DNA from: Candidatus Bathyarchaeota archaeon
GTDB lineage: Archaea > Thermoproteota > Bathyarchaeia > Bathyarchaeales > Bathycorpusculaceae
Length of the DNA: 64,000 nt
Direction of reading: 5' to 3'
NCBI GenBank assembly: GCA_963811105.1
Contig: CAWEPZ010000011.1
Span: 928,001-992,000 of the forward strand
Shown here: positions 1 to 64,000 of the stretch, piece after piece
Layout: every line of letters starts with the position of its first letter
Numbering within the stretch: position 1 is the stretch's first letter
Notes under the pieces: generated by a model
Database searches by the model: none
What the model saw: the letters and a program-made list of their open reading frames with translations, nothing else
What the model was told of the DNA's origin: nothing
Translations under genes and position numbers: made by a program

Positions 1-1482
1 GATTTCCTCGTTTTGCGCGACCGGATATGTTAGGGTAAGGTTCCATATTGATGCCCCGTTTTTTGTGCTGTAACCCCAATACTGGTTGGGGGTCTTTAAC
101 ACAATCGTAGATCCATCCGCTGATATTCCAAGGATACTTTGGCTTCCTAAGAATGATGAGGTTCCACTTATTAGTGGAACTGGTAGTGTATGTGTCCATG
201 TGATTCCTGCTGGCCAATTGCCAATAGCCGTAGAAGGTCCAGCGAGAGAAGTCAAAAGATTGTTCGCGATAACATTCCCCAGGTTCCAAGCAACCAGCTG
301 ACCGGTATATGTAACTGCATAGGCAAGGTTGGTGCCGTCAACAAGCGCATAGCTGCTTAAACTAGCATTAACGATTGACATCATAAGTGCTCCAGTAAAG
401 GGATCATAGTAATTCCATGTAGTGCCAGGGGCAAGTACACTGCCACCGGCTGAAAACAGGTACGATGTTGGCGAGCTTCCATAAGAACTATTGAGAACTA
501 CTGCCGCTTGACCTGGTATGCCAAGAATGCTCTGAGCATATGGGTTTCCAGGTAGGTGTACACCAGCGGTAATCTGACCAGGCGCTGTATAGGTTACTTT
601 TCCCGTTGTCAAATCGATGCATTCAAAGTTGTTTTCATTGGGTATATTTCTGAATATTTTGCCATCCATGACTGTAGCACCAGGAAAATTTATAGCAGAT
701 GCATAGCTAAGGCTGCCATAATCTCCGCCTATGATCCCTCCTGCTTTAAGCGGTATGCTCCAAACTATGTGCGCAGTGCTAGGTCCTGAACCATAGGGCT
801 GCCATAAACGACAAGTGGCACCGTAAACCGGAAGGCCAAAACTGCTACTGCCAAGCCAGTCGCCTGAGATTGCGCTCCATTCTCTGTTGTTGCTGTTTAT
901 CGGGTAGCTCCAGTAAACATTTGAATTCGGCAGTTGAGAGAACGGATAACCATTGAGCAGACCAGCCAGTACTGGATCAGTCTGTACTGTAAAATACGCA
1001 GTATTACTATTGCACGCTGAATACTGTACCGTTCCACTATAGTCAGTTATGTTCTGCGTTGGCATCGTGAAGGATACACTCCAGTTACCCGCCGTATCAG
1101 GAGCATAAGTGAAGTATAATGAGCCGGTTGCCTCTGTTTCTCCCGCAACATATTGCCCTGTTCCATCGACCGGTTGGAACGAGTCTTTTGTTCCGTCAGG
1201 TTTTACGAAGGTCACCGTTATTCCGTAAAAGCCGTTATCGTATGTCCCATAAAGATAGTCTGTAGGTAAAGGAAGGACCCATAGGTTTACAGTTGCTTTT
1301 TGGCCGACTCCGACAAGTGTTGGTGCGACGCTGATGTAACCTGCAGTTTTCTCAGGCTGAGGAACACCAACTTGAGCTAAGCCAGGCTGAGCAAAAGCCA
1401 TAATCATCGAGACAGTTAATATCAGAATCAACGAAAGCGACCAGAATGCTTTTTTGTTTCTAATAATAAAATTTACATTCAT
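1..1482 (-). CDS. Secreted PQQ-type beta-propeller surface protein (5' part; runs off window start)
   Basis: Manual translation from ATG 1482: MNVNFIIRNKKAFWSLSLILILTVSMIMAFAQPGLAQVGVPQPEKTAGYISVAPTLVGVGQKATVNLWVLP... Signal peptide, AAGGAG RBS upstream. Absent from the ORF track, presumably because it has no stop in the window. Confidence 0.75.
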   Translation of the reverse strand, partial: MNVNFIIRNKKAFWSLSLILILTVSMIMAFAQPGLAQVGVPQPEKTAGYISVAPTLVGVGQKATVNLWVLPLPTDYLYGTYDNGFYGITVTFVKPDGTKDSFQPVDGTGQYVAGETEATGSLYFTYAPDTAGNWSVSFTMPTQNITDYSGTVQYSACNSNTAYFTVQTDPVLAGLLNGYPFSQLPNSNVYWSYPINSNNREWSAISGDWLGSSSFGLPVYGATCRLWQPYGSGPSTAHIVWSIPLKAGGIIGGDYGSLSYASAINFPGATVMDGKIFRNIPNENNFECIDLTTGKVTYTAPGQITAGVHLPGNPYAQSILGIPGQAAVVLNSSYGSSPTSYLFSAGGSVLAPGTTWNYYDPFTGALMMSIVNASLSSYALVDGTNLAYAVTYTGQLVAWNLGNVIANNLLTSLAGPSTAIGNWPAGITWTHTLPVPLISGTSSFLGSQSILGISADGSTIVLKTPNQYWGYSTKNGASIWNLTLTYPVAQNEEI

Positions 1483-1648
1483 TTTCCCTGATTCTCCTTG
1501 ATAATTTCTGGAGAATTTCTAGCTTATATTCTTTTAGTAAATTATACCTAAGCATAAAAAGAGACATGTTGGGCACCATAATCACTAAAGAGGAGTTTTT
1601 TTTCCTTTGAAAATAGAAGCAGGTAATTATTCGTTGTTTTATGTTTGT

Positions 1649-1706
1649 ATTAAATTTTAATTTCGCCGTTAAAATTGCGGTAATCTTGTGTTTAGTTCAA
1701 ACTCTA
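1649..1706 (+). repeat. Dispersed ~55-bp intergenic repeat, copy 1
   Basis: ccgttaaaattgcgg-N11-ttagttcaaactcta; ungapped match to 2189-2246 and the inverted copy at 3375-3426. Confidence 0.75.
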
Positions 1707-1790
1707 ATTACATATTGTTTTTTGGAGCCGCCAAAATAGAAATAAGGAAAGGATGTTTGCATCCACCCACAAAAACTTTTCTAAGTCGCT

Positions 1791-2027
1791 TCAGACTCGC
1801 GTAAAACGTCCTCCAAACATTTTTTCTAACTCCTGACGGGCACCTTCACTTCCTCCGCGAAGTCTTGCCATGTTCAACTTGTACACTGGGCAAGAAGTGT
1901 ATTGATACCCTTTTGGGTTGGAGCATCGTACAACAATCCCTCCATCAGGGGGAACACACATTCTGTCCTCGTTGAAAAATTGACAACCATAACCGCCATA
2001 GCTCCTGTCTCCTTCAATTGTATCCAT
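1791..2027 (-). CDS. Small Cys-rich hypothetical protein (78 aa)
   Basis: MDTIEGDRSYGGYGCQFF... with 4 Cys; strong RBS GGAGGTGA before ATG 2027. Confidence 0.6.
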   Translation of the reverse strand: MDTIEGDRSYGGYGCQFFNEDRMCVPPDGGIVVRCSNPKGYQYTSCPVYKLNMARLRGGSEGARQELEKMFGGRFTRV

Positions 2028-2188
2028 AACAAAATCACCTCCCCCTAACAATTTTGAGATAAAAAGCCTATTCGAGTTCCTCTTTAAATTACTTGCCCTA
2101 TTTACAGTCACGCATGTTAATATGGAGACTTTTCCATGAGATTCTTAATAAATATGCGTTTTTGTAGTCAATTGACCATTTTTTTTAA

Positions 2189-2246
2189 ATTAAACTTTGA
2201 TTTCACCGCTTAAGTTGTGGCTTTCGGTTTGTTAGTTCAAACTCTA
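2189..2246 (+). repeat. Dispersed ~55-bp intergenic repeat, copy 2
   Basis: ccgcttaagttgtgg-N11-ttagttcaaactcta, 540 bp from copy 1. Confidence 0.75.
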
Positions 2247-2426
2247 TTTTAGAATTAATTACACAGTTGCCTAAAAAGAATATTCTATTGAGTATTTTTC
2301 TCTATAAAAAAAGACATATTTTAACTTATGCCCTAACCCTAATTGTAGTGTTGTGTTCTATGACCGAGAATACGATGAAGCAATAGAAGCCTAATGTGCC
2401 CTCTCTTTTTTCTTGCGGTTTGTGGA

Positions 2427-3209
2427 TTAATCGACTTTCTTGATTTGATTGTTTTCAGGTTCTTTTCTTTCCATCATAATTGTATTATAAAGCCATTTCT
2501 CAAAAGCTTCCTCTGAAGTCAAGTCTGCTTGAGCACCATTGATTTTCAGTTTGTGATTTCGAAATTTGCCCTTCCGTTTCCTTTCCTTCAGCTTCTCTTT
2601 CAGCCAATCATACAAAAAAGACGAAAACAAACTAAGTGCCACGTTGGGCAATACAGTATTCCCGAAATAACCTATTGCGGTGATAATTAGAGAGGAATCT
2701 TGTTTGTCTAGATTTTCATAGTGTAGCTCAATCGTAACTTCTTCTTTAAGTTCAATTATGACTCCTGCTTTTGTGTAGTATATCTCTTTGACAGCTTTTT
2801 TGTCATCAGTATGAGCAACATATGCAGTGGGCAGACTGAGGGACGTAAACTTGTCGATTGTAGCTACGAACGTAGACTTATCTGTTGGAGCAATTTCAAT
2901 TTGTATAGCTTTTTGTGTTATCATTCTTCGGTTTTGCATGTTGTAAGAGGTGGGCGCTTGTTGAACATATGCGGATGGAAATCTTTGCTGAGGGTTGGGC
3001 TGTACGTTTGGAGTAGGGAATACTGATGTAACTGCTAAGATGACAAAAGCTGTAGCCTTTCCAAAGGTTAGGGCTACTTTTGCTAAATATTTATTTCGAG
3101 CCTTTTTTTGAACAAGCTTGGAGCAACGTGGACAAAACTCGGATTCTTCATCATGCACTAATTCGCCACAAATAGAGCATTTCAAAGGAAAACCATCCTC
3201 AACTTGCAT
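2427..3209 (-). CDS. Hypothetical protein with N-terminal CxxC...CxxC zinc ribbon and hydrophobic segments
   Basis: 260-aa ORF; CSIC...CPRC motif followed by a TM-like stretch. Confidence 0.6.
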   Translation of the reverse strand: MQVEDGFPLKCSICGELVHDEESEFCPRCSKLVQKKARNKYLAKVALTFGKATAFVILAVTSVFPTPNVQPNPQQRFPSAYVQQAPTSYNMQNRRMITQKAIQIEIAPTDKSTFVATIDKFTSLSLPTAYVAHTDDKKAVKEIYYTKAGVIIELKEEVTIELHYENLDKQDSSLIITAIGYFGNTVLPNVALSLFSSFLYDWLKEKLKERKRKGKFRNHKLKINGAQADLTSEEAFEKWLYNTIMMERKEPENNQIKKVD

Positions 3210-3374
3210 AGATGTATTTGCTTTTTCTCGACTATTAACAATTCCTATTTAGTTTTATTCAATCATTTAACTAGTTCCATATATTTGTTTGAGTCATCAT
3301 ACATTCTGGTTTTCTAACCTATTTCTATTCTATGCATTCAAACTCATTTTGTTTTCGAATCCTTTTATGGTTAC

Positions 3375-3426
3375 TGAATTTGAACTAAGTTACGAAATGC
3401 CGCAACCTTAACGGCTAATTTTTAAT
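3375..3426 (-). repeat. Dispersed ~55-bp intergenic repeat, copy 3 (inverted)
   Basis: Reverse complement reads ccgttaaggttgcgg-N11-ttagttcaaattca. Confidence 0.7.
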
Positions 3427-3629
3427 CTTTCTCTCTCTCTCTCTCTTCTCTCTCTCTCGCGAACTCATACGACTACGAACTCTCTAACTCTCATTCACTC
3501 ACACACCCGTGCGCGTGCTAACGTCTGTCAGTCTGTCAGTCTGTCTCTCTTAGTGTCACCCTGTTACTCTGTTACTCTTACTCGCTGTCTTTGTCAGACT
3601 CTCTGCCATTGTCAACCTGTCACTTTCTG

Positions 3630-4290
3630 TCACTCAATCTGGCGTTTGCGTTTCTTGAAGTAAACCAACAAAGCAACAACTAAAGTCACGGAAATTATGA
3701 TGCCAGCAGCCACAGGGATAATAGGGAAAGTCTCTGGCACTTGCACATCAAAACTAATTGTTTCTGAGGTTCCAACTTCCCATGCTTCATCCATTGTGTA
3801 AATTGTTAACTTATGCAGACCATTAGACAAGCCAGTAAGAGTGGTATTTCCAGTAATAGTTACATTCTTTCGGTCATCAAGACGTACTTGATTTCTAAAG
3901 CCGGGTTATCCACAGTGAAATTTAAAGGAACATTAGAAACAGCGTAGTTCTCTGCTTTAGGCGACAGAAGCGATATTTGAGTCAGAGTGAGGGTTTGTGT
4001 ATTGCTCCAACTGCTTATTTCACCAGTAAAAACATCGTGATACAATTGCCCTAATGGAAATACATAATCGTCATAAATTCGAGTATAATACCCTATAAGT
4101 GCCTCAACGCAAAAATCTATCTGAACGTTAATGTTTCTTGACTGGATTTAGTCAAATTTTCTTGACCTACTTTTTCAGTATCAAACATTTCCTTGCAGTC
4201 TTTCCTGATTTTAATCAGAACAATTGGTATGGCGAGTAGTAAGGGTAAAATTGTTAACCAAGAAAACTCTGGAACGGAAGAGAAGGTAGA
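3630..4290 (-). pseudogene. Fragments of secreted membrane-anchored protein(s) with VPE(T)F-TM-basic C-terminal sorting tails
   Basis: Broken ORFs 3630-3830 and 3860-4045 end VPETFPIIPVAAG..YFKKRKR. A second tail, VPEFSWLTILPLLLAIPIV, is at ~4220-4280. Confidence 0.55.
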
Positions 4291-4779
4291 ACTGATAAGT
4301 TCATTTAAGGTAATTGTCCACTTGTAGCTTTGATATTATGTATGTTTTTTCTATAGATTGTTATTACAATAACACTAACCAATGTTATTACTAAGGATAC
4401 AAAAGTCGCTCCAAGCAAAATCCCACTATCAAAGTATGATGTTTGTAAACTTGCGTAAGTTAAGTTGCCATATCTGGATGCACCGTGGAACGTTAAGCCG
4501 GAACAAAAGTAGACATTATGATGGATTATGACTTGCCCTATTCGGTTCTCGGCAAGCTAATCGACAAATGCGGTTCCACAAAGCCATGAGAAGAGCTTTG
4601 ATATAGGTTTGCAAAAACTGAAAGACATGAGGGAGAAATAATAACTCCTAAGGCGCGCTGCGTTAACGCGCTACTTTTTCCTTTTATTATGCGTTGAAGA
4701 ACGTCGGTGAGACTGCTGCTTTGTCGGGTCTTCCAAGGTTTTGAGCTGCTTCTCTGGTTAAGACTAGACAAAGTTAAGA

Positions 4780-7757
4780 TTAATCGCATAGGCATTTGTA
4801 GTCGCAGTAGTTGCATTCCCAGCTTCCTTTTTTGGGTTCAAATGCTGCTGCTTTGATTTTTGATGCCATCTCCGCGATTTCTGTTCGCATTGCTTCAATG
4901 GCTTTGTTTTCGGGTTCAAAAAACACTTTCTCGTTGGATCGTAAGAACCAGTTTCCGACCTTCAAAGGACCATCGCCATATATCTCCTTAACAGCAAGTG
5001 CATAAACCAACAGTTGCATGTCCTTTTTTAGCTCGTTTAGAGACGATGCCTTTTTGCTTGTTTTATAGTCGACAACAGTGTAGCTGGATCCGTCTCGGTC
5101 GATGCGGTCGATTCGTCCTCTTAGCTGTATGTCGCCAATCGAGGTTTCAAACCACCGTTCAATGTCAACAATCTCCGTCTTGCTCTTAGCCTGCTCTTTT
5201 AGGAAAACTTTCAAGATCGCCTTCGCCTCTGCATAATCTCTCTTTTCATCAATCTTTGACTTGTAGCCTTTCGGATCCCAAAACTTCGCAAGAAGCTCAC
5301 CAGCAACATCTTTGTTTATGGCTTTGCCGTCTTTTTGCATCCTAGTTAATTGCTCTGCGATACTGTGCAGTGAGGAGCCGAAGTCAAAGTAGTAGCGGGG
5401 CTTCTCCGGAATCTTCATAACATGGCGATACTGGTAGAGCCTGGGACATTTCTTGTAGCCGACAAATTGCGACACGCTAAAAACGTGGTCTTCGGAGACT
5501 GTAACTGGCGCTTCGTCAGCTTGTTCCAGTGCTGAGTAGTCGGGTTCTTTTATCTTGCCTATTAATTCGGTTTTGATATCCAGGTTTTTGTTTGTTGATT
5601 TGGCGTATAGGAGAACGTTTTCTATGGCTTCGTTGAATTTTCCCGCTGTTAGGTTTGATATTACTTGTTTCATGAGGCGGGTTTGGGTTTGGTTTTCTTT
5701 TGTTGTTGATTCTGGAGAGAGTTCTTGAGGGTCAGCTTGTCGGAAGGTTATGTTTTCGTTTTGTTGATAATCTATTTCGGTTAGGAATCTTGAGGGTTTT
5801 GAGTCTGTTTTGTTTTCACCATAACGCTTTGCATAGGTGATAATTAGCTTCTCTTTGGCTCGGGTTATGGCTACGTAGAAGAGTCTTCGTTCTTCTTGGA
5901 TATGGAGCTCTTTTTCGTCGAATTTGGATTTGATTCCCTTGATTAGGTCTTGGGGGATTGAGAATTTGTCTTTTTGGAATTTTGTTGGCAGCCTATGCTC
6001 GATGACGTCTGGAATTATGACCACGGGGTACTGCATGCCTTTGACGCCATGTATGGTTGAGATGGTTATTGCTTGTTCTTCGAGGTTTTTTTCTTCGATT
6101 TCAAAGTTTGAGGCAAAAGACAGATACTCTGCAAAGTCTTCTACATCATTATTCGGATAGATTCTGTTGAATTCTTCGGCAAACTCAAAAAACTGATTTA
6201 AGAGCTGTATGTTTCGGTTGTTTTGGAGCGCTATTTCGTATTTGTAGAATTCGCGTTCAAAAAGCAGGCTGTGAATGAGGTCAAGTGTTCGAAGTCTCTT
6301 TTTGGAGCCAATTATTTCGGAAAGGGTCTGTTTGACTTGGAGGAACTTGAATTTATCCACATCAATACTCGCTTAAGTGGTCAAAGGCCTCATATAATGA
6401 AATTTCATTTTGATCAGCATAGCAGTTGAATTTGCATATCTCAATCTGCCTAATGCCGTAATTGCTTCGGTTTAGAATCCTTACGATTTCAGCATTGCTT
6501 TCTAATGGGTTACTTATGACTTTTAGGTAAGCTGCAACGTCTTTTATGATAGGTTCTTGGAAGAAGCCTGTCTCGCCAACGAAGTTAAAACGCATGGCCT
6601 GCTTTCTGAATGCTTTGATTATTGGTTCAGCAGTCGACCTTCGCCTGCACAATATCGCTATATCTTGCAAGGGATATTTTTTTAGGAGCTCTTTGACTGT
6701 TTCTAGAATATAGTTTGCTTGCGAAGAATCGCTTGGAGTCTCGACGATCGCTACGTTTTCTCCGTCTGGGTTGGTTGTGAAAAGTTTCTTAATTGTTCTT
6801 TCGGGACTCTTTTCAATTAGCTTGTTAGCGGCTGCTACGATTTTTTTGGTGCTACGGTAATTGTGTTCTAACGTTTTCTCAACGTAGTTAGGGAACATTT
6901 TTTTGAATTCTGCTATGTTTGTTAGGTAGGCGCCTCGGAAACGGTAAATACTTTGATCATCATCGCCTACCACGGTGATGTGGCCATGATTGCTAGCTAT
7001 CAAATGGACTATCTGCAGTTGAATGTAGTTAGTATCTTGGAATTCATCAACGATAATGAACTGGAATTTTTCCCGATATTTTTTTAGGATAAGTGGCTTA
7101 TTTTTTAGTAAGTTGTAGACTGTGCAGAGCATGTCTCCAAAATCAAGCATGTTATTTTTTGCTTTATAATCTTCGTAGGACCTGATAAATTTTTAGTATA
7201 TCCTTTAAATTGTTTAAGTCGTCAAGAGCTTCTTCATCGAGCCCGGTTTTTTCCTGAGTTTCAATGTATTGTTGAATATCCTCTGGCGAGATTGATTCGT
7301 CTTTGCATCTTGAGATGAACTTTTTCATTTCTTCAGCTAAGGTGTAGGGTTCATGGTTGAATTCAAGATGCTCAATACCAAAACTGTTGATGTTCTTGGT
7401 CAAATAGACTTTTTGAGCTGTTTCAGTGATTACCTTAAAGTTAGCATTAAGTTTAGTGTTAAGAATGTTATCTTGAATGACCTGATTGCAGAAAGAGTGA
7501 AAGGTTGATATGTTCAAGTCCTCAGCATTCCCAACCATACCCAGAACTCTATTCTTAAGCTCCTCAGCCGCCTTCTCATTAAAAGCTAAAGCAAGAATAT
7601 TCTCTGTTTTAGCACCCTGCTCCAAAAGATAAGCAATTTTACTTGCCACAGTTAAAGTCTTGCCTGAACCAGCACCTGCTATTATTAGAAGGGGCTTCTC
7701 AATCTCTTTCACAGCTTCCTGCTGCTGAGGATTAAGATTGTCCATGAGATTCATCAT
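4780..7757 (-). CDS. UvrD/PcrA-family SF1 helicase fused to a C-terminal PD-(D/E)XK (RecB/AdnAB-like) nuclease with Fe-S Cys motif; two frameshifts
   Basis: Three consecutive ORFs with AGAGSGKT, VDEFQD, VGDDDQSIYRFRGA, EERRLFYVAITRAK, GRIDRID..VVDYKT, and CP..CNYCDYKCLC. Confidence 0.85.
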
Positions 7758-8180
7758 CTTGCCGCCTTAGCACTTGTCAACGTCATCATTGACGTTGCGT
7801 AGAGAATTTAACGTTTTGCAACTGCAAAATTTTACCGACGAATTAGAAATATAGCAAACAGAAGCAAGCATAGTCTTTCATACTCTAAGGAACAAATCAG
7901 CCTTCACGGCTCAGACGCTTCTAATCGAAAATAGGAGTATTCGTTACTGAAACCTTCACTTGAAGAAAAAGAATTTCACTCTATAATAAAACAGCCAAGC
8001 GAAGTCTCTGTTTGAGGAGCTACAAAAGCAATTGGGCAATATACTGAAAACTGCATTCAGAAAAAAAACGCACAAACATCCTCACTATAAAACACATAAA
8101 CAAAACATTCAGAAACTATGCTCAAAATTGAGCATCTTTTTGTAGTTAGTTTTTGCCCTTGATCATGGTTCTTCTACCAT

Positions 8181-11006
8181 TTAAGACCCTTCAGCGCCAT
8201 TACTGATCAGAGAAGATTGGTGCTGTACTACTTGCTTGATGTCTTTTCGTTTTTGGTCCCAATAATTCAGAGTTTCTTCGCTTGTGAAAGGCGCGATTTC
8301 TCTTAGAAACTGGCTTCTTGCTGGTTCCCAAGTGTAAATGGTCAATTCTTCCATAGCTCGAGTTATGGCAACATAAAATAGTCTTCGCTCTTCCTGATTC
8401 TGATCTTGTCGAGGATAATTCTCCCGAGCAGGCTCAAGAATAGAGGAATCTTCAATTTCGCAAGGGAACCCATATGGATCCTTTATTACATTTAGAATGA
8501 AAACGACTTTAGCTTGGAGCCCTTTACATCGATGTACATTCATCAATCGAATTTGATTTTTTTGCGGAGGTTTTCTACCGTTTGAAACTGAAATGCCTAG
8601 TTCCTTAGCTTTTTCAGCAAAACAGTCAACAATTCTTGGGAACCTGTATCTGCTTAAAACCAGAATGTCGTTAGGGGAAACTCCTCCTTGGATGCATTTG
8701 AGTATTTTTTCTGCGCAGTCATCGGACGTTTGTTCATAATAATGTTTCCAGTATTTTTTTAAATGATTGGAGCAGATTACTTTGATTTTTTTACTAACTA
8801 TCTTTTTAGACATCGTTGATTTTGGAATTTGATTTTGACCATTGTTCTTTATGAGGGCTGCTCCCGCGTCAACTATTGTTTTTTGGCTGCGATAATTGGT
8901 TGAAATCGGGGTTACTTCTGGATTTGTGAAGTATTTGTTGAAATTGACGAAGTAATTCAAGTTGGATCCGGAAAAGCCCATTATGCTTTGCCAATCATCG
9001 CCTACACAGAAGAGTTTGCATTTTGGATTTCTTTCTAAAAGAGTTTTTATGAGCCTTTGACGTTGTTCACTTATGTCTTGGTATTCGTCTATCAATATGT
9101 GATCTAATACGTCATAATACAAGTGGCTATCTTGAAGCAAGGCTTCGATTGCTTTGTTAATCATGTCCCCGAAATCTATCTTGTTGGTGTTTTTTAGCCA
9201 TTTTTCGTAGTCGCGGTAAACTTCTAAAGCCATCAAACCGAATGTAGTTTGTTTTAAGTCCCATTTTCCGTTCTTCAGTTTTTCTACTATTCTTTCAGGT
9301 GTTAAATTGTAAGTTTTTGCGTTCTTTATAAATTCAGTTACATTTCTTGAATTTGGGTCTTTGTAAGGCGCCCATGCTATCTCAACGATTTCTTCGTAAC
9401 TCAAAGGAGTAAATACAACGTCGATTTGTTGTTTTTCTTGAAGTTTTTGGATAATTCTATCTTGCAGTATAGTTAAGAATTGTTGGCTTTGGTTTTCGTT
9501 GTATTCATAAGTGAAGGTTTCAACCAGCGATTTTTTGTTTTCCAAGAACCATTTCTTTTTCTTTGCCTTGATTTCTCTATATTTCTCGCCGGATTGATTA
9601 AACCATTTTGGTGGTCTTTCGTCTTTATTCAATCCCCAATGTTCTATGTATAAATCAAACTTGTTTATGTAAAAATCAGGCTTAAACTGGTCTAAGATTG
9701 GCTCATATTGAACTTCGATTTTTTCTCCGTTTATTTTGTGCGTTAGAAGAAAATCCATAATCACCTTTTCAGCTATACTGTTAACTCTGGTATTGTCAAT
9801 GGCGACGTAAACGTCAAATTCTTTTTCTCTTAGAGCAGCATCCTTGTTTTTTGTTGAGGGAGTGTTGTAGAATTTCATGTAATTTAAGAAGAGATGATAA
9901 AAATTGGTGTCGGTGTTTAGTTTATTCTCGTATATTTCTTTGATAGTTCTGTTTGATTCGTTGTCGTTTGCTATATGTTTGTGGAGGATTTTTCGGCCTA
10001 AATGACTCTCATAGATGTCTTTTCCCAATTTATGGAAAGTTCTAACGTTAACCTTATCCACATTGAGGAAATCTGAATTAGATAGTTCCTTAAGTCTTGT
10101 TTTTATTTCATCTTTGGCTTTAGCTTGGAAAGCAATTGCTAAGATTCGATCAGGTTTGATACTGTTCGGTTTTTTTTCTAAAAGATAGGCGATTCTGTTG
10201 ATTAGAACTTCTGTTTTTCCTGACCCGGCGGCGGCAACCACAAGATTATGTTTGTCGTCTTTAATTATCGCGGCTTTTTGATCTTCGTCTAACGAGAATT
10301 TTGCGTTTTTAAAAAGATGAGCATATTCTTCTTTTCTTCTTTCGATAAACTTCGGATTATAACTATCAACAAATTTTTGGTAAGTCACCGATTCTAATTT
10401 AGCCTTGAAATAATAATCATTACCAATTAACCCTGATTGCTTAAAATGGTCCATGTTGTCATTTTGCAATTTCAACTTCAAATTGAAAAGTTCTTTTTCC
10501 GAGAATGTAAGGTACTCTCCATTACAAATTATTCTGGAGATTTCATTGCAAATTAGTTCCTTTCGAAGGTTCAAAAGACCCAATGCTGAATCTGAGAGTA
10601 AATTCAAATAATTTTGATTTGTCTTCGCCAAAATTTCAATCTTATTAAAAGTGAAATAGCTTTCCTTAAGCGCAATCAACCTATCAAACCATTGGTTCAA
10701 GTCCAATTCAGAAATTTCTGAGGCACTGTTTGTGATTTCTCTTATTTGATTTCGAGCGTTTTCAATTTCTTTAAGTTGCTTTTCTATAGAATTGACTATT
10801 GCAGCTTTTTTTACCTTCAAATCGGAAATTTGTTGGTCTAAGTTCTTATTAATTAGGAAATCTAATAGGAAAAATGCAAGTATACGCTTTATGTTTTTCA
10901 AATGTGCTTTTGCCACTATTTCAGTATCAATTCTCTGTAAATCAGCAATAATTGTACCCATCGATATCCCGTTTAAACAACTCAGATAAGAGATACCATT
11001 TTTCAA
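8181..11006 (-). CDS. UvrD-family (HelD/helicase IV-like) helicase with internal PD-(D/E)XK-like insertion and N-terminal coiled coil
   Basis: AAAGSGKT, IDEYQD, VGDDWQSI, EERRLFYVAITRA; insert PDFYINKFDLYIEHWG. Likely start is ATG 10961. Confidence 0.85.
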   Translation of the reverse strand: MKNGISYLSCLNGISMGTIIADLQRIDTEIVAKAHLKNIKRILAFFLLDFLINKNLDQQISDLKVKKAAIVNSIEKQLKEIENARNQIREITNSASEISELDLNQWFDRLIALKESYFTFNKIEILAKTNQNYLNLLSDSALGLLNLRKELICNEISRIICNGEYLTFSEKELFNLKLKLQNDNMDHFKQSGLIGNDYYFKAKLESVTYQKFVDSYNPKFIERRKEEYAHLFKNAKFSLDEDQKAAIIKDDKHNLVVAAAGSGKTEVLINRIAYLLEKKPNSIKPDRILAIAFQAKAKDEIKTRLKELSNSDFLNVDKVNVRTFHKLGKDIYESHLGRKILHKHIANDNESNRTIKEIYENKLNTDTNFYHLFLNYMKFYNTPSTKNKDAALREKEFDVYVAIDNTRVNSIAEKVIMDFLLTHKINGEKIEVQYEPILDQFKPDFYINKFDLYIEHWGLNKDERPPKWFNQSGEKYREIKAKKKKWFLENKKSLVETFTYEYNENQSQQFLTILQDRIIQKLQEKQQIDVVFTPLSYEEIVEIAWAPYKDPNSRNVTEFIKNAKTYNLTPERIVEKLKNGKWDLKQTTFGLMALEVYRDYEKWLKNTNKIDFGDMINKAIEALLQDSHLYYDVLDHILIDEYQDISEQRQRLIKTLLERNPKCKLFCVGDDWQSIMGFSGSNLNYFVNFNKYFTNPEVTPISTNYRSQKTIVDAGAALIKNNGQNQIPKSTMSKKIVSKKIKVICSNHLKKYWKHYYEQTSDDCAEKILKCIQGGVSPNDILVLSRYRFPRIVDCFAEKAKELGISVSNGRKPPQKNQIRLMNVHRCKGLQAKVVFILNVIKDPYGFPCEIEDSSILEPARENYPRQDQNQEERRLFYVAITRAMEELTIYTWEPARSQFLREIAPFTSEETLNYWDQKRKDIKQVVQHQSSLISNGAEGS

Positions 11007-11208
11007 GTGTTTTCAATATAAAACATTGTTGAATTTGAAATCCTGATTATCAGAATTTTACTTTTCAAAAATTCACCTTTCGCTGTTTAATGTTTGCCGA
11101 AAACGACGGAGCAAAACAAATAGAATTACGATCAAACTCCAAAAAACTTTCCATAAAGTCATTGGAAAAACTACAAGCTGCAAATGTAACTTCTTGTTGG
11201 CTATCAAT

Positions 11209-11606
11209 ATGGTTTTTAATCCTGGTTTGGAAAAAATCAAGTTATCGACAATAATAGGTTATGTTAGATTTTTTTGTGCAGCACTCAAGGTGGAATGAGA
11301 AGAAGCCTCAGAACTAACACGCTGGTCTTAATTAATAACCATACTAAGGCGGTTTATCCAGACCGATGGATTGACGGAGTTCTTCATTATGTTGGCATGG
11401 GTTTGACTGGAGATCAAGACATTAATCATGCTGAGAATATAACATTGTGCCGTTCGCAAACCAACGGTGTTAAAGTACACTTGTTTGAGGTTTTCATTGT
11501 GGGGCAATATAAATACCGTGGCGAAGTAAAAATAGTTGATAGGACCATATCAAAAGTCGGTAGCCGATATCGAAGGAACAACCGATTTGTTGGATCCTAC
11601 AATTAA
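11209..11606 (+). pseudogene. Truncated SRA/YDG-like modified-DNA recognition domain of an McrA-type (SRA-HNH) restriction gene
   Basis: MVFNPGL..CSTQGGMRRS..LVLI..YPDRW..VLHYVGMGLTGDQ..VHLFEVF..YKYRGEV. Internal stop and frameshift; no HNH domain follows. Confidence 0.6.
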
Positions 11607-11742
11607 GAGTGATATAGCACCTCACTGCCGAAGTGAAAAGATAGGGGTGAGCTGGATGAGTTCTAAGCAAAACCTGAATTGTAAGGTTTCCGTGGAAGTT
11701 ATCACCCAGAGGCTTTCCCGCTTGCCATATAGTCGATGAAAG

Positions 11743-12827
11743 TTAGGCACGAGGTATTACGGGCTGCTCTTTTAGCCAAAGGATTACTTCTTTGAACTTT
11801 TGGCAGTTTGATGAATCTTTGAGTGCTTCAATTCTAATACTTGGGTATTTGTTCGCAAAGACTTTAGGAATATCGCTGAAAGTAGGTATTTGTATTAACT
11901 TGTTATGGAATTGCTCCAGAGTTTCTTGGGATACTGCCCAAATAGATAACCGAAATCTATCCCCAATCTGCCATCTGTATAAACGGTAAAGGGTGCCACG
12001 GTTCTTCCACCTTTTAAGAAATGTAAGGTGAATGAACCTATTTCTTTTCCTTGGCCAAACCAAATTCTGTCTGCTGTTTCTTTGCTCCAGCTAAACAATT
12101 CCTTAACAATATTAACTAAATCAGAGGGATTTCTCTCTGCGAGAGCTTTTAGGAAGGTTTCTTGATTCCAAGATTTACGTTGACTTACTGTTGTTTTGGT
12201 TGAGTTCCCATGCAAATGCGGGACAAGAATTTCCACGGCATTTGATTGAAATCTGTTCATTTCCAAAGCATGTAAAGAGAATGCAGACTTACCACCGCAT
12301 TCGTTAATGTATCTAATAGTTTGGTTTAGCTCATCGTTGATTTCATCAACTACAATTACAAGGATAAATGAGCCAATTTCTAGGTTCCTGCTGACATTAG
12401 TTCTAAAAAGTTCTTCATCCCATTCACCAACTATAGAGTCAGCCATTAATTCTGCTAAGGGTTTGCCTCTCATTTCTTTAGCTTTTTCGTCGACCCGTTC
12501 ATAACTCATTTGCCACAGGTAGGCGGCATACTCTAAAATTTGCCCGATTACTTTCCGTTTAATTTCCTGATTGGCAGCAAGTTTGCATTCAATCAATGCA
12601 ATATCACCGTGGGCACTAAACGCCAAGATGTCAGTTGCACCTGAACCAGGTAGGCCGAATTCTCCTAATGCTAATAGGAGAGGTGAAGCACCGTCACGGA
12701 TCTCGTCGATCGTTATTAGCGAGGGAGATTCGATGAGTAGTTTTTGAAGTTCAGATTCAGCTTTTGCCTTAATAGCATCGGCAATGAGCCATTTTTTCGA
12801 TTTTTGGTCTCTAATCAGAATTCTCAT
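11743..12827 (-). CDS. NucS/RecB-like PD-(D/E)XK endonuclease with C-terminal accessory domain (frameshift ~11940)
   Basis: ESELQ..EF..TDILA..IALIECKL..RKVIGQILEYAA motif; C-terminus continues in the 11743-12063 frame. Confidence 0.7.
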
Positions 12828-13908
12828 TTTTTCCCTCGGCTTACCTCTTGATTCTCAAAACTTTTAGCTATAGTGTCTATTATTGTTGGTTGAATGTGCC
12901 CTTGAAGTCCTTCTACACGTGAAAGCAGCTTGCTTAATTCCTCAAGAGGTATGAATTTACAGTACTCGTTTAAACCGATTTTTTGAAAGGTGGGTCTTGT
13001 TATTTCAGATCTTACTTTGTCTTCGCGATCCTTGGGAGCAACAATGTACAAGTTGATTTTTAGCGATGGCACAACCGAGAGCAAATCAGACATTCGCAGA
13101 AGCCCAGAGAATATTGAAGTGGTTGTTTCAACCTCAAATGCGCAAATTGGCGAATTTCTGAGTATCCAAATTACATCTATTAGGCTTATTTTCCGGACTG
13201 CTTCTTCGTTTAATCCAAAGTTTGGCAAATTTTTTAGGCATTCTTCGCCAAGTTGTTTGCCTTGAATTGTTTTTCCTCTATCATTAGATGCGACATAAAC
13301 TGAGCATCCGGTTGCTTTTCCCAATGTGGCAAGGGCATATTCCGCTTGAGAATGGCGGGAAGTTTCTTCATCGGTTTGAGGTTCTACCATATTATTCAGT
13401 TGGTTCTTTAGTTGTGGTTTCTCGGTTATCTTGGGCTTTTTTGTTTGGTTTTCTCTTTCTTGTTTTGCTTCCTCAAGAAATAAATCAAGCCCGGATTGAA
13501 TTGGGGTAAGATTGTTTTTTTGTTCGAAGATTGTTTTAATCAGAGTTTCAGCTTGTTTGCCTTCAATAATGCTTTGTGTTAGTATACCCCATCCATAGTT
13601 TGGCCCCCAAGCAGAGGTAAGAACTCTCTAACCTCACCTAGAATCGGCACTCGGTTGTCTTTGTCAATACATGAGTAAATTTTATCGGTATCCTATATGG
13701 AAAAACACCGTTGTCCCAAACTGCGTCGGTTGAATGAAAGGGTTTACCTGATACCAGTTGCATAACCAGCCAATGCCTTATCCACAATGAATACCAAGTA
13801 ATCGTTTTCTTGCCAGTCTTTGAATCTGGCAGATTTGCTTCCCCAAAGAGAATACTTAAAGCAAGTTAAGAATTGGTATTCGTCAACTTTTGTAATTCGC
13901 AAACGCAT
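12824..13908 (-). CDS. EVE/PUA-like domain fused to a restriction-endonuclease-like domain (frameshifted)
   Basis: Manual N-terminus MRLRITKVDEYQFLTCFKYSLWGSKSARFKDWQENDYLVFIVDK..VWDNGVFPYRIPI. C-terminal ORF 12824-13390 has IDVIW..AFEVETTTSIFSGLLRM. Confidence 0.6.
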
Positions 13909-14039
13909 CGATTTCACGATTACTAATTAAGAGGAGTTTTTATTAAAAGACTTGTTATTGTCTTTTCTTAACTTTTCAAATAAAACAAGTCTTTTGGAAT
14001 TAAGGACAAATATTTTCCTCTTTTTCAGCGTTTTATAGC

Positions 14040-17000
14040 TCATAAAGCTTCTTTTAGTCTATTTATTCCTTGTTGAACATTCGCGTAATGAATTGCGAAT
14101 ACTCTGTATCCAAGTGCGCGTATTTTCTTTCGTTTCTCTTCATCATCTTTTTTGACGTAGTCTTCTTCATGTGCGGGGCCGTCTACGAAGAGTGCGATGT
14201 TTTGTTGTTTGTAGTAGAAGTCGGGTTTTGCTATGCGCACGTCTTTGTCGTATATTATGTGTTGAGCTTCGTCTGGCAGAGGCAGCCCTTCATCTGCGAT
14301 CTTTTGCAGAACTGTCCGTTCGAGTTCTGAATCACATGCTTTCAGCAGCTCTTCTAGTTTCTGCTTTTGATTGGCTGGTGGGGTGTGGTTTGTTTTTGCG
14401 TTTTCCAGTAGTCGTAGCGTTGGCAGGATTAGGTTTCTGTCGAGTTTTTCGTGGTCTCGCTGGTTGTAGTAGTTTAGTAGGCATTCGTAGCATGCTTTGT
14501 TGCATCCTGCTTGTTGGGTCGTGTTCATGCAGGAGTTCTCTGGTCTTTTCGATAATATTTGTGAATCCTGGCGTTGTGGTTAGGGCTTTGATGGCGCCTG
14601 TGCCGCCTCCTGCAGTTTCATAGAGGATTATGTCGTATCTTGAGGGGTCGGTTTGTTCTTGGGTTATGAAGCCATCTACTTCGCTTTCGTCTAAGTTGAG
14701 TGCTATTTGCATGCCTTGGAGAAGTGCTTCTTGGAGTGTGAGGTAGTAAGGCTTGTGTTTGGTCTTGTTTGAGGTTTTTGGGTGGTGGAATTTTGAGGGT
14801 TGCTACGTCGTGGGTTCCGACTGTGAAGAGTATCTATGCCTTTGATTATGTCTTCTTCTTGGGCGTTTTTTGGGCAGTGAGAGTTTGATTCTGGGTCGAT
14901 GTGTTCTTCTATTCGGTCGTCGCCAAATAGCCATCGGTTGCAGGCTGAGCAGAGCACAAATCCTGCGTCTTGGCCGTCTTCTTGGTTTCTGGTTGTGCCC
15001 TTGTTTAAGTGGATGATTTGTCCGTTGTGCTCATAGCAGTATTTTTAGTGATAAGTCGTTGTTGGTAGTTATGTCGTATTCTTGGATTTTGTCGCTTGCT
15101 TCATAGTGAGTCGATGTTTGATAGCCTAGTCGCATGCGTTCTTCTTCGTCGCTTGTGATTCTTAGTCTGCGTATTGCGTACATGTCTGGTAGTTGCATGG
15201 CGTTGGGGTTTGGGTGCTCGCCGGTTAGGGGTTTTTGGCATTTTGGACATGCCGCGGCGGTTTTGGCTGTTTCGCCTCTGAGGACGTTTTGGCAGTTGGG
15301 GCAGATTAGCAGGTATTCTCTGACGGGTTTTTGGTTCATTACTTTTGGTCTGGCGTAAGCGACTTGGTATTTGGCGCCTTGGTAAGTAGATGGTGTTTCC
15401 TGGTGCAAATTCTGATAGGGCTATCACGTTGTCTCTTTGGATTTCGTTTTCTGATTCGCTAAGTGACAGGACGATGTTGCTGCTTGGGAAGCCGTAGTTT
15501 GGCAGGAAGCCTTGGGCTGAGAGGTAGCGGTATATGTAGAAGTCTTTTTCGCCTTCTCGCATGTTATTGAGTTTTTGAGCTATGGCTTCGATGCGGTTTC
15601 TGTCTTGGCTTGATGGACCTTCTTTTCTGTTTTTGGCGCTTAAGTCTTGGTGTTCCCTATCAAGGGTTGCGTATTCTTTTCGCCAGTATTCCAGTGCGCT
15701 TTCAAAGTGATCTAAGAAGGAGTCGATGGTTTGGTTGACGAAGGCTTCTGTGAACCATGGATAGCTTGCCATTTCCAAGAGAGAAGGCGCTTTTTGCGGA
15801 CTCGCTTATTCTTTGTTTTGCATCTGCAACTTTTTTTGATAGACTAGTTTTTGTAGTCGGGCATCATGGGGTAGTTTGGTTCTTCAAGGTCTAGGATTTT
15901 GCCTATGCCTGTTTCGAGTTTTGTCTCCATGGTTTCCAAGATGAGTGAGTGCAGGTGTGTTGTGATGAGTTGTTTGTTGTCTAGCATAAATCGTGGGTGA
16001 TGTTATTTTTCCTGAGACTATCTTTTCGGGGAATCGGTAGAAGTATTGGTCGTGTGGTCCTCTTGCAATGCCGCTTCCGCAGAATGTGGTGATTATGGAG
16101 GGTTGGCTTTTTCTTCCTGCGCGTCCTGCTCTTTGGGCGTAGTTGCTTGGGCTTGGGGGAACGTTTCTCATGTATATTGCTGAGAGCTCGCCTATGTCTA
16201 TGCCCAGCTCCATTGTTGGAGTGCAAACAAGCACGTTTAGGGGGTCATTTTGGGAGCGGAATTTTGCTTCAATTTTCTTTCTCTCGTCACCATCTAGTTG
16301 GCCGCTGTGTTCTTGGGCTTGAATGGTAACTGTGTCTTTGAACGGTTGAGAGTAGGCTAATCTGAAATAGTTCTTTTCGAAGTCCCTTTCTTGGAGTTGC
16401 CCACAGTCTGACGCCTGTGCAAAAGTCTATGGTTGTCTGGTGGTGAATTAAGCCACATTTTGGGCAGACTTTATGTTTGGTTTTGTTTAGGGCTTGAAGT
16501 TGAATATATTCGGTGTCAAGCATGTAGACTTCGCCCAAGGGTCATGCCTCTGTATCCTTTAACAGGCACTGGAGTTAGAATGGGCAAAAGTTCTTTGTCG
16601 GATAGGATATCTGATAACTTGAGTTAGCAATTGAGCGGCTTCATCACGGTTTAAGCCTAAGACTCTTTGTGTCCATATCATCAGTCGGCTTTTTGGTCCA
16701 GTTATTCTAAGGACATATTTGGTTCTGTCTCCTTTGCGTGCGGTGTCTGAATAACCCATGATTGTTCCGGGTGCTTCTGCGCCTATGTCAAATTGGCATT
16801 CTTCAGTTAGTTTAGAGATTATTTCGTGTTCTGAATTCTCTTTGATTGAGAATGTCTTTGTGGTTGATTGCACGTTTACTTCTAAAGATGTCTAAGATGC
16901 CTGTCAGGTAGTCTTGTCTTTCTGCTGGTGAGAGAGTTGCAAGGGGTTTGATGTTTTTCCAGACATCGTCATCTTTTGATAAGCCTTCAAGACCGTTATA

Positions 17001-19313
17001 GATTACTTGGACTAATCCGACTTCTTCGAGGTTTCTTTGGTTTTTTCTTGTAGATGAGCCAAGGTCTAAGACCACGTTATATTCTAGATAGCGTTGATAT
17101 GCTTCGTCGGCGTCTGTTGTTTTAACGTATTTACCTCTTGCCCTTGCATAATCTGGGATGACGTCGTTGTTCTCCATGGTTTTGAATATTTTAATTCCAG
17201 TTCTGTTACGTCGAGGGCTTTGTCTGTTCCTTCAATATAGCCGCCGTCTTTGAGGGCATAGTAGAGTGCTTGTCTGAATTGGATTCTTTTTTGCAGGTTA
17301 TTCATGTGAGCTGCTTGTAGGGCTGTGTCTTGGCGGCTGTCTGAGAACGCGATTAATTTTCTTTCGTTGGGTGAGAGTTTTGAAACTATGCTTGAGACCA
17401 GAACGTCTGTTCCGGTGCTTCTGCCGATTGAGCCAAACGTGAATAGTTTGCTGAATTCTCTTGATCTTTTGTCATAGTAGACTCCACATGTGGGGCAGAA
17501 AAGAAACGGTGATGGAACAATGTTACTTCCAAGCTTGTCTTTGCAGCTGCAGGTTGTGTCTATTTTGTTGCAGTCTGGGCAGTAGATTGCTTTTCGGGGT
17601 CTTGCTTCATTATGTTTTGCTTTAAGCTGTTGTTCTTCTTTATCATACCATTCTGCTGGAAACGGAACAGTCTTCTTCATTGAATGTTCCTATTTGTAGG
17701 TAAGCGTTTGTTCCTTGGGTTTCTACCATGTCGATGTCTCTGGGGTAGAGCGTATTATCTTCGGCTATGGTGACGCCGTAGAATTCTTGTCCGCAGGCTC
17801 GGCAGAAGTTGAGGGGGAAGGTGGCTCTTGTTTTCTGGTTTTTAGCGCAGGTTGGGCAGGTGCTTTCTCCTCGTTCGTTTAGGTGTGGTCCATCTTTTGT
17901 TAGGCAAGTTGTGATTGTTTTGCCTTGAGAGAAGAAGGTGTGGATTTTTGGGACGAATTTGGGTTGTTGGCTGCCAAGGATTTCCACTGTTCCAACTGAA
18001 CCTGCGAAGAGTGCCGCTTTTAGTTCCTTTGCAGCAGTCTTCCATCTGAGAAGTTTGGTCGATGTTTTTCCTTGTATTCTTTGAGGATAGTTCCTAGTGA
18101 ATGAGAGTTTTCTGAGAGTTTGTCTTCGAGGAATTGGACTGTTTGCTGGGCGGATAGGATTTTGCCTATGGCTTCTGCTGTTTTGTCTTGGTCGGCTATG
18201 GTGGTTCCTGTTAATGCTTCTGTTAAGACGATGGCTTTTTCGAGGGTTCCGTCAAATTGCTCCAGCATTGCATTGGTGACATGGATTGCTGAGGGCAGTG
18301 GGTTGGCGTTGGGTCTTGATGTTTTGAGGTAATGTTCTCCGATGACGTGGGCTGGCTGGAAGTCTTCGCTAAAGAGCGTTTTTGCAAATTGAGCGATGAG
18401 TTCTTCGCCTTTCTCTCCTTTTTCGCTTTGGACTGTGGCGCTTGTGCCAATGCACCGTAGTTTGCCAATTGTACCTGTTCGTTGTTTTAGTCGTCGGATT
18501 AGGCAGGCGACGTCAGCGCCTTTTTTGCCTGAGTAAGTGTGAATTTCGTCTAGAACAAGGAACTTGAGGCGGCTTTTTGGTCTTTAGGGAAAAGTTTTCT
18601 GTCTTCAAAACGAGTCAGAAGCAGTTCCAGCATGACGTAGTTGGTCATGAGTATGTCAGGCGGATTAGCTTGGATCTCATCTCTGGACAAGAGCTCGCTA
18701 TCATAAGGTTCTTCTCTGCCAGTGGCGGTTTTGAGAGCTGCCCTTGCCTCCTCAGGACTATTCTTAGTATCGCCCGTGTAGAGCCCAATCTTTAACCCAG
18801 ACCCATGCAGCCTCTGCGCAAAATCCTCATACTGACTATTAGCCAAAGCATTCATAGGATAAACAATAATCGCCTTAATCCCGCTTAAGCCCTTGATCAC
18901 GCATCCTAAGGCATTCACTAACAATCGGAATACCAAAGCAGAAGCTCTTCCCTGAACTAGTCCCCGTAGTAACAAGAGTGTTAGCGTTATCTCTTAGAAT
19001 CGAGAGAATAGCTTCACTTTGATGTTTGTAAGGAGTAACTGGGACTACCCGTTAGTTTTCCAGAGGCATCCTTTTTTGAGAAAATTTTTAGAACGTTTTT
19101 ATGAAGAATACCCTCGTCTACTAACTTTTGAAGAGAATCGCCCTGTTCAAAACGACGATTAAGCTGAATATAGGGATCTTTCCAAAGAAGAGTACCTTCA
19201 GCAATCTTGTCCTGAACCCACTTCTCGATTATAGGGCTTCTAATCTTTTGAAAAGTATAGACATAAGTTCTGTAAGTATCCTGAACATATGATAGAGTTT
19301 CAAAGGGGTTCAT
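14040..19313 (-). CDS. Large DEAH-box SF2 helicase with Zn-binding segments, DUF1998 and a C-terminal DUF559/Vsr-like nuclease; >10 frameshifts
   Basis: Fragments give TGTSSGKS, IVYPMNALANSQ, TNYVMLELLL, DEIHTY, TMELGIDIG, NVPPSPSNYAQRAGRAGR, YETAGGGTG, CNKACYECL, KPDFYY..FVDGPAH. Confidence 0.8.
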
Positions 19314-19408
19314 GTTCTCACCGAGCACTGAAGATGAAATTTAGATATAGTATAGTGCATCTGCACTTAAGGTTTAAGACCAGTCTTTTTTTGTATCCTA
19401 TGTATTCT

Positions 19409-22400
19409 TTAAGGATGCAATTCTACAGAGTATTTGTCATAAAACTCAAGAATAAGCCTTAGAGTTTTAAATTCACCGTTTTTTTCAATATCTCTTCGTT
19501 TAATAATGGAAAACGTTTCCATGACATATTTTACTTCTTCCCGTGATAATCCATATAACACGAAATAAATCGCGTCCAATTCGCATTGAATTATTAACCG
19601 GTGTGAATCATCCCATTTGATTGGGGGTTGGGGGTTGTTCTCTTCTTTTACGTATCTGACGTCAAGGGCCAATCCCCTAAGGTCCCATGCTGAATAAACC
19701 AATTCTAAGACTCGATTTGCAACTAAGTTTAACAGACTAGTATCATATTGTTGCGGAGATAAGATTGGAAGTTGCTTAAGTATAGAATAGGTCAAATGAC
19801 ACCCCCCAATTTTCTGACGCGCTAAATAGTCAAAAACAAACGAGTTAACATTAGCCAAGAAGGCAAGTATTTGAATGGATGAAATATTTTCGAAAAAAAC
19901 CAAAGGCATTTGATGCCCAACTCCGGCAAAAGGAATTATAGAAAAAATGGCTGTACGTTCATTACCAACATTTGTTACATCTCGAAAACCTAGAAGCCAA
20001 GGCTTTTCAGGTAAACGAAGCAATACATCTTTCATATTCACCCAAAATCTAGGCATTGGATAAAAAAATGGGTCTTTCAGTTGTTCAATCTCAGATGAAA
20101 TTACGCCAGATCGTCCTGGAATTATTTTCATGTTGTCGTCCACAGAACTGGCTCGATGGTTAAAAATCCAGATCATTTTTCCCTCATATAACGGCAAGTA
20201 CGTTACTTCGTCTTTCTTGTATGTGTTTCCTTCAAGAACAAACCCCTCGCTCTGAAGTTTCGATGAGGTATTAAATAGATTTGAATCGGTCGCCATATTA
20301 AAAAGACCTTGTTTGAAGCTAACATTCCAAGGGTTACAACAATGCTCATTTTTAAGTACCCCAATTCTCTGGTAAATTAATTTGTTAAGTTCTGCATCTT
20401 GCTTGCTTCTGAATATCGGACAAGTTTTTGTGTTTGGATTCAGCAGTAAAAAGTCCTTTACAGTCAAAGTAAATCTTCTTTCAGGGGCTGAAAGCTGATG
20501 AGGAGATGAAAGAAAGAACATAAAGTCCATTGGGCCTTCACAGGATTGACTTTGCATTGTAAGAAGACAAAACTTGTAACCTCTATGGACATCAGGAAAC
20601 AAGCCTTCCTTGTTTTCAAAATCAAAAAGAGATATCAAACCACCGGCTTGACCAAGATCAGCAAAAAAGTCCTTGTTAGTGTCATCAGTTGCGATGCCCG
20701 TTGGCAGGATCACGCCCGCTCTTCCTTTCTTCCCTAAAATACAGCGGCAATGCTCAGCAAAAACGGAATAGCTATTAGTTCGTCCTAGCCCTGTGAGAGG
20801 AAACCTGCCCGAGTTATGAAGGTATTTTCGTACTGAGTTCAATTTCCTGTTTTCTGATGTAAAAGATTCCCATAAATTAGGATTGGTTTTTTCCAGTTTT
20901 TTTATCTCGATTTTTCTGGCAGTACTTCCTATTTTGGCAATTTCTGGAAGGTGTTGTTCAAAGAACTCGATTTCTTTTAACTCGATTGTTTCCCAAGGTG
21001 GATTCCCCAGAACACAATCAAAACCGTTGTTGTTGCTATAAAACACATCTGGAAATTCAAGGTACCAATGGAAGAAATTGTTCGCTTTAGTCAGTTCACA
21101 AACGGTATCACGTGTTTTATTACCCATTGCAGCTATTCCTTTTGTCTGCAGGAGTCTTAAGGTGCCGTGAGTGGGTGGAAGAGGACTGACTTTTGTCAAA
21201 AGCCAGAAAAAGGCAGCTGTCCATGAATCGGCTATATCTCTCTGACTCTTAAATTCGGAAGAAAACATCAATTCGAAATATTTTTTCTTTTTCTCCTCTA
21301 CATCCTGACTTTCTTTTTCCGCAAATTCGTCTAGCAAAGCAAACTCTCTAATATTGTTCAATGGCTTATCTAGCGAGTATTCTGCAAGTAGTCGGTCCCT
21401 ACGCTGCATAGAATTTTGTATTTTAATTTTTTTAGAATACTCTTTATCATCCATTTCTATAGGCGTAAAGGCTACATCTGGGATACCCATCTTAAGCAAA
21501 TCAGGTGTTGAACCAATTAGTGAATTTCCAGATTTAATATGGTGATCTAAAAAATTTAATGGCATATCTTCAACGCAGGAATTAATCCATAGAGAGACTT
21601 TTGCCAGCTCAGTAGCCATAGGGTTCAAATCAACGCCGTAAATACAGTGTTGCAAGACATCCCTGGTGGCTCTCTTAACTTCTTTATCTGAAGGCTCGGG
21701 TTGATTGGTTCGAAGTTTAGATAGCTCTTTTCCCAAGAAATTATTTGCAGCTATTAGGAAGGCTCCGCTGCCGCAGGCGGGGTCGCATATTTTTATGGAA
21801 AGTAGAGCTTTTTCTTTTTCGTTAGTTTTTGAGACTCTGTCTTCAAAAACTGGCTTTAATGCACTTTTTATCAATTCATCAATCAGACGCGGATTAGTGT
21901 AGTAACTTCCACTTGTTTTCCTAGCCGCACCCCGAGGATCTAAAACAAAAGCATTAGCCGGAATTTTTTGCCCCTCGATTTCTTGTTCGGTAGCAAAAAT
22001 CTTTGGAGAATAGTCAAGCAGGCTCTCGTAAATAGAACCTATTTCGCTGACGCCCAAATCTAAGTAGTTAATTCGTTTTAGGACTCTCTCTTCTTCAATT
22101 AAGGTCAAATTCCTAACTGCTTCAAGGATATCTTCATTCTTGCATGAGAGTTCTGTTAGTATTTGAAGTTCAGAATCGTCGAAGAGACTACCGTTATATC
22201 CGAAGACTTTGAGGGGTGGGCAGCCTTTCTTTAGCATGCGGAAGGTTACTTTCAGCCCCTCCCAAAGGTCAAGGTGATCGTCTTTTCCGTGCCTTATTTC
22301 AGCTATTTCACGTAGTCCGAGTTATGCTGTATTCTTCAATGTAGAGTGAGCCTTTTGTTGGTAACATAGCTCGTTGTTCTGCAAACAATAGGAAGAGTAA

Positions 22401-23279
22401 GCGGTAGACTACTCTTAGTAGTTCAGTGTAATAGGCTTTGCAGAACTCGTCATCCTCAATCATTTTTTTGGTTAGCTCGGGTGTTAAGAAACCGTTGCCT
22501 AATGCTTCAATGGCTTTCTTCACGTTTTGCCGTAGGTTCTCACCAACAGTTACTCCTGCGGCTACACTTTCTTTGTAGAATTGCTCCAGTGGACTGACAC
22601 CATCTTTGTCGGGAAGGAATCTGCTAGCATGTGCCATTCGGTATAGAGCTCGGAAATCGGTGAAGCTTCTTTCGCGGAAAATGTTTTCTAGGTCAAATTC
22701 GACAAAGCCTTTGGTTGTTGTGTGATAGTATTCACGGAGTATTCGGAGCAATATTCCGTTAGTTACAATTCCCCACTTTGAACCTTTGGTGACGTTAAGA
22801 TATGTTTGCATTTCGTCATGTGGACTGCGGGTTCTCCCTCGCCTGACCACTTCCCCTTCGCCGCCATCTCCAGCCTCCTCTAAATCTTGGGAAGGAGCAA
22901 CCATATGCACCATCGGCGCTGAAGCGCTAATCCAGCCTCTGTGAGAGAGCCTAAACCTAAGCTTATCATCGCCATCCACAATGACATCTTCTTTGTTAAA
23001 GCCCGGGTCAAAACCTAACTCCTTGAAAAGGGGAAGCATCCATTTGGTTCTTGCCTCAGAAACAGTCATCTTTTGATAACGAATCGATAGGGCATCCCAA
23101 CGTTCAAGAAGCGCCTTAAACGAGCTATCAATTTGCCTATCAAGCTCTCGTTTGTCCTTTGGCGGTGTCGGCTCGTTGAGGGTAGCAAAGCATTGGGGTT
23201 CAACCCTTGGGTTTTTGGCATTGTCACCGCGAATAGTTTCTAAAAACTCAGAGGTGATGATGCCGCCGTGCGCTGACAT
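19409..23279 (-). CDS. Type IIG/Eco57I-like N6-adenine DNA methyltransferase(-endonuclease), DrmMI/PglX-like; one frameshift ~22318
   Basis: WGIVTNG, YNGSLF, IGSIYE, GSYYT, DPACGSGAF, GNPPW and a C-terminal TRD region. ORFs 22308-23342 and 19409-22237 join with one indel. Confidence 0.85.
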
Positions 23280-23304
23280 GTTAGATAGAGGGTTTTTTCG
23301 CAGC

Positions 23305-26184
23305 TCAGTTGCCTCCCAAAGAAGGATAGTAAACAGTAACACAAAGCAAATCTACCGATGCAACTAATAAGTCGTCTATGCCTTGGAGCCACTTCTGCTC
23401 GCCCTGGTTCTGTAGACTCTTTTTTACGGCAGCTCTCTCAACAGCAAGTTCAGCGCAGCGTTCTTGTGCTCTAAGCTTCAAAGCATTTTCCAGATCATCC
23501 TTGGAAATAGCTGATGTTAAGTCCTCACGCATCTCAACCGCCGTTCTGCCGTTAACCATTGGGGTGGAATGGGAAAACGCTTCTATCTCAGCTTGAGACA
23601 ATTTACCGTCACTGTGTACCTCAAAGCCAACTTTCAAAAGCTCCTCAACAATGGAAACTGGCTGAGTGTGGACTGCATACCTTGCAAGGAAGGTGTAGAC
23701 TGCAGAGACTTTAGTGGCTGTTTTTGTTGCTATGCAAGCAGTGCGTCCATATACATCTGATTCTTTTGGCGAAAAGGTAAGTTGTTTGACAAGTTCTATC
23801 AAATTTCGCACTATCTTGTGTCCTAAGTCAATGACTTCCAGCTCAGGATCATCTCTCCCCCTCAACGGATCGAAGGTTGCTCTTGGCAGCACACTCTTCT
23901 CTATTCCCTGCGAAAGGCGATTATCTAGAATCTCAATTCGGAAAGTACCGTCTACATTGGAGGTTACCCGGCAGCCAAACCTATTCAATCCGCTTTTCAC
24001 GAAGTCTTGAATCTTCTCTCTGCTTCCAATTAGATTCTCGGTTTCACTTAGTCTTTTTTGGACTTCAGCTAAATCAATGCGTGATTGCCCATAGAAATTG
24101 TCATTCCTCATTCGTTGAATCGATTCATCAGAGAATGGGTTAACGATTTGCTCAGGCTCAGGAGAGAGGTCTTTGAGGAAAACATCCATGCTTGTCTGCC
24201 CAATTGGTACATCCAACCCTTGCTCTCTGATAAGGTCTAGAACAGAGAGGTCGTCTCCAAAAAATGGTGGCGAGAAACCGAAATCCCTCCGGATTTGAAA
24301 CGCTTTCTTAACTAAGACTTTTAGAATCGCAGCTTCTAGGGTATCATTGACCACCATTGTTCTTATAAAAACGGTTTCTTTAGGTTGTCCGTACCGGTCA
24401 ACGCGTCCATTTCGTTGTTCAAGTCTATTGGGGTTCCAGGGTAACTCATAGTGGATTATTTGAGAAGCTACATATTGAAGGTTGATTCCTTCCGAAATGC
24501 AATCTGTCGCAACTAAAATCGCTTTGGTGGAGTTTTCGAATTCTTTGAATCTGTCTTCTCTCTGAGCTTCATTCATAGAGCCATCAAGGGTTACAATTTT
24601 GGCTTCTTTGAAGTTTCTGTGCTCGGGGATGTTTTTTGCAAGATACTCCAATGTATCTTTATATCTTGTAAAGATAATGACTTTAGGAATTCTTCTTTGC
24701 ATCTCGTTTAGAGTGTTATCGAGTAACATGTTTAGTTTAGCGTCCCTTAAGGCAGTAACTTTTTGTGCTTCCGAAAGGGTTTGTTCCAAGAGTTCTTTTT
24801 CTTTAAGTGTTGAGTCTTTGTCTCCAAATAGGTGGCGGTCCATCCTCGAATCTGTTTCTTCGTCATCTATACGTTCACCAGTGTCATTATCCAAAACTGA
24901 AGCTCGTGCTTCTTCTTCAGTCACTGAAGTCTCTTCGATTTGGGCTTCCTGAGCGGCTATCTTCTTATCAATTGTCTTCAAACGATTTTTTAATGAACAT
25001 ACAAGAGCATAGGGTGAACTCAAAGCTCGCTTATGTAAGTGTGTTACCGTCCACTTGGCAATCCTCATTCTGTAGGTTCGTTCACCGCCAGCTGTCGCAA
25101 GGATATGCCGTCCAAGCTGTTCGACTTCGGTCATAACTTTGGTTTCTAAGGGAGATAGCCGAATGTAAACTTCAAGAGCATCTCGTTGAGGAAATGGGCT
25201 TTTTTCACCAGTTTGGCTCATTTCAGTTTCAACATCTGAGCGTCGTCGCTGACAAACATACAATTTGGCAACCTCCCGATTAATTACGGGGTCGCTATCT
25301 GAACCAGTAACTGCGCCAACATCTAACGTTTTTAGCAAGCTGGCAAAGGTATCAGTGTAGCCATTATGTGGTGTTGCCGTCAACATAATCAGATGGTGCG
25401 TCCTTTTCGAAAGATCACGCAAAAGCTCCCAACGGTCCATCTCCACTTTTTGCCGAGCGTCGGATTGATGTGGTTTAGCCATGTTGTGAGCTTCATCGAC
25501 CAAAATTATGTCCCATTTCTGCTCCAGAACTTGAGCCTTCACTTCAGCCATCTTAGCATAATCCATCGATGCAATTAGGTAGGGATAGTACTCCCATGGA
25601 TTAGAGCCTGGAGGAAGCCTTCTTTCAAGCTTCCTGCGATGCGAGGAAGAGATAATCTCAGCGTCTATGTGAAAGAAGTAATCCAATGCATCCTTCCATT
25701 GTTCTCTCAACATTGCAGGACAAATAACCAGCAGCCGAGAAGCTCTTTGTCTAGAAAACAATTCAGTAACCGTTAAGCCAGCTTCAATCGTTTTACCTAA
25801 GCCAACATCGTCCGCAATTAGCATACGAACTCGCGGCATATCCAAAGACATGACAACTGGAACCATCTGAAAAGCTACCGGAACAACTCGGCTTCGCTGA
25901 AGACTAAGCAGCGGGGCAGCACCATGAATCATGCTGAGACGAAAAGCACTCAAAAGCAAATCTTGCGCAGAGTAATTACCAACAACATCGCTTGAAGGCG
26001 GTTCAATCTTGCCAGGGCGGACTTTTTCAAACGGCAGATAGAACTTTCGACGCTCCACAGGCGCGCCATCGATACTCGTTGCAACGAGAACATCGCCTTG
26101 TAAATCGTCTACTCGCCAGAGCCTTGATCGCAACTCAACAATAGAGCCCAAAGGAAAATCTGATTGTACGGCTTCAAAGGACAT
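23305..26184 (-). CDS. SNF2-family helicase (DrmD-like)
   Basis: IADDVGLGKT, DEAH, LTATPHNG, SEGINLQ, LPWNPNRLEQRNGRVDRYGQ; intact 959 aa. Confidence 0.9.
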   Translation of the reverse strand: MSFEAVQSDFPLGSIVELRSRLWRVDDLQGDVLVATSIDGAPVERRKFYLPFEKVRPGKIEPPSSDVVGNYSAQDLLLSAFRLSMIHGAAPLLSLQRSRVVPVAFQMVPVVMSLDMPRVRMLIADDVGLGKTIEAGLTVTELFSRQRASRLLVICPAMLREQWKDALDYFFHIDAEIISSSHRRKLERRLPPGSNPWEYYPYLIASMDYAKMAEVKAQVLEQKWDIILVDEAHNMAKPHQSDARQKVEMDRWELLRDLSKRTHHLIMLTATPHNGYTDTFASLLKTLDVGAVTGSDSDPVINREVAKLYVCQRRRSDVETEMSQTGEKSPFPQRDALEVYIRLSPLETKVMTEVEQLGRHILATAGGERTYRMRIAKWTVTHLHKRALSSPYALVCSLKNRLKTIDKKIAAQEAQIEETSVTEEEARASVLDNDTGERIDDEETDSRMDRHLFGDKDSTLKEKELLEQTLSEAQKVTALRDAKLNMLLDNTLNEMQRRIPKVIIFTRYKDTLEYLAKNIPEHRNFKEAKIVTLDGSMNEAQREDRFKEFENSTKAILVATDCISEGINLQYVASQIIHYELPWNPNRLEQRNGRVDRYGQPKETVFIRTMVVNDTLEAAILKVLVKKAFQIRRDFGFSPPFFGDDLSVLDLIREQGLDVPIGQTSMDVFLKDLSPEPEQIVNPFSDESIQRMRNDNFYGQSRIDLAEVQKRLSETENLIGSREKIQDFVKSGLNRFGCRVTSNVDGTFRIEILDNRLSQGIEKSVLPRATFDPLRGRDDPELEVIDLGHKIVRNLIELVKQLTFSPKESDVYGRTACIATKTATKVSAVYTFLARYAVHTQPVSIVEELLKVGFEVHSDGKLSQAEIEAFSHSTPMVNGRTAVEMREDLTSAISKDDLENALKLRAQERCAELAVERAAVKKSLQNQGEQKWLQGIDDLLVASVDLLCVTVYYPSLGGN

Positions 26185-26558
26185 GAATCAAAGCCTCCAA
26201 ACTGTAACAACTTTCCGATCAAGGTTAGTTCCAACGATTTTTCCATTCATACCAAATCTGTCTCATTGCCGTTTGATAGAAACATTATGTAAACTGACTT
26301 AGCATAAAACACTTATCATATTTTTCAACAAGGACTGACTGAAAAATGTAACCCGGTTAAGCCAAAAAGATAGAATTAACCAATAACTGGAAGAACAACA
26401 GTTGCAAACCGGCGTGTTGTTGTTCTTTCAACTTAGCCGCAATAAGAAGAAGGTTGATGCACTAGCGCTTCTTGTTCTATCAATCAGCTGATGGCAAAAT
26501 AGTCTTTAAGTCAAAAGAAGAAAAAAGCCGCTTCTGGAGAAAACTGATTTTTTCTTCT

Positions 26559-27548
26559 CTAAAGACTGAAAGCCTTTTGGAGATGCCCTTCTCTGTTGTA
26601 TCCAACTGTTTTTTCGTTGAAGTATTTGGTGAAAACTTCTTTTTCTATATTGGCAATTCCTTTGTTTTCTATGTAACGATAAATTTCTTCCCAAGTAGAC
26701 CTAAGAAAAGTCCTTTTCGAGCTTTCTTTGATATGCTTTTTAAAAACTGATTCTATGGTTGTCTCTTTTTCTTGGGGAACCAGATTAACTAGATAAAAGT
26801 CTGTAAGTAAACGGTCGGCTATTTTTGACCCCAGCAACCAAAATCTGAGCAACTCATACTTTCTTTCGGTAACTGCAATTTGGTCGAATTTTGACTGGAA
26901 AACCTTGCGGTACCAGCCTTGGCAGCCATTTTCATACTTTTGCTTTACTGCTGGATTTTTTGAGATAGGAACTGTATTGTTGCTGGCGTTTAGTTTTGCC
27001 TCTATCAAAAACAAGGTATTATTGGATTTGACGATTAGGTCTGGTTCTGACCCTTTGGTTGGGTTAAGTTCAAACTCTTCGCGGACTTGTTGGAGAGGAC
27101 TCCAGCAGCCTCTTCTAGCTTGCGATTGGGAATAAGACCAGTAGATAATCTCACAATCATCAATTGGAGAACCAATTAGACTTGATAGAAAACCGCTTAG
27201 TAATTTTTGTTTCTCAAGGTGCCTAAAGACATTCCAAGTGACGGCGTCCTCGCTATTATCTCTCGCAATCCTTTCTGTTTCACGCTTAACGCCAAAAATG
27301 CCGTTAAAGAGCAAATCTTGATCTACCTCATCTTTCCATAGAAGGTTTTCTGACATGTTCTGATACTCAAAGGTTGAAGGCGAGACGAAAATCCGGTGTT
27401 CTGGACATTTGAATTCTTCTAAACGTTTGAAAACCTTCCTTTGACGGGGAATAAAGTGGTTACAGCCATTGACTGGACATTCCACAGTTGCGTCATTAAC
27501 GGTAATAGCATTCTTCAGGTCTGATAGGCCGTACATTCGAATCAACAT
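26559..27548 (-). CDS. Putative PD-(D/E)XK restriction-endonuclease-like protein with N-terminal Zn finger
   Basis: CPVNGC..CPEH; SEDAVTWNVF, SEPDLIV..FLIEAKL, YELLRFW. Confidence 0.6.
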   Translation of the reverse strand: MLIRMYGLSDLKNAITVNDATVECPVNGCNHFIPRQRKVFKRLEEFKCPEHRIFVSPSTFEYQNMSENLLWKDEVDQDLLFNGIFGVKRETERIARDNSEDAVTWNVFRHLEKQKLLSGFLSSLIGSPIDDCEIIYWSYSQSQARRGCWSPLQQVREEFELNPTKGSEPDLIVKSNNTLFLIEAKLNASNNTVPISKNPAVKQKYENGCQGWYRKVFQSKFDQIAVTERKYELLRFWLLGSKIADRLLTDFYLVNLVPQEKETTIESVFKKHIKESSKRTFLRSTWEEIYRYIENKGIANIEKEVFTKYFNEKTVGYNREGHLQKAFSL

Positions 27549-27941
27549 CTTCTTAGCGCTCTATGCTTAAAAGATTTCAAAAAGAATTGAACGGAGCAAC
27601 AGTTTTCAATGGGAAATAGCTATCTTTTCCTTCACTTAGAAGCTATAATTGATTTCTTGATAGAAGAAAAAGAGTTGCTTCTGCAGGGAGCAGTTTTTTC
27701 TTCTTCTACGATTTGGGGTTTTTTCTTTTCATAGTCCATGGGCATTTTATTTCCAATAAAAAAAATTCCTGATTTTTCAACCATATCAATCACTATTTCA
27801 ACAAAACGTTATGCCATACACAATACATTATCACTTACGAGAACGATAAACAACACACACCCAGTCCTTAGTGTTATTCAATTTGGACATCCCGAAAAAG
27901 ATTAGCCTATCTCGTTGAAGACGCCAACTGAATTGTAAGGG

Positions 27942-28403
27942 TTATTCAACTCGGGACCGAGGATTTTCCTTTGATTTGTCGTCTGCTTGATTTAAGCCGA
28001 ATAGTGTTAAGTTGTCTTTTGACTCGTGTAGGAGAGATGAAACTTCGTTTACCAACTTTAAGACCCAGTTATAGCAATTATTCAGGAATTCTTTGTCGGG
28101 AGGTTTCTTTTTATAATCGGATTTTTCACGAAGACTGTCAAAATATTGAGGCTCTAATGGTATCTTTCCATGTTTTGTCACTGAATCAAGGGCTTGATCT
28201 TGCAGCGGCTTCATTTTTTCCTTCAATTCTCTTGGAAGAGTCGTCATAAAAGCAGTGAATTCAAGCAACGCTTCGTCGGGGTAAGCATAACAAGACTTAA
28301 GCCCATTTGCCATATTGCATATCGCTTCTAATTTCTTGAAAGCGTTGGAATAGAAAGTGTCACTAAAACTTAGTTTCTGAACGACTTTTGCATCATTAGC
28401 CAT
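27942..28403 (-). CDS. Hypothetical protein, probably 5'-truncated
   Basis: 153-aa ORF. The frame stays open upstream to ~28580 (..ENPGTVRTRFYRWL..) with no start codon. Confidence 0.45.
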   Translation of the reverse strand: MANDAKVVQKLSFSDTFYSNAFKKLEAICNMANGLKSCYAYPDEALLEFTAFMTTLPRELKEKMKPLQDQALDSVTKHGKIPLEPQYFDSLREKSDYKKKPPDKEFLNNCYNWVLKLVNEVSSLLHESKDNLTLFGLNQADDKSKENPRSRVE

Positions 28404-28556
28404 TAGAGAATCAAGCTTTTTTGGATTAGAACTTGCAAGCCCAACAAAACTGACATTGTTCGGAAACTTTATGATCTGGAAATCAGGAACCTTTCTCTTT
28501 TCAACTTTCGCAAGCCATCGGTAGAACCTGGTTCTTACAGTGCCCGGATTCTCATC

Positions 28557-29473
28557 TTGGCTGGAGCATCTGAAGACAATTTATCGAAGGCGGGTAACAC
28601 CTGTGATAACAGTTACCATCCAAGCTCGGGTTTTAGTGTGGAAGAGCGAGTGCTAAAATTAATTGATGAAAGCGAAATTGAGCTTGCACCATACGAGATA
28701 GCTAAGAAAGCCCATGCTAAACGATCATCTGTTAGAGTTATTTTGCGGAAATTACTTGACCGAGGCCTGATTTTGCAGCCTTATCCTGGAACATACTGTA
28801 ACAAAATCACCTACGGGATGCGGTTCGTGCCGTTGTGCGTGCACAATGTTAGCTTGCGGTTTTTTGCTGGCACGGTGGCTCATTGGGAGAAGGATGAGTT
28901 TGTGGGTGGGGTGAAGATTCATGTTTGTTTCGGGCAGGAGCGGCGCAAGGTTAGCGGCTATATTGCCTGTGACGTCGGTGGTATGAGTCATGATGCTTGC
29001 CTTCTGGCCTTGAATCGCTGGTTTGACATCGTTGAGGCCAAGTTGGGACGGTCGGTTGTAGCTTTGGAGCTTCTTACGTTTGAGTGCAACAAGGACTACT
29101 ATGGTGTGCGAATTGACGGAGTTCAATGTGTCACCAAGAAGGATCTGTATGGTATGGTTGAAAGGGTTTACCAGAAAGAAGAAAACTTGGTGCGGAAAGA
29201 ATGGAGGTTTCTCAGCCGATGAGTGTTAACGCTTTTGAAGCTGCAATAAAGAAAGGCATCGGCGAGCATGACCGTATGCAGGCTTCTTTTGAGTTGAAAG
29301 AAGAAGTTAAACGTGTCTCTGAAGCCGTGAAGTTTGCTAACAGCCGATTGTATGAATTGGAGAAGCTGAATACTGCGATGTTTAGCGCACTCACTAAGCT
29401 GGTGGATTTCACTACTAACACTCAAGAAGCATCTAAAGATTCTGAGAAGGGAGGCGCCAGCTATGTCTCCTAG
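28557..29473 (+). CDS. Winged-helix protein with Rep_trans-like motifs and C-terminal coiled coil; putative replication initiator (frameshift ~29207)
   Basis: N-terminal wHTH (LAPYEIAKKAHAKRSSVRVILRKLLDRGLI); motifs FECNKD, RVYQK, RKE. Two overlapping ORFs join. Confidence 0.45.
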
Positions 29474-29862
29474 GCGGGACAACAGTAAAGCTTGAGCTTA
29501 ATTATGCGTGTAAAATGCATGTTAATAGCAGTAAAAACCTGTTCAAAAGCAATTTTAGGGCCATGGTCAGGGCATGGGAAAAGTCCATGCTTTTCAGAAG
29601 TCGCTTTTCTGTAGTTGGTCAGTCCTGATTACCCATTGATAGTTTTGCCACACATTGATGGAGATAAATTCTTGGAGTGAGCACTTTGAGATGAAACAGA
29701 GCAAAAACCATGTTCAAACCCAAAAAAGATAACGCTTTTTTACTTGGTTTTCTATCGGGTTGTCGTTATCTTGTTGTTCAGTTAAGGCCTAAAAGACTTC
29801 TACGAATTCATAGACCGACCGAAAATTTTCCTAAAAATTATCCTCACCGATTCAGCTCTTAA

Positions 29863-30687
29863 TTAAGCCAGAGAAACGGTATACGGTCTATACCTCATAT
29901 CGATAATAAGAAGTCTATTTTTCGTCATCCTTTTGATTTGTTCTCGCACATAATAATACTCCAAAGTTGTATCCTCAGAAATTCCCTTGAATGTGCTGTG
30001 CCCGCTGGCGACTGACTTCAATATTCGGTCTTCAGCCATTTTTTCTTCACAAAGCTTTGTCAATTCTTTTTCTATAGGCGATTTTATTTTGTATTTTGTT
30101 CTTAAGTCAATTAGATTTTGAACTAAGGCATCTTCCCAAAGTTTTCCTGAAATGTCTGACTGGTATCGGCACTCCTCTTTTACTACTTGCCAATCTATCC
30201 CAGATTCCACCAGAAGTCGCATGTCGTTCAAATCAGCTTCGCGCTCGGTAATTCCCTTAAATAGAAAGATGTCTTCTTTGGAGGCGATAGCCAGTTTGAT
30301 GTTTCCTTTTGAGTAAAATTCGATTGCCCTTTGAGACATGTTGGTCGAGAAAGTTAGTTTGTTGCAAATCCTTCCATAAAATATATCCCATCTAAAACCA
30401 TCTTTGTTTTGCATGATTTTTGATGTTTCCATCTTAGCATATTGGTGGGTAATCAGGTCAGCACCCAAAGTTTCGTATTTCATGCGGACCAAGGCATCGA
30501 TTAGAAGTTCAAGATCCTTAGTGCCTAAAACAAAGACGTCTATATCTTTTGTTGCATCTTTTAGACCATGCTGCATCATGGATAGACCGCCAATGATGAA
30601 AATCTTGGTGTGTTTCGTGATTGAAGTGGAGAGTCTTTCTATTTCAGATAGAATGTAGTCTCTATCAAAAGATGGTCTTTTTGTCAA
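29863..30687 (-). CDS. Nucleotidyltransferase (DUF6036/AbiEii-like) with C-terminal wHTH
   Basis: IIGGLSM..KDATKDIDV, FLFKG..READLND; overlaps the upstream gene by 4 nt. Confidence 0.7.
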   Translation of the reverse strand: MTKRPSFDRDYILSEIERLSTSITKHTKIFIIGGLSMMQHGLKDATKDIDVFVLGTKDLELLIDALVRMKYETLGADLITHQYAKMETSKIMQNKDGFRWDIFYGRICNKLTFSTNMSQRAIEFYSKGNIKLAIASKEDIFLFKGITEREADLNDMRLLVESGIDWQVVKEECRYQSDISGKLWEDALVQNLIDLRTKYKIKSPIEKELTKLCEEKMAEDRILKSVASGHSTFKGISEDTTLEYYYVREQIKRMTKNRLLIIDMRYRPYTVSLA

Positions 30688-31664
30688 GCAATTGTTTCCT
30701 CTTTATATTCTTCCATTTTTTCCACGAATTCATTCCATGTGGGTAACCCAGAAAGTCTGCGGACGCCTTTTGTTCTCAGAAATTCTATCATGGCATTGAT
30801 TTGAGAACTTAAGTCGTACCAAACTGCCTCATTCAATAAGTAGTCTTTATCGATATTCTTTAGTTGTCTCTTCAAAAGCAAAAGGCTGTACGTGGTGTAG
30901 CGAACATTCTCTTTTTCGATGAGAAGTGTATGAAGTATTACATCTTCAAGGCCGATGTGCTTGGGTTTCTTAGAATAAAAGTAAACATCGAAGTCTGATA
31001 CTAATTGTATGCCATAATCAGCCAAGCGTGAGGTGGCTGTCAGGGTAAATCTTCTCTGATAGACTTCTTTAGTTTTGGGTACTCTTATCAGAAACTCAAA
31101 ATCCTTCTGCCATAGGGTAACCGCCTGTGAGGAAAAAGAACTGATAATTTTCTCAACTATGAACCTCTGATATTCTTCCAGGAACTCTTTCAAAAGAGAA
31201 AATCGTTCATTTATTTGACAGTGTTTGTCGCCGGATGTAATTATTCCAATCTCCATAAATTGCTTGAGGTATCTCCAGATCGTGACGGGCGATGCAACCT
31301 CCGAAATGTTACCGGAATCTGTTAGCAATTGAAAAAGTAAGTCGATTCTTAGGCCCGACAAAATGCCTTCCCATTTAATATGGGAGTATCTATTTAGAAG
31401 TTCTTTCAAGAGTACAGCATGCTTCGTATCTTGGAAGAAAATGCTTTTTTTAGAGTTTTTGAAGTTCTTTTCAGTTTCATGTGATGTCTTTTCGATTTTT
31501 ATTAGCCCTTTTTCTTGAAGCATTTTAAGGTAATGTGTAAGAAGATTTGGCTTGATTGAGAGGTTCTCTCTTACCGCAGAAAGGCTATGGTTGTCTCGGG
31601 CAATCTCCTTTGCAATTTTTATTTCTGCCTCGCTTAGGGTGTATCTTTCTTTTTTTGTTTTCAC
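30684..31664 (-). CDS. Multi-wHTH transcriptional regulator (AbiEi-like antitoxin)
   Basis: N-terminal wHTH, second HTH, coupled to the NTase gene. Confidence 0.6.
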   Translation of the reverse strand: MKTKKERYTLSEAEIKIAKEIARDNHSLSAVRENLSIKPNLLTHYLKMLQEKGLIKIEKTSHETEKNFKNSKKSIFFQDTKHAVLLKELLNRYSHIKWEGILSGLRIDLLFQLLTDSGNISEVASPVTIWRYLKQFMEIGIITSGDKHCQINERFSLLKEFLEEYQRFIVEKIISSFSSQAVTLWQKDFEFLIRVPKTKEVYQRRFTLTATSRLADYGIQLVSDFDVYFYSKKPKHIGLEDVILHTLLIEKENVRYTTYSLLLLKRQLKNIDKDYLLNEAVWYDLSSQINAMIEFLRTKGVRRLSGLPTWNEFVEKMEEYKEETIA

Positions 31665-31822
31665 GTTATTTAATATAATTGAACTATCTTATAAGTATTT
31701 CAAAAATATGAAATGCTGTTCACTAGATGTAGTTATTATAATAACAACATCAATTGAAACGCCTTTCACATAATTGAAAAACCAAAAAGGGACATATTAT
31801 TATAATAATAAGGCATGATTAA

Positions 31823-32299
31823 TTATGAATCGGTTGCTATCCTTGGCTTAATTCTGACCTTAGGACCTTTTCCAACTTCTTTCAAAACAGGCTTTAAAGT
31901 GTAATAAAAGCTATAGACATAACCCCCCAATGTAGCAATATTCCTCTCTTCAAGCCAATTCTTCTGGTTCTTTTGGTTGAATTCGCTTATTGAGTTAGCG
32001 AAATACTCTTCTTCCAGAAGTTTAGAGATAAAGAACCGAGCATCAGATAAGGGAAATCTCGCTGGGCTCTGAATAGACCACCGCCAGTATTGACTCGATG
32101 CAACAAATCCTTTTGGTCTTTTGAAAGTCGCAGTAAATAGCTTAAAATCGTTTTCATCCAGAACCTCGAAAAATGCCTTGCATATATCCTTCCAATAAGG
32201 CGCAAGCTCCGTCCATTTAGTCATTGGAACATTTTTGATCCAGCCTTTACTTATTTGGACTGAGAAAAATTCGTTTTTTTCGTCCACAGACAACGTCAT
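31823..32299 (-). CDS. Hypothetical protein (158 aa)
   Basis: ORF with ATG start; no recognisable motif. Confidence 0.5.
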   Translation of the reverse strand: MTLSVDEKNEFFSVQISKGWIKNVPMTKWTELAPYWKDICKAFFEVLDENDFKLFTATFKRPKGFVASSQYWRWSIQSPARFPLSDARFFISKLLEEEYFANSISEFNQKNQKNWLEERNIATLGGYVYSFYYTLKPVLKEVGKGPKVRIKPRIATDS

Positions 32300-32618
32300 A
32301 CCCCAACTGAAAATTTACTGTTTGAATTGAACAAACAGCTCGCTAAATCTTTTTCTAAAAGTCAAGAATGCGTCTTCTTTCTTTTAACCTGTTTGCATCA
32401 GTATGGTTATTGCGCTACTTATTCAAATTATTGTTACCCAAATTGGATGGCGATGTAGAAGTCAAAATGCTTTGTGTTTAAAGTCAAAAGTAGAAAAAAC
32501 GGTCATTTTCCCTAATGGGAAGGAGGAGCAAATTTCAAAAAATCCAAGTTTCTGTCCGATTTTGATTATATTGACTTCCCGAAAGCTGTTTTATGGCAAG
32601 TGTTTGGAGAGGTTGCAT

Positions 32619-33017
32619 TTGTGTGAAAAAGCAATAATCAAGTCAACCAATTGGCATATCACAACCAAATGTAACTATAATTGTAAATTCTGTTTTTCGC
32701 GGAGATTGGACAAAGAAATCGAGGATTTGAATTCAGCTAAGGACGTGTTAGACCAACTCAAAAACCTGGGAATTGAGCAAATTACCATTACGGGTGGAGA
32801 ACCTTTGCTTCACCCTTTGTTCTTTGACATCGCCAAAATAGCAAAAGATATTGGTTTTGTAGTTTCCATGGTATCAAACGGATCTTACCTAAACGCAAAT
32901 GTTGTGTCTAGAATATCCCATTTTCTCGATTGGATTGGCCTTTCCATAGACTCTGCGAATGAAATAATTGAAACGGCGCTTGGCAGGGGTTCATTGGACA
33001 GTCGGAGTAAATTATAA
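32619..33017 (+). pseudogene. Prokaryotic viperin (radical SAM), 3'-truncated
   Basis: NWHITTKCNYNCKFCF, GGEPLL, SMVSNGS, LDWIGLSIDSANE..LGRG, then similarity ends at ~32990. Confidence 0.75.
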
Positions 33018-33071
33018 TCGGGTTATTTGTGGGGAAAAAACATTGAATCTCAACAGGTGGAATTAAGCTTA

Positions 33072-33524
33072 ATGGCGAGGGGCAAACCTTGGAGTGTTGA
33101 AGAGGAAACGCAGCTTCGACAGCTCTTAACAGAAAAAAAGTCTATGCGCAGCATTGCAAAGTTTCTGGGAAAAAGCCTCACTTCTGTACAAATGAAAGCA
33201 TCTCGTTTAGGCTTAGAAGATGATGATGGGAGTGAAAAAAACACGTCATCATCATCTACCTTTGATAAGTTAGTTTTGCCCCCTGAGTTGCCTTCAATTG
33301 AGGAAGGACTCAAGACTTTAGCTGGAGCCTTGAAAGTGCTTGAAACGCAGAATTTGGATAAGACGGATGTTTTGCGTTTACGCATCATCATCCAGGGCGT
33401 GAAGGTGTACCAGGAGCTCATAGCGCAATATGTCGATTATCGTGGGTTTGAGGCTGAATTGTTAGAATGGAGGGAGAAGTATGCGGATCTTACAAAAGAA
33501 TCCGCGAACCCTCCGGCCAAATAA
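33072..33524 (+). CDS. HTH/Myb-like 'MARGKPW' protein with helical C-terminus (mobile-element associated), copy 1
   Basis: MARGKPWSVEEETQLRQLL..SIAKFLGKS; paralogues at 34620-35053 and 62870-63139. Confidence 0.65.
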   Translation: MARGKPWSVEEETQLRQLLTEKKSMRSIAKFLGKSLTSVQMKASRLGLEDDDGSEKNTSSSSTFDKLVLPPELPSIEEGLKTLAGALKVLETQNLDKTDVLRLRIIIQGVKVYQELIAQYVDYRGFEAELLEWREKYADLTKESANPPAK

Positions 33525-33805
33525 ATTCGTTGACACCCGAGCCTTGACCCGAGAGGAGTCTGTTTTGTGTGAGTGTGTTTGTGTGTGAATGTATACTGGG
33601 TTTTCTTTTTTTCTTCTTTCTTCTTTCTTCTTTTCACTCCATACACTCATACTCATATATGCACTCTCCTCCTTTTCAGTTAAAGAAAACTTCGTTTTTT
33701 CAAAATAATAGTATTTGTCTGTGAGCTGTTGATTTGCATTTTTTAGGGTTGGTGAAAAATGAATCTCTTCTTGATACGACAGTATTTACACTCATAACAA
33801 CACAC

Positions 33806-34054
33806 TCATACACTCGAAGGTTTCCTAATCTGGTCTTTCTCATGGTCTATTTCGAATTGATCCGCTTCTACTAGGAGAGCAAGGTACTCCATTATTTTCT
33901 CTCTGGTAAGCCCAGTTTCCAGCTCCTGCTTCGCGACGGTTTTCTTCAGAGAAATATACCCCAAATCTTTGTTTTGATAAAGAGCGGATTGTACATTAGT
34001 TGCAATTTTTGCTATCCGTTCCTTTCTTGCTTCAGCGCCGTCTTTTCTAACCAT
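33806..34054 (-). CDS. Small wHTH-like hypothetical protein
   Basis: 82 aa; ETGLTREKIMEYLALLVEADQFEI. Confidence 0.5.
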   Translation of the reverse strand: MVRKDGAEARKERIAKIATNVQSALYQNKDLGYISLKKTVAKQELETGLTREKIMEYLALLVEADQFEIDHEKDQIRKPSSV

Positions 34055-34056
34055 CT

Positions 34057-34314
34057 TCAGGTAGCTCCTTTTCTTGAGAGGCTTGCCTGCAGTTTTTCTT
34101 CTTTTTCGTTTTGTTCTTCCAGCTTTAATTGATTTTCAATGTGGCTGCAGAGAATTTTGAGACTTTTGAGAACAAGATTGAGCTTTGTTTTTGAATAGAT
34201 GACTGCTGTTTTTGTGTCGCAGATTAAGTCGAGCTGTTCTCCTAGTTCTTGTCTTACTTCTTTGGGCAGATAGTATTGTCCTTGAGGGTTTGATTTTATT
34301 TGGAATTTTACCAT
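34057..34314 (-). CDS. AbrB/MazE-like DNA-binding protein
   Basis: KSNPQGQYYLPKEVRQELG motif; GGAG RBS. Confidence 0.6.
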   Translation of the reverse strand: MVKFQIKSNPQGQYYLPKEVRQELGEQLDLICDTKTAVIYSKTKLNLVLKSLKILCSHIENQLKLEEQNEKEEKLQASLSRKGAT

Positions 34315-34505
34315 TTTATACATACTCCTGTACAAAAAATATAATGCCCAGACATTACTCCAAGAAAGATGCCCCAGCTTTGCACCGGAACATCTACAGC
34401 CCCACCGTTCATACTACTTTTTCCAGTAGATGCATCACACCAATCAACTGAAATGAGGTCCCCTGGCTTAACATCCTCCAAAAGCTCAAAGTTTTGCTTA
34501 CTCAA
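34308..34505 (-). pseudogene. Truncated small hypothetical gene of the element relic
   Basis: ..VKPGDLISVDWCDASTGKS..VPVQSWGIFLG then runs into the AbrB gene leader. Confidence 0.35.
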
Positions 34506-34619
34506 AAGCAGTCAACCCCAGTACACCACTCCTGTAGGATGCTAACGCCTTTTATGTCTTGAGATTGCATTAAGGATACTAGCGCTAATACACCTACAAA
34601 AAAAAGTCAAAAAAAAGGC

Positions 34620-35053
34620 CTGAACCTAGTTAACTGAGCGATCGATAAGTTGTCAGCTTTTCTGCTTCAGATTCAAGGCCTCGATAATCGATGTAATCAG
34701 CTATGGGTCATGGTATACTTTGACGACCCAGATGATGCCTCGTAAGGGCAAAACATCAGTCTTATCCAAATTTGGCGTTTCAAGGCGCGGTTCAACGCTG
34801 CAACTAAGGTCTTGAGTTCTTCCTCAATTGAAGGCAACTCATCTGGCAAAACTAACTTATCAAAGGTAGTTGTTGATGGCGTGTTTTTTTCACCCTCATC
34901 AACAACTACTAAGCCTAAGCGAAATGCTTTCAACCGTACAGCAATAAGGGTTTTGCCCAGGACCTCTGCAATTGAACGCATAGACTTTTTTTCTGTTAAC
35001 CGTTGTCGAAGTTGACGTTCATCCTCAACTGTCCAAGGTTTGCCCCTCGCCAT
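34620..35053 (-). pseudogene. 'MARGKPW' protein copy 2 (inverted, frameshifted 3' end)
   Basis: High similarity to 33072-33524, including the shared upstream ttataatcgggYtatttgtggggaaaaaacattga. Confidence 0.7.
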
Positions 35054-35352
35054 TAAGATCTTGTCCAGCTGCAGACTTCTCAGGCAGTTGCTTTTTCGCT
35101 GATGATTCTGTTACCCGTGGTAAGAATCAATGTTTTTTCCCCACAAATAGCCCGATTATAATTCCGGTTATGCCTATCAACTGTTGTTGCTTGCGAGATT
35201 AGTCATCTATAACTTACTTACTGTATTAAGATAAGATATTTTTTCACTTTCACAGCTCCCTCTCTCCCCTGCATCCGGTAGTCATTTCTCAGATAGGTTA
35301 AAAGCAGTTTTTAGTCAACTCTTGGTTCCCCAATTAAAGTGAGATGATTGTT

Positions 35353-35445
35353 GTGGGTAAAACTGTTGAGTGTTATAGGATGGCTTTAGAAGGAGAAATT
35401 AGCCGTTGGGACGACTTTGCTAGAGCGTTGCGCATTGAGGATCGC
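35353..35445 (+). pseudogene. N-terminal fragment of a small helical protein of the type found in PolB2 operons (arCOG07300-like)
   Basis: MGKTVECYRMALEGEISRWDDFARALRIEDR, then similarity is lost. Confidence 0.45.
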
Positions 35446-35645
35446 TGCTTCAATCGCACTTTCTTGTAAAGGTTATTTGTTATTTCTCTAAAATATTCTG
35501 ATGCTTTGCTTTCATCGCTAAATAGGGTTGAAACTCTGGTTTTTTCTTCGTTTTCAATCTCTTCAATAATGTGTATTCAGGATTCTGATGTGATATATAA
35601 GAAGACTCAATATAATAATGTTATTCCAAAAGTTTGAGTCACCAT

Positions 35646-38600
35646 ATGGAGAATAATAAATTGTTAAACAAAGCAAGTATTGAAAAAGGAATTCACAACA
35701 GACATCAAAAAACAACAAAGACAGTAAGAGTTGCAGGCATCATTGCTGCTATTCTCTTGTTATCCTGTGTTTTAGCATTATTACCTCAATCAACTCAAGC
35801 ATTAACATTGTCTACAACGATACCTGTTGGAAACGGGGTTGCAGGTATAGCGGTAACACCAAACGGCCAGTACGTCTACTCTACAAATTTATTTGATGGC
35901 ACAGTCTCGGTGATAAGTACTTTATCGAATACCGTAGCCACAACTATAACTGTTGGACAATATCCTATGGGTTTGGCAATAACACCTGACAGCGAATTTG
36001 TTTACGTTGCAAATTACGGCGGAAACACAGTTTCAGTAATTAGTACGGCCACAAATACGGTTAATGCAACAATAACCGGTTTTAATAATCCTACAAATGT
36101 GGCAGTATCGCCCGATGGCGAATTAGTCTACATCACAAATTTATCTGATAATTCGATTTCAGTAATTAGCACAGACAACAACACAATAACAGCCACAATA
36201 ACTGGTTTAAACTCTCCAGGAAGTTTGGCAGTAACACCCGATGGTGAATATCTCTATGTTAAAAGCAGCTTTGAAGGCACCCAGGTTTCAGTGATTAGTA
36301 CAGGCAACAACTCGGTAATAGAAACAATACCCATTGGTGATGGCTATTATTACTATTATTCTTTAGGCGGAAGCAGTGAAATAGCAGTTTCACCTAACGG
36401 CGAATACGTTTATGTTACAAGTATGGACTATGACAGTAATTCGGTTTCAGTGATTAGTACAGGCAACAACTCGGTAATAGAAACAATACCCCTTGGCAGT
36501 GGCTATTATTACTATGAATCTGAAGGCGGATCCGGTGGAATAGCAGTTGCACCCAACGGCGAATACATTTACGTTACACGTAATGACTATGATGGTTATT
36601 CGGTTTCAGTGATTAGCACAAGCAACAATACAGTAATAGAAAGCGTGTCTCTTGGCGAAAGCTATGATCCCTACGGAGGAAGTGGCTGTTTAGCATTAAC
36701 ACCCAACGGTGAATACGTCTATGCTGCAAACGGAGGTTGGTCCTACAGCAACTCTATCTCAGTGATAAGCCTAACTCCATCCTCAACCTACGCAATCACT
36801 GTATCTCAGGGTGATCATGGAACGATTGCTCCATCAACAACCACTGTTAATTATGGTGGTAGTCAAGAATTCACTTTTACTCCAGCGACGGGTTACCACA
36901 TCGTTGCAATCATAGTCAACGGAACCACCGTTGCAACCACAAGTCCATACACTGTTTCCACTGTTACAGGAGCGACCTCACTAACAGCAGAGTTTGCAAT
37001 TAACACCTACGCAATCACTGTATCTCAGGGTGATCATGGAACGATTGCTCCATCAACAACCACTGTTAATTATGGTGGTAGTCAAGAATTCACTTTTACT
37101 CCAACAACAGGCTACCACATCATCGCAGTCATAGTCAACGGAACCACCGCTGCAACCACAAGTCCATACACAGTATCAAATGTAACTGGAGCAACCTCCC
37201 TAACAGCAGAATACACGATTAACACTTACGCAATCACTGTTATCCCAGGGCGATCATGGAACCATTAGTCCATGGAACAACCACAGTTAATTATGGCAGC
37301 AATCAAGAATTCACTTTTACTCCAACAACAGGCTACCACATCATCGCAGTCATAGTCAACGGAACCACCGCTGCAACCACAAGTCCATACACAATATCAA
37401 ACGTAACTGGACCAACCTCACCTAACAGCAGAATACACGATTAACACTTATGCAATCACAGTTTCCCAGGGCGATCATGGAACCATCAGTCCAGGAACAA
37501 CCACAGTCAATTATGGCAGCAATCAAGACTTCACCTTTACTCCAACAACAGGCTACCACATCATCGCAGTCATAGTCAACGGAACCACCGCTGCAACCAC
37601 AAGTCCATACACAATATCAAACGTAACTGGACCAACCTCCCTAACAGCAGAATACACGATTAACACTTATGCAATCACAGTTTCCCAGGGCGATCATGGA
37701 ACCATCAGCTCCAGGAACAACCACAGTCAATTATGGCAGCAATCAAGAACTTCACCTTTACTCCAACAACAGGCTACCACATCATCGCAGTCATAGTCAA
37801 CGGAACCACCGCTGCAACCACAAGTCCATACACAATATCAAACTGTAACTGGACCAACCTCCCTAACAGCAGAATACACGATTAACACTTATGCAATCAC
37901 AGTTTCCCAGGGCGATCATGGAACCATCAGTCCAGGAACAACCACAGTCAACTATGGCAGCAATCAAAACTTCACTTTTACTCCAACAACAGGCTACCAC
38001 ATCATCGCAGTCATAGTCAACGGAACCACCGCTGCAACCACAAGTCCATACACAATATCAAACGTAACTGGACCAACCTCCCTAACAGCAGAATACACGA
38101 TTAACACTTATGCAATCACAGTTTCCCAGGGCGATCATGGAACCATCAGTCCAGGAACAACCACAGTCAACTATGGCAGCAATCAAAACTTCACCTTTAC
38201 TCCAACAACAGGCTACCACATCATCGCAGTCATAGTCAACGGAACCACCGCTGCAACCACAAGTCCATACACAATATCAAACGTAACTGGACCAACCTCC
38301 CTAACAGCAGAATACACGATTAACACTTATGCAATCACAGTTTCCCAGGGCGATCATGGAACCATCAGTCCAGGAACAACCACAGTCAACTATGGCAGCA
38401 ATCAAAACTTCACCTTTACTCCAACAACAGGCTACCACATCATCGCAGTCATAGTCAACGGAACCACCGCTGCAACCACAAGTCCATACACAATATCAAA
38501 CGTAACTGGACCAACCTCCCTAACAGCAGAATACACGATTAACACTTATGCAATCACAGTTTCCCAGGGCGATCATGGAACCATCAGTCCAGGAACAACC

Positions 38601-40688
38601 ACAGTCAACTATGGCAGCAATCAAAACTTCACCTTTACTCCAACAACAGGCTACCACATCATCGCAGTCATAGTCAACGGAACCACCGCTGCAACCACAA
38701 GTCCATACACAATATCAAACGTAACTGGACCAACCTCCCTAACAGCAGAATACACGATTAACACTTATGCAATCACAGTTTCCCAGGGCGATCATGGAAC
38801 CATCAGTCCAGGAACAACCACAGTCAACTATGGCAGCAATCAAAACTTCACCTTTACTCCAACAACAGGCTACCACATCATCGCAGTCATAGTCAACGGA
38901 ACCACCGCTGCAACCACAAGTCCATACACAATATCAAACGTAACTGGACCAACCTCCCTAACAGCAGAATACACGATTAACACTTATGCAATCACTGTTT
39001 CCCAGGGCGATCATGGAACCATCAGTCCAGGAACAACCACAGTCAACTATGGCAGCAATCAAAACTTCACCTTTACTCCAACAACAGGCTACCACATCAT
39101 CGCAGTCATAGTCAACGGAACCACCGCTGCAACCACAAGTCCATACACAATATCAAACGTAACTGGACCAACCTCCCTAACAGCAGAATACACGATTAAC
39201 ACTTATGCAATCACAGTTTCCCAGGGCGATCATGGAACCATCAGTCCAGGAACAACCACAGTCAACTATGGCAGCAATCAAAACTTCACCTTTACTCCAA
39301 CAACAGGCTACCACATCATCGCAGTCATAGTCAACGGAACCACCGCTGCAACCACAAGTCCATACACAATATCAAACGTAACTGGACCAACCTCCCTAAC
39401 AGCAGAATACACGATTAACACTTATGCAATCACAGTTTCCCAGGGCGATCATGGAACCATCAGTCCAGGAACAACCACAGTCAACTATGGCAGCAATCAA
39501 GACTTCACCTTTACTCCAGATACGGGCTATCATTTGGCAGATGTTTTGATGAATGGCACCTCAGCATTGAGCAGCATTGCCGATGGGGCGTTCACCGTTT
39601 CTGACGTGACTGGAACAACCACTCTTACGGCGAGCTATGCAATTGATACTTTCTCAATAACTGTTAGTCAGGGTCCCCATGGAACGATTGCTCCTTCAAC
39701 AACCACTATTAATTACGGCGACAGCCAAACCTTCACTATTACTCCAGCGACCGGCTACCACATTTCCTATTTGACAGTTGACGGATCACCAGTAACGATT
39801 GCTTCATCGTTCACTTTCAGCAACGTTCAGGCTACTCACACGATAACAGCAAGCTTTGCAATAGATACTTTCGTAATTACTGTCACTCAAAACGATAATG
39901 GAACCATTACTCCAACAACAACCACCGTAAACTACGGCAGCAACGAAGAATTCACTATAACACCAAATATGGGTTACCGTATTTCCTCTTTAGTTGTCGA
40001 TGGTTCCGCAGTTCCAGTTGCATCAACGTACACTTTCTCAACCGTACAGGATGACCACTCTATCACTGCGAGCTTTACAACTGACACTTTAACTGCAACA
40101 GTAACCACCACATTCGAAACCTACCCCATAGAAATAAACGGAAACATAACTACAGAACAGTTCTCAAACATGACCATTACCCCATATCAAGCCACTAAAA
40201 CAACCTCAGCAGACTTTACTCTAACTGGACCCAGCGGAACAGAGGGCTTCTGCAACTTAACCATTCCAAATATCGCTATAGCCTTTGGAACAAACCCAGT
40301 TGTTTACATCGACGGCATAGTGGCTGAAAACCAATCATTCACCCAAGACTTCGACAACTATTACATAGCTTTCACAACTCATTTCAGCATCCATCAAATA
40401 GAAATCTTGTTTACAACCGAATCATACCCATATATTCCAATACCAATAACCCATTGGTCCCCAAGCCAAACCTCAAATACCTCGCCAAATCCAACAACAA
40501 AACCTACTCCTACAATTCCTCCTACGTCAACAGCTACACCTAGACCAACTACCAATCCAACCTCGGCTCCAGCAACAATGCTTGCAACAATGGGTCAATA
40601 TGTAATCATCGCAGCAGCCATAGTCATTCTGGGAGCAATCATAATTGGGCTAGTGCAAAGAAGAAAGCGCTCACTAGAGCGCCTTTAA
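35646..40688 (+). CDS. Giant cell-surface protein: signal/TM, YVTN beta-propeller, ~15 73-aa InlB-B-like repeats, Pro/Thr linker, C-terminal TM anchor; apparent indels 37245-37850
   Basis: TPNGQYVY repeats; YAITVSQGDHGTI..TFTP.TGYHI repeats; ends IIGLVQRRKR. Extra bases in units 3 and 5 each total +3. Confidence 0.85.
36784..39520 (+). repeat. Tandem array of 219-bp coding repeats (12 full near-identical units plus a partial; 2 more divergent units follow)
   Basis: Unit starts 36784, 37003, 37222, 37444, 37663, 37885, 38104, 38323, 38542, 38761, 38980, 39199, 39418. Confidence 0.9.
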
Positions 40689-41020
40689 AATAGAAAAAGC
40701 AAAAGTCAGCAACAACTCTTTTTATAATTTTCAATTTTTCAAGACAACACTTTGAGATAGCTTACGCGTGCAATAAGGTGTACGACAAAATTGTTAACAA
40801 GCACAATGCAATGCACATTGGAGGTCCCGACTTCCTGGAAAAAATCGTGTTATAATACTCGGAAAACTCGATCTTCAAAGCCTTCCAACATTTATCAATA
40901 ACGATATTCACTGCTGCCTTCTCCAACTCAATTTGGAAAGCGACGCTTAATAAACTTGATTTCGTAATCGTAACATCAGGAAAGAAATTTGCTTATAGTT
41001 TTCTGGTCATATTTTTTATT

Positions 41021-41082
41021 AAAAAAGGGAAGAACGGGTGATGTTACCGTACATCCGAGGTTCAAATTCCAGCGGCACACCA
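41021..41082 (+). repeat. Hybrid box/tRNA-3'-end site A
   Basis: aaaaaagggaagaacg-ggtgatgttacc-gtacatccga-ggttcaaattccagcggcacacca. Confidence 0.65.
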
Positions 41083-41230
41083 TGATAGTCTAAACCTCTT
41101 TATTCATAGAAAACCAAAATCGGTAAGCTCAAAAGAAAAAGAGATGGAAATGACAACATAAAAGGCGGTTGTACAGCAGCGGTTCCCATGGAACACGCTA
41201 TGAAGAAACAGAATTGTTTTTTGAAAAAAA

Positions 41231-41259
41231 TCGTTGCCAAGGGTTGTGGTTTGAACCCA
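41231..41259 (-). repeat. Degenerate tRNA T-arm/acceptor fragment without the box (site B)
   Basis: Reverse complement tgggttcaaaccacaacccttggcaacga. Confidence 0.45.
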
Positions 41260-41412
41260 ATTGAGACTGTGTGAAAAGTCTCTTTCTCTGGTAGCTATTT
41301 ACCGTTAACCTTAAATCTAGACTAGCCTTAAAGCAATTGAAAAGCTCTACTGTTATGCTTTAAGTATTTAGGAAGGAGACAAGCGTTCAAAAGAATGAGG
41401 CTCTGGGTTTTT

Positions 41413-41476
41413 TGTGAGGCTGGTGGTATTTGAACAGTCTCCGAGTGGTGACACCACCGGCGATTTTCCCTTTTTT
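41413..41476 (-). repeat. Hybrid box/tRNA-3'-end site C (inverted)
   Basis: Reverse complement aaaaaagggaaaatcgcc-ggtggtgtcacc-actcggagac-tgttcaaataccaccagcctcaca. Confidence 0.65.
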
Positions 41477-41630
41477 ACAAAAATTCTTATTTATTAAATA
41501 ATGTAATTATTGTCGAAATAAAGTAACATAGCGCGCGCACACAGAGTTTAAAATCGCGCATTACTCAGTAGATTATTTGTAGGACGCTGAACTAATCTCT
41601 TTAGAGCAAGCACACTTGCCAGCATGAGAT

Positions 41631-42566
41631 ATGAAGGAAGAATTAATGGCTGAAAAAAAGAGTTACTACGAGATACTAGGAATTCCAAAGGGCTCGTCCA
41701 AAGACGTGATAAAAGACGCCTACAGGAAACTAGCCATGCAATATCATCCTGACAGAAACAAGTCTCCGGGAGCTGAAGAGAAGTTCAAAGAGATATCTGA
41801 AGCCTATGCAGTGCTGTCGGATGATGAGAAACGAAAACAGTTTGACAATTTGGGTAGCACTGGATTTGATCAAAGATATAGTCGAGAGGACATTTTCCGA
41901 GGGGCTGACTTTGACTCGATATTTCGCGACATGGGCGTCAGCTCTGGCTTTGGAGATCTTTTTAATGTTTTCTTTGATGGTCAAGACTTTCCAGAAAGAA
42001 AAAGAACTATCCGTGGCAGAGACTTGGGCTACGAAGTTTACATAACCCTTGAGGAAGCAACACGCGGCGTTGAAAAGGAAATTGAGGTCCCAAGAATTGA
42101 GAGATCCCAAAAAGGACTTGTAAAAAGGGAGCGAAAGATTACGGTAAAAATACCAGTTGGCATATCTGAAGGATACCAGCTAAGACTTGAAGGACAAGGA
42201 GACGCAGCCCAGGACGGAGGCCCCTCAGGAGATTTATACATAATGATTCACATGATGCCTCATCAATACTTCAAAAGAGATGGCGACGATCTCGTATACA
42301 ATCTATACATTAGCATCACTCAAGCCACATTAGGCGCGGAAGTCACCATACCGGCAATCGAAGGAAAGGCTGAACTGAAAATTCATCCTGGAACACAGCC
42401 TGGACAGATTCTGAGGGTTACAGGCAGAGGCATGCCGAGAATGGGCGGATATGGCAGAGGTGATCTGCGCGTCCGCGTTAATGTGGTTGTCCCTAAAAAG
42501 ATAACTCAACGTCAAAAGACCCTTCTGGAGGAGCTTGCAAAAGAACTAGACCAAAAATCCCGTTAA
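41631..42566 (+). CDS. dnaJ: DnaJ-family chaperone lacking the zinc-finger domain (class B/CbpA-like)
   Basis: J-domain HPD motif, G/F region, CTD; no CxxCxGxG repeats. Confidence 0.85.
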   Translation: MKEELMAEKKSYYEILGIPKGSSKDVIKDAYRKLAMQYHPDRNKSPGAEEKFKEISEAYAVLSDDEKRKQFDNLGSTGFDQRYSREDIFRGADFDSIFRDMGVSSGFGDLFNVFFDGQDFPERKRTIRGRDLGYEVYITLEEATRGVEKEIEVPRIERSQKGLVKRERKITVKIPVGISEGYQLRLEGQGDAAQDGGPSGDLYIMIHMMPHQYFKRDGDDLVYNLYISITQATLGAEVTIPAIEGKAELKIHPGTQPGQILRVTGRGMPRMGGYGRGDLRVRVNVVVPKKITQRQKTLLEELAKELDQKSR

Positions 42567-42695
42567 AGGTGATTTCATTTTTACGGGTAAATTGAAACGG
42601 GGTCCCCTGTTCACCACAATTTTAGAAGCTCGCGCGAAAATTTTAGAAAAAAGGGAAAACCACAATGCTTCCTTAGCCGTGATTTCTGCGGCTCG

Positions 42696-43469
42696 CTATT
42701 TCTTTCGGAATCTCGTTACAAGCAGGGTTAAGACTAGAGCAACAGCTACCAGAGCTGAAGCAGCTTCAGTCAGTACAACTACCGTTTGATTTCCAGCATG
42801 GTTCACGCCTATGCCTACCAATGCCCAGATAATGACGAGGGCGTAGGCTGTGTCTTTTCTGGTCGCCAGCATTAGCATTGTAATTATTAGCGTCACTGCT
42901 ACGACCAAGATTGCCCACGTCGATGGGCTAATTCCGAAACCGTTCCAATTGTACGAAACCAGTGTGGCAGAGACATCTGCTATTGAGGCGACGGTGATCC
43001 AGCCGAGATAAACGCTAAATGGCAGATGCACTGCGAGTTTTTCACGCGGAATAGCATTTGACTTGCCTATTCCCAGACGCACGTAAATTGCGATCAGAGT
43101 TACGAGGAGCGCAAAGATAAGTAAGACAGAAAGGCTCAGGTATTCATATTGCCACGCGAACAGCCAAGCAATGTTTACTATGCTGCTTAAAATGAAGAGC
43201 CAGCTAATTCTGTTTAGGTATTCTTTTCCTTTTTGGCTGGGTAAGGCCTGATAGACGACGAAAATGCCAAGGAGAATATAGATGACTCCCCAGATTGCGA
43301 ATACATAGCCAGCCGGAGTTATCAGAGTGGAGTTTGCGTTGGACACGTCAGCGGTGTTTCTGCCGCCAATAATTTTTGTGCTGCCTGCCAAACTGTTCAT
43401 TATCACCGTTAAGACGAAAAACACGATGTTGGCGTATCTCAGAGCAGTAGAGTTGGTCATTGAAGCCAC
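42696..43469 (-). CDS. TspO/tryptophan-rich sensory-like membrane protein
   Basis: ITPAGYVFAIWGVIY, PFSVYLGWITVA; multi-TM. Confidence 0.75.
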   Translation of the reverse strand: MASMTNSTALRYANIVFFVLTVIMNSLAGSTKIIGGRNTADVSNANSTLITPAGYVFAIWGVIYILLGIFVVYQALPSQKGKEYLNRISWLFILSSIVNIAWLFAWQYEYLSLSVLLIFALLVTLIAIYVRLGIGKSNAIPREKLAVHLPFSVYLGWITVASIADVSATLVSYNWNGFGISPSTWAILVVAVTLIITMLMLATRKDTAYALVIIWALVGIGVNHAGNQTVVVLTEAASALVAVALVLTLLVTRFRKK

Positions 43470-43619
43470 AATGAAACCCTCTAATTTAGTTTATCAATGT
43501 TTTTTATATATAAAATAATCGACGGTTTAGAATATAGGTTCATTTATTTTTCTCATTAATTGCATATTGCCGCCAAGCTTATTAGGAAAAACTGTTTGAA
43601 TCCTCGTAGGCGTGTTTGC

Positions 43620-44111
43620 ATGAGTTCTGACCCAGAAGAAACAGAAAAGCGCCTTTCATTTGAAGATCTAAAGAAGCGAATTATAGAGTTTCTTGAAAGC
43701 ACAAACATGTGTGTTCTCGCAACGTGCAGTGATAATGTTCCAAGGGCGACCCCTATTGAGTATCACTCTGAGGGATTGACGATTTACGTTGTTGGTGAAC
43801 CCGGAACGAAGCTTAGCAACATAGCGAAGAATCCTAAGGTAAGTATTGGCGTTTTTCTAACATACGAGGGTTGGGACAGCGCAAAAGGTGCACAAATAAC
43901 GGGGCAGGCACAGATAATCCCAAGATCCAATGTACCTGAATTTAAACGGGGCTTAAAGGCTTACAAATGGGAGCGAGCTGCAAAGGAAATTGGGTTGAAG
44001 GAGTTTCCTAAAACTGTCGAATTAGTTAGAGTTGAGCCGAAGAAAATAGAGTTTGTCGATATGTCCCTAAAGAAAATCGGATTCAGCGCTCGCCAAGTGT
44101 TAGATTTATGA
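43620..44111 (+). CDS. Pyridoxamine 5'-phosphate oxidase family (FMN-binding split barrel)
   Basis: CVLATCSDNVPRATP..KLSNIAKNPKVS. Confidence 0.8.
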   Translation: MSSDPEETEKRLSFEDLKKRIIEFLESTNMCVLATCSDNVPRATPIEYHSEGLTIYVVGEPGTKLSNIAKNPKVSIGVFLTYEGWDSAKGAQITGQAQIIPRSNVPEFKRGLKAYKWERAAKEIGLKEFPKTVELVRVEPKKIEFVDMSLKKIGFSARQVLDL

Positions 44112-44177
44112 GTTAGTCAGTCTAAGTCGCTCGCCTGGAAAATTGGTTATATTAAGCAGAAATAATTCTTTAAATTT

Positions 44178-44717
44178 ATGGTACAAACCATAAAATATGA
44201 AATTATAAGGAAAATAGGCAAGGTTGAGATTCGTCGCTATCCAGAAGTTGTAATTGCTAAAGTATCTAACTACGAGTCAGACAGTTTTGGTCTCCTGTTT
44301 CGCTTCATATCCGGAGACAATAGGACCAAAGAAAAAGTGAAAATGACTGCACCAGTCGTTGAGCAAGATGCCTCACGAGAAATAAAGATGACGTCGCCAG
44401 TTTTGTCAGATTTCTCAAATGAAGGTTACATGGCTTTTGTGATGCCTTCCGAATTCAGGCTTGAAACTACCCCTTCACCCTTGGATAGCCGAGTTAAGAT
44501 AGAAAAGATACCTCAGAGAACAGTTGCTGTTCCGCGTTTCTCTGGAGGCTGGTCTGAAGACCACTTTAAAGAAAAAACGGGAGAGCTACTGCAAGAGCTA
44601 GCCAACGCAGAAGTGAAAACAAAAGGCAGCGTCTTTACAATGCTATATAACCCGCCTTTCACTCCAAGCTTTCTACGAAGAAATGAAGTCGCAGTAGATG
44701 TTGAAGCTGAAAGCTAA
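44178..44717 (+). CDS. SOUL heme-binding protein
   Basis: VEIRRYP, FGLLFRFISG, MTAPV, YNPPFTPSFLRRNEV. Confidence 0.85.
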   Translation: MVQTIKYEIIRKIGKVEIRRYPEVVIAKVSNYESDSFGLLFRFISGDNRTKEKVKMTAPVVEQDASREIKMTSPVLSDFSNEGYMAFVMPSEFRLETTPSPLDSRVKIEKIPQRTVAVPRFSGGWSEDHFKEKTGELLQELANAEVKTKGSVFTMLYNPPFTPSFLRRNEVAVDVEAES

Positions 44718-44876
44718 ATAGAAGCACGCTAGTCGCGCTTGTTTAAACCATTCTAGACCAAACAACTCTTTTCTTTTTTAATTAGAAACTGGGCTTGGAT
44801 AAAAAACATAAAAGTATTTGAGGATACTTCTGATTTGTTGATAATTGATTTTGTGGGGTGAGTGTGTTTGAGTGAG

Positions 44877-45752
44877 ATGAAAGGGAAAGTCTGCATAATA
44901 ACGGGCAGCAACTCCGGAATTGGGAAAGAAACTGCCACAAGCTTGGCTAAATTGGGTGCTCACGTTGTTATGGTTGTTCGCAATCAAGAGCGAGGCGAAA
45001 AAGCACGGTTGGAAATAGTAAAACAAACCGGAAACAACTCAATCGACCTAATGATTTGCGACTTGTCGTCCATGGATTCAATCAGGCGCTTCGCTGAGGA
45101 ATTCAAGAGGAAATACGACAGAGTCGATGTGCTGGTTAATAATGCTGGAGCTATGTTCAATAAACGAGAGGTTACACCAGAAGGCTTTGAACGGACGCTT
45201 GCCGTCAATTATTTGGGGCCTTTTCTGCTTACACATGAGTTGCTGGATTTGCTTAAATCGAGTGCTCCTTCCCGAATAATTAACGTAAGTTCCGGATTAG
45301 CCAAAGATGGTAAGGTAGATCTTGACGATCTTCAGAGTCAAAAGAACTATGCGGGAACTAAAGCTTACGCTCGCGTGCGAGCACCAGTTTACGCGAACAC
45401 TAAACTAATGTTAATGATGTTTACCTATGAACTAGCGAGGCGTCTAGAAGGTACGGGGGTCACTGCAAACGTCCTTATGCCTGGTTTTGTAGCGACTAAT
45501 CTTGGAAAAAACAGTGGTAGCCTCAGTTCATCTCTTATGTTTAAGATGGTTCGTCCAATGCAGGTAAGTCCTAGGAAGGGAGCAGAAACGTCTGTTTACT
45601 TAGCCTCTTCAAGCGAAGTAACAAACGTAACGGGCAAGTGCTTCGCTAAAATGAAGGAAACAACGACCTGTCCAGAGTCATACGATGAGAACCTACAAAA
45701 ACAGTTGTGGAACAGAACAGAAATCATGCTAGGTTTAACTGGTAAGAAGTGA
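44877..45752 (+). CDS. Short-chain dehydrogenase (retinol-DH-like SDR)
   Basis: ITGSNSGIG, NNAG, YANTK. Confidence 0.9.
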   Translation: MKGKVCIITGSNSGIGKETATSLAKLGAHVVMVVRNQERGEKARLEIVKQTGNNSIDLMICDLSSMDSIRRFAEEFKRKYDRVDVLVNNAGAMFNKREVTPEGFERTLAVNYLGPFLLTHELLDLLKSSAPSRIINVSSGLAKDGKVDLDDLQSQKNYAGTKAYARVRAPVYANTKLMLMMFTYELARRLEGTGVTANVLMPGFVATNLGKNSGSLSSSLMFKMVRPMQVSPRKGAETSVYLASSSEVTNVTGKCFAKMKETTTCPESYDENLQKQLWNRTEIMLGLTGKK

Positions 45753-45891
45753 GAGAAAACAGATACAATTTTCAGCGCCGTTGGTGTAATGAAAAAGTGA
45801 TTGATGCTTAAAGAACTAAATTTTGCCTATTGAAATCAAAAAATAATTTAGCAAATGGTTTATACTCAGAATTGTGAGTGGTGACTGAGGA

Positions 45892-46374
45892 TTGGTTGCT
45901 GTGGGCGAAGAGGCTCCGGATTTTACTTTAGAGACTGATGAGGGAAAGCAAGTTTCCTTGAAGGATTATAGGGGTAAATACGTTGTGCTTTACTTTTATC
46001 CTAAGGATGGGACGCCGGGATGTACGACTGAGGCTCTTGAGTTTAAGGATGTTGCTGAACAGTTTGCCAAAGAAGGCGCGGTTATTTTGGGCATCAGTAA
46101 GGACGACGTTAAGTCTCATCAGAAATTTAAGGACAAGCATCAACTGCCGTTCACCTTGCTTAGCGATCCTAAAGCTAAAGTGTTAAACGAATACGGGGTT
46201 TGGAAGGATAAAGTTCTTTACGGGAGAAAATTCATGGGAACCGAACGAACAACGTTTTTGATTGATGAAAAAGGAATCATAAGAAAAATATACACAAAAG
46301 TCAAGCCAGCAGGGCACGCTCAAATATGTCTATTAGATTTGACAAAAGATACCAAACTATTGTTGCCTAAATAA
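45892..46374 (+). CDS. bcp: Thioredoxin-dependent peroxiredoxin Bcp/PrxQ
   Basis: YFYPKDGTPGCTTEA, ERTTFLID. Confidence 0.9.
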   Translation: MVAVGEEAPDFTLETDEGKQVSLKDYRGKYVVLYFYPKDGTPGCTTEALEFKDVAEQFAKEGAVILGISKDDVKSHQKFKDKHQLPFTLLSDPKAKVLNEYGVWKDKVLYGRKFMGTERTTFLIDEKGIIRKIYTKVKPAGHAQICLLDLTKDTKLLLPK

Positions 46375-46546
46375 TGGCTCGGAAAAGAGGTTTTGCAGTC
46401 GCTTGGATATGGAGACGGGCCTTGCTAAGATTTTACTGGTAAAAAGGTGCTGGGATCCCCCTTTCGACGCAATGTTTATCTGAAAATGAGTGTTAATAAT
46501 AATTGGTATATCAATTACCATAAAGCCAACTAATTCTTGGGTATTC

Positions 46547-46592
46547 GGGTGATATCTCCACTTCAGAGGGGGTTCAAATCCCACCTCCTGCA
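46547..46592 (+). repeat. Hybrid box/tRNA-3'-end site D (best preserved; tRNA-Leu-like 3' end)
   Basis: g-ggtgatatctcc-acttcagaggg-ggttcaaatcccacctcctgca. Confidence 0.8.
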
Positions 46593-46636
46593 TTTTTATA
46601 AGTGAAAAGCGTGCGCTTCAAGTTAGGTGAGTGTAG

Positions 46637-46795
46637 ATGGTGACTGCTGAAATCTGTCCCTGTCCAAAAACCAAGTGTGTTCGACATGGCAAATGTGAAG
46701 AATGCACACAACATCACTCAGAAAAAGACAAACTACCCTTCTGCAAAAGAACAAAAACTTCTTTGCTTGGGTTTCTGAAAAAAACGCAATCTTAG
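46637..46795 (+). CDS. Small Cys/His-rich metal-binding protein (52 aa)
   Basis: MVTAEICPCPKTKCVRHGKCEECTQHH..LPFC; AGGTGA RBS; below the ORF-track length cutoff. Confidence 0.7.
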   Translation: MVTAEICPCPKTKCVRHGKCEECTQHHSEKDKLPFCKRTKTSLLGFLKKTQS

Positions 46796-47078
46796 AATTT
46801 GAACAGATTTCTTTGATTGGATTTTTAAAAAGAATTTAAACCAAAATCTAAACGAATATTTGTTAAACCCTCTCGTATGAATCGCACGGTAGCTTTCTTG
46901 CTTATATTTAATACAACGGAGGTATACGAAATGTCTCAAGCCAGTTAGCGCTTTGCATGGTTTGCTGAAAGCTGACAGAAAAGAGCAAGGTGCTAACAAG
47001 CGTTTTTTTATTAAGGCTTAATGAAGCGCGCTGGGTGAGCCGACAGCTATTTAACTCTATAACAAACAAGTAATCGAA

Positions 47079-47369
47079 TTGGTGAAAGAAGTGAGCAAGG
47101 TTGAGAACGAGTTAAAAGAAAAGATTGAGGAAATAATCAGGCAGAAGGCAGAATCATCTGTAACAGATGAGCTTTCAGACTCAGAACACGGGTATGTAGA
47201 TGCTCTGATATGGCTTAAAGAAGGCTCAATCCAGCTAACTAATGAAGGCATTGGAAAAGAAATTGTGGAGCGAACCTATGCGGACAAAGACTCAAGCAAA
47301 GAATACCGAGATGGCTACGACTCTGCACTTAAACTGGTATTAAAAATGCTAATTGAATTGAAAAAATAG
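47079..47369 (+). CDS. Hypothetical acidic helical protein
   Basis: 96-aa ORF with internal EHGYVDAL/EYRDGYDSAL repeat. Confidence 0.55.
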   Translation: MVKEVSKVENELKEKIEEIIRQKAESSVTDELSDSEHGYVDALIWLKEGSIQLTNEGIGKEIVERTYADKDSSKEYRDGYDSALKLVLKMLIELKK

Positions 47370-47456
47370 TATATTCTAAACGAATCACATTGAAATTTAC
47401 TAACTAAATCGCGTTCATGCCCTTATTTAAAAACTGAAGCGCCAAACTGTTTAAAC

Positions 47457-47518
47457 AAAAAAAGGGAAACGAGGGTGATATCTCCACTGAGGTGAGGGTT
47501 CAATTCGATTCCCCACCT
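47457..47518 (+). repeat. Hybrid box/tRNA-3'-end site E
   Basis: aaaaaaagggaaacgag-ggtgatatctcc-actgaggtgag-ggttcaattcgattccccacct. Confidence 0.75.
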
Positions 47519-47584
47519 AAAATGCCGGAAGGTGGACGTTCAATCCCTAACTTCAACACCCTGGTCACGCCTGCGCAGTTAGTT

Positions 47585-48121
47585 TCACCATTTTTCTCGG
47601 TGAACTATCTCTGCGATAGGCTTTCGTTTTCCTCCTCCGACCACTGTTTTTATGAGTTTGCTTCCGAGTCCCTCTTTGTCAGCCGGGTAGCCTACAGGCG
47701 TCATCGCCACGACCTTAATATTCTCTGGAATCCCCAAAGCTTTTTTGATTTTTGCTTCATCAAAGGCTCCTATCCAGCATGTTCCAAGCTCCAAATCGGT
47801 TGCAGCTAAAACCAGCTGCTGCATAGATATCCCCACGTCTACAAGGTAATAATTCATGCCATTGCGGTCGCCGGAGTCTTTGGGGTCAGCGCATGCAACT
47901 ACGATAACGGGTGCCTGTTTGAGCCAGCCGTTTAAGCTACCAGCCAACTCTTGAATTTTGGTTTTGTCTTTCACGACAATATATTTGCAGCATTGCTTGT
48001 TCGCCCACGAAGGCGCCAATCTTGCCACTTCAAGAACTTTAGAAAGCTTTTCATCTTCAACTGGCTTGTCCGCATAGCCGCGAACGCTTTTCCTTGCCAC
48101 TACAACATCCATAAACTCCAT
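47585..48121 (-). CDS. Nitroreductase family protein
   Basis: RKSVRGY, APSWANKQ, LGTCWIG, PVGYP. Confidence 0.9.
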   Translation of the reverse strand: MEFMDVVVARKSVRGYADKPVEDEKLSKVLEVARLAPSWANKQCCKYIVVKDKTKIQELAGSLNGWLKQAPVIVVACADPKDSGDRNGMNYYLVDVGISMQQLVLAATDLELGTCWIGAFDEAKIKKALGIPENIKVVAMTPVGYPADKEGLGSKLIKTVVGGGKRKPIAEIVHREKW

Positions 48122-48274
48122 AATTATCCCAAAAATCAGTTGAGAAAACCGACTTAAAAGCATTCAAAAGCTGTCGCAAAACGGGCAATACCGAGACTCA
48201 ATTTGCTATTTTTGTGAATTTTAGCCAGCATCCACTCAGCCCCTTTTTTCCTCAGATGCTTCTTATTTAAGACC

Positions 48275-48337
48275 AAAAAAGGGGAATTGTGGGAGCCATC
48301 TCCACTCATCATAGGGTTCAAGTCAACTTCCTGGCAG
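48275..48337 (+). repeat. Hybrid box/tRNA-3'-end site F
   Basis: aaaaaaggggaattgtg-ggagccatctcc-actcatcatag-ggttcaagtcaacttcctggcag. Confidence 0.7.
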
Positions 48338-48376
48338 ATTTGGCCCCGGGTGAAAAAAGACGCCACCCTAGCCGAA

Positions 48377-48763
48377 CTACCCAAGCTGAGTTAATTGTAT
48401 CAGGTTTCCGCACGTATCGTCGAACACGACAATGGTTGAGCCAGGTGTTTTGGTCGGCTCCGTCGTGAATTTCACTTCAAGCTTCTTCAATCGCTGATAC
48501 TCTTTCTCAACGTCATCAACGAAGAACATAGCGGCGGGGATTCCTTGCTTGTATATGGCTTCCTGGTATGTTTTTGCTGCAGGATTGCCGTTGGGTCCAA
48601 GTTGCAGTTGGGTGCCGTCTGGCTCTTCAGGCGAAACAACAGTTAGCCATCTGAAGTTGTATGCTGTGACATCTGCTTTCTTAACGAAGCCCAAGACCTC
48701 GGTGTAGAACTTGAGAGCCTTGTTTTGATCGTCTACAAATACAGTTGTCAGTTTGATTTTCAT
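48377..48763 (-). CDS. VOC/glyoxalase family protein
   Basis: VFVDDQNKALKFYTEVLGF..RWLTV..FDDTCGNLIQL. Confidence 0.9.
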   Translation of the reverse strand: MKIKLTTVFVDDQNKALKFYTEVLGFVKKADVTAYNFRWLTVVSPEEPDGTQLQLGPNGNPAAKTYQEAIYKQGIPAAMFFVDDVEKEYQRLKKLEVKFTTEPTKTPGSTIVVFDDTCGNLIQLTQLG

Positions 48764-48816
48764 AGGAGAACAAACACGTTTCACATTCTTAAGACGTTGT
48801 GATTACAGCGTCGCAA

Positions 48817-49242
48817 TCACATGTAACCGCAGCCGTAGCATTTGCCGTCATGCACCGAAACTACGTCGCCGCAGACTGGGCAGGTGTGCTTTTCCGCTTG
48901 CAGTCTGAGAAATTCCGCCATGCCTTTCTCTTTCAGCGTCTTCAGGTTTTCCACCATACTCATGCCGTAGCAGGTTCTGTACCTCCTATCCAGGTGAGCC
49001 AGCTTTTCGCAGGGCATCACGTCGCATTGGCTACAAGACTGGATTTCGCCATGGGTAAGCTTCTTGGTTTTGCAGCCGCGTTTGATATAGCAGTTCTTTG
49101 CTCGGGGGCGGCACCCAGCGCAGTGGGTTACTTTGTTTCTCTGCCGCAGTACCCCATGCACGTAGGCGAGGTAGGCTTTGCATACGCCGCAATTCATCCC
49201 GCAAGGCGCCACAAGTTCAGGGCTGAATGACTTCTGAGTCAT
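48817..49242 (-). CDS. DUF3795-like Cys-rich protein
   Basis: APCGMNCGVC, CAGC, CSQC..PC, C-terminal CPVC..CYGC. Confidence 0.8.
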   Translation of the reverse strand: MTQKSFSPELVAPCGMNCGVCKAYLAYVHGVLRQRNKVTHCAGCRPRAKNCYIKRGCKTKKLTHGEIQSCSQCDVMPCEKLAHLDRRYRTCYGMSMVENLKTLKEKGMAEFLRLQAEKHTCPVCGDVVSVHDGKCYGCGYM

Positions 49243-49346
49243 ACCATGTATTCTGACGGGTTTACGACTTAAGGTTTTGCCGAGCAGCATCCGTCAAAGC
49301 GTTTGCCTTTGGCTGAGTCTACGAGGATAATTCCTAATTATCCAAG

Positions 49347-49405
49347 AAAAAGGAGGAATGCAAGAGATATCGCCACTTGTCCTCGGGTACAAATCCAGTC
49401 CGCTG
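49347..49405 (+). repeat. Hybrid box/tRNA-3'-end site G (degenerate)
   Basis: aaaaaggaggaatgca-agagatatcgcc-acttgtcctcg-ggtacaaatccagtccgctg. Confidence 0.6.
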
Positions 49406-49430
49406 TTTTCTTCATTGGATTCCTTAAATA

Positions 49431-49829
49431 CTATTTCTTCGATATGAAGTGAAGAGCAAACAAGTGTCCTTGATAAGCTACTGGCACCATTATGATCGAA
49501 GCGTCAAAAGTGCTGCCTGTTTTCTTTTTTAGTTTAACATCTATCTTTGAGGCTACCAGTTTCTCCATGGCATTTCGATATGCAGAAACCACAGCTTCCT
49601 GGCTCATTTTGTCAACGCCAACCTCCAGGGGATTTTCAACTTTTGCCCATTCCTCGGGTGAACTAAAACCCTGCCACTCAGCAAACTTCTTGTTACAAAT
49701 CTTGTGGTTATCATCTAAATAGAGGTAAATTGCCTGTTCTGATGAATCAAAGATTTGCTTCAGTTGGTCATGAAATCCTTTGACGAGTTCTTCATGATGC
49801 TCCTCGGGCGTATTCGTTTTTTTCGAAAT
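49431..49829 (-). CDS. PAS-fold-like protein (132 aa) with apparent ATT start
   Basis: Manual translation ..QIFDSSEQAIYLYLDDNHKICNKKFAEWQGFSSPEEW..LFALHFISKK*; GAGGTG RBS 7 nt before ATT. Confidence 0.65.
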   Translation of the reverse strand: MSKKTNTPEEHHEELVKGFHDQLKQIFDSSEQAIYLYLDDNHKICNKKFAEWQGFSSPEEWAKVENPLEVGVDKMSQEAVVSAYRNAMEKLVASKIDVKLKKKTGSTFDASIIMVPVAYQGHLFALHFISKK

Positions 49830-49922
49830 CTGTTTTCACCTCTTACAAACCAATCTTAACTATCCTTTTTGAGAGCGTAAGGGTATAAAGTTGTGTGATT
49901 GTATAGCCGTAGTTACAAAAGG

Positions 49923-49954
49923 AAAAAGAGAATTGTGCGGGAGATATCTCCACT
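49923..49954 (+). repeat. Box-only site H (no tRNA half)
   Basis: aaaaagagaattgtgcg-ggagatatctcc-act; perfect 12-bp palindrome. Confidence 0.6.
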
Positions 49955-50040
49955 TGTGCAAGAAGAAAAGTGCTGAAGCAAATGATAAGTGCTTATAAGG
50001 ATATTTGAACCAACCTTAGAGGGAACGTGAGGTTAGGTAA

Positions 50041-50271
50041 ATGGGTGAATATTCCTCAAGTGACTCAAGTTGCTATCGAGTCAAATTCGACGGTAAAGAA
50101 TTCCTTGAAATAGTAGATATTGCGAAACCAAGGATCATCTACAGACGCAAAAACATGTACTTCTTTGCCTTTGATGGCTTTGTGATGTATTGTGGCCAAT
50201 GCGAAAGCTCGGATTTCACTGCAAGAATTATTGATGCAATTGAGTTCTCAAACTATCAATGGCAAAAATAA
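50041..50271 (+). CDS. Small hypothetical protein
   Basis: 76 aa with GAGG/AGGT RBS-like sequence upstream. Confidence 0.6.
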   Translation: MGEYSSSDSSCYRVKFDGKEFLEIVDIAKPRIIYRRKNMYFFAFDGFVMYCGQCESSDFTARIIDAIEFSNYQWQK

Positions 50272-50455
50272 TCAACGTTAACCGTAAGGGAAAAGATATG
50301 TCAAGAGTTCTTGATGTACAAATAAAAACACCTGAAAAAACTAATTCCGATGAGCTTCAACAGTACGACTTCATTGACTCGATGCAAACGACCTCAAACT
50401 TGCAGAAGAGTCTGCCAAAAACCTAAAGTGAACAAACTAAGAAGTGAATATATAT

Positions 50456-50914
50456 ATGTCATTAGAAAAAAACAAAGCCATTGTTCTTGGATTCATTGAT
50501 GCCTACAATGCACGAAAGTTGGATTTAGTGGATGATTTTGTGTCTCCAGACTACATCGACCATGAAAAGAATATTGGTCGAGAAGATCTTAAACAGCTAA
50601 TTGCTATGGGTATTAACGCATTCCCTGACTGGCATGAAACTGTTAAGGATATCATTGCTGAAGGGGACAAGGTGTGGGTTCTTCTCTCTTACACTGGGAC
50701 CCATAAAGGCGAATTCATGGGATTAGCTCCTACTGGCAAAAAAATAACTTCTTCGGCTGTTGACATCTATCGCATAGTTGATGGCAAACTCGCTGAGTAT
50801 TGGAACGTCACCGACAACCTAAATATTTTCAAACAAGTGGGTGCTATTGAAGTAACAGAAAAGGGAAAGCAACTCTTCCCAGAAGAAACACAGGGGAAAA
50901 AGAAGTTGCTATGA
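50456..50914 (+). CDS. SnoaL-like ester cyclase (NTF2 fold)
   Basis: AFPD..IIAEGDKV..GTHKGEFMGLAPTGKK. Confidence 0.9.
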   Translation: MSLEKNKAIVLGFIDAYNARKLDLVDDFVSPDYIDHEKNIGREDLKQLIAMGINAFPDWHETVKDIIAEGDKVWVLLSYTGTHKGEFMGLAPTGKKITSSAVDIYRIVDGKLAEYWNVTDNLNIFKQVGAIEVTEKGKQLFPEETQGKKKLL

Positions 50915-51399
50915 AATGTTTGATAGTTGTATTTTCTCATCATCATAACAACACTCAGAAAATAGCAGAAGTCTTCGGCAAAGTACTCGATGCACAAGTG
51001 AAGTCTCCTCAACAAACTAACCCAGAAGAGCTTCCAGACTACGACTTAGTAGGCTTCGGATCAGGGATAGACTCTGGAAAAAACTACAAAGAACTCCTTG
51101 ACTTTGCAAACACACTACCTCTCGTCACAAACAAGAAAGCATTTGTTTTCTCGACAAGTGGAATGCCAATCGGAATCTCAGGTCAACAACGACTAGAAGA
51201 GTACACACGCAAATGTCACAAAACCCTTAAAGGAACTCTTCAATCCAAAGGCTATACAGTTATTGATGAGTTTGGCTGCGCTGGATTCAACACTAACAAA
51301 TTCCTCAAGTACTTTGGTGGAATCAACAAAGGTAGACCTAACAGCGAGGACTTAAGACACGCAGAGGAGTTCGCCTCAAAACTCAAGAATTCACCCTAA
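50911..51399 (+). CDS. Flavodoxin family protein
   Basis: SHHHNNTQKIA, DLVGFGSGI, FSTSG, KGRPN. Confidence 0.85.
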   Translation: MKCLIVVFSHHHNNTQKIAEVFGKVLDAQVKSPQQTNPEELPDYDLVGFGSGIDSGKNYKELLDFANTLPLVTNKKAFVFSTSGMPIGISGQQRLEEYTRKCHKTLKGTLQSKGYTVIDEFGCAGFNTNKFLKYFGGINKGRPNSEDLRHAEEFASKLKNSP

Positions 51400-51746
51400 A
51401 GAGCAACGGTGGCATTGAAGGAAAACACTCAAACGAAAGCGCCATAATTATTCTTCAAGATAATGCCAATTTTTCTTAACATTTTTCTCTTTATTTTCTT
51501 AAAAGGACTTTGTTGACTCTCAAAGGTTAGTAAGAATTGACGAGTGAAAACCACACCCGCAGGTGCGCAAGCGCGTCTACACCTGTACAGTAAACAATTC
51601 TCGATTTGCAGAGGCTTAAAAAATGTTTTGCGTAGGTTGCTTGCTTAAAGTTTTGTGTGCTAAATTAAACCCTAAATTAGAAGTTGGCATTAATTCTGGT
51701 AAAATCTTATATTCACAAAACAGAGGTGTTTTGCTAAGGGGTAATC

Positions 51747-52637
51747 ATGAACTTTAGCCCAAAGAATCTACCAAAAACCTTCTTCTTAGCATTAATGTTA
51801 ACAATATTATTAATAGTCAGCATTAACCTGCAACAATCAAATGCCCAAACGTCAGGAAACATGACTATAAACAATGGAGCAATATACAGTAATTCTACTT
51901 TAGTAAATCTAACTTTATCAGCTACCAACGCCACATTGATGTGTTTCTCAAACGACAACTCTACTTGGTCCACCTGGGAAGCTTACAACACAGCAAAAAA
52001 CTGGACACTTCCCACAGGAGACAGTGTCTACACAGTCTATGTTAAATTCCAAGACAGCGACAATCTAACCGCCTACAATAGCGCAAACATTATCCTAGAC
52101 CAGACCCCTCCAGACCCAGTACCCTATGCCGGTTACTACTCAACGGACTACAAAACATTATACTTTGACGCAACTTCCAGTGTCGACAACACCGGCATCC
52201 AATCCTACACATGGAACTTCGGCGATGGCAACATAACGACCGGCATATCATTGGTCCACACCTTCTCTGCAATCGGCAATTACACAGTTACTTTAACTGT
52301 GCAAGACCTCGCAAACAATACAGCAACAGCCAGTTTCACCGTGCCAGTCCCTGATGTATCAACATTTGCAACGGTAACGCCAATCCCAACAATAACACCT
52401 CAACCCACAGTATACCCCACTATAACACAAGAGCCAACAATAACTCCAACCGTGTCATCAGCTACTGGATTTGAGCCTCTAATAGCTGTGGTTCTTGTAG
52501 TAGCCGTGGGAATAATCATCGTTGTGATATTGACTTTTTTTATGCTTAGAAAAAAACCTAAACCACAAGCAAAGGCACCAGAGCAACAGCAAAGGCCAAT
52601 TGCCGCAACTCCACAAACCCGCGAAAACTCCTCGTAA
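51747..52637 (+). CDS. Secreted PKD-domain protein with C-terminal TM anchor
   Basis: Signal peptide; YTWNFGDG..HTF..GNYTVTLTV; PT-rich linker. Confidence 0.85.
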   Translation: MNFSPKNLPKTFFLALMLTILLIVSINLQQSNAQTSGNMTINNGAIYSNSTLVNLTLSATNATLMCFSNDNSTWSTWEAYNTAKNWTLPTGDSVYTVYVKFQDSDNLTAYNSANIILDQTPPDPVPYAGYYSTDYKTLYFDATSSVDNTGIQSYTWNFGDGNITTGISLVHTFSAIGNYTVTLTVQDLANNTATASFTVPVPDVSTFATVTPIPTITPQPTVYPTITQEPTITPTVSSATGFEPLIAVVLVVAVGIIIVVILTFFMLRKKPKPQAKAPEQQQRPIAATPQTRENSS

Positions 52638-52730
52638 TCACCAAAAAACTTATTTTGCCTTATGATTCTGTTGTTGAAAGAAGAAAAAGTTGGTTGGATT
52701 AAGATTTAACCAAATCAACGTTGCCTGCGT

Positions 52731-53318
52731 TTATTTCTCCTGTAGCACCTGAAGTTTAGCCTTGTATTCTTCCTCGGATATTTCTCCTTTAATAAACCTC
52801 ATTTTCAGCTGAACTAATGGGTCTTGAGCAGGTTGAGACTGAATAGAAGTGTTCTGCCTAAAAATCATCTCTGCAGGTTTGTTGAACTCCCAATCCGCTA
52901 TGCCAAGCAACTCTCCTTTATGTTTAATCGACACCGGTTCGACCGCGATGCTATTGTATGAAATTTCTAATGCATCTATGAAGTTTGCCATATCTTTTCG
53001 GCTAACTCTTTCCACGGTATATGAGGTGCCGTCCTCCATTTTAACCGTAACTTCTCCCCACGCAATTGCGCCTTTATGCGCACTTACTTGAAGTACTTTC
53101 TGCAAGGGTAAGGATTTGAAGTCATATCGTCCCAAGTGTTTTTCGTCGAAGTAAATAAGGCGAATGTTCGTAAGTATTATATAATTTGTTAGTTCAGCTA
53201 TCACAAAGCTTTTGAGGTAACTTATGATTTCTTCGCCAGGGGAAAGGTTCTTTTTTAAACTGTTTGGTAGCTTATCGATTAAGCTTTTAGTAGGTTTCTC
53301 GCTCACTTTTTTCACCAT
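52731..53318 (-). CDS. Bacterial-PH-domain protein with C-terminal SHOCT
   Basis: ILTNIRLIY; LKMRFIKGEISEEEYKAK. Confidence 0.75.
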   Translation of the reverse strand: MVKKVSEKPTKSLIDKLPNSLKKNLSPGEEIISYLKSFVIAELTNYIILTNIRLIYFDEKHLGRYDFKSLPLQKVLQVSAHKGAIAWGEVTVKMEDGTSYTVERVSRKDMANFIDALEISYNSIAVEPVSIKHKGELLGIADWEFNKPAEMIFRQNTSIQSQPAQDPLVQLKMRFIKGEISEEEYKAKLQVLQEK

Positions 53319-53723
53319 CTTACGTTAATTAGTGGTATTTGGCATTCTTATATTAAAAAGTATGCAGATTATGAAAATATTAGCGCACTTCAAAGTCTTA
53401 TGCCGTTTTAGACTATACTCTTACCCCATATTGAACATTGATTATATTACGTGCCTCACCTGGATACATGAAAACTCCAAAACCTTCGTATGAAGAGTTC
53501 AAAAGCTTGTTAAGATAAGTTAAGCTGGGAGAACAACCAATTGAAAAATTTTGTTTGTTGTTCTTCCAACCGCGAAATAATCTTTAGCCAAAACAAGAAA
53601 TTAAAGATCCATGCTTTCTTAGAGAAGGTAATGTTCCGGGTGAAATTTTTAGGTGAAAAACAGCTTCCTTTTTCTTAATCTTCCCTACCGTAGTAGTTAA
53701 AAACAAGAATTAACATTTGGTTT

Positions 53724-55609
53724 ATGGAGATTCTTTTGAAACTTCTGCCATTAACTAAACTAGGTGCTCGTGAAGGACCACTAGGCACTGTTAATTTTGG
53801 AATCTTCTTACCGTGGATATCCTCCGTTGACGGCAACAAGCTTTTCGTCAAAATTATCCACGAGAAAGACCAGTTTCTACAAAATATCCAGCCTCTCAAA
53901 TTTGAATTAGACCACTCAACAGATCCAGATTATGGTGATTACTGGTCAACGAGTCTGGACATACAGTCAATTGCTAAACCTACACCAGATTCAGTCTGGG
54001 GAACCAATGGACGATATGTCTACCGATACTGTTTAGAGAACCCAAACCTTGACGAAAGCAAATACCCCCAAAAACTGCTAGATTGGATTATCGACCCCTG
54101 CGCCAGTGAATTTGGCATAGGCAAACTCTCAGCCATAACCTTAGGCTACAAGCCATACCAATGGAGTCTAAACGAAGCCACCTGGAAAACGCCAGATCTA
54201 GAAGACCTAATAATTTATGAGTTAATGATTAACGAATTTGGCGGAAGCGTCGATCAAACAATAGCCAGATTAGATTACTTAGCAGACTTAGGGATAAACT
54301 GCATAGAGCTAATGCCTCTATCCAATGTTGCAGCAACAATAGATTGGGGTTACCTACCCATCGGCTACTTTGGCGTGGACGAACGCTTTGGAAACAGAAA
54401 AGATATGCAAAAGCTAATTGATGCAGCGCACCAACTTGGAATAGCAGTCATCGTTGACTCAGTATACGCCCACACAGCCGCCGACTTTGCCTACTTCTAT
54501 ATTTACAATGCTCTACAGTATCAGGACAACCCCTTCATAAAAGGAACCGATGAATACGGAAAAACTCCCAATTACGACAAAGCATTCACACAAGATTTCT
54601 TCTACACAGTCAATTACCAATGGCTAAAACAATTCCACGTTGATGGATTCCGCTACGATAATGTACCGAATTTTTGGGACGGCCCCACCGGAAATAAGTA
54701 CGCGGCACTTGCGTACGAAACGTATCAACTTATAAAATCAAAGAAAGATGACTCAGATTGGCAACGATTCTACAATAACGGAACAATCAACCTTATCCAA
54801 TGTGCCGAACAACTAAACGATCCGAAAGGAATTCTAACAGAAAGCTACTCAAACGCGACTTGGCAAGACAAAACCCTTAACGCTGGCGAAAAAATCGTCA
54901 AAGGAAACATGGACGAACTTACAAATTTGGGCTTCATGTTTTGCCTAGACCAATTCCCAAGGGTACAAACCACCAACGGAGACGCTATGCAAAAAACTGC
55001 GCTCCAATACTTTGAGAATCATGACCACTCACGATTCGTCTGCAACTTCAGCAACGTAGAGGGAGATCCGCTAATTTGGCAGGGAAACAGAAGCTCATTC
55101 TATAAACTGCAACCATACCTGATCGGGATGCTCATGGCTAAAGGGATTCCACTGCTTTGGCAAGGCCAAGAATTCGCAGAAAACTATTACCTGCCAAACC
55201 CTCAGACGCCACATCAATGGGGCGTATTCTATTGTTCCGACCAGTACGCTGGGACTACTTCTACGATCAGATTGGCAAATCAACAGTCGGCCTCGTCAGA
55301 AACCTCATTAAAATCCGCAGAAAGAACCTCCAAATAAGACAAGGAGAAGGCTATTTCCATAACGACCAAGCCAACCTACAAAAAAAAGGAATCCTTATTT
55401 TCCACCGTGTCGATGGCCAAAACTTTAGCCTGATAGCATTAAACTTTAGCGACCAAGACCAAAACGTGTCATTCACCTTCAATTTTGCAGGCAACTACAT
55501 CGATGAACTCCCTGGATACCAAGACATAGGCAACATAGCCCAAAGCGAAACACGAATAATTAACGTTCACAGCAACTATGGACGCATCCTCACCCTCAAA
55601 CAACCATAA
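53724..55609 (+). CDS. GH13 alpha-amylase-family glycosidase (frameshift ~55200)
   Basis: IIYEL, IELMP, WGY, VDGFRYD, ENHDH, GIPLLWQGQEF; C-terminus in the 55157-55609 frame. Confidence 0.85.
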
Positions 55610-55783
55610 ACACGAGTACAAGGATAAACTGATAGAAAAATGTTAGCAGCCAGTTTTCTACTGTTCATTAATTATAACTTTTTAACCGCATAGAAAACAG
55701 GGTTAACCATGTATCCATGTCTATTGCATTTCTTCTTCTCTCAGTTAACCCGTCTTTTGCTGTTGCAACTTTGATTACAATTA

Positions 55784-56416
55784 TTAAAGCCCAGGTATGT
55801 TTGTATCTACAAGGTTTATGTCCATGTTGTAAGATTGTCCTTCAACTGTTGGAGAGGTCATCACCATTTTGATTGGCCATTGGATGCTGTTGTCAACGTA
55901 GTATGCTGCGCTGATTCCTTCGCTGCTATATTCGTAAACAGTGCATGTTCTTGTTCCAAGCTTCGGTATGGTTATTTGTGTGGTATATGTTTTGTCTAGT
56001 GTTAGGTTTTCTGGCTGGAAATTCATGTTTTCTCTGCTTACCCAGGTTGTGGTTGTATTTTCTGTTCCACCGAAAGGTGTTGACATGTTGTAGTAGGTTG
56101 ATAATTGCATGTGGGTTTGGTTTACATCAACAATTTCCATTCTTGCGTTGAAGGTGATACCCATTGATAAGATTTCAGCTTGGCCTGCATAGGTCGCATA
56201 AGCGCCCTTTTTGATCCAAGATTGTGGGCTGTCCTGATTATTAGTCGATCCGTTCTGATCGTTAGTTTGACTATTGGGTGATTGGTTACCTTCCCTCAAA
56301 AACGCCACAGTAGAGGCGAGTGCAGCAACTGCTATAATAGCTACTATTATGACAATGATTTTTTTGCTAAAAAAAGATTTTTTTGCGACTTGTTGATTGC
56401 TTTCCATTTCGGCCAC
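55784..56416 (-). CDS. Membrane-anchored hypothetical protein
   Basis: N-terminal TM helix, N/Q-rich linker, beta-rich domain. Confidence 0.65.
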   Translation of the reverse strand: MAEMESNQQVAKKSFFSKKIIVIIVAIIAVAALASTVAFLREGNQSPNSQTNDQNGSTNNQDSPQSWIKKGAYATYAGQAEILSMGITFNARMEIVDVNQTHMQLSTYYNMSTPFGGTENTTTTWVSRENMNFQPENLTLDKTYTTQITIPKLGTRTCTVYEYSSEGISAAYYVDNSIQWPIKMVMTSPTVEGQSYNMDINLVDTNIPGL

Positions 56417-56652
56417 TGTTTAATTGCACGAATTCTTAATAAACAATATATACCTTATGGAGACAGAGTAAGAACCAGAACTACAATCACCCACCGTACC
56501 CGCATCGTATTTGTTCGAGACTCACGACCAATTCTTTATTCGGTCGGTAAAACAACGACAAAAACAAATTGGGCTATTGTTCTCTTGATACTAAAATGGC
56601 ATTATTGGTTGTTGAAAGAATCCTTATATCCCATCCTCAGCAATAGGCTCGC

Positions 56653-57120
56653 ATGGCAGAACCAAAAAACGGCCGACCAATTTTCTTCCCCCAAAAATTG
56701 GTTCTACTTGGCAACCTCGCCCTTTTTGCATGGATTATTCTTGATGCAATTGCTTTTCTACTGTATGATTTAACGATTGGCATTGTATTTCTTGTGGCGA
56801 CGCTGATCTTAATTTATGGCTTACTGCATCTTCTAGGTTGTCTTCGTCCATGCTACAACTGCATAAAATGCACTCACGGCATGGGACGCTTAGCAGCATT
56901 ATACTTTGGCAAACGCATCTTCAAAGACTACAAATACAGCTACAAACTGCCCACAGCAATACTCTTCACTCTATATATTGGGGCGTTTCCAGCAACATTC
57001 GCACTTTACTCTGCCGCCATAGATTTCACAGTCATCAAAGCAGCGGTTTTTGTAATTCTTTTAGCATTTACAATCTATAGCGGCCTAACGTGGCGAACAA
57101 AAAAACGCTCGAACACATAG
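56653..57120 (+). CDS. Four-TM membrane protein with CxxCxxCxxC motif
   Basis: GCLRPCYNCIKCTHGMGRLAA. Confidence 0.65.
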   Translation: MAEPKNGRPIFFPQKLVLLGNLALFAWIILDAIAFLLYDLTIGIVFLVATLILIYGLLHLLGCLRPCYNCIKCTHGMGRLAALYFGKRIFKDYKYSYKLPTAILFTLYIGAFPATFALYSAAIDFTVIKAAVFVILLAFTIYSGLTWRTKKRSNT

Positions 57121-57179
57121 AGGCAAAATTACACTGCAACTGCAAACCCAAAAATGAAGAAATTCTTCAACCAGTTGTG

Positions 57180-57635
57180 CTATGCCTGAGCTGTTTTAAT
57201 CAAGTTAGCAGTATTGAAACCTTTCCCGTTGACAAACTCAATAAGTTCTGAAAAAAGCGACTCAGCCATCTGCGTCGTTCTGCTTAAAATCCAGAGGTAA
57301 TTACGGTCGGGTGTACCGACAACTGCATAGTCATAGTCTTGACCTAACTTAATAATCCAGTAATCACCATGAAATGGCCTAAAGAATGTAACTTTAAGTT
57401 TAGCTCCAGAAGTTTTGTCAACCACCTTAGCCTTGCCTTTTGCCTTTTTATATTTACCATTTTTTGTGCATTCATTCAAAACGGATATACTGCCATCTTT
57501 TAGCAACGAATAAGTAGCTGTTGTGTGGTCACACCCTTCTTGAAATTTAGCGGGAAGACGAGCAATCTCATACCATTTACCTAAATATCTTTCAAGCTCT
57601 ACTTTGGGAACGACCTCAAGCGCAGTATTAGTCAA
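57180..57635 (-). CDS. blc: Lipocalin (Blc-like); start uncertain
   Basis: RYLGKWYEIARLP..FQEGC, GDYWII, YLWILSR. Confidence 0.85.
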   Translation of the reverse strand: MTNTALEVVPKVELERYLGKWYEIARLPAKFQEGCDHTTATYSLLKDGSISVLNECTKNGKYKKAKGKAKVVDKTSGAKLKVTFFRPFHGDYWIIKLGQDYDYAVVGTPDRNYLWILSRTTQMAESLFSELIEFVNGKGFNTANLIKTAQA

Positions 57636-57815
57636 AATATTCACGCCAATATCAATTAAGAAATATCGCACATTAACTTTTCCTTTTAATTTGTAGTTTG
57701 CCTTGCAGAAAAAAATTCTCATCTCGGTTCAATAGGTCATTAATTAGTTTCCTTGCACTGCATGGAAACTATCTTATCTTACTTTAAAGTAGTAATATTT
57801 GGTGAGAGCAATTTG

Positions 57816-58046
57816 GTGCAGCAATGTGTAACCGTTTCTACAAAAATCCCCAAGCAACTTAAAGAAAAAATTCAGAAATTCAAAATCAAGCCATCCAAGA
57901 TTTTGCGAAAAGCCCTTGAAGATGAAGTAAAGAAAAGAGAAGTGGAAGAGCTAAAATTAGAGATAGACAAGTTAAAGCCAATTCTGGATAAGGTCAGCGT
58001 CGAAGACATCGTGAAAAGCATAAGAGAAGACCGGGACAGCCGATGA
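57816..58046 (+). CDS. vapB: VapB-type RHH antitoxin
   Basis: TVSTKIP..ILRKAL..SIREDRDSR; overlaps the PIN gene. Confidence 0.75.
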   Translation: MQQCVTVSTKIPKQLKEKIQKFKIKPSKILRKALEDEVKKREVEELKLEIDKLKPILDKVSVEDIVKSIREDRDSR

Positions 58047-58438
58047 AGTCTCTTTTTGATTCATCAGCCATTTTTAGAGCCGTTAAAGAAAACAAAATCG
58101 AGTTTTTGGCTGGAAATTACACGTTAGAGTTAGCAAGATATGAATTGGAAAACATCATTTGGAAAGAATGCGTCTTGCATGCAAAGGTTTCAGAGCAAGA
58201 AGCAAAAATGATCGCGAAAACAATCAATCATACCCTAGACTTAATGGACCTAATAGAAATAGCGGGGAACGAAGATGAAATCTTGGATACAGCAATAAAA
58301 CTCAAAATTACTTTTTATGACGCTTCATATGCTTATTTTGCTAAAACAAAAGATCTTAGATTAATAACAGAAGACGCCCGATTAATCAAAAAGATAACAT
58401 CTACAACAAACGCTACTACGCTAGAGAGCATCAAATAA
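58043..58438 (+). CDS. vapC: VapC PIN-domain toxin
   Basis: LFDSSAI, YELEN, TFYDASY, LITED. Confidence 0.85.
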   Translation: MKSLFDSSAIFRAVKENKIEFLAGNYTLELARYELENIIWKECVLHAKVSEQEAKMIAKTINHTLDLMDLIEIAGNEDEILDTAIKLKITFYDASYAYFAKTKDLRLITEDARLIKKITSTTNATTLESIK

Positions 58439-58447
58439 CTCCTCCTT

Positions 58448-58497
58448 ACAGATTGCAGACCTGTCATATATGGGTTCAACTCCCATCCCCGGCTCCA
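58448..58497 (+). pseudogene. tRNA-Cys(GCA) 3' fragment (anticodon arm to CCA)
   Basis: acaga-ttGCAga-cctgt, catat, atggg-ttcaact-cccat, ccccggc-T-cca; no D-arm or 5' acceptor strand. Confidence 0.75.
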
Positions 58498-58566
58498 ATT
58501 GTTTTAACTTGAAATTGCAGAAATCTTCTTACCTTACGCAGTTGTTATACTATTTCGGTAATACCA

Positions 58567-58797
58567 ATGAGTATGGAAGAAACAGTATGCGCCAAGGTTC
58601 CCGCTGGACTCAAAAAAAAGTTATCCAGCCTAGGCGTGAACGTAAGCAAGGTTATACGTGAATCCTTACAGTCAGAAGTAGACCGACTGGAAAAAGAAAA
58701 GCTAGACAAACTTGCCAAAGAGGTATCCGCCATATTCAAAAAAATTCCGCCTGAAGAGTTCGCCCAATCCGTCCGTGCCTCAAGGGACAGCAGATGA
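58567..58797 (+). CDS. vapB: VapB-type RHH antitoxin
   Basis: TVCAKVP..VNVSKVIRESL..VRASRDSR. Confidence 0.75.
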   Translation: MSMEETVCAKVPAGLKKKLSSLGVNVSKVIRESLQSEVDRLEKEKLDKLAKEVSAIFKKIPPEEFAQSVRASRDSR

Positions 58798-59234
58798 CAG
58801 AGCTGCGGTTATTGTTTGATGCTAATGCCATATTCAGGCTTATCAGAGAATGCCCTGAAAAAGCTATGGACAAGCTGATGGAAGGGGCAACGATTAGTTT
58901 AGCGTATTATGAGCTTGGCAACGCTTTGTGAAGAGAGACTCATTTGCTTAAGAGGATAAGCATTGAGGAAGCCGAGAAATCGTTGAGCCTAATGTATGCG
59001 ATGCTTGTGCGCATGCAGGTAGTCGAGGTCTATCGCGAACAAGGAATCGAAATACTGCAAACGGCTCATAAGTATAATCTAACGTTTTATGACTCCGCAT
59101 ATCTTGTAGCTGCAAAGAAAGCCAGTAAAATCCTAATAACAGATGACAACAAACTTGCTAAAGCCGCAGAAATCTTGGGCATAGAAACTCTATCAAGCAA
59201 TACATTGACCGCTAACCAAAAACACAAAGGGTAG
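58794..59234 (+). pseudogene. vapC: VapC PIN toxin with in-frame TGA at the conserved Trp
   Basis: MTELRLLFDANAI..YELGNAL*RE..TFYDSAY..ITDD; TGA at 58929-58931. Confidence 0.75.
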
Positions 59235-59281
59235 CCTGCAGAGCGACTCTACATGGGTTCGAATCCCACCCCTGCACTCCA
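59231..59281 (+). pseudogene. tRNA-Cys(GCA) 3' fragment (anticodon arm to CCA), different allele
   Basis: gtagc-ctGCAga-gcgac, tctac, atggg-ttcgaat-cccac, ccctgcac-T-cca. Confidence 0.7.
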
Positions 59282-59514
59282 ATCTGACCCAATCGCATCT
59301 TTGTTGCTGTAGCTTGAAGTTGAAGAGTGGAGGCAGAAAGGATTCTACGTTAGCTCCGATGCTTAAGCGATTGAAGTTTTTAGGAAGATTCATAGCTTTA
59401 GGATTCTTGGATTCAAAGATCCGGATAAGAAGTCGATGCTGCAGACAGTTGGATCTGATTTTTAATGGAAAAGTTTATTATAATACGTTATATGGTGATT
59501 ATAGATGATGTATA

Positions 59515-59748
59515 ATGAGTGAAGAAGAAGCCACCACCATACAGCTTAAGAAATCCACAGTTAAGGAGCTGAAAAACATCAGAAGGTACCCCAGAGAAAC
59601 CTACAACGAGACCATCTCTAACCTGATAAAACTGGCAAAAGAATCCAAAACCCGAAGACAATACGACGAATTCCTCCACAAGATTCAACAATCAAAAATG
59701 AAGGAGTTGTGGGACAACACAGAAGATGAGGCTTGGGAACATGCTTAA
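59515..59748 (+). CDS. Antitoxin (RHH-like) paired with MazF
   Basis: TTIQL..ETYNETISNLI; acidic tail LWDNTEDEAW. Confidence 0.7.
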   Translation: MSEEEATTIQLKKSTVKELKNIRRYPRETYNETISNLIKLAKESKTRRQYDEFLHKIQQSKMKELWDNTEDEAWEHA

Positions 59749-60055
59749 AGCCGGAGACGTTATCGTTGCAAGCGTACAATTTACAGATACTGCTGAAGTG
59801 AAGACCCGACCGGCAGTGGTCCTGTTTGAAGAGTTAGGAAACGTTGTGATAGCAGGGATAACAAGCAATCTCAAAATGAAGGGATTACCACTATCCAAAA
59901 GTGAGGGCGCCATAAAAGACAGCGTAATAAAACTTAACTACATCTTCACCATCTCCAATGAAATGGTTTCTAAAGTCATCTTTCAATTGAGCAAAGAGAA
60001 AAAGCGTCTCATATTCGATGAGCTTGGCAAAAGGCTTGATGGCCTCAAAGCATAA
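59741..60055 (+). CDS. mazF: PemK/MazF-family toxin
   Basis: GDVI..FTD..KTRPAVVL..AGITS..DSVIKLNYIFT. Confidence 0.8.
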   Translation: MLKAGDVIVASVQFTDTAEVKTRPAVVLFEELGNVVIAGITSNLKMKGLPLSKSEGAIKDSVIKLNYIFTISNEMVSKVIFQLSKEKKRLIFDELGKRLDGLKA

Positions 60056-60331
60056 CCTTCATTGCTTGTCTTTTCAGGCGGGATGCAAAACCAACATTGC
60101 AAAAGGCTGTTGTTATTTCGTTAACAGTGTCTTCTTTGGAAATCTGTTAAGAAGTAACGCTTACGAACTATTTCTCACAATAACCAACTCTCTCAACAAA
60201 AACAATAAAGTACTAAATTGCCTCCATTCTTCTCTCTATTCGGATCTTTAAGTTCAGAATATTACTGAAGAATTTTCTAAGTAAGTCTTAATAGCAGATG
60301 ACTGTAAAATAGCGGGAAGGGTAAGTTTGGG

Positions 60332-61180
60332 ATGCAGCAGTTAGAGTTACATGATCTTAGCGCAGGATATGGTCTTGAAGAGGTAATTCACAAAATTAAT
60401 CTGAAGCTAACTGAACCATCAATCTACGTCGTATTGGGACCAAATGGTGCTGGAAAAACTACTCTTTTCAGAGCTATTTCGGGTATTTTGAAACCTTTTT
60501 CTGGACAAGTCAGGTTAGATAACTTTGATCTGTTCAATTCTAAAGAAGCAAGGCAGAAGGTGGCTTACCTTTCTCACCTAAATGCTCTTCCGGAAGAAAT
60601 GACTGTCTACAATGCCCTCAAGTACTATGCTGATATTGAAGGTGGAGATGTTGAGCACGTCATTAACGTTTTAAACCTCAATGATCTTCGCAATAAAAAA
60701 TTCTCTTCTCTCTCACAAGGACAGAAAAAAAGGGTTTCAGTCGGCAAGATCTTTCTTAGAGAAAGAGACCTCTACCTTCTTGACGAGCCAACTTCCAACG
60801 TAGACCCAAAAATCTCCAAAGAAATAAGACAATTACTAACTGAACTAAGCAAGGATAAGTTTGTCCTCTACTCTTCCCATAATCTCTATGAAGCAAGAGA
60901 AATCGGCACATATCTAATTGTGATAAAAAATGGTGCATTAACGTATTTTGATAGAATAGAAAATGTAAAGACAAAACAATATCGTGTAGGTTTCAAGACT
61001 CTAAATGATATATCAAAGATGCTTCCAAATTCCAAGCTTGAAAATGGATATTTTGTAATCACTGTCCAAAGCTCTGAGGAGGTAGCTGAGATCGTTGATA
61101 AAGTTGTGGCACAGGGCGCTAAAATAATTGAGCTTCGCGAGCTGGATAATCCATTGCAGGAGTTCTTTGAGGAGGTATAA
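60332..61180 (+). CDS. ABC transporter ATP-binding protein
   Basis: GPNGAGKT, LSQGQ, LLDEP, SSH. Confidence 0.9.
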   Translation: MQQLELHDLSAGYGLEEVIHKINLKLTEPSIYVVLGPNGAGKTTLFRAISGILKPFSGQVRLDNFDLFNSKEARQKVAYLSHLNALPEEMTVYNALKYYADIEGGDVEHVINVLNLNDLRNKKFSSLSQGQKKRVSVGKIFLRERDLYLLDEPTSNVDPKISKEIRQLLTELSKDKFVLYSSHNLYEAREIGTYLIVIKNGALTYFDRIENVKTKQYRVGFKTLNDISKMLPNSKLENGYFVITVQSSEEVAEIVDKVVAQGAKIIELRELDNPLQEFFEEV

Positions 61181-61203
61181 GTCTGGGGTTTTGGCAAGTT
61201 ACT

Positions 61204-61893
61204 ATGAAAAGAAGCACGCGGCTAAGCAAAAGTTACATTATCATAGGGATATTTCTAACCATATATGGAGTAGTTCTTTCAAACCTTACGACAATAATTC
61301 CATCAATAATTCCACCTGGAACGAATACCCCTGCGCCCATCGATTTAATAAACAATTTCCCACTCATCTCAATAGCTTTGCTGTCCTTTTCAGCCGTTCT
61401 ATTTGCACTGCCGGCAATAATGCTCTTTGTATACGATAAAAATAACGGAGTCTTAGAATATCTCCTCTCAACAGGTCTTGACCAACTAGACATCTTCAAA
61501 GGCTATGTAAAAGCCTCATTAGTTTTAGCAACATATTTGCTATTCTTTGCAATCATACTAAACACAGCAGTGGGCATTCTACTAGGAACCAATCTGACCT
61601 TGATAGTTAGTATAGCAATTCTTACATTCGCAATCGGTATCTCAGAAGTATTTCTCGTAAGCATCTGCATGATAGCCTTTAGCTCCCTTCAAAAAACACC
61701 TATGGGTGCAAACCAACCATTAGGAGTCATCGTAGGCATCATCCCAATGTTTCCTGCTTTACTACTACCTCTTGCGTTTCCCACATACGCCATATTAGTT
61801 GACTTAACCATTGCCGCTATTACCTTGCTTGCTTCATTAGCTCTGTTACTGTCCACTGGCCGCCTGATCCGCAGAGAAAAACTACTACCCTAA
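61204..61893 (+). CDS. ABC-2 type permease
   Basis: Multi-TM; DKNNGVLEYLLS; adjacent to the ATPase. Confidence 0.8.
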   Translation: MKRSTRLSKSYIIIGIFLTIYGVVLSNLTTIIPSIIPPGTNTPAPIDLINNFPLISIALLSFSAVLFALPAIMLFVYDKNNGVLEYLLSTGLDQLDIFKGYVKASLVLATYLLFFAIILNTAVGILLGTNLTLIVSIAILTFAIGISEVFLVSICMIAFSSLQKTPMGANQPLGVIVGIIPMFPALLLPLAFPTYAILVDLTIAAITLLASLALLLSTGRLIRREKLLP

Positions 61894-61900
61894 AGATGTT

Positions 61901-61989
61901 ATGGCAGAACCTAAAAACACATGAACCCAAAGAGGCAAAATCATAGTGCAGTTGTAAACCCAAAAAATAGAGAAGTCTTCAACCCGCTT
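61901..61989 (+). repeat. Internally deleted relic of the 56653-57177 gene unit
   Basis: atggcagaacctaaaaac matches the start of the 56653 ORF; gaggcaaaat..aaacccaaaaa..tcttcaacc matches 57120-57177. Confidence 0.6.
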
Positions 61990-62035
61990 ACTTTAATACT
62001 GGATTGATTTCGGATAGGCAGTTGAAAAATTATCA

Positions 62036-62653
62036 ATGGAACATCACATTAATCATCATATTGACCGCGTCAAGTTCTTAATGTCCCAAGAAAGAAAACA
62101 GCAGCATAATCCAGAAACCATTCTAAACGAGGCAAGGGCAACGAAGGGAATGATCATGGCAGACTTGGGTTCGGGACCTGGCTTCTTCACTATACCACTG
62201 GCACAGATGACAGGAGAAAAAGGCCTCGTATACGCCGTCGATAGCAACCAGACAATGCTAAATGGCTTAAGAGAAAACATTGCCAAGTCAGAAGTGAACC
62301 CAAATATCATAAAAATAGTAAATAGTGATGTGTGTCATACAGGAATCCCTAAAGAATCCGTCGACCTTGTCATATTCGCCAACGTTCTACATGAGGTAGA
62401 GGATAAGAAAGCGTTCTTCCAAGAAGTTAGACGTATAGCTAAACCAACAGCTTACGTTGTTGATGTAGACTGGAAGAAGATCCAAACTGAACATGGACCG
62501 CCGTTTAAAGAACGACTCTCGGAAGATGAGGCCAATCGGGCTCTTGTAGAGAACTGTTTCTCTGCCATTAAACAAATTGACATTGGACCATATCATTATG
62601 AGATAATTTGTAGGCCAACAGCTCACTTTCAAGAGTCTCAGCCTCAAGCATGA
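62036..62653 (+). CDS. Class I SAM-dependent methyltransferase
   Basis: ADLGSGPGFF, VYAVD, ANVLHE, VDW..GPP. Confidence 0.85.
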   Translation: MEHHINHHIDRVKFLMSQERKQQHNPETILNEARATKGMIMADLGSGPGFFTIPLAQMTGEKGLVYAVDSNQTMLNGLRENIAKSEVNPNIIKIVNSDVCHTGIPKESVDLVIFANVLHEVEDKKAFFQEVRRIAKPTAYVVDVDWKKIQTEHGPPFKERLSEDEANRALVENCFSAIKQIDIGPYHYEIICRPTAHFQESQPQA

Positions 62654-62869
62654 ATGGGCAACCTCACTCGAACCGAATGCAACAACCAAATTCAGTTACT
62701 TGGTGCTTCTGATTTGATGGCAGAACAACAACAATACGCTAGCATCTGTTGTTGTTCTTTTGTTAAAATATGAGTGATTGAAAGAAGAAAAAATTGCCTT
62801 TTCGGAAAAATCGATTTTTTCTTCCTGATCTTTCGAATTTTTTTCTTTTTCCTTATGGAATTTGTAAGC

Positions 62870-63139
62870 GGTTCTATTGCAAAGATTCTGAGCAAAGCTC
62901 TGACTTCTATACAAATGAAAACATGTCGCTTAGGCTTAGTGGTTGATGATGAGGGTGAAAAAAACACGCCATCATCATCTACCTTTGATAAGTTAATTTT
63001 GCCATTTGAATTGCCTTCAATTGAGCAAGAACTCAAGACTTTAGCTGGAGCATTGAAATGTCTTGAAACGGCGAATTTAGATAAGACTGATGTCTTTGAT
63101 TATTTTGTTGATCAGGCCTATTCCAATTTGAAAAACTAA
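62870..63139 (+). pseudogene. 'MARGKPW' protein copy 3 (internal fragment)
   Basis: SIAKILSKALTSIQMK..EKNTPSSSTFDKLILPFELPSIEQELKTLAGAL..LDKTDV; both ends missing. Confidence 0.7.
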
Positions 63140-63286
63140 TCAACCGTATCTAAACCGTAAGCTTACAACAATTGAGTCTCAATTAAAAAAGAAAGTTGCA
63201 GAACCTGCGCTTCTACTGATTAGCCGGTTGCTTTTTTCTTGATTACTAGAACAATGAAGCTTAACAACGGAAACGCAAAATTTGAT

Positions 63287-63685
63287 TTATTTCATTTCAT
63301 TTATGGAAATTGCAGCTTTGCATTTCTTGAGTAAGTCATTGTCCGCCGTAACTAATTTGAGGTTTTCTTTCTCTGCCAAATAAACGTAGGATGCATCATA
63401 GAAAGTAAGATGTCGCCCTATCGCAACCTCTAAAACGTCCGCTATTGAATCAACCTCAAATTTTTTAAGAGGAGCCAGGGCTTCAGAGAAAATCCCCGCT
63501 ATCCTCGCTGGATCTTTGAGTTTTTTCTGCTGGTTTTCCCGCCAAAGCACATTCCCAATCTCGTACTCTGTTAGGGAACTCACCGCGCATTCCTCAGCAT
63601 TGAACGGTATGCCAGAAATTAAGAGGGGGTAAAGGGCAGAGGTGTCTATGATGTACTTACATTTCGTGTCTTGTCGCTTTGACAT
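63287..63685 (-). CDS. vapC: VapC PIN-domain toxin
   Basis: IIDTSALY, YEIGNVLW, TFYDASY, LVTAD. Confidence 0.85.
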   Translation of the reverse strand: MSKRQDTKCKYIIDTSALYPLLISGIPFNAEECAVSSLTEYEIGNVLWRENQQKKLKDPARIAGIFSEALAPLKKFEVDSIADVLEVAIGRHLTFYDASYVYLAEKENLKLVTADNDLLKKCKAAISINEMK

Positions 63686-63905
63686 CGCTTACCCACTCGT
63701 CAACTTTAACATCCATAAGACTGCCGAGTTCTTTGGCCACTTTCTGCGCTTTTGCTTTCTTCTCAGCAACAAGATCCTCTAAAAGCTGCTCCACAGCCAC
63801 TTTTAGATCGACTCCTAGCCTCTCAGCCTCATCTTTGAGACATTTTTTGACCCTTACCGATAAAACCTCAGTCAAAAGTATACACCCAACAAATAATGTA
63901 TACAA
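63657..63905 (-). CDS. vapB: VapB-type antitoxin
   Basis: EVLSVRV..LKDEAERLGVD; overlaps vapC. Confidence 0.7.
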   Translation of the reverse strand: MYTLFVGCILLTEVLSVRVKKCLKDEAERLGVDLKVAVEQLLEDLVAEKKAKAQKVAKELGSLMDVKVDEWVSDVKATRHEM

Positions 63906-64000
63906 GAAACCTATAAAACTTTAACGGAAAATACCTAAAAAAGATAGTTACCACAGACACCACATATACTCCTAACCGAAAAAAAATAACCAGCCTAATC

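Follow-up and report, generated by a model that had tools for sequence, protein, structure and literature searches.

What kind of element places a constant box next to the 3' ends of different tRNAs at several intergenic sites of one archaeal locus? The locus lies within a window of 64 kb, the whole stretch of DNA that was analysed, on contig C11 of genome G000, which belongs to an uncultured, Bathyarchaeia-like archaeon. Six intergenic sites and one box-only site of shared architecture had been reported in a preliminary description, and all seven are present where it placed them. They form one family in which an A-tract, GGGG and nTTTGCG are followed by GGWGAYATCTCCACT, and in the family at large a tRNA T-loop and 3' acceptor strand usually follow about 10 nt past GGWGAYATCTCCACT. 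Each site probably marks the right end of a small integrative element inserted in a tRNA T-arm, either as an attR-type junction or as an internal att of a tandem array. The sites of the window, one duplicated unit and the cargo genes identified by a Pfam scan are as follows.

Site A, 41021..41082, + strand: A-tract/GGGAA, degenerate box (41037-41051), T-loop (41061-41067), acceptor-like strand ending in CCA.
Site C, 41415..41478, - strand: A-tract/GGGAA, box (41458-41444, GGTG...CACC), T-loop (41434-41428), decayed acceptor strand.
Site D, 46546..46592, + strand: no A-module; box (46548-46562), 10-nt linker, T-loop (46573-46579), Leu-like T-stem and acceptor strand.
D-E unit, 46546..47471, + strand: 52-aa Cys-rich ORF (46637-46795) and 96-aa ORF (47079-47369).
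Site E, 47457..47518, + strand: A-module, box (47474-47488), T-loop (47499-47505), decayed Cys-like arm.
Nitroreductase gene, 47585-48163, - strand: cargo.
Site F, 48275..48336, + strand: A-module, box (48292-48306, GGAG...CTCC), T-loop-like heptamer (48317-48323), arm ending in CCTGGCA.
Glyoxalase gene, 48377-48784, - strand: cargo.
DUF3795 protein gene, 48817-49290, - strand: cargo.
Site G, 49347..49405, + strand: A-module, variant box (49363-49377, AGAG...CGCC), TACAAAT heptamer (49388-49394), decayed arm.
Site H, 49923..49957, + strand: A-module and box (49940-49954), without a tRNA arm.

Among the seven sites, the A-tract/GGGAA is missing at D only and ACT follows the box everywhere except at A; the start of GGTTCAA is 11 nt past the dyad, and the distal arms are unlike one another. 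Model R1 scores the window sites from E = 5e-8 (site E) to 0.01 (site A, the weakest family member), values obtained by construction because all seven are among its 36 seeds; sites C, F and H score 1e-3, 1e-6 and 4e-7. Site C is inverted with respect to A, and the DNA separating the two is the remnant end of an IS. Site E is followed by a second T-arm-like piece at about 47536-47555, and site F sits between the nitroreductase and glyoxalase genes. From site E through F to G, the cargo genes (47585..49290, all on the - strand) occur one per inter-site unit of about 0.8-1.1 kb. The D-E unit has a second copy (94.7% identity, 938 nt) at G000:C11:739236-740173, in an island beside tRNA-Ala(tgc) on the same contig, and at least five relatives have pieces of it in different surroundings. 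The G-H unit is 90% identical to a contig of the relative G009.

The site family extends well beyond the window. The bare pattern matches six times in the window against 2.0 expected, a number reached in 2 of 100 shuffles, so the motif exceeds chance. A seed profile built from 18 genome copies, with sites A and G left out, returned 35 genome matches at E<0.01 and recovered G at E=3e-6; site A was not recovered in this genome scan. The profile scan that had been proposed for the host and related genomes gave about 40 copies in G000 with R1 and a patchy distribution among relatives, with the family present in 43 of 61 related genomes and copy numbers of 0-36 across them. The sites are intergenic, as no ORF of at least 70 aa spans the site in 32/35 genome copies, and no conserved neighbour gene was found beside the genome copies or the relatives' sites examined.

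Judged by their sequence, the tRNA-like arms are true 3' portions of tRNAs, beginning at position ~51. Fragments at C9:419588 and C13:218471 match G000's own tRNA-Cys and tRNA-Ala(cgc) at 23/23 positions, a relative's site matches tRNA-Pro(ggg) at 23/23, and others match tRNA-Leu or tRNA-Arg(cct) at 22/23. The earlier proposal that a constant, element-borne sequence is joined to the 3' parts of several tRNAs is thus borne out, with Cys, Ala-cgc, Ala-tgc, Pro-ggg and Leu as sources of the arms. Mapping of the right arms succeeded less well within the window, where most arms are decayed: D matches tRNA-Leu(tag/cag) at 21/23, while the others lie at background (A, 17/23 with Pro(ggg)/Arg; C, 18/23 with Pro; E, 19/23 with Cys; G, 16/23), and the fragment of F is not assignable to a tRNA because it scores only 17/23. 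The two outer T-stem pairs are unpaired at 14/38 and 29/38 sites, which is consistent with a joint at position 50/51. The parent tRNAs themselves are present intact and at full length.

Five loci, taken from those inspected rather than from a systematic survey, have the layout of an integrated element, in which an intact tRNA is followed by an insertion of 0.7-16 kb that ends in the constant module and then by a displaced 3' fragment of the same tRNA. All five are co-oriented and cognate.

G001, tRNA-Ala(tgc): 938-nt insertion.
G042, tRNA-Pro(ggg): insertion of roughly 0.7-0.8 kb.
G003, tRNA-Ala(tgc): 872-nt insertion with a 24/24 repeat; second site at 8.8 kb.
G003, tRNA-Cys: 1.58-kb insertion; fragment matching at 21/23.
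G000, tRNA-Ala(tgc): 16-kb island ending at site 749804, then the tRNA's own downstream flank.

At three of the five, the flank beyond the fragment resembles the flank beside the intact tRNA. In G042, for example, the flank past the fragment is homologous to the one directly after the intact tRNA-Pro(ggg) in G000 (77%, 322 nt) and G065. The attL/attR direct repeats of the clean tRNA insertions are 19-20 nt long and begin at positions 50-53 of the tRNA. This lies to the right of the 8-nt spacer that had been suggested as the exchange region, and that suggestion is not sustained. The 9/15 match of left and right arms noted around the spacer at site D is correct on recount from the sequence, and is a weak statistic. 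All five sites of the G000 tRNA-Ala island lie on the tRNA's strand, and the D-E unit of the window is a 95% copy of units in this island. Only 4/22 sites of the complete genome G003 have a co-oriented tRNA in the 10 kb upstream of them, and three of these four are cognate.

The layout at the five loci therefore indicates that the sites are attR-type junctions left by small elements that mostly lack an integrase and pile up in arrays. Such an element would carry a copy of a tRNA 3' part that rebuilds the target gene on insertion, one or a few genes as cargo, and a conserved arm that forms its far end; this arm is about 45 nt long (A-tract, GGGG, nTTTGCG, GGWGAYATCTCCACT and some 7 variable nt). 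Once the element is inserted, the arm would lie directly against the original 3' end of the tRNA (position ~51 to 73/76), now displaced, and this joint yields the hybrid of constant box and variable tRNA end. Later elements may enter the same tRNA or an existing junction and push older ones outward, leaving arrays in which units of 0.6-5 kb share one orientation and the tRNA fragments are non-cognate or decaying. The exchange would be carried out in trans by a putative tyrosine integrase, and the conserved arm may be the binding region of that integrase or of an accessory factor. There is no tRNA gene within the 64-kb window and hence no window site has a tRNA anchor of its own; the window array is possibly a displaced or secondarily seeded piece of an island. 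Since the window holds neither tRNA nor integrase, its sites are assigned by family membership and not by their own layout.

Integrase genes were looked for with profile scans. As the preliminary description stated, neither a recombinase nor a reverse transcriptase (RT) occurs among the 76 window ORFs of at least 52 aa that were scanned; a genome-wide PF00589 scan likewise gave no match inside the window's range of its contig, and PF00078 (RT) has no match in the whole G000 genome. A tyrosine-integrase gene next to the box, which that description had proposed to look for, was not found: the 92 ORFs that surround 30 sites in relatives gave no PF00589 match. Remnants of the C-terminal part of an integrase are convergent to tRNA-Pro(ggg) and tRNA-Ala(tgc), and also occur just past site 749804. 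Intact 422-aa relatives are convergent to tRNA-Pro(ggg) or tRNA-Leu(tag) in 15/24 public loci, and no good site was seen within 6 kb of the candidate integrase in the 24 loci, where one degenerate site was found. In the 61 genomes, presence of the motif is not tracked by the candidate integrase family (both in 33, motif only in 10, integrase only in 13, neither in 5).

Breakpoints between strains coincide with the sites. Eight metagenome contigs from two runs lose their match at 46546 (site D) and have A-tract modules upstream instead, two contigs of run X5 diverge at 47543, within the second T-loop near site E, and one contig of run X1 matches to 49957 (site H) and continues into T-arm-like sequence. 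Together with the five tRNA loci, these breaks uphold the idea that the sites delimit captured genes. Further observations count against insertion into tRNA genes. Between copies that share one flank only, the homology stops at points from -3 to +13, counted from the box start, and the linker differs even between copies with a common left flank, neither of which is predicted by a simple T-loop exchange. Site H and about 14/27 GGAG-type boxes consist of a box with no tRNA arm. Finally, most copies are dispersed, far from any tRNA. The dispersal and the breakpoints also favour a rival reading, an integron-like cassette system in which A-module, box and T-arm together are the recombination site, exchange takes place at or inside the box, and single-gene cassettes move between arrays independently of tRNA genes, the tRNA arm being an ancestral part of the site. 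Right-flank homology begins at -2 to -5 of the box start, so that its overlap with the left-flank ends is the left edge of the box; however, these breakpoints are resolved only to about 15 nt, as alignments run through the box and A-module by likeness alone, both being conserved in every copy. This reading also accommodates inter-site units of 0.6-1.6 kb with one or two accessory genes (nitroreductase, glyoxalase, DUF3795), the recurrence of the same unit in different contexts, and the association of T or A at box position 2 with a T-arm on the right (47/2 vs 15/12, Fisher p = 3e-5). We nevertheless consider it unlikely, and the integron-like character suggested in the preliminary description is not borne out: the five clean insertions place the repeats in the tRNA part and not in the box, the arrays lack an integrase, genes lie on both strands, and the hairpin does not covary. 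Moreover, the attC core follows the rule GTTRRRY, and the site reads GTTCAAA.

The covariation claimed for the box does not hold up. At the third dyad pair, 77 family members have T.T in 48 cases, A:T in 17 and T:A in one (site C); the pair is unpaired in 30/38 aligned sites, with shuffles doing equally well, and no helix of the aligned sites covaries above shuffles. This result also bears on the idea that the sites are small tRNA-like RNA genes, with the A/T-rich upstream part as promoter, the box as protein-binding hairpin and the T-arm as tRNA mimic, or that the opposite strand encodes an anti-tRNA RNA with hairpin and U-tract. In support, the tRNA arms decay while conservation of the constant module extends across an order, box and T-loop keep a fixed distance of about 10 nt, the module would correspond in length to tRNA positions ~10-50, 85% of cells show pairing in a stem that resembles an anticodon arm, and the minus strand reads box, then a C-run and T6. 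Yet Rfam gave no match in the window at gathering scores, no site is among the RF00005 matches at E<=1, and none of the listed minority of RNA-library contig pieces lies on a site. The outer pairs of the T-stem are broken, intact parent tRNAs exist, and flanking genes (13 convergent, 7 divergent, 14 tandem) point to no consistent promoter or terminator geometry. With no RT match in the genome, the antisense or primer-binding variant raised earlier finds no support either, and we hold the RNA reading to be the least probable of those considered. A dispersed repeat of about 75 nt, MITE-like or otherwise copied, that contains a chance tRNA piece and acquired mosaic flanks by homologous recombination is highly improbable as well. 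Its patchy, intergenic copies, the breakpoints inside the conserved part and the IS ends adjoining two sites speak for it, but a single arm would be expected, whereas the arms derive from at least five tRNAs, some exact to host genes. Furthermore, the five anchored cases are cognate to the nearby tRNA with native flank after them, and no terminal inverted repeats or target duplications were noticed at the single site whose flanks were read.

Insertion of small elements into tRNA T-arms, the reading preferred here, has several relatives among known systems. A T-loop sublocation class of tyrosine-integrase integration into tRNA genes was reportedly distinguished by Williams in 2002. CIMEs of Firmicutes are att-flanked cargo regions without an integrase of their own, presumed to be moved in trans by the integrase of a related element. 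The present elements are likewise att-flanked and integrase-less, but differ in domain of life and att sequences, and trans-mobilization here is only putative. tRNA-targeting genomic islands, the subject of the Islander database, likewise have an intact tRNA at one end and, at the opposite end, its displaced 3' fragment forming a direct repeat that starts in the T-stem or T-loop; accessory-gene content and integrase remnants beside the tRNA are also shared. In contrast to such islands, the present elements are very small, 0.7-1.6 kb in four cases, and without integrase, one conserved ~45-nt arm is common to elements at different tRNAs, and most junctions lie far from a tRNA, internal ones having non-cognate fragments.

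Tycheposons of Prochlorococcus are cargo elements at tRNA genes in which successive integrations push older ones inward (bioRxiv 10.1101/2020.12.28.424599). Fragmented integrases and partial tRNAs scattered in islands are common to both; tycheposons are bacterial and defined by their own integrase and replication modules, whereas the present units, known from sequence alone, have an archaeal host, mostly no mobility gene, and a conserved non-coding arm. Archaeal integrons have been reported by Ghaly et al. (bioRxiv 10.1101/2022.02.06.479319). Integron cassettes likewise form arrays of short one- to two-gene units of accessory or detoxification type, bounded by a repeated recombination-site-like element with no mobility gene inside. 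Compared with integrons, the present arrays have no IntI or attI platform and no attC architecture or covarying hairpin, carry genes on both strands, include a true tRNA fragment in the site, and have documented insertion at tRNA genes. The mechanism is familiar, but neither this family of elements nor its conserved end sequence seems to have been described before.

Split tRNA 3' halves occur in Nanoarchaeum and Caldivirga. Scattered tRNA fragments in Caldiarchaeum have been linked to an integrating mobile element (PMC3293823). Free-standing tRNA 3' pieces after a non-tRNA leader are common to these cases and to the present sites. Unlike those of split tRNAs, the fragments here start at position ~51 and not in the anticodon region, and the leader is identical for all tRNAs; because the parent tRNAs also exist intact and at full length, tRNA production does not depend on the pieces.

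All seven sites of the preliminary description (sites A, C, D, E, F, G and H, within 41021-49957 of the window) are found in place in the sequence of window 40800-50200. Six of them share a common order. It begins with an A-tract and a GGGAA-like purine run; after some five bases come the box GGWG-N4-CWCC-ACT, 10-11 bases, a T-loop-like GGTTCAAAT and a variable strand. Particular features of individual sites are as follows:

Site D: A-tract absent
Site H: A-tract and box only
Site A: box degenerate

Taken alone, the box pattern shows only mild enrichment in the window (6 matches against 2.0 expected, with at least six in 2 of 100 shuffles); the full site architecture is far from chance. The profile scan that had been suggested for the genome, here seeded with 18 copies from elsewhere in it, finds 35 places at E<0.01; it recovers site G, which lay outside the seed, at E=3e-6, and misses site A. 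Of 35 genome copies, 32 are ORF-free (no ORF of at least 70 aa across the site). A second profile model of the family, R1, was seeded with 36 copies and matches 40 places in the 3.49-Mb genome at E<0.01. Extension of the scan to related genomes, also proposed earlier, gives R1 matches in 43 of 61 at E<=0.001, with 0 to 36 copies per related genome; the positive genomes include 24 of the 36 others of the genus and span 10 of the 12 families of the order. The feature is real and has good support.

Across 79 distinct sites, drawn from this genome (G000) and from fetched loci of its relatives, the consensus reads A-tract, GGGG, nTTTGCG, GGTGAYATCTCCACT. The T-loop-like heptamer starts 8-12 nt (mostly 10) past the box in 48 of these 79 sites, and a recognisable tRNA arm is absent in about a quarter of them, mostly those with the GGAG...(CGCC) box variant. 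The presence of an arm is associated with the base at box position 2 (T: 47 with arm, 2 without; A: 15 with arm, 12 without; Fisher p = 3e-5). Box-only sites of the GGAG...CGCC type also occur about 85-150 nt upstream of complete tRNA genes, at G000:C10:10925-10969 before tRNA-Arg(tcg) and at L160:1526 (relative G032) before tRNA-Asp, a geometry that a simple attR model does not explain. The box was considered as a general tRNA promoter element and rejected, as Arg(tcg) is the only one of 43 tRNA genes to have it upstream. No recurrent neighbouring Pfam family was found around 30 sites in relatives. A loose pattern scan of public genome contigs returned mostly unrelated, bacterial matches. Two of the 25 pattern matches in viral contigs are family members (one at the extreme end of a head-tailed virus contig, one with no A-tract), and the remainder, which lack the A-tract or T-arm context, were taken for chance.

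The identity of the variable strands was probed by mapping the right arms to host tRNAs, a comparison envisaged in the preliminary description. The arms trace to several different parents, rather than to one or none: Cys and Ala(cgc) in G000, and Pro(ggg), Leu and Arg in relatives. The two complete matches within G000 are:

C9:419588: arm of tRNA-Cys, 23/23, from tRNA position 51 to the discriminator
C13:218471: arm of tRNA-Ala(cgc), 23/23, from tRNA position 51 to the discriminator

Intact genes for both parent tRNAs are present elsewhere in G000. Arms found in relatives include a 23/23 match to Pro(ggg) and 22/23 matches to Leu(cag), Leu(tag) and Arg(cct). Among 38 aligned sites, pair 50:64 is unpaired in 29 and pair 49:65 in 14, and the three inner T-stem pairs are mostly retained; site positions 49-50 are not tRNA-derived. 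In the window itself, arm D matches Leu at 21/23 and arm E is perhaps assignable to Cys (19/23); arms A, C, F and G match at 16-18/23, the level given by the shared T-loop alone. Within the D family the tRNA arm drifts across genomes and the box is kept. Split tRNA 3' halves were rejected as an explanation, as the fragments start at about position 51, the leader is constant and full-length Cys, Ala and Pro genes are present. In split tRNA genes, the 3' half starts at a known split or intron site, a specific leader pairs it with a 5' half encoded elsewhere, and a full-length gene is lacking.

The origin of these hybrid sites is indicated by five loci at which a cognate, co-oriented intact tRNA is combined with a 3' fragment as a direct repeat, a number that comes from the loci inspected and is not a systematic count.

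Insertions at tRNA genes in G000 and the related genomes G001, G003 and G042
G001, tRNA-Ala(tgc): 938-nt insertion; Ala 3' fragment behind the constant module
G042, tRNA-Pro(ggg): insertion of roughly 0.7-0.8 kb with a 146-aa zinc-ribbon ORF; Pro fragment behind the constant module
G003, tRNA-Ala(tgc): 872-nt insertion; exact 24-nt repeat; second Ala-like site at 8.8 kb, with native-like flank
G003, tRNA-Cys: 1.58-kb insertion; Cys fragment 21/23
G000, tRNA-Ala(tgc), C11:733871: island of about 16 kb with five co-oriented sites; the last site, 749804, retains the acceptor end and the tRNA's own downstream flank

By the layout at these loci, the inserted DNA has the constant module as its far end, and the joint between this module and the displaced tRNA end forms the hybrid. 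The attL/attR repeats measure 20 nt in G001 and 19 nt in G042 and start at tRNA position 50-53. Occupied and empty forms of one target can also be compared, as the flank and integrase remnant found past the fragment in G042 lie directly after the intact tRNA-Pro(ggg) in G000 (77% over 322 nt) and in the relative G065. No tRNA gene was found within the 64-kb window by ARAGORN or Rfam, and the window's own sites are interpreted, through their family membership, as probable insertion junctions. In the complete genome of G003, 4 of 22 sites lie at most 10 kb downstream of a co-oriented tRNA; most sites are thus far from tRNAs, and therefore most junctions have moved or were seeded away from tRNAs.

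Tandem accretion is apparent at tRNA-Ala(tgc) of G000, where the island holds five sites and integrase remnants, and in G042, where a mini-element separates tRNA-Pro from an older integrase remnant. The internal sites of the C11 island bear other or decayed tRNA arms. Arms of this kind would be expected if an element in circular form, bearing the conserved arm and its own copy of the tRNA 3' end, recombined with an existing junction rather than with the tRNA gene. Window unit D-E shares 94.7% identity over 938 nt with two units of this island. The units carry one or two cargo ORFs only, and those between sites D and H are composed as follows:

Inter-site distances, D to H: 926, 818, 1071 and 577 nt
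Unit cargo: Cys-rich 52-aa ORF and 96-aa ORF; nitroreductase; glyoxalase and DUF3795 protein; small ORF

The cargo ORFs of two mini-elements are unrelated to each other and were dismissed as a common mobility protein.

Strain breakpoints had been predicted to coincide with the sites, and contigs from metagenomes of related strains do end their matches to the window at them:

46546: match end exactly here in eight contigs, four from each of two runs, which carry A-tract modules upstream
47543: match end in two contigs, inside a second T-loop that follows E
49957: match end in one contig, which continues into a T-arm where window site H has none

At the level of synteny, genes of the window region are scattered in 36 of 41 genomes, with no clean presence or absence of the array, and two single-site loci compared with relatives gave IS copies or a flank with no match. 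The main rival to insertion is exchange at the box, which could either replace the insertion model or form an extra layer on it. Counted from the box start, copies that share one flank only are homologous on the right from -2 to -5 onwards and on the left as far as -3 to +13, at a resolution limited by the likeness of box and A-module in all copies, and the 7-nt linker varies between copies whose left flanks are about 90% identical. This points to further exchange in or close to the box.

The enzyme involved has also been sought. The absence of a recombinase from the window, noted previously, holds (no match to the tyrosine recombinase profile PF00589). The suggestion that the box might lie beside a tyrosine-integrase gene was not borne out, with no PF00589 match among 92 ORFs around 30 sites in relatives, and none in the scanned ORFs of the 16-kb tRNA-Ala island or in the one ORF scanned from the G001 mini-element. 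Short ORFs with a common C-terminal motif are convergent to tRNA-Pro(ggg) and tRNA-Ala(tgc), and occur just past site 749804 and beside tRNA-Leu(tag). These ORFs are the C-termini of tyrosine integrases, and only such remnants adjoin the tRNAs; they may belong to older elements at the same tRNAs. An intact 422-aa integrase with 99% identity to the Pro-linked remnant, and with an N-terminal zinc ribbon according to source names, belongs to a family of over 3000 members and is convergent with a tRNA at 15 of 24 public loci (tRNA-Pro(ggg) at 10, tRNA-Leu(tag) at 5). A link between this integrase and the motif by co-occurrence was rejected, as the two show no association (33 genomes with both, 10 with the motif only, 13 with the integrase only and 5 with neither), and no good family site was found within 6 kb of the 422-aa integrase loci. 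The 422-aa family is therefore not established as the partner recombinase. A search for an intact element bounded by the integrase on one side and the arm on the opposite side returned one doubtful case, in G065, with a fragment too decayed to assign. Three intact paralogues of this family are positioned differently:

G000:C14:13031-14236: directly upstream of, and co-oriented with, tRNA-Asp
G000:C6:37310-38566: directly upstream of, and co-oriented with, tRNA-Gly(ccc)
G000:C8:83411-84538: directly upstream of, and co-oriented with, tRNA-Ile

The remnants and public relatives instead converge on the tRNA 3' end. Between tRNA-Asp and the stop of its integrase there are strings resembling the T-arm and the box.

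Readings in which the sites act as RNA were also considered. There are no Rfam 15 matches in the window at the gathering threshold, and no family site is among the 46 genome matches to RF00005 at E<=1. The box was initially thought to covary; the third dyad pair is T.T in 48 of 77 sites, with no compensatory changes, and no covariation beyond shuffles was detected for the box dyad, the T-stem, the anticodon-arm-like stem or the A-module/T-loop pairing. Complementarity between the A-module and the T-loop exists at the consensus level only (300 observed against 296 +/- 6.5 in shuffles); the register stands out (300 against at most 217 in other registers), and the observed value is reached by 644 of 2000 shuffles. 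In one sharp register, the A-module consensus reads as the T-arm's 3' half in reverse complement, with 74.5% of cells paired against 36-57% when slid, an arrangement that fits inverted protein-binding arms as well as it fits pairing. The alternative of an antisense RNA or a primer-binding site found no counterpart in the gene content, as the 96.65%-complete genome yielded no reverse transcriptase, and the flanking genes are of mixed orientation in 35 sites, so that promoter/terminator geometry is not fixed. Contigs from an RNA library (run X18) cover the DnaJ gene and the unit with the 96-aa ORF, and among the pieces listed, a minority of the total, none lies on the sites, contigs being incapable of showing small RNAs.

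In alignment A2 of the sites, the constant module spans the length of tRNA positions of about 10-50 ahead of the T-arm, its A-tract and GG coincide in position with D-loop A14 and G18-G19, and a 5-bp/7-nt hairpin takes the place of the anticodon arm. A tRNA-like origin of the whole constant module was rejected: the lengths fit, but the Rfam tRNA model is unsupportive and there is no covariation. Separately, G000:C13:219253-219322 (L138:1354-1423) gives a weak Rfam tRNA match of 23.8 bits, is uncalled by ARAGORN and is about 91% conserved in five relatives; it may be an unusual or intron-bearing tRNA.

Comparison with known systems places the sites near several classes of element. In integrons, the imperfect inverted repeats of attC fold as a hairpin and carry RYYYAAC / GTTRRRY cores. 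The family site instead reads GTTCAAA, with C where R is required, and lacks a covarying hairpin; and unlike integron cassettes, with their co-oriented ORFs and common promoter, the window units have genes on both strands. The integron-like proposal further falters on the integrase, which is absent from the window and from the other arrays of G000. By the tests made, the system is not an integron, and it may work somewhat like one. It differs from tRNA-targeting integrative elements in that no integrase gene was found inside the element next to an att site. To our knowledge, Tn7-like elements leave no copy of the tRNA end. They were rejected as a source, since bioRxiv 10.1101/2025.07.27.667033 describes insertion next to tRNA genes, not into them. 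With tycheposons the islands share tandem accretion at a tRNA together with partial tRNAs and broken integrases; the hallmark integrase and replication module of tycheposons are absent from the units here. The same accretion logic is described for those of Prochlorococcus in bioRxiv 10.1101/2020.12.28.424599.

The mechanism first proposed is thus right in outline and over-specified. Integrase-mediated insertion into the tRNA T-arm with tandem accretion is a well-known class of mechanism. In the literature, supplementary tables aside, neither this conserved arm nor a family of integrase-less mini-cassettes sharing it across different tRNA targets in Bathyarchaeia was found. It is conceivable, though in our estimation rather unlikely, that Bathyarchaeia possess a cassette-capture system on tRNA genes that is integron-like in its working. 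Tiny integrase-less cassettes, each ending in the conserved arm of about 45 nt, would be moved in trans by a host or element integrase that recognises this arm together with the near-universal T-arm. Insertion could take place at any tRNA gene or earlier junction, and adaptive genes would build up in arrays and be reshuffled there. If active, the elements would give abundant uncultured archaea of soil and sediment a main route for exchanging single accessory genes (here redox and detoxification enzymes), and one short arm with the conserved tRNA T-arm would suffice to address many tRNA genes. If the sites are merely old scars, they are still markers of island history and otherwise ordinary. 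The interest is moderate, and would be higher if trans-mobilised cassette capture were demonstrated. The arm is a compact sequence marker, detectable by R1 across an order, that can delimit islands and mini-cassettes in Bathyarchaeia, and it accounts for many orphan tRNA 3' fragments that annotation pipelines would ignore or miscall.

Several other features of the region deserve description:

41100-41400 (between A and C): terminal 100-300 nt or so of an IS
41533-42594: DnaJ-family unit
46431-46461: 31-nt repeat
4500-27600: defence-island-like region
59726-60055: MazF-like gene
63287-63685: PIN-domain gene

The IS was taken by eye to be IS1182/IS5-like. A fuller copy in L137 (G000:C9:419000-419500), with a transposase-like ORF of at least 137 aa, directly follows the tRNA-Cys fragment site on C9, and copies of this IS are multi-copy in relatives. 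The 31-nt repeat has four copies in G000 and lies on both sides of the DnaJ gene in the relative G010. In three metagenomes, many contigs end loosely to either side of it. One RNA-library contig passes from 42566 to 46431 with 11 other letters at the joint, leaving out 3864 nt (five genes). The repeat resembles a recombination or boundary element of a second kind. Three other species of the genus have copies of the DnaJ-family unit at 95-98% identity, with neighbours at about 70-80% or unmatched, a pattern that suggests recent transfer. The defence-island-like region contains split UvrD-type helicase and PD-(D/E)XK nuclease genes, an Eco57I/MmeI-like methylase and an SNF2-family helicase; the MazF-like and PIN-domain genes further on in the window are toxin-antitoxin genes.
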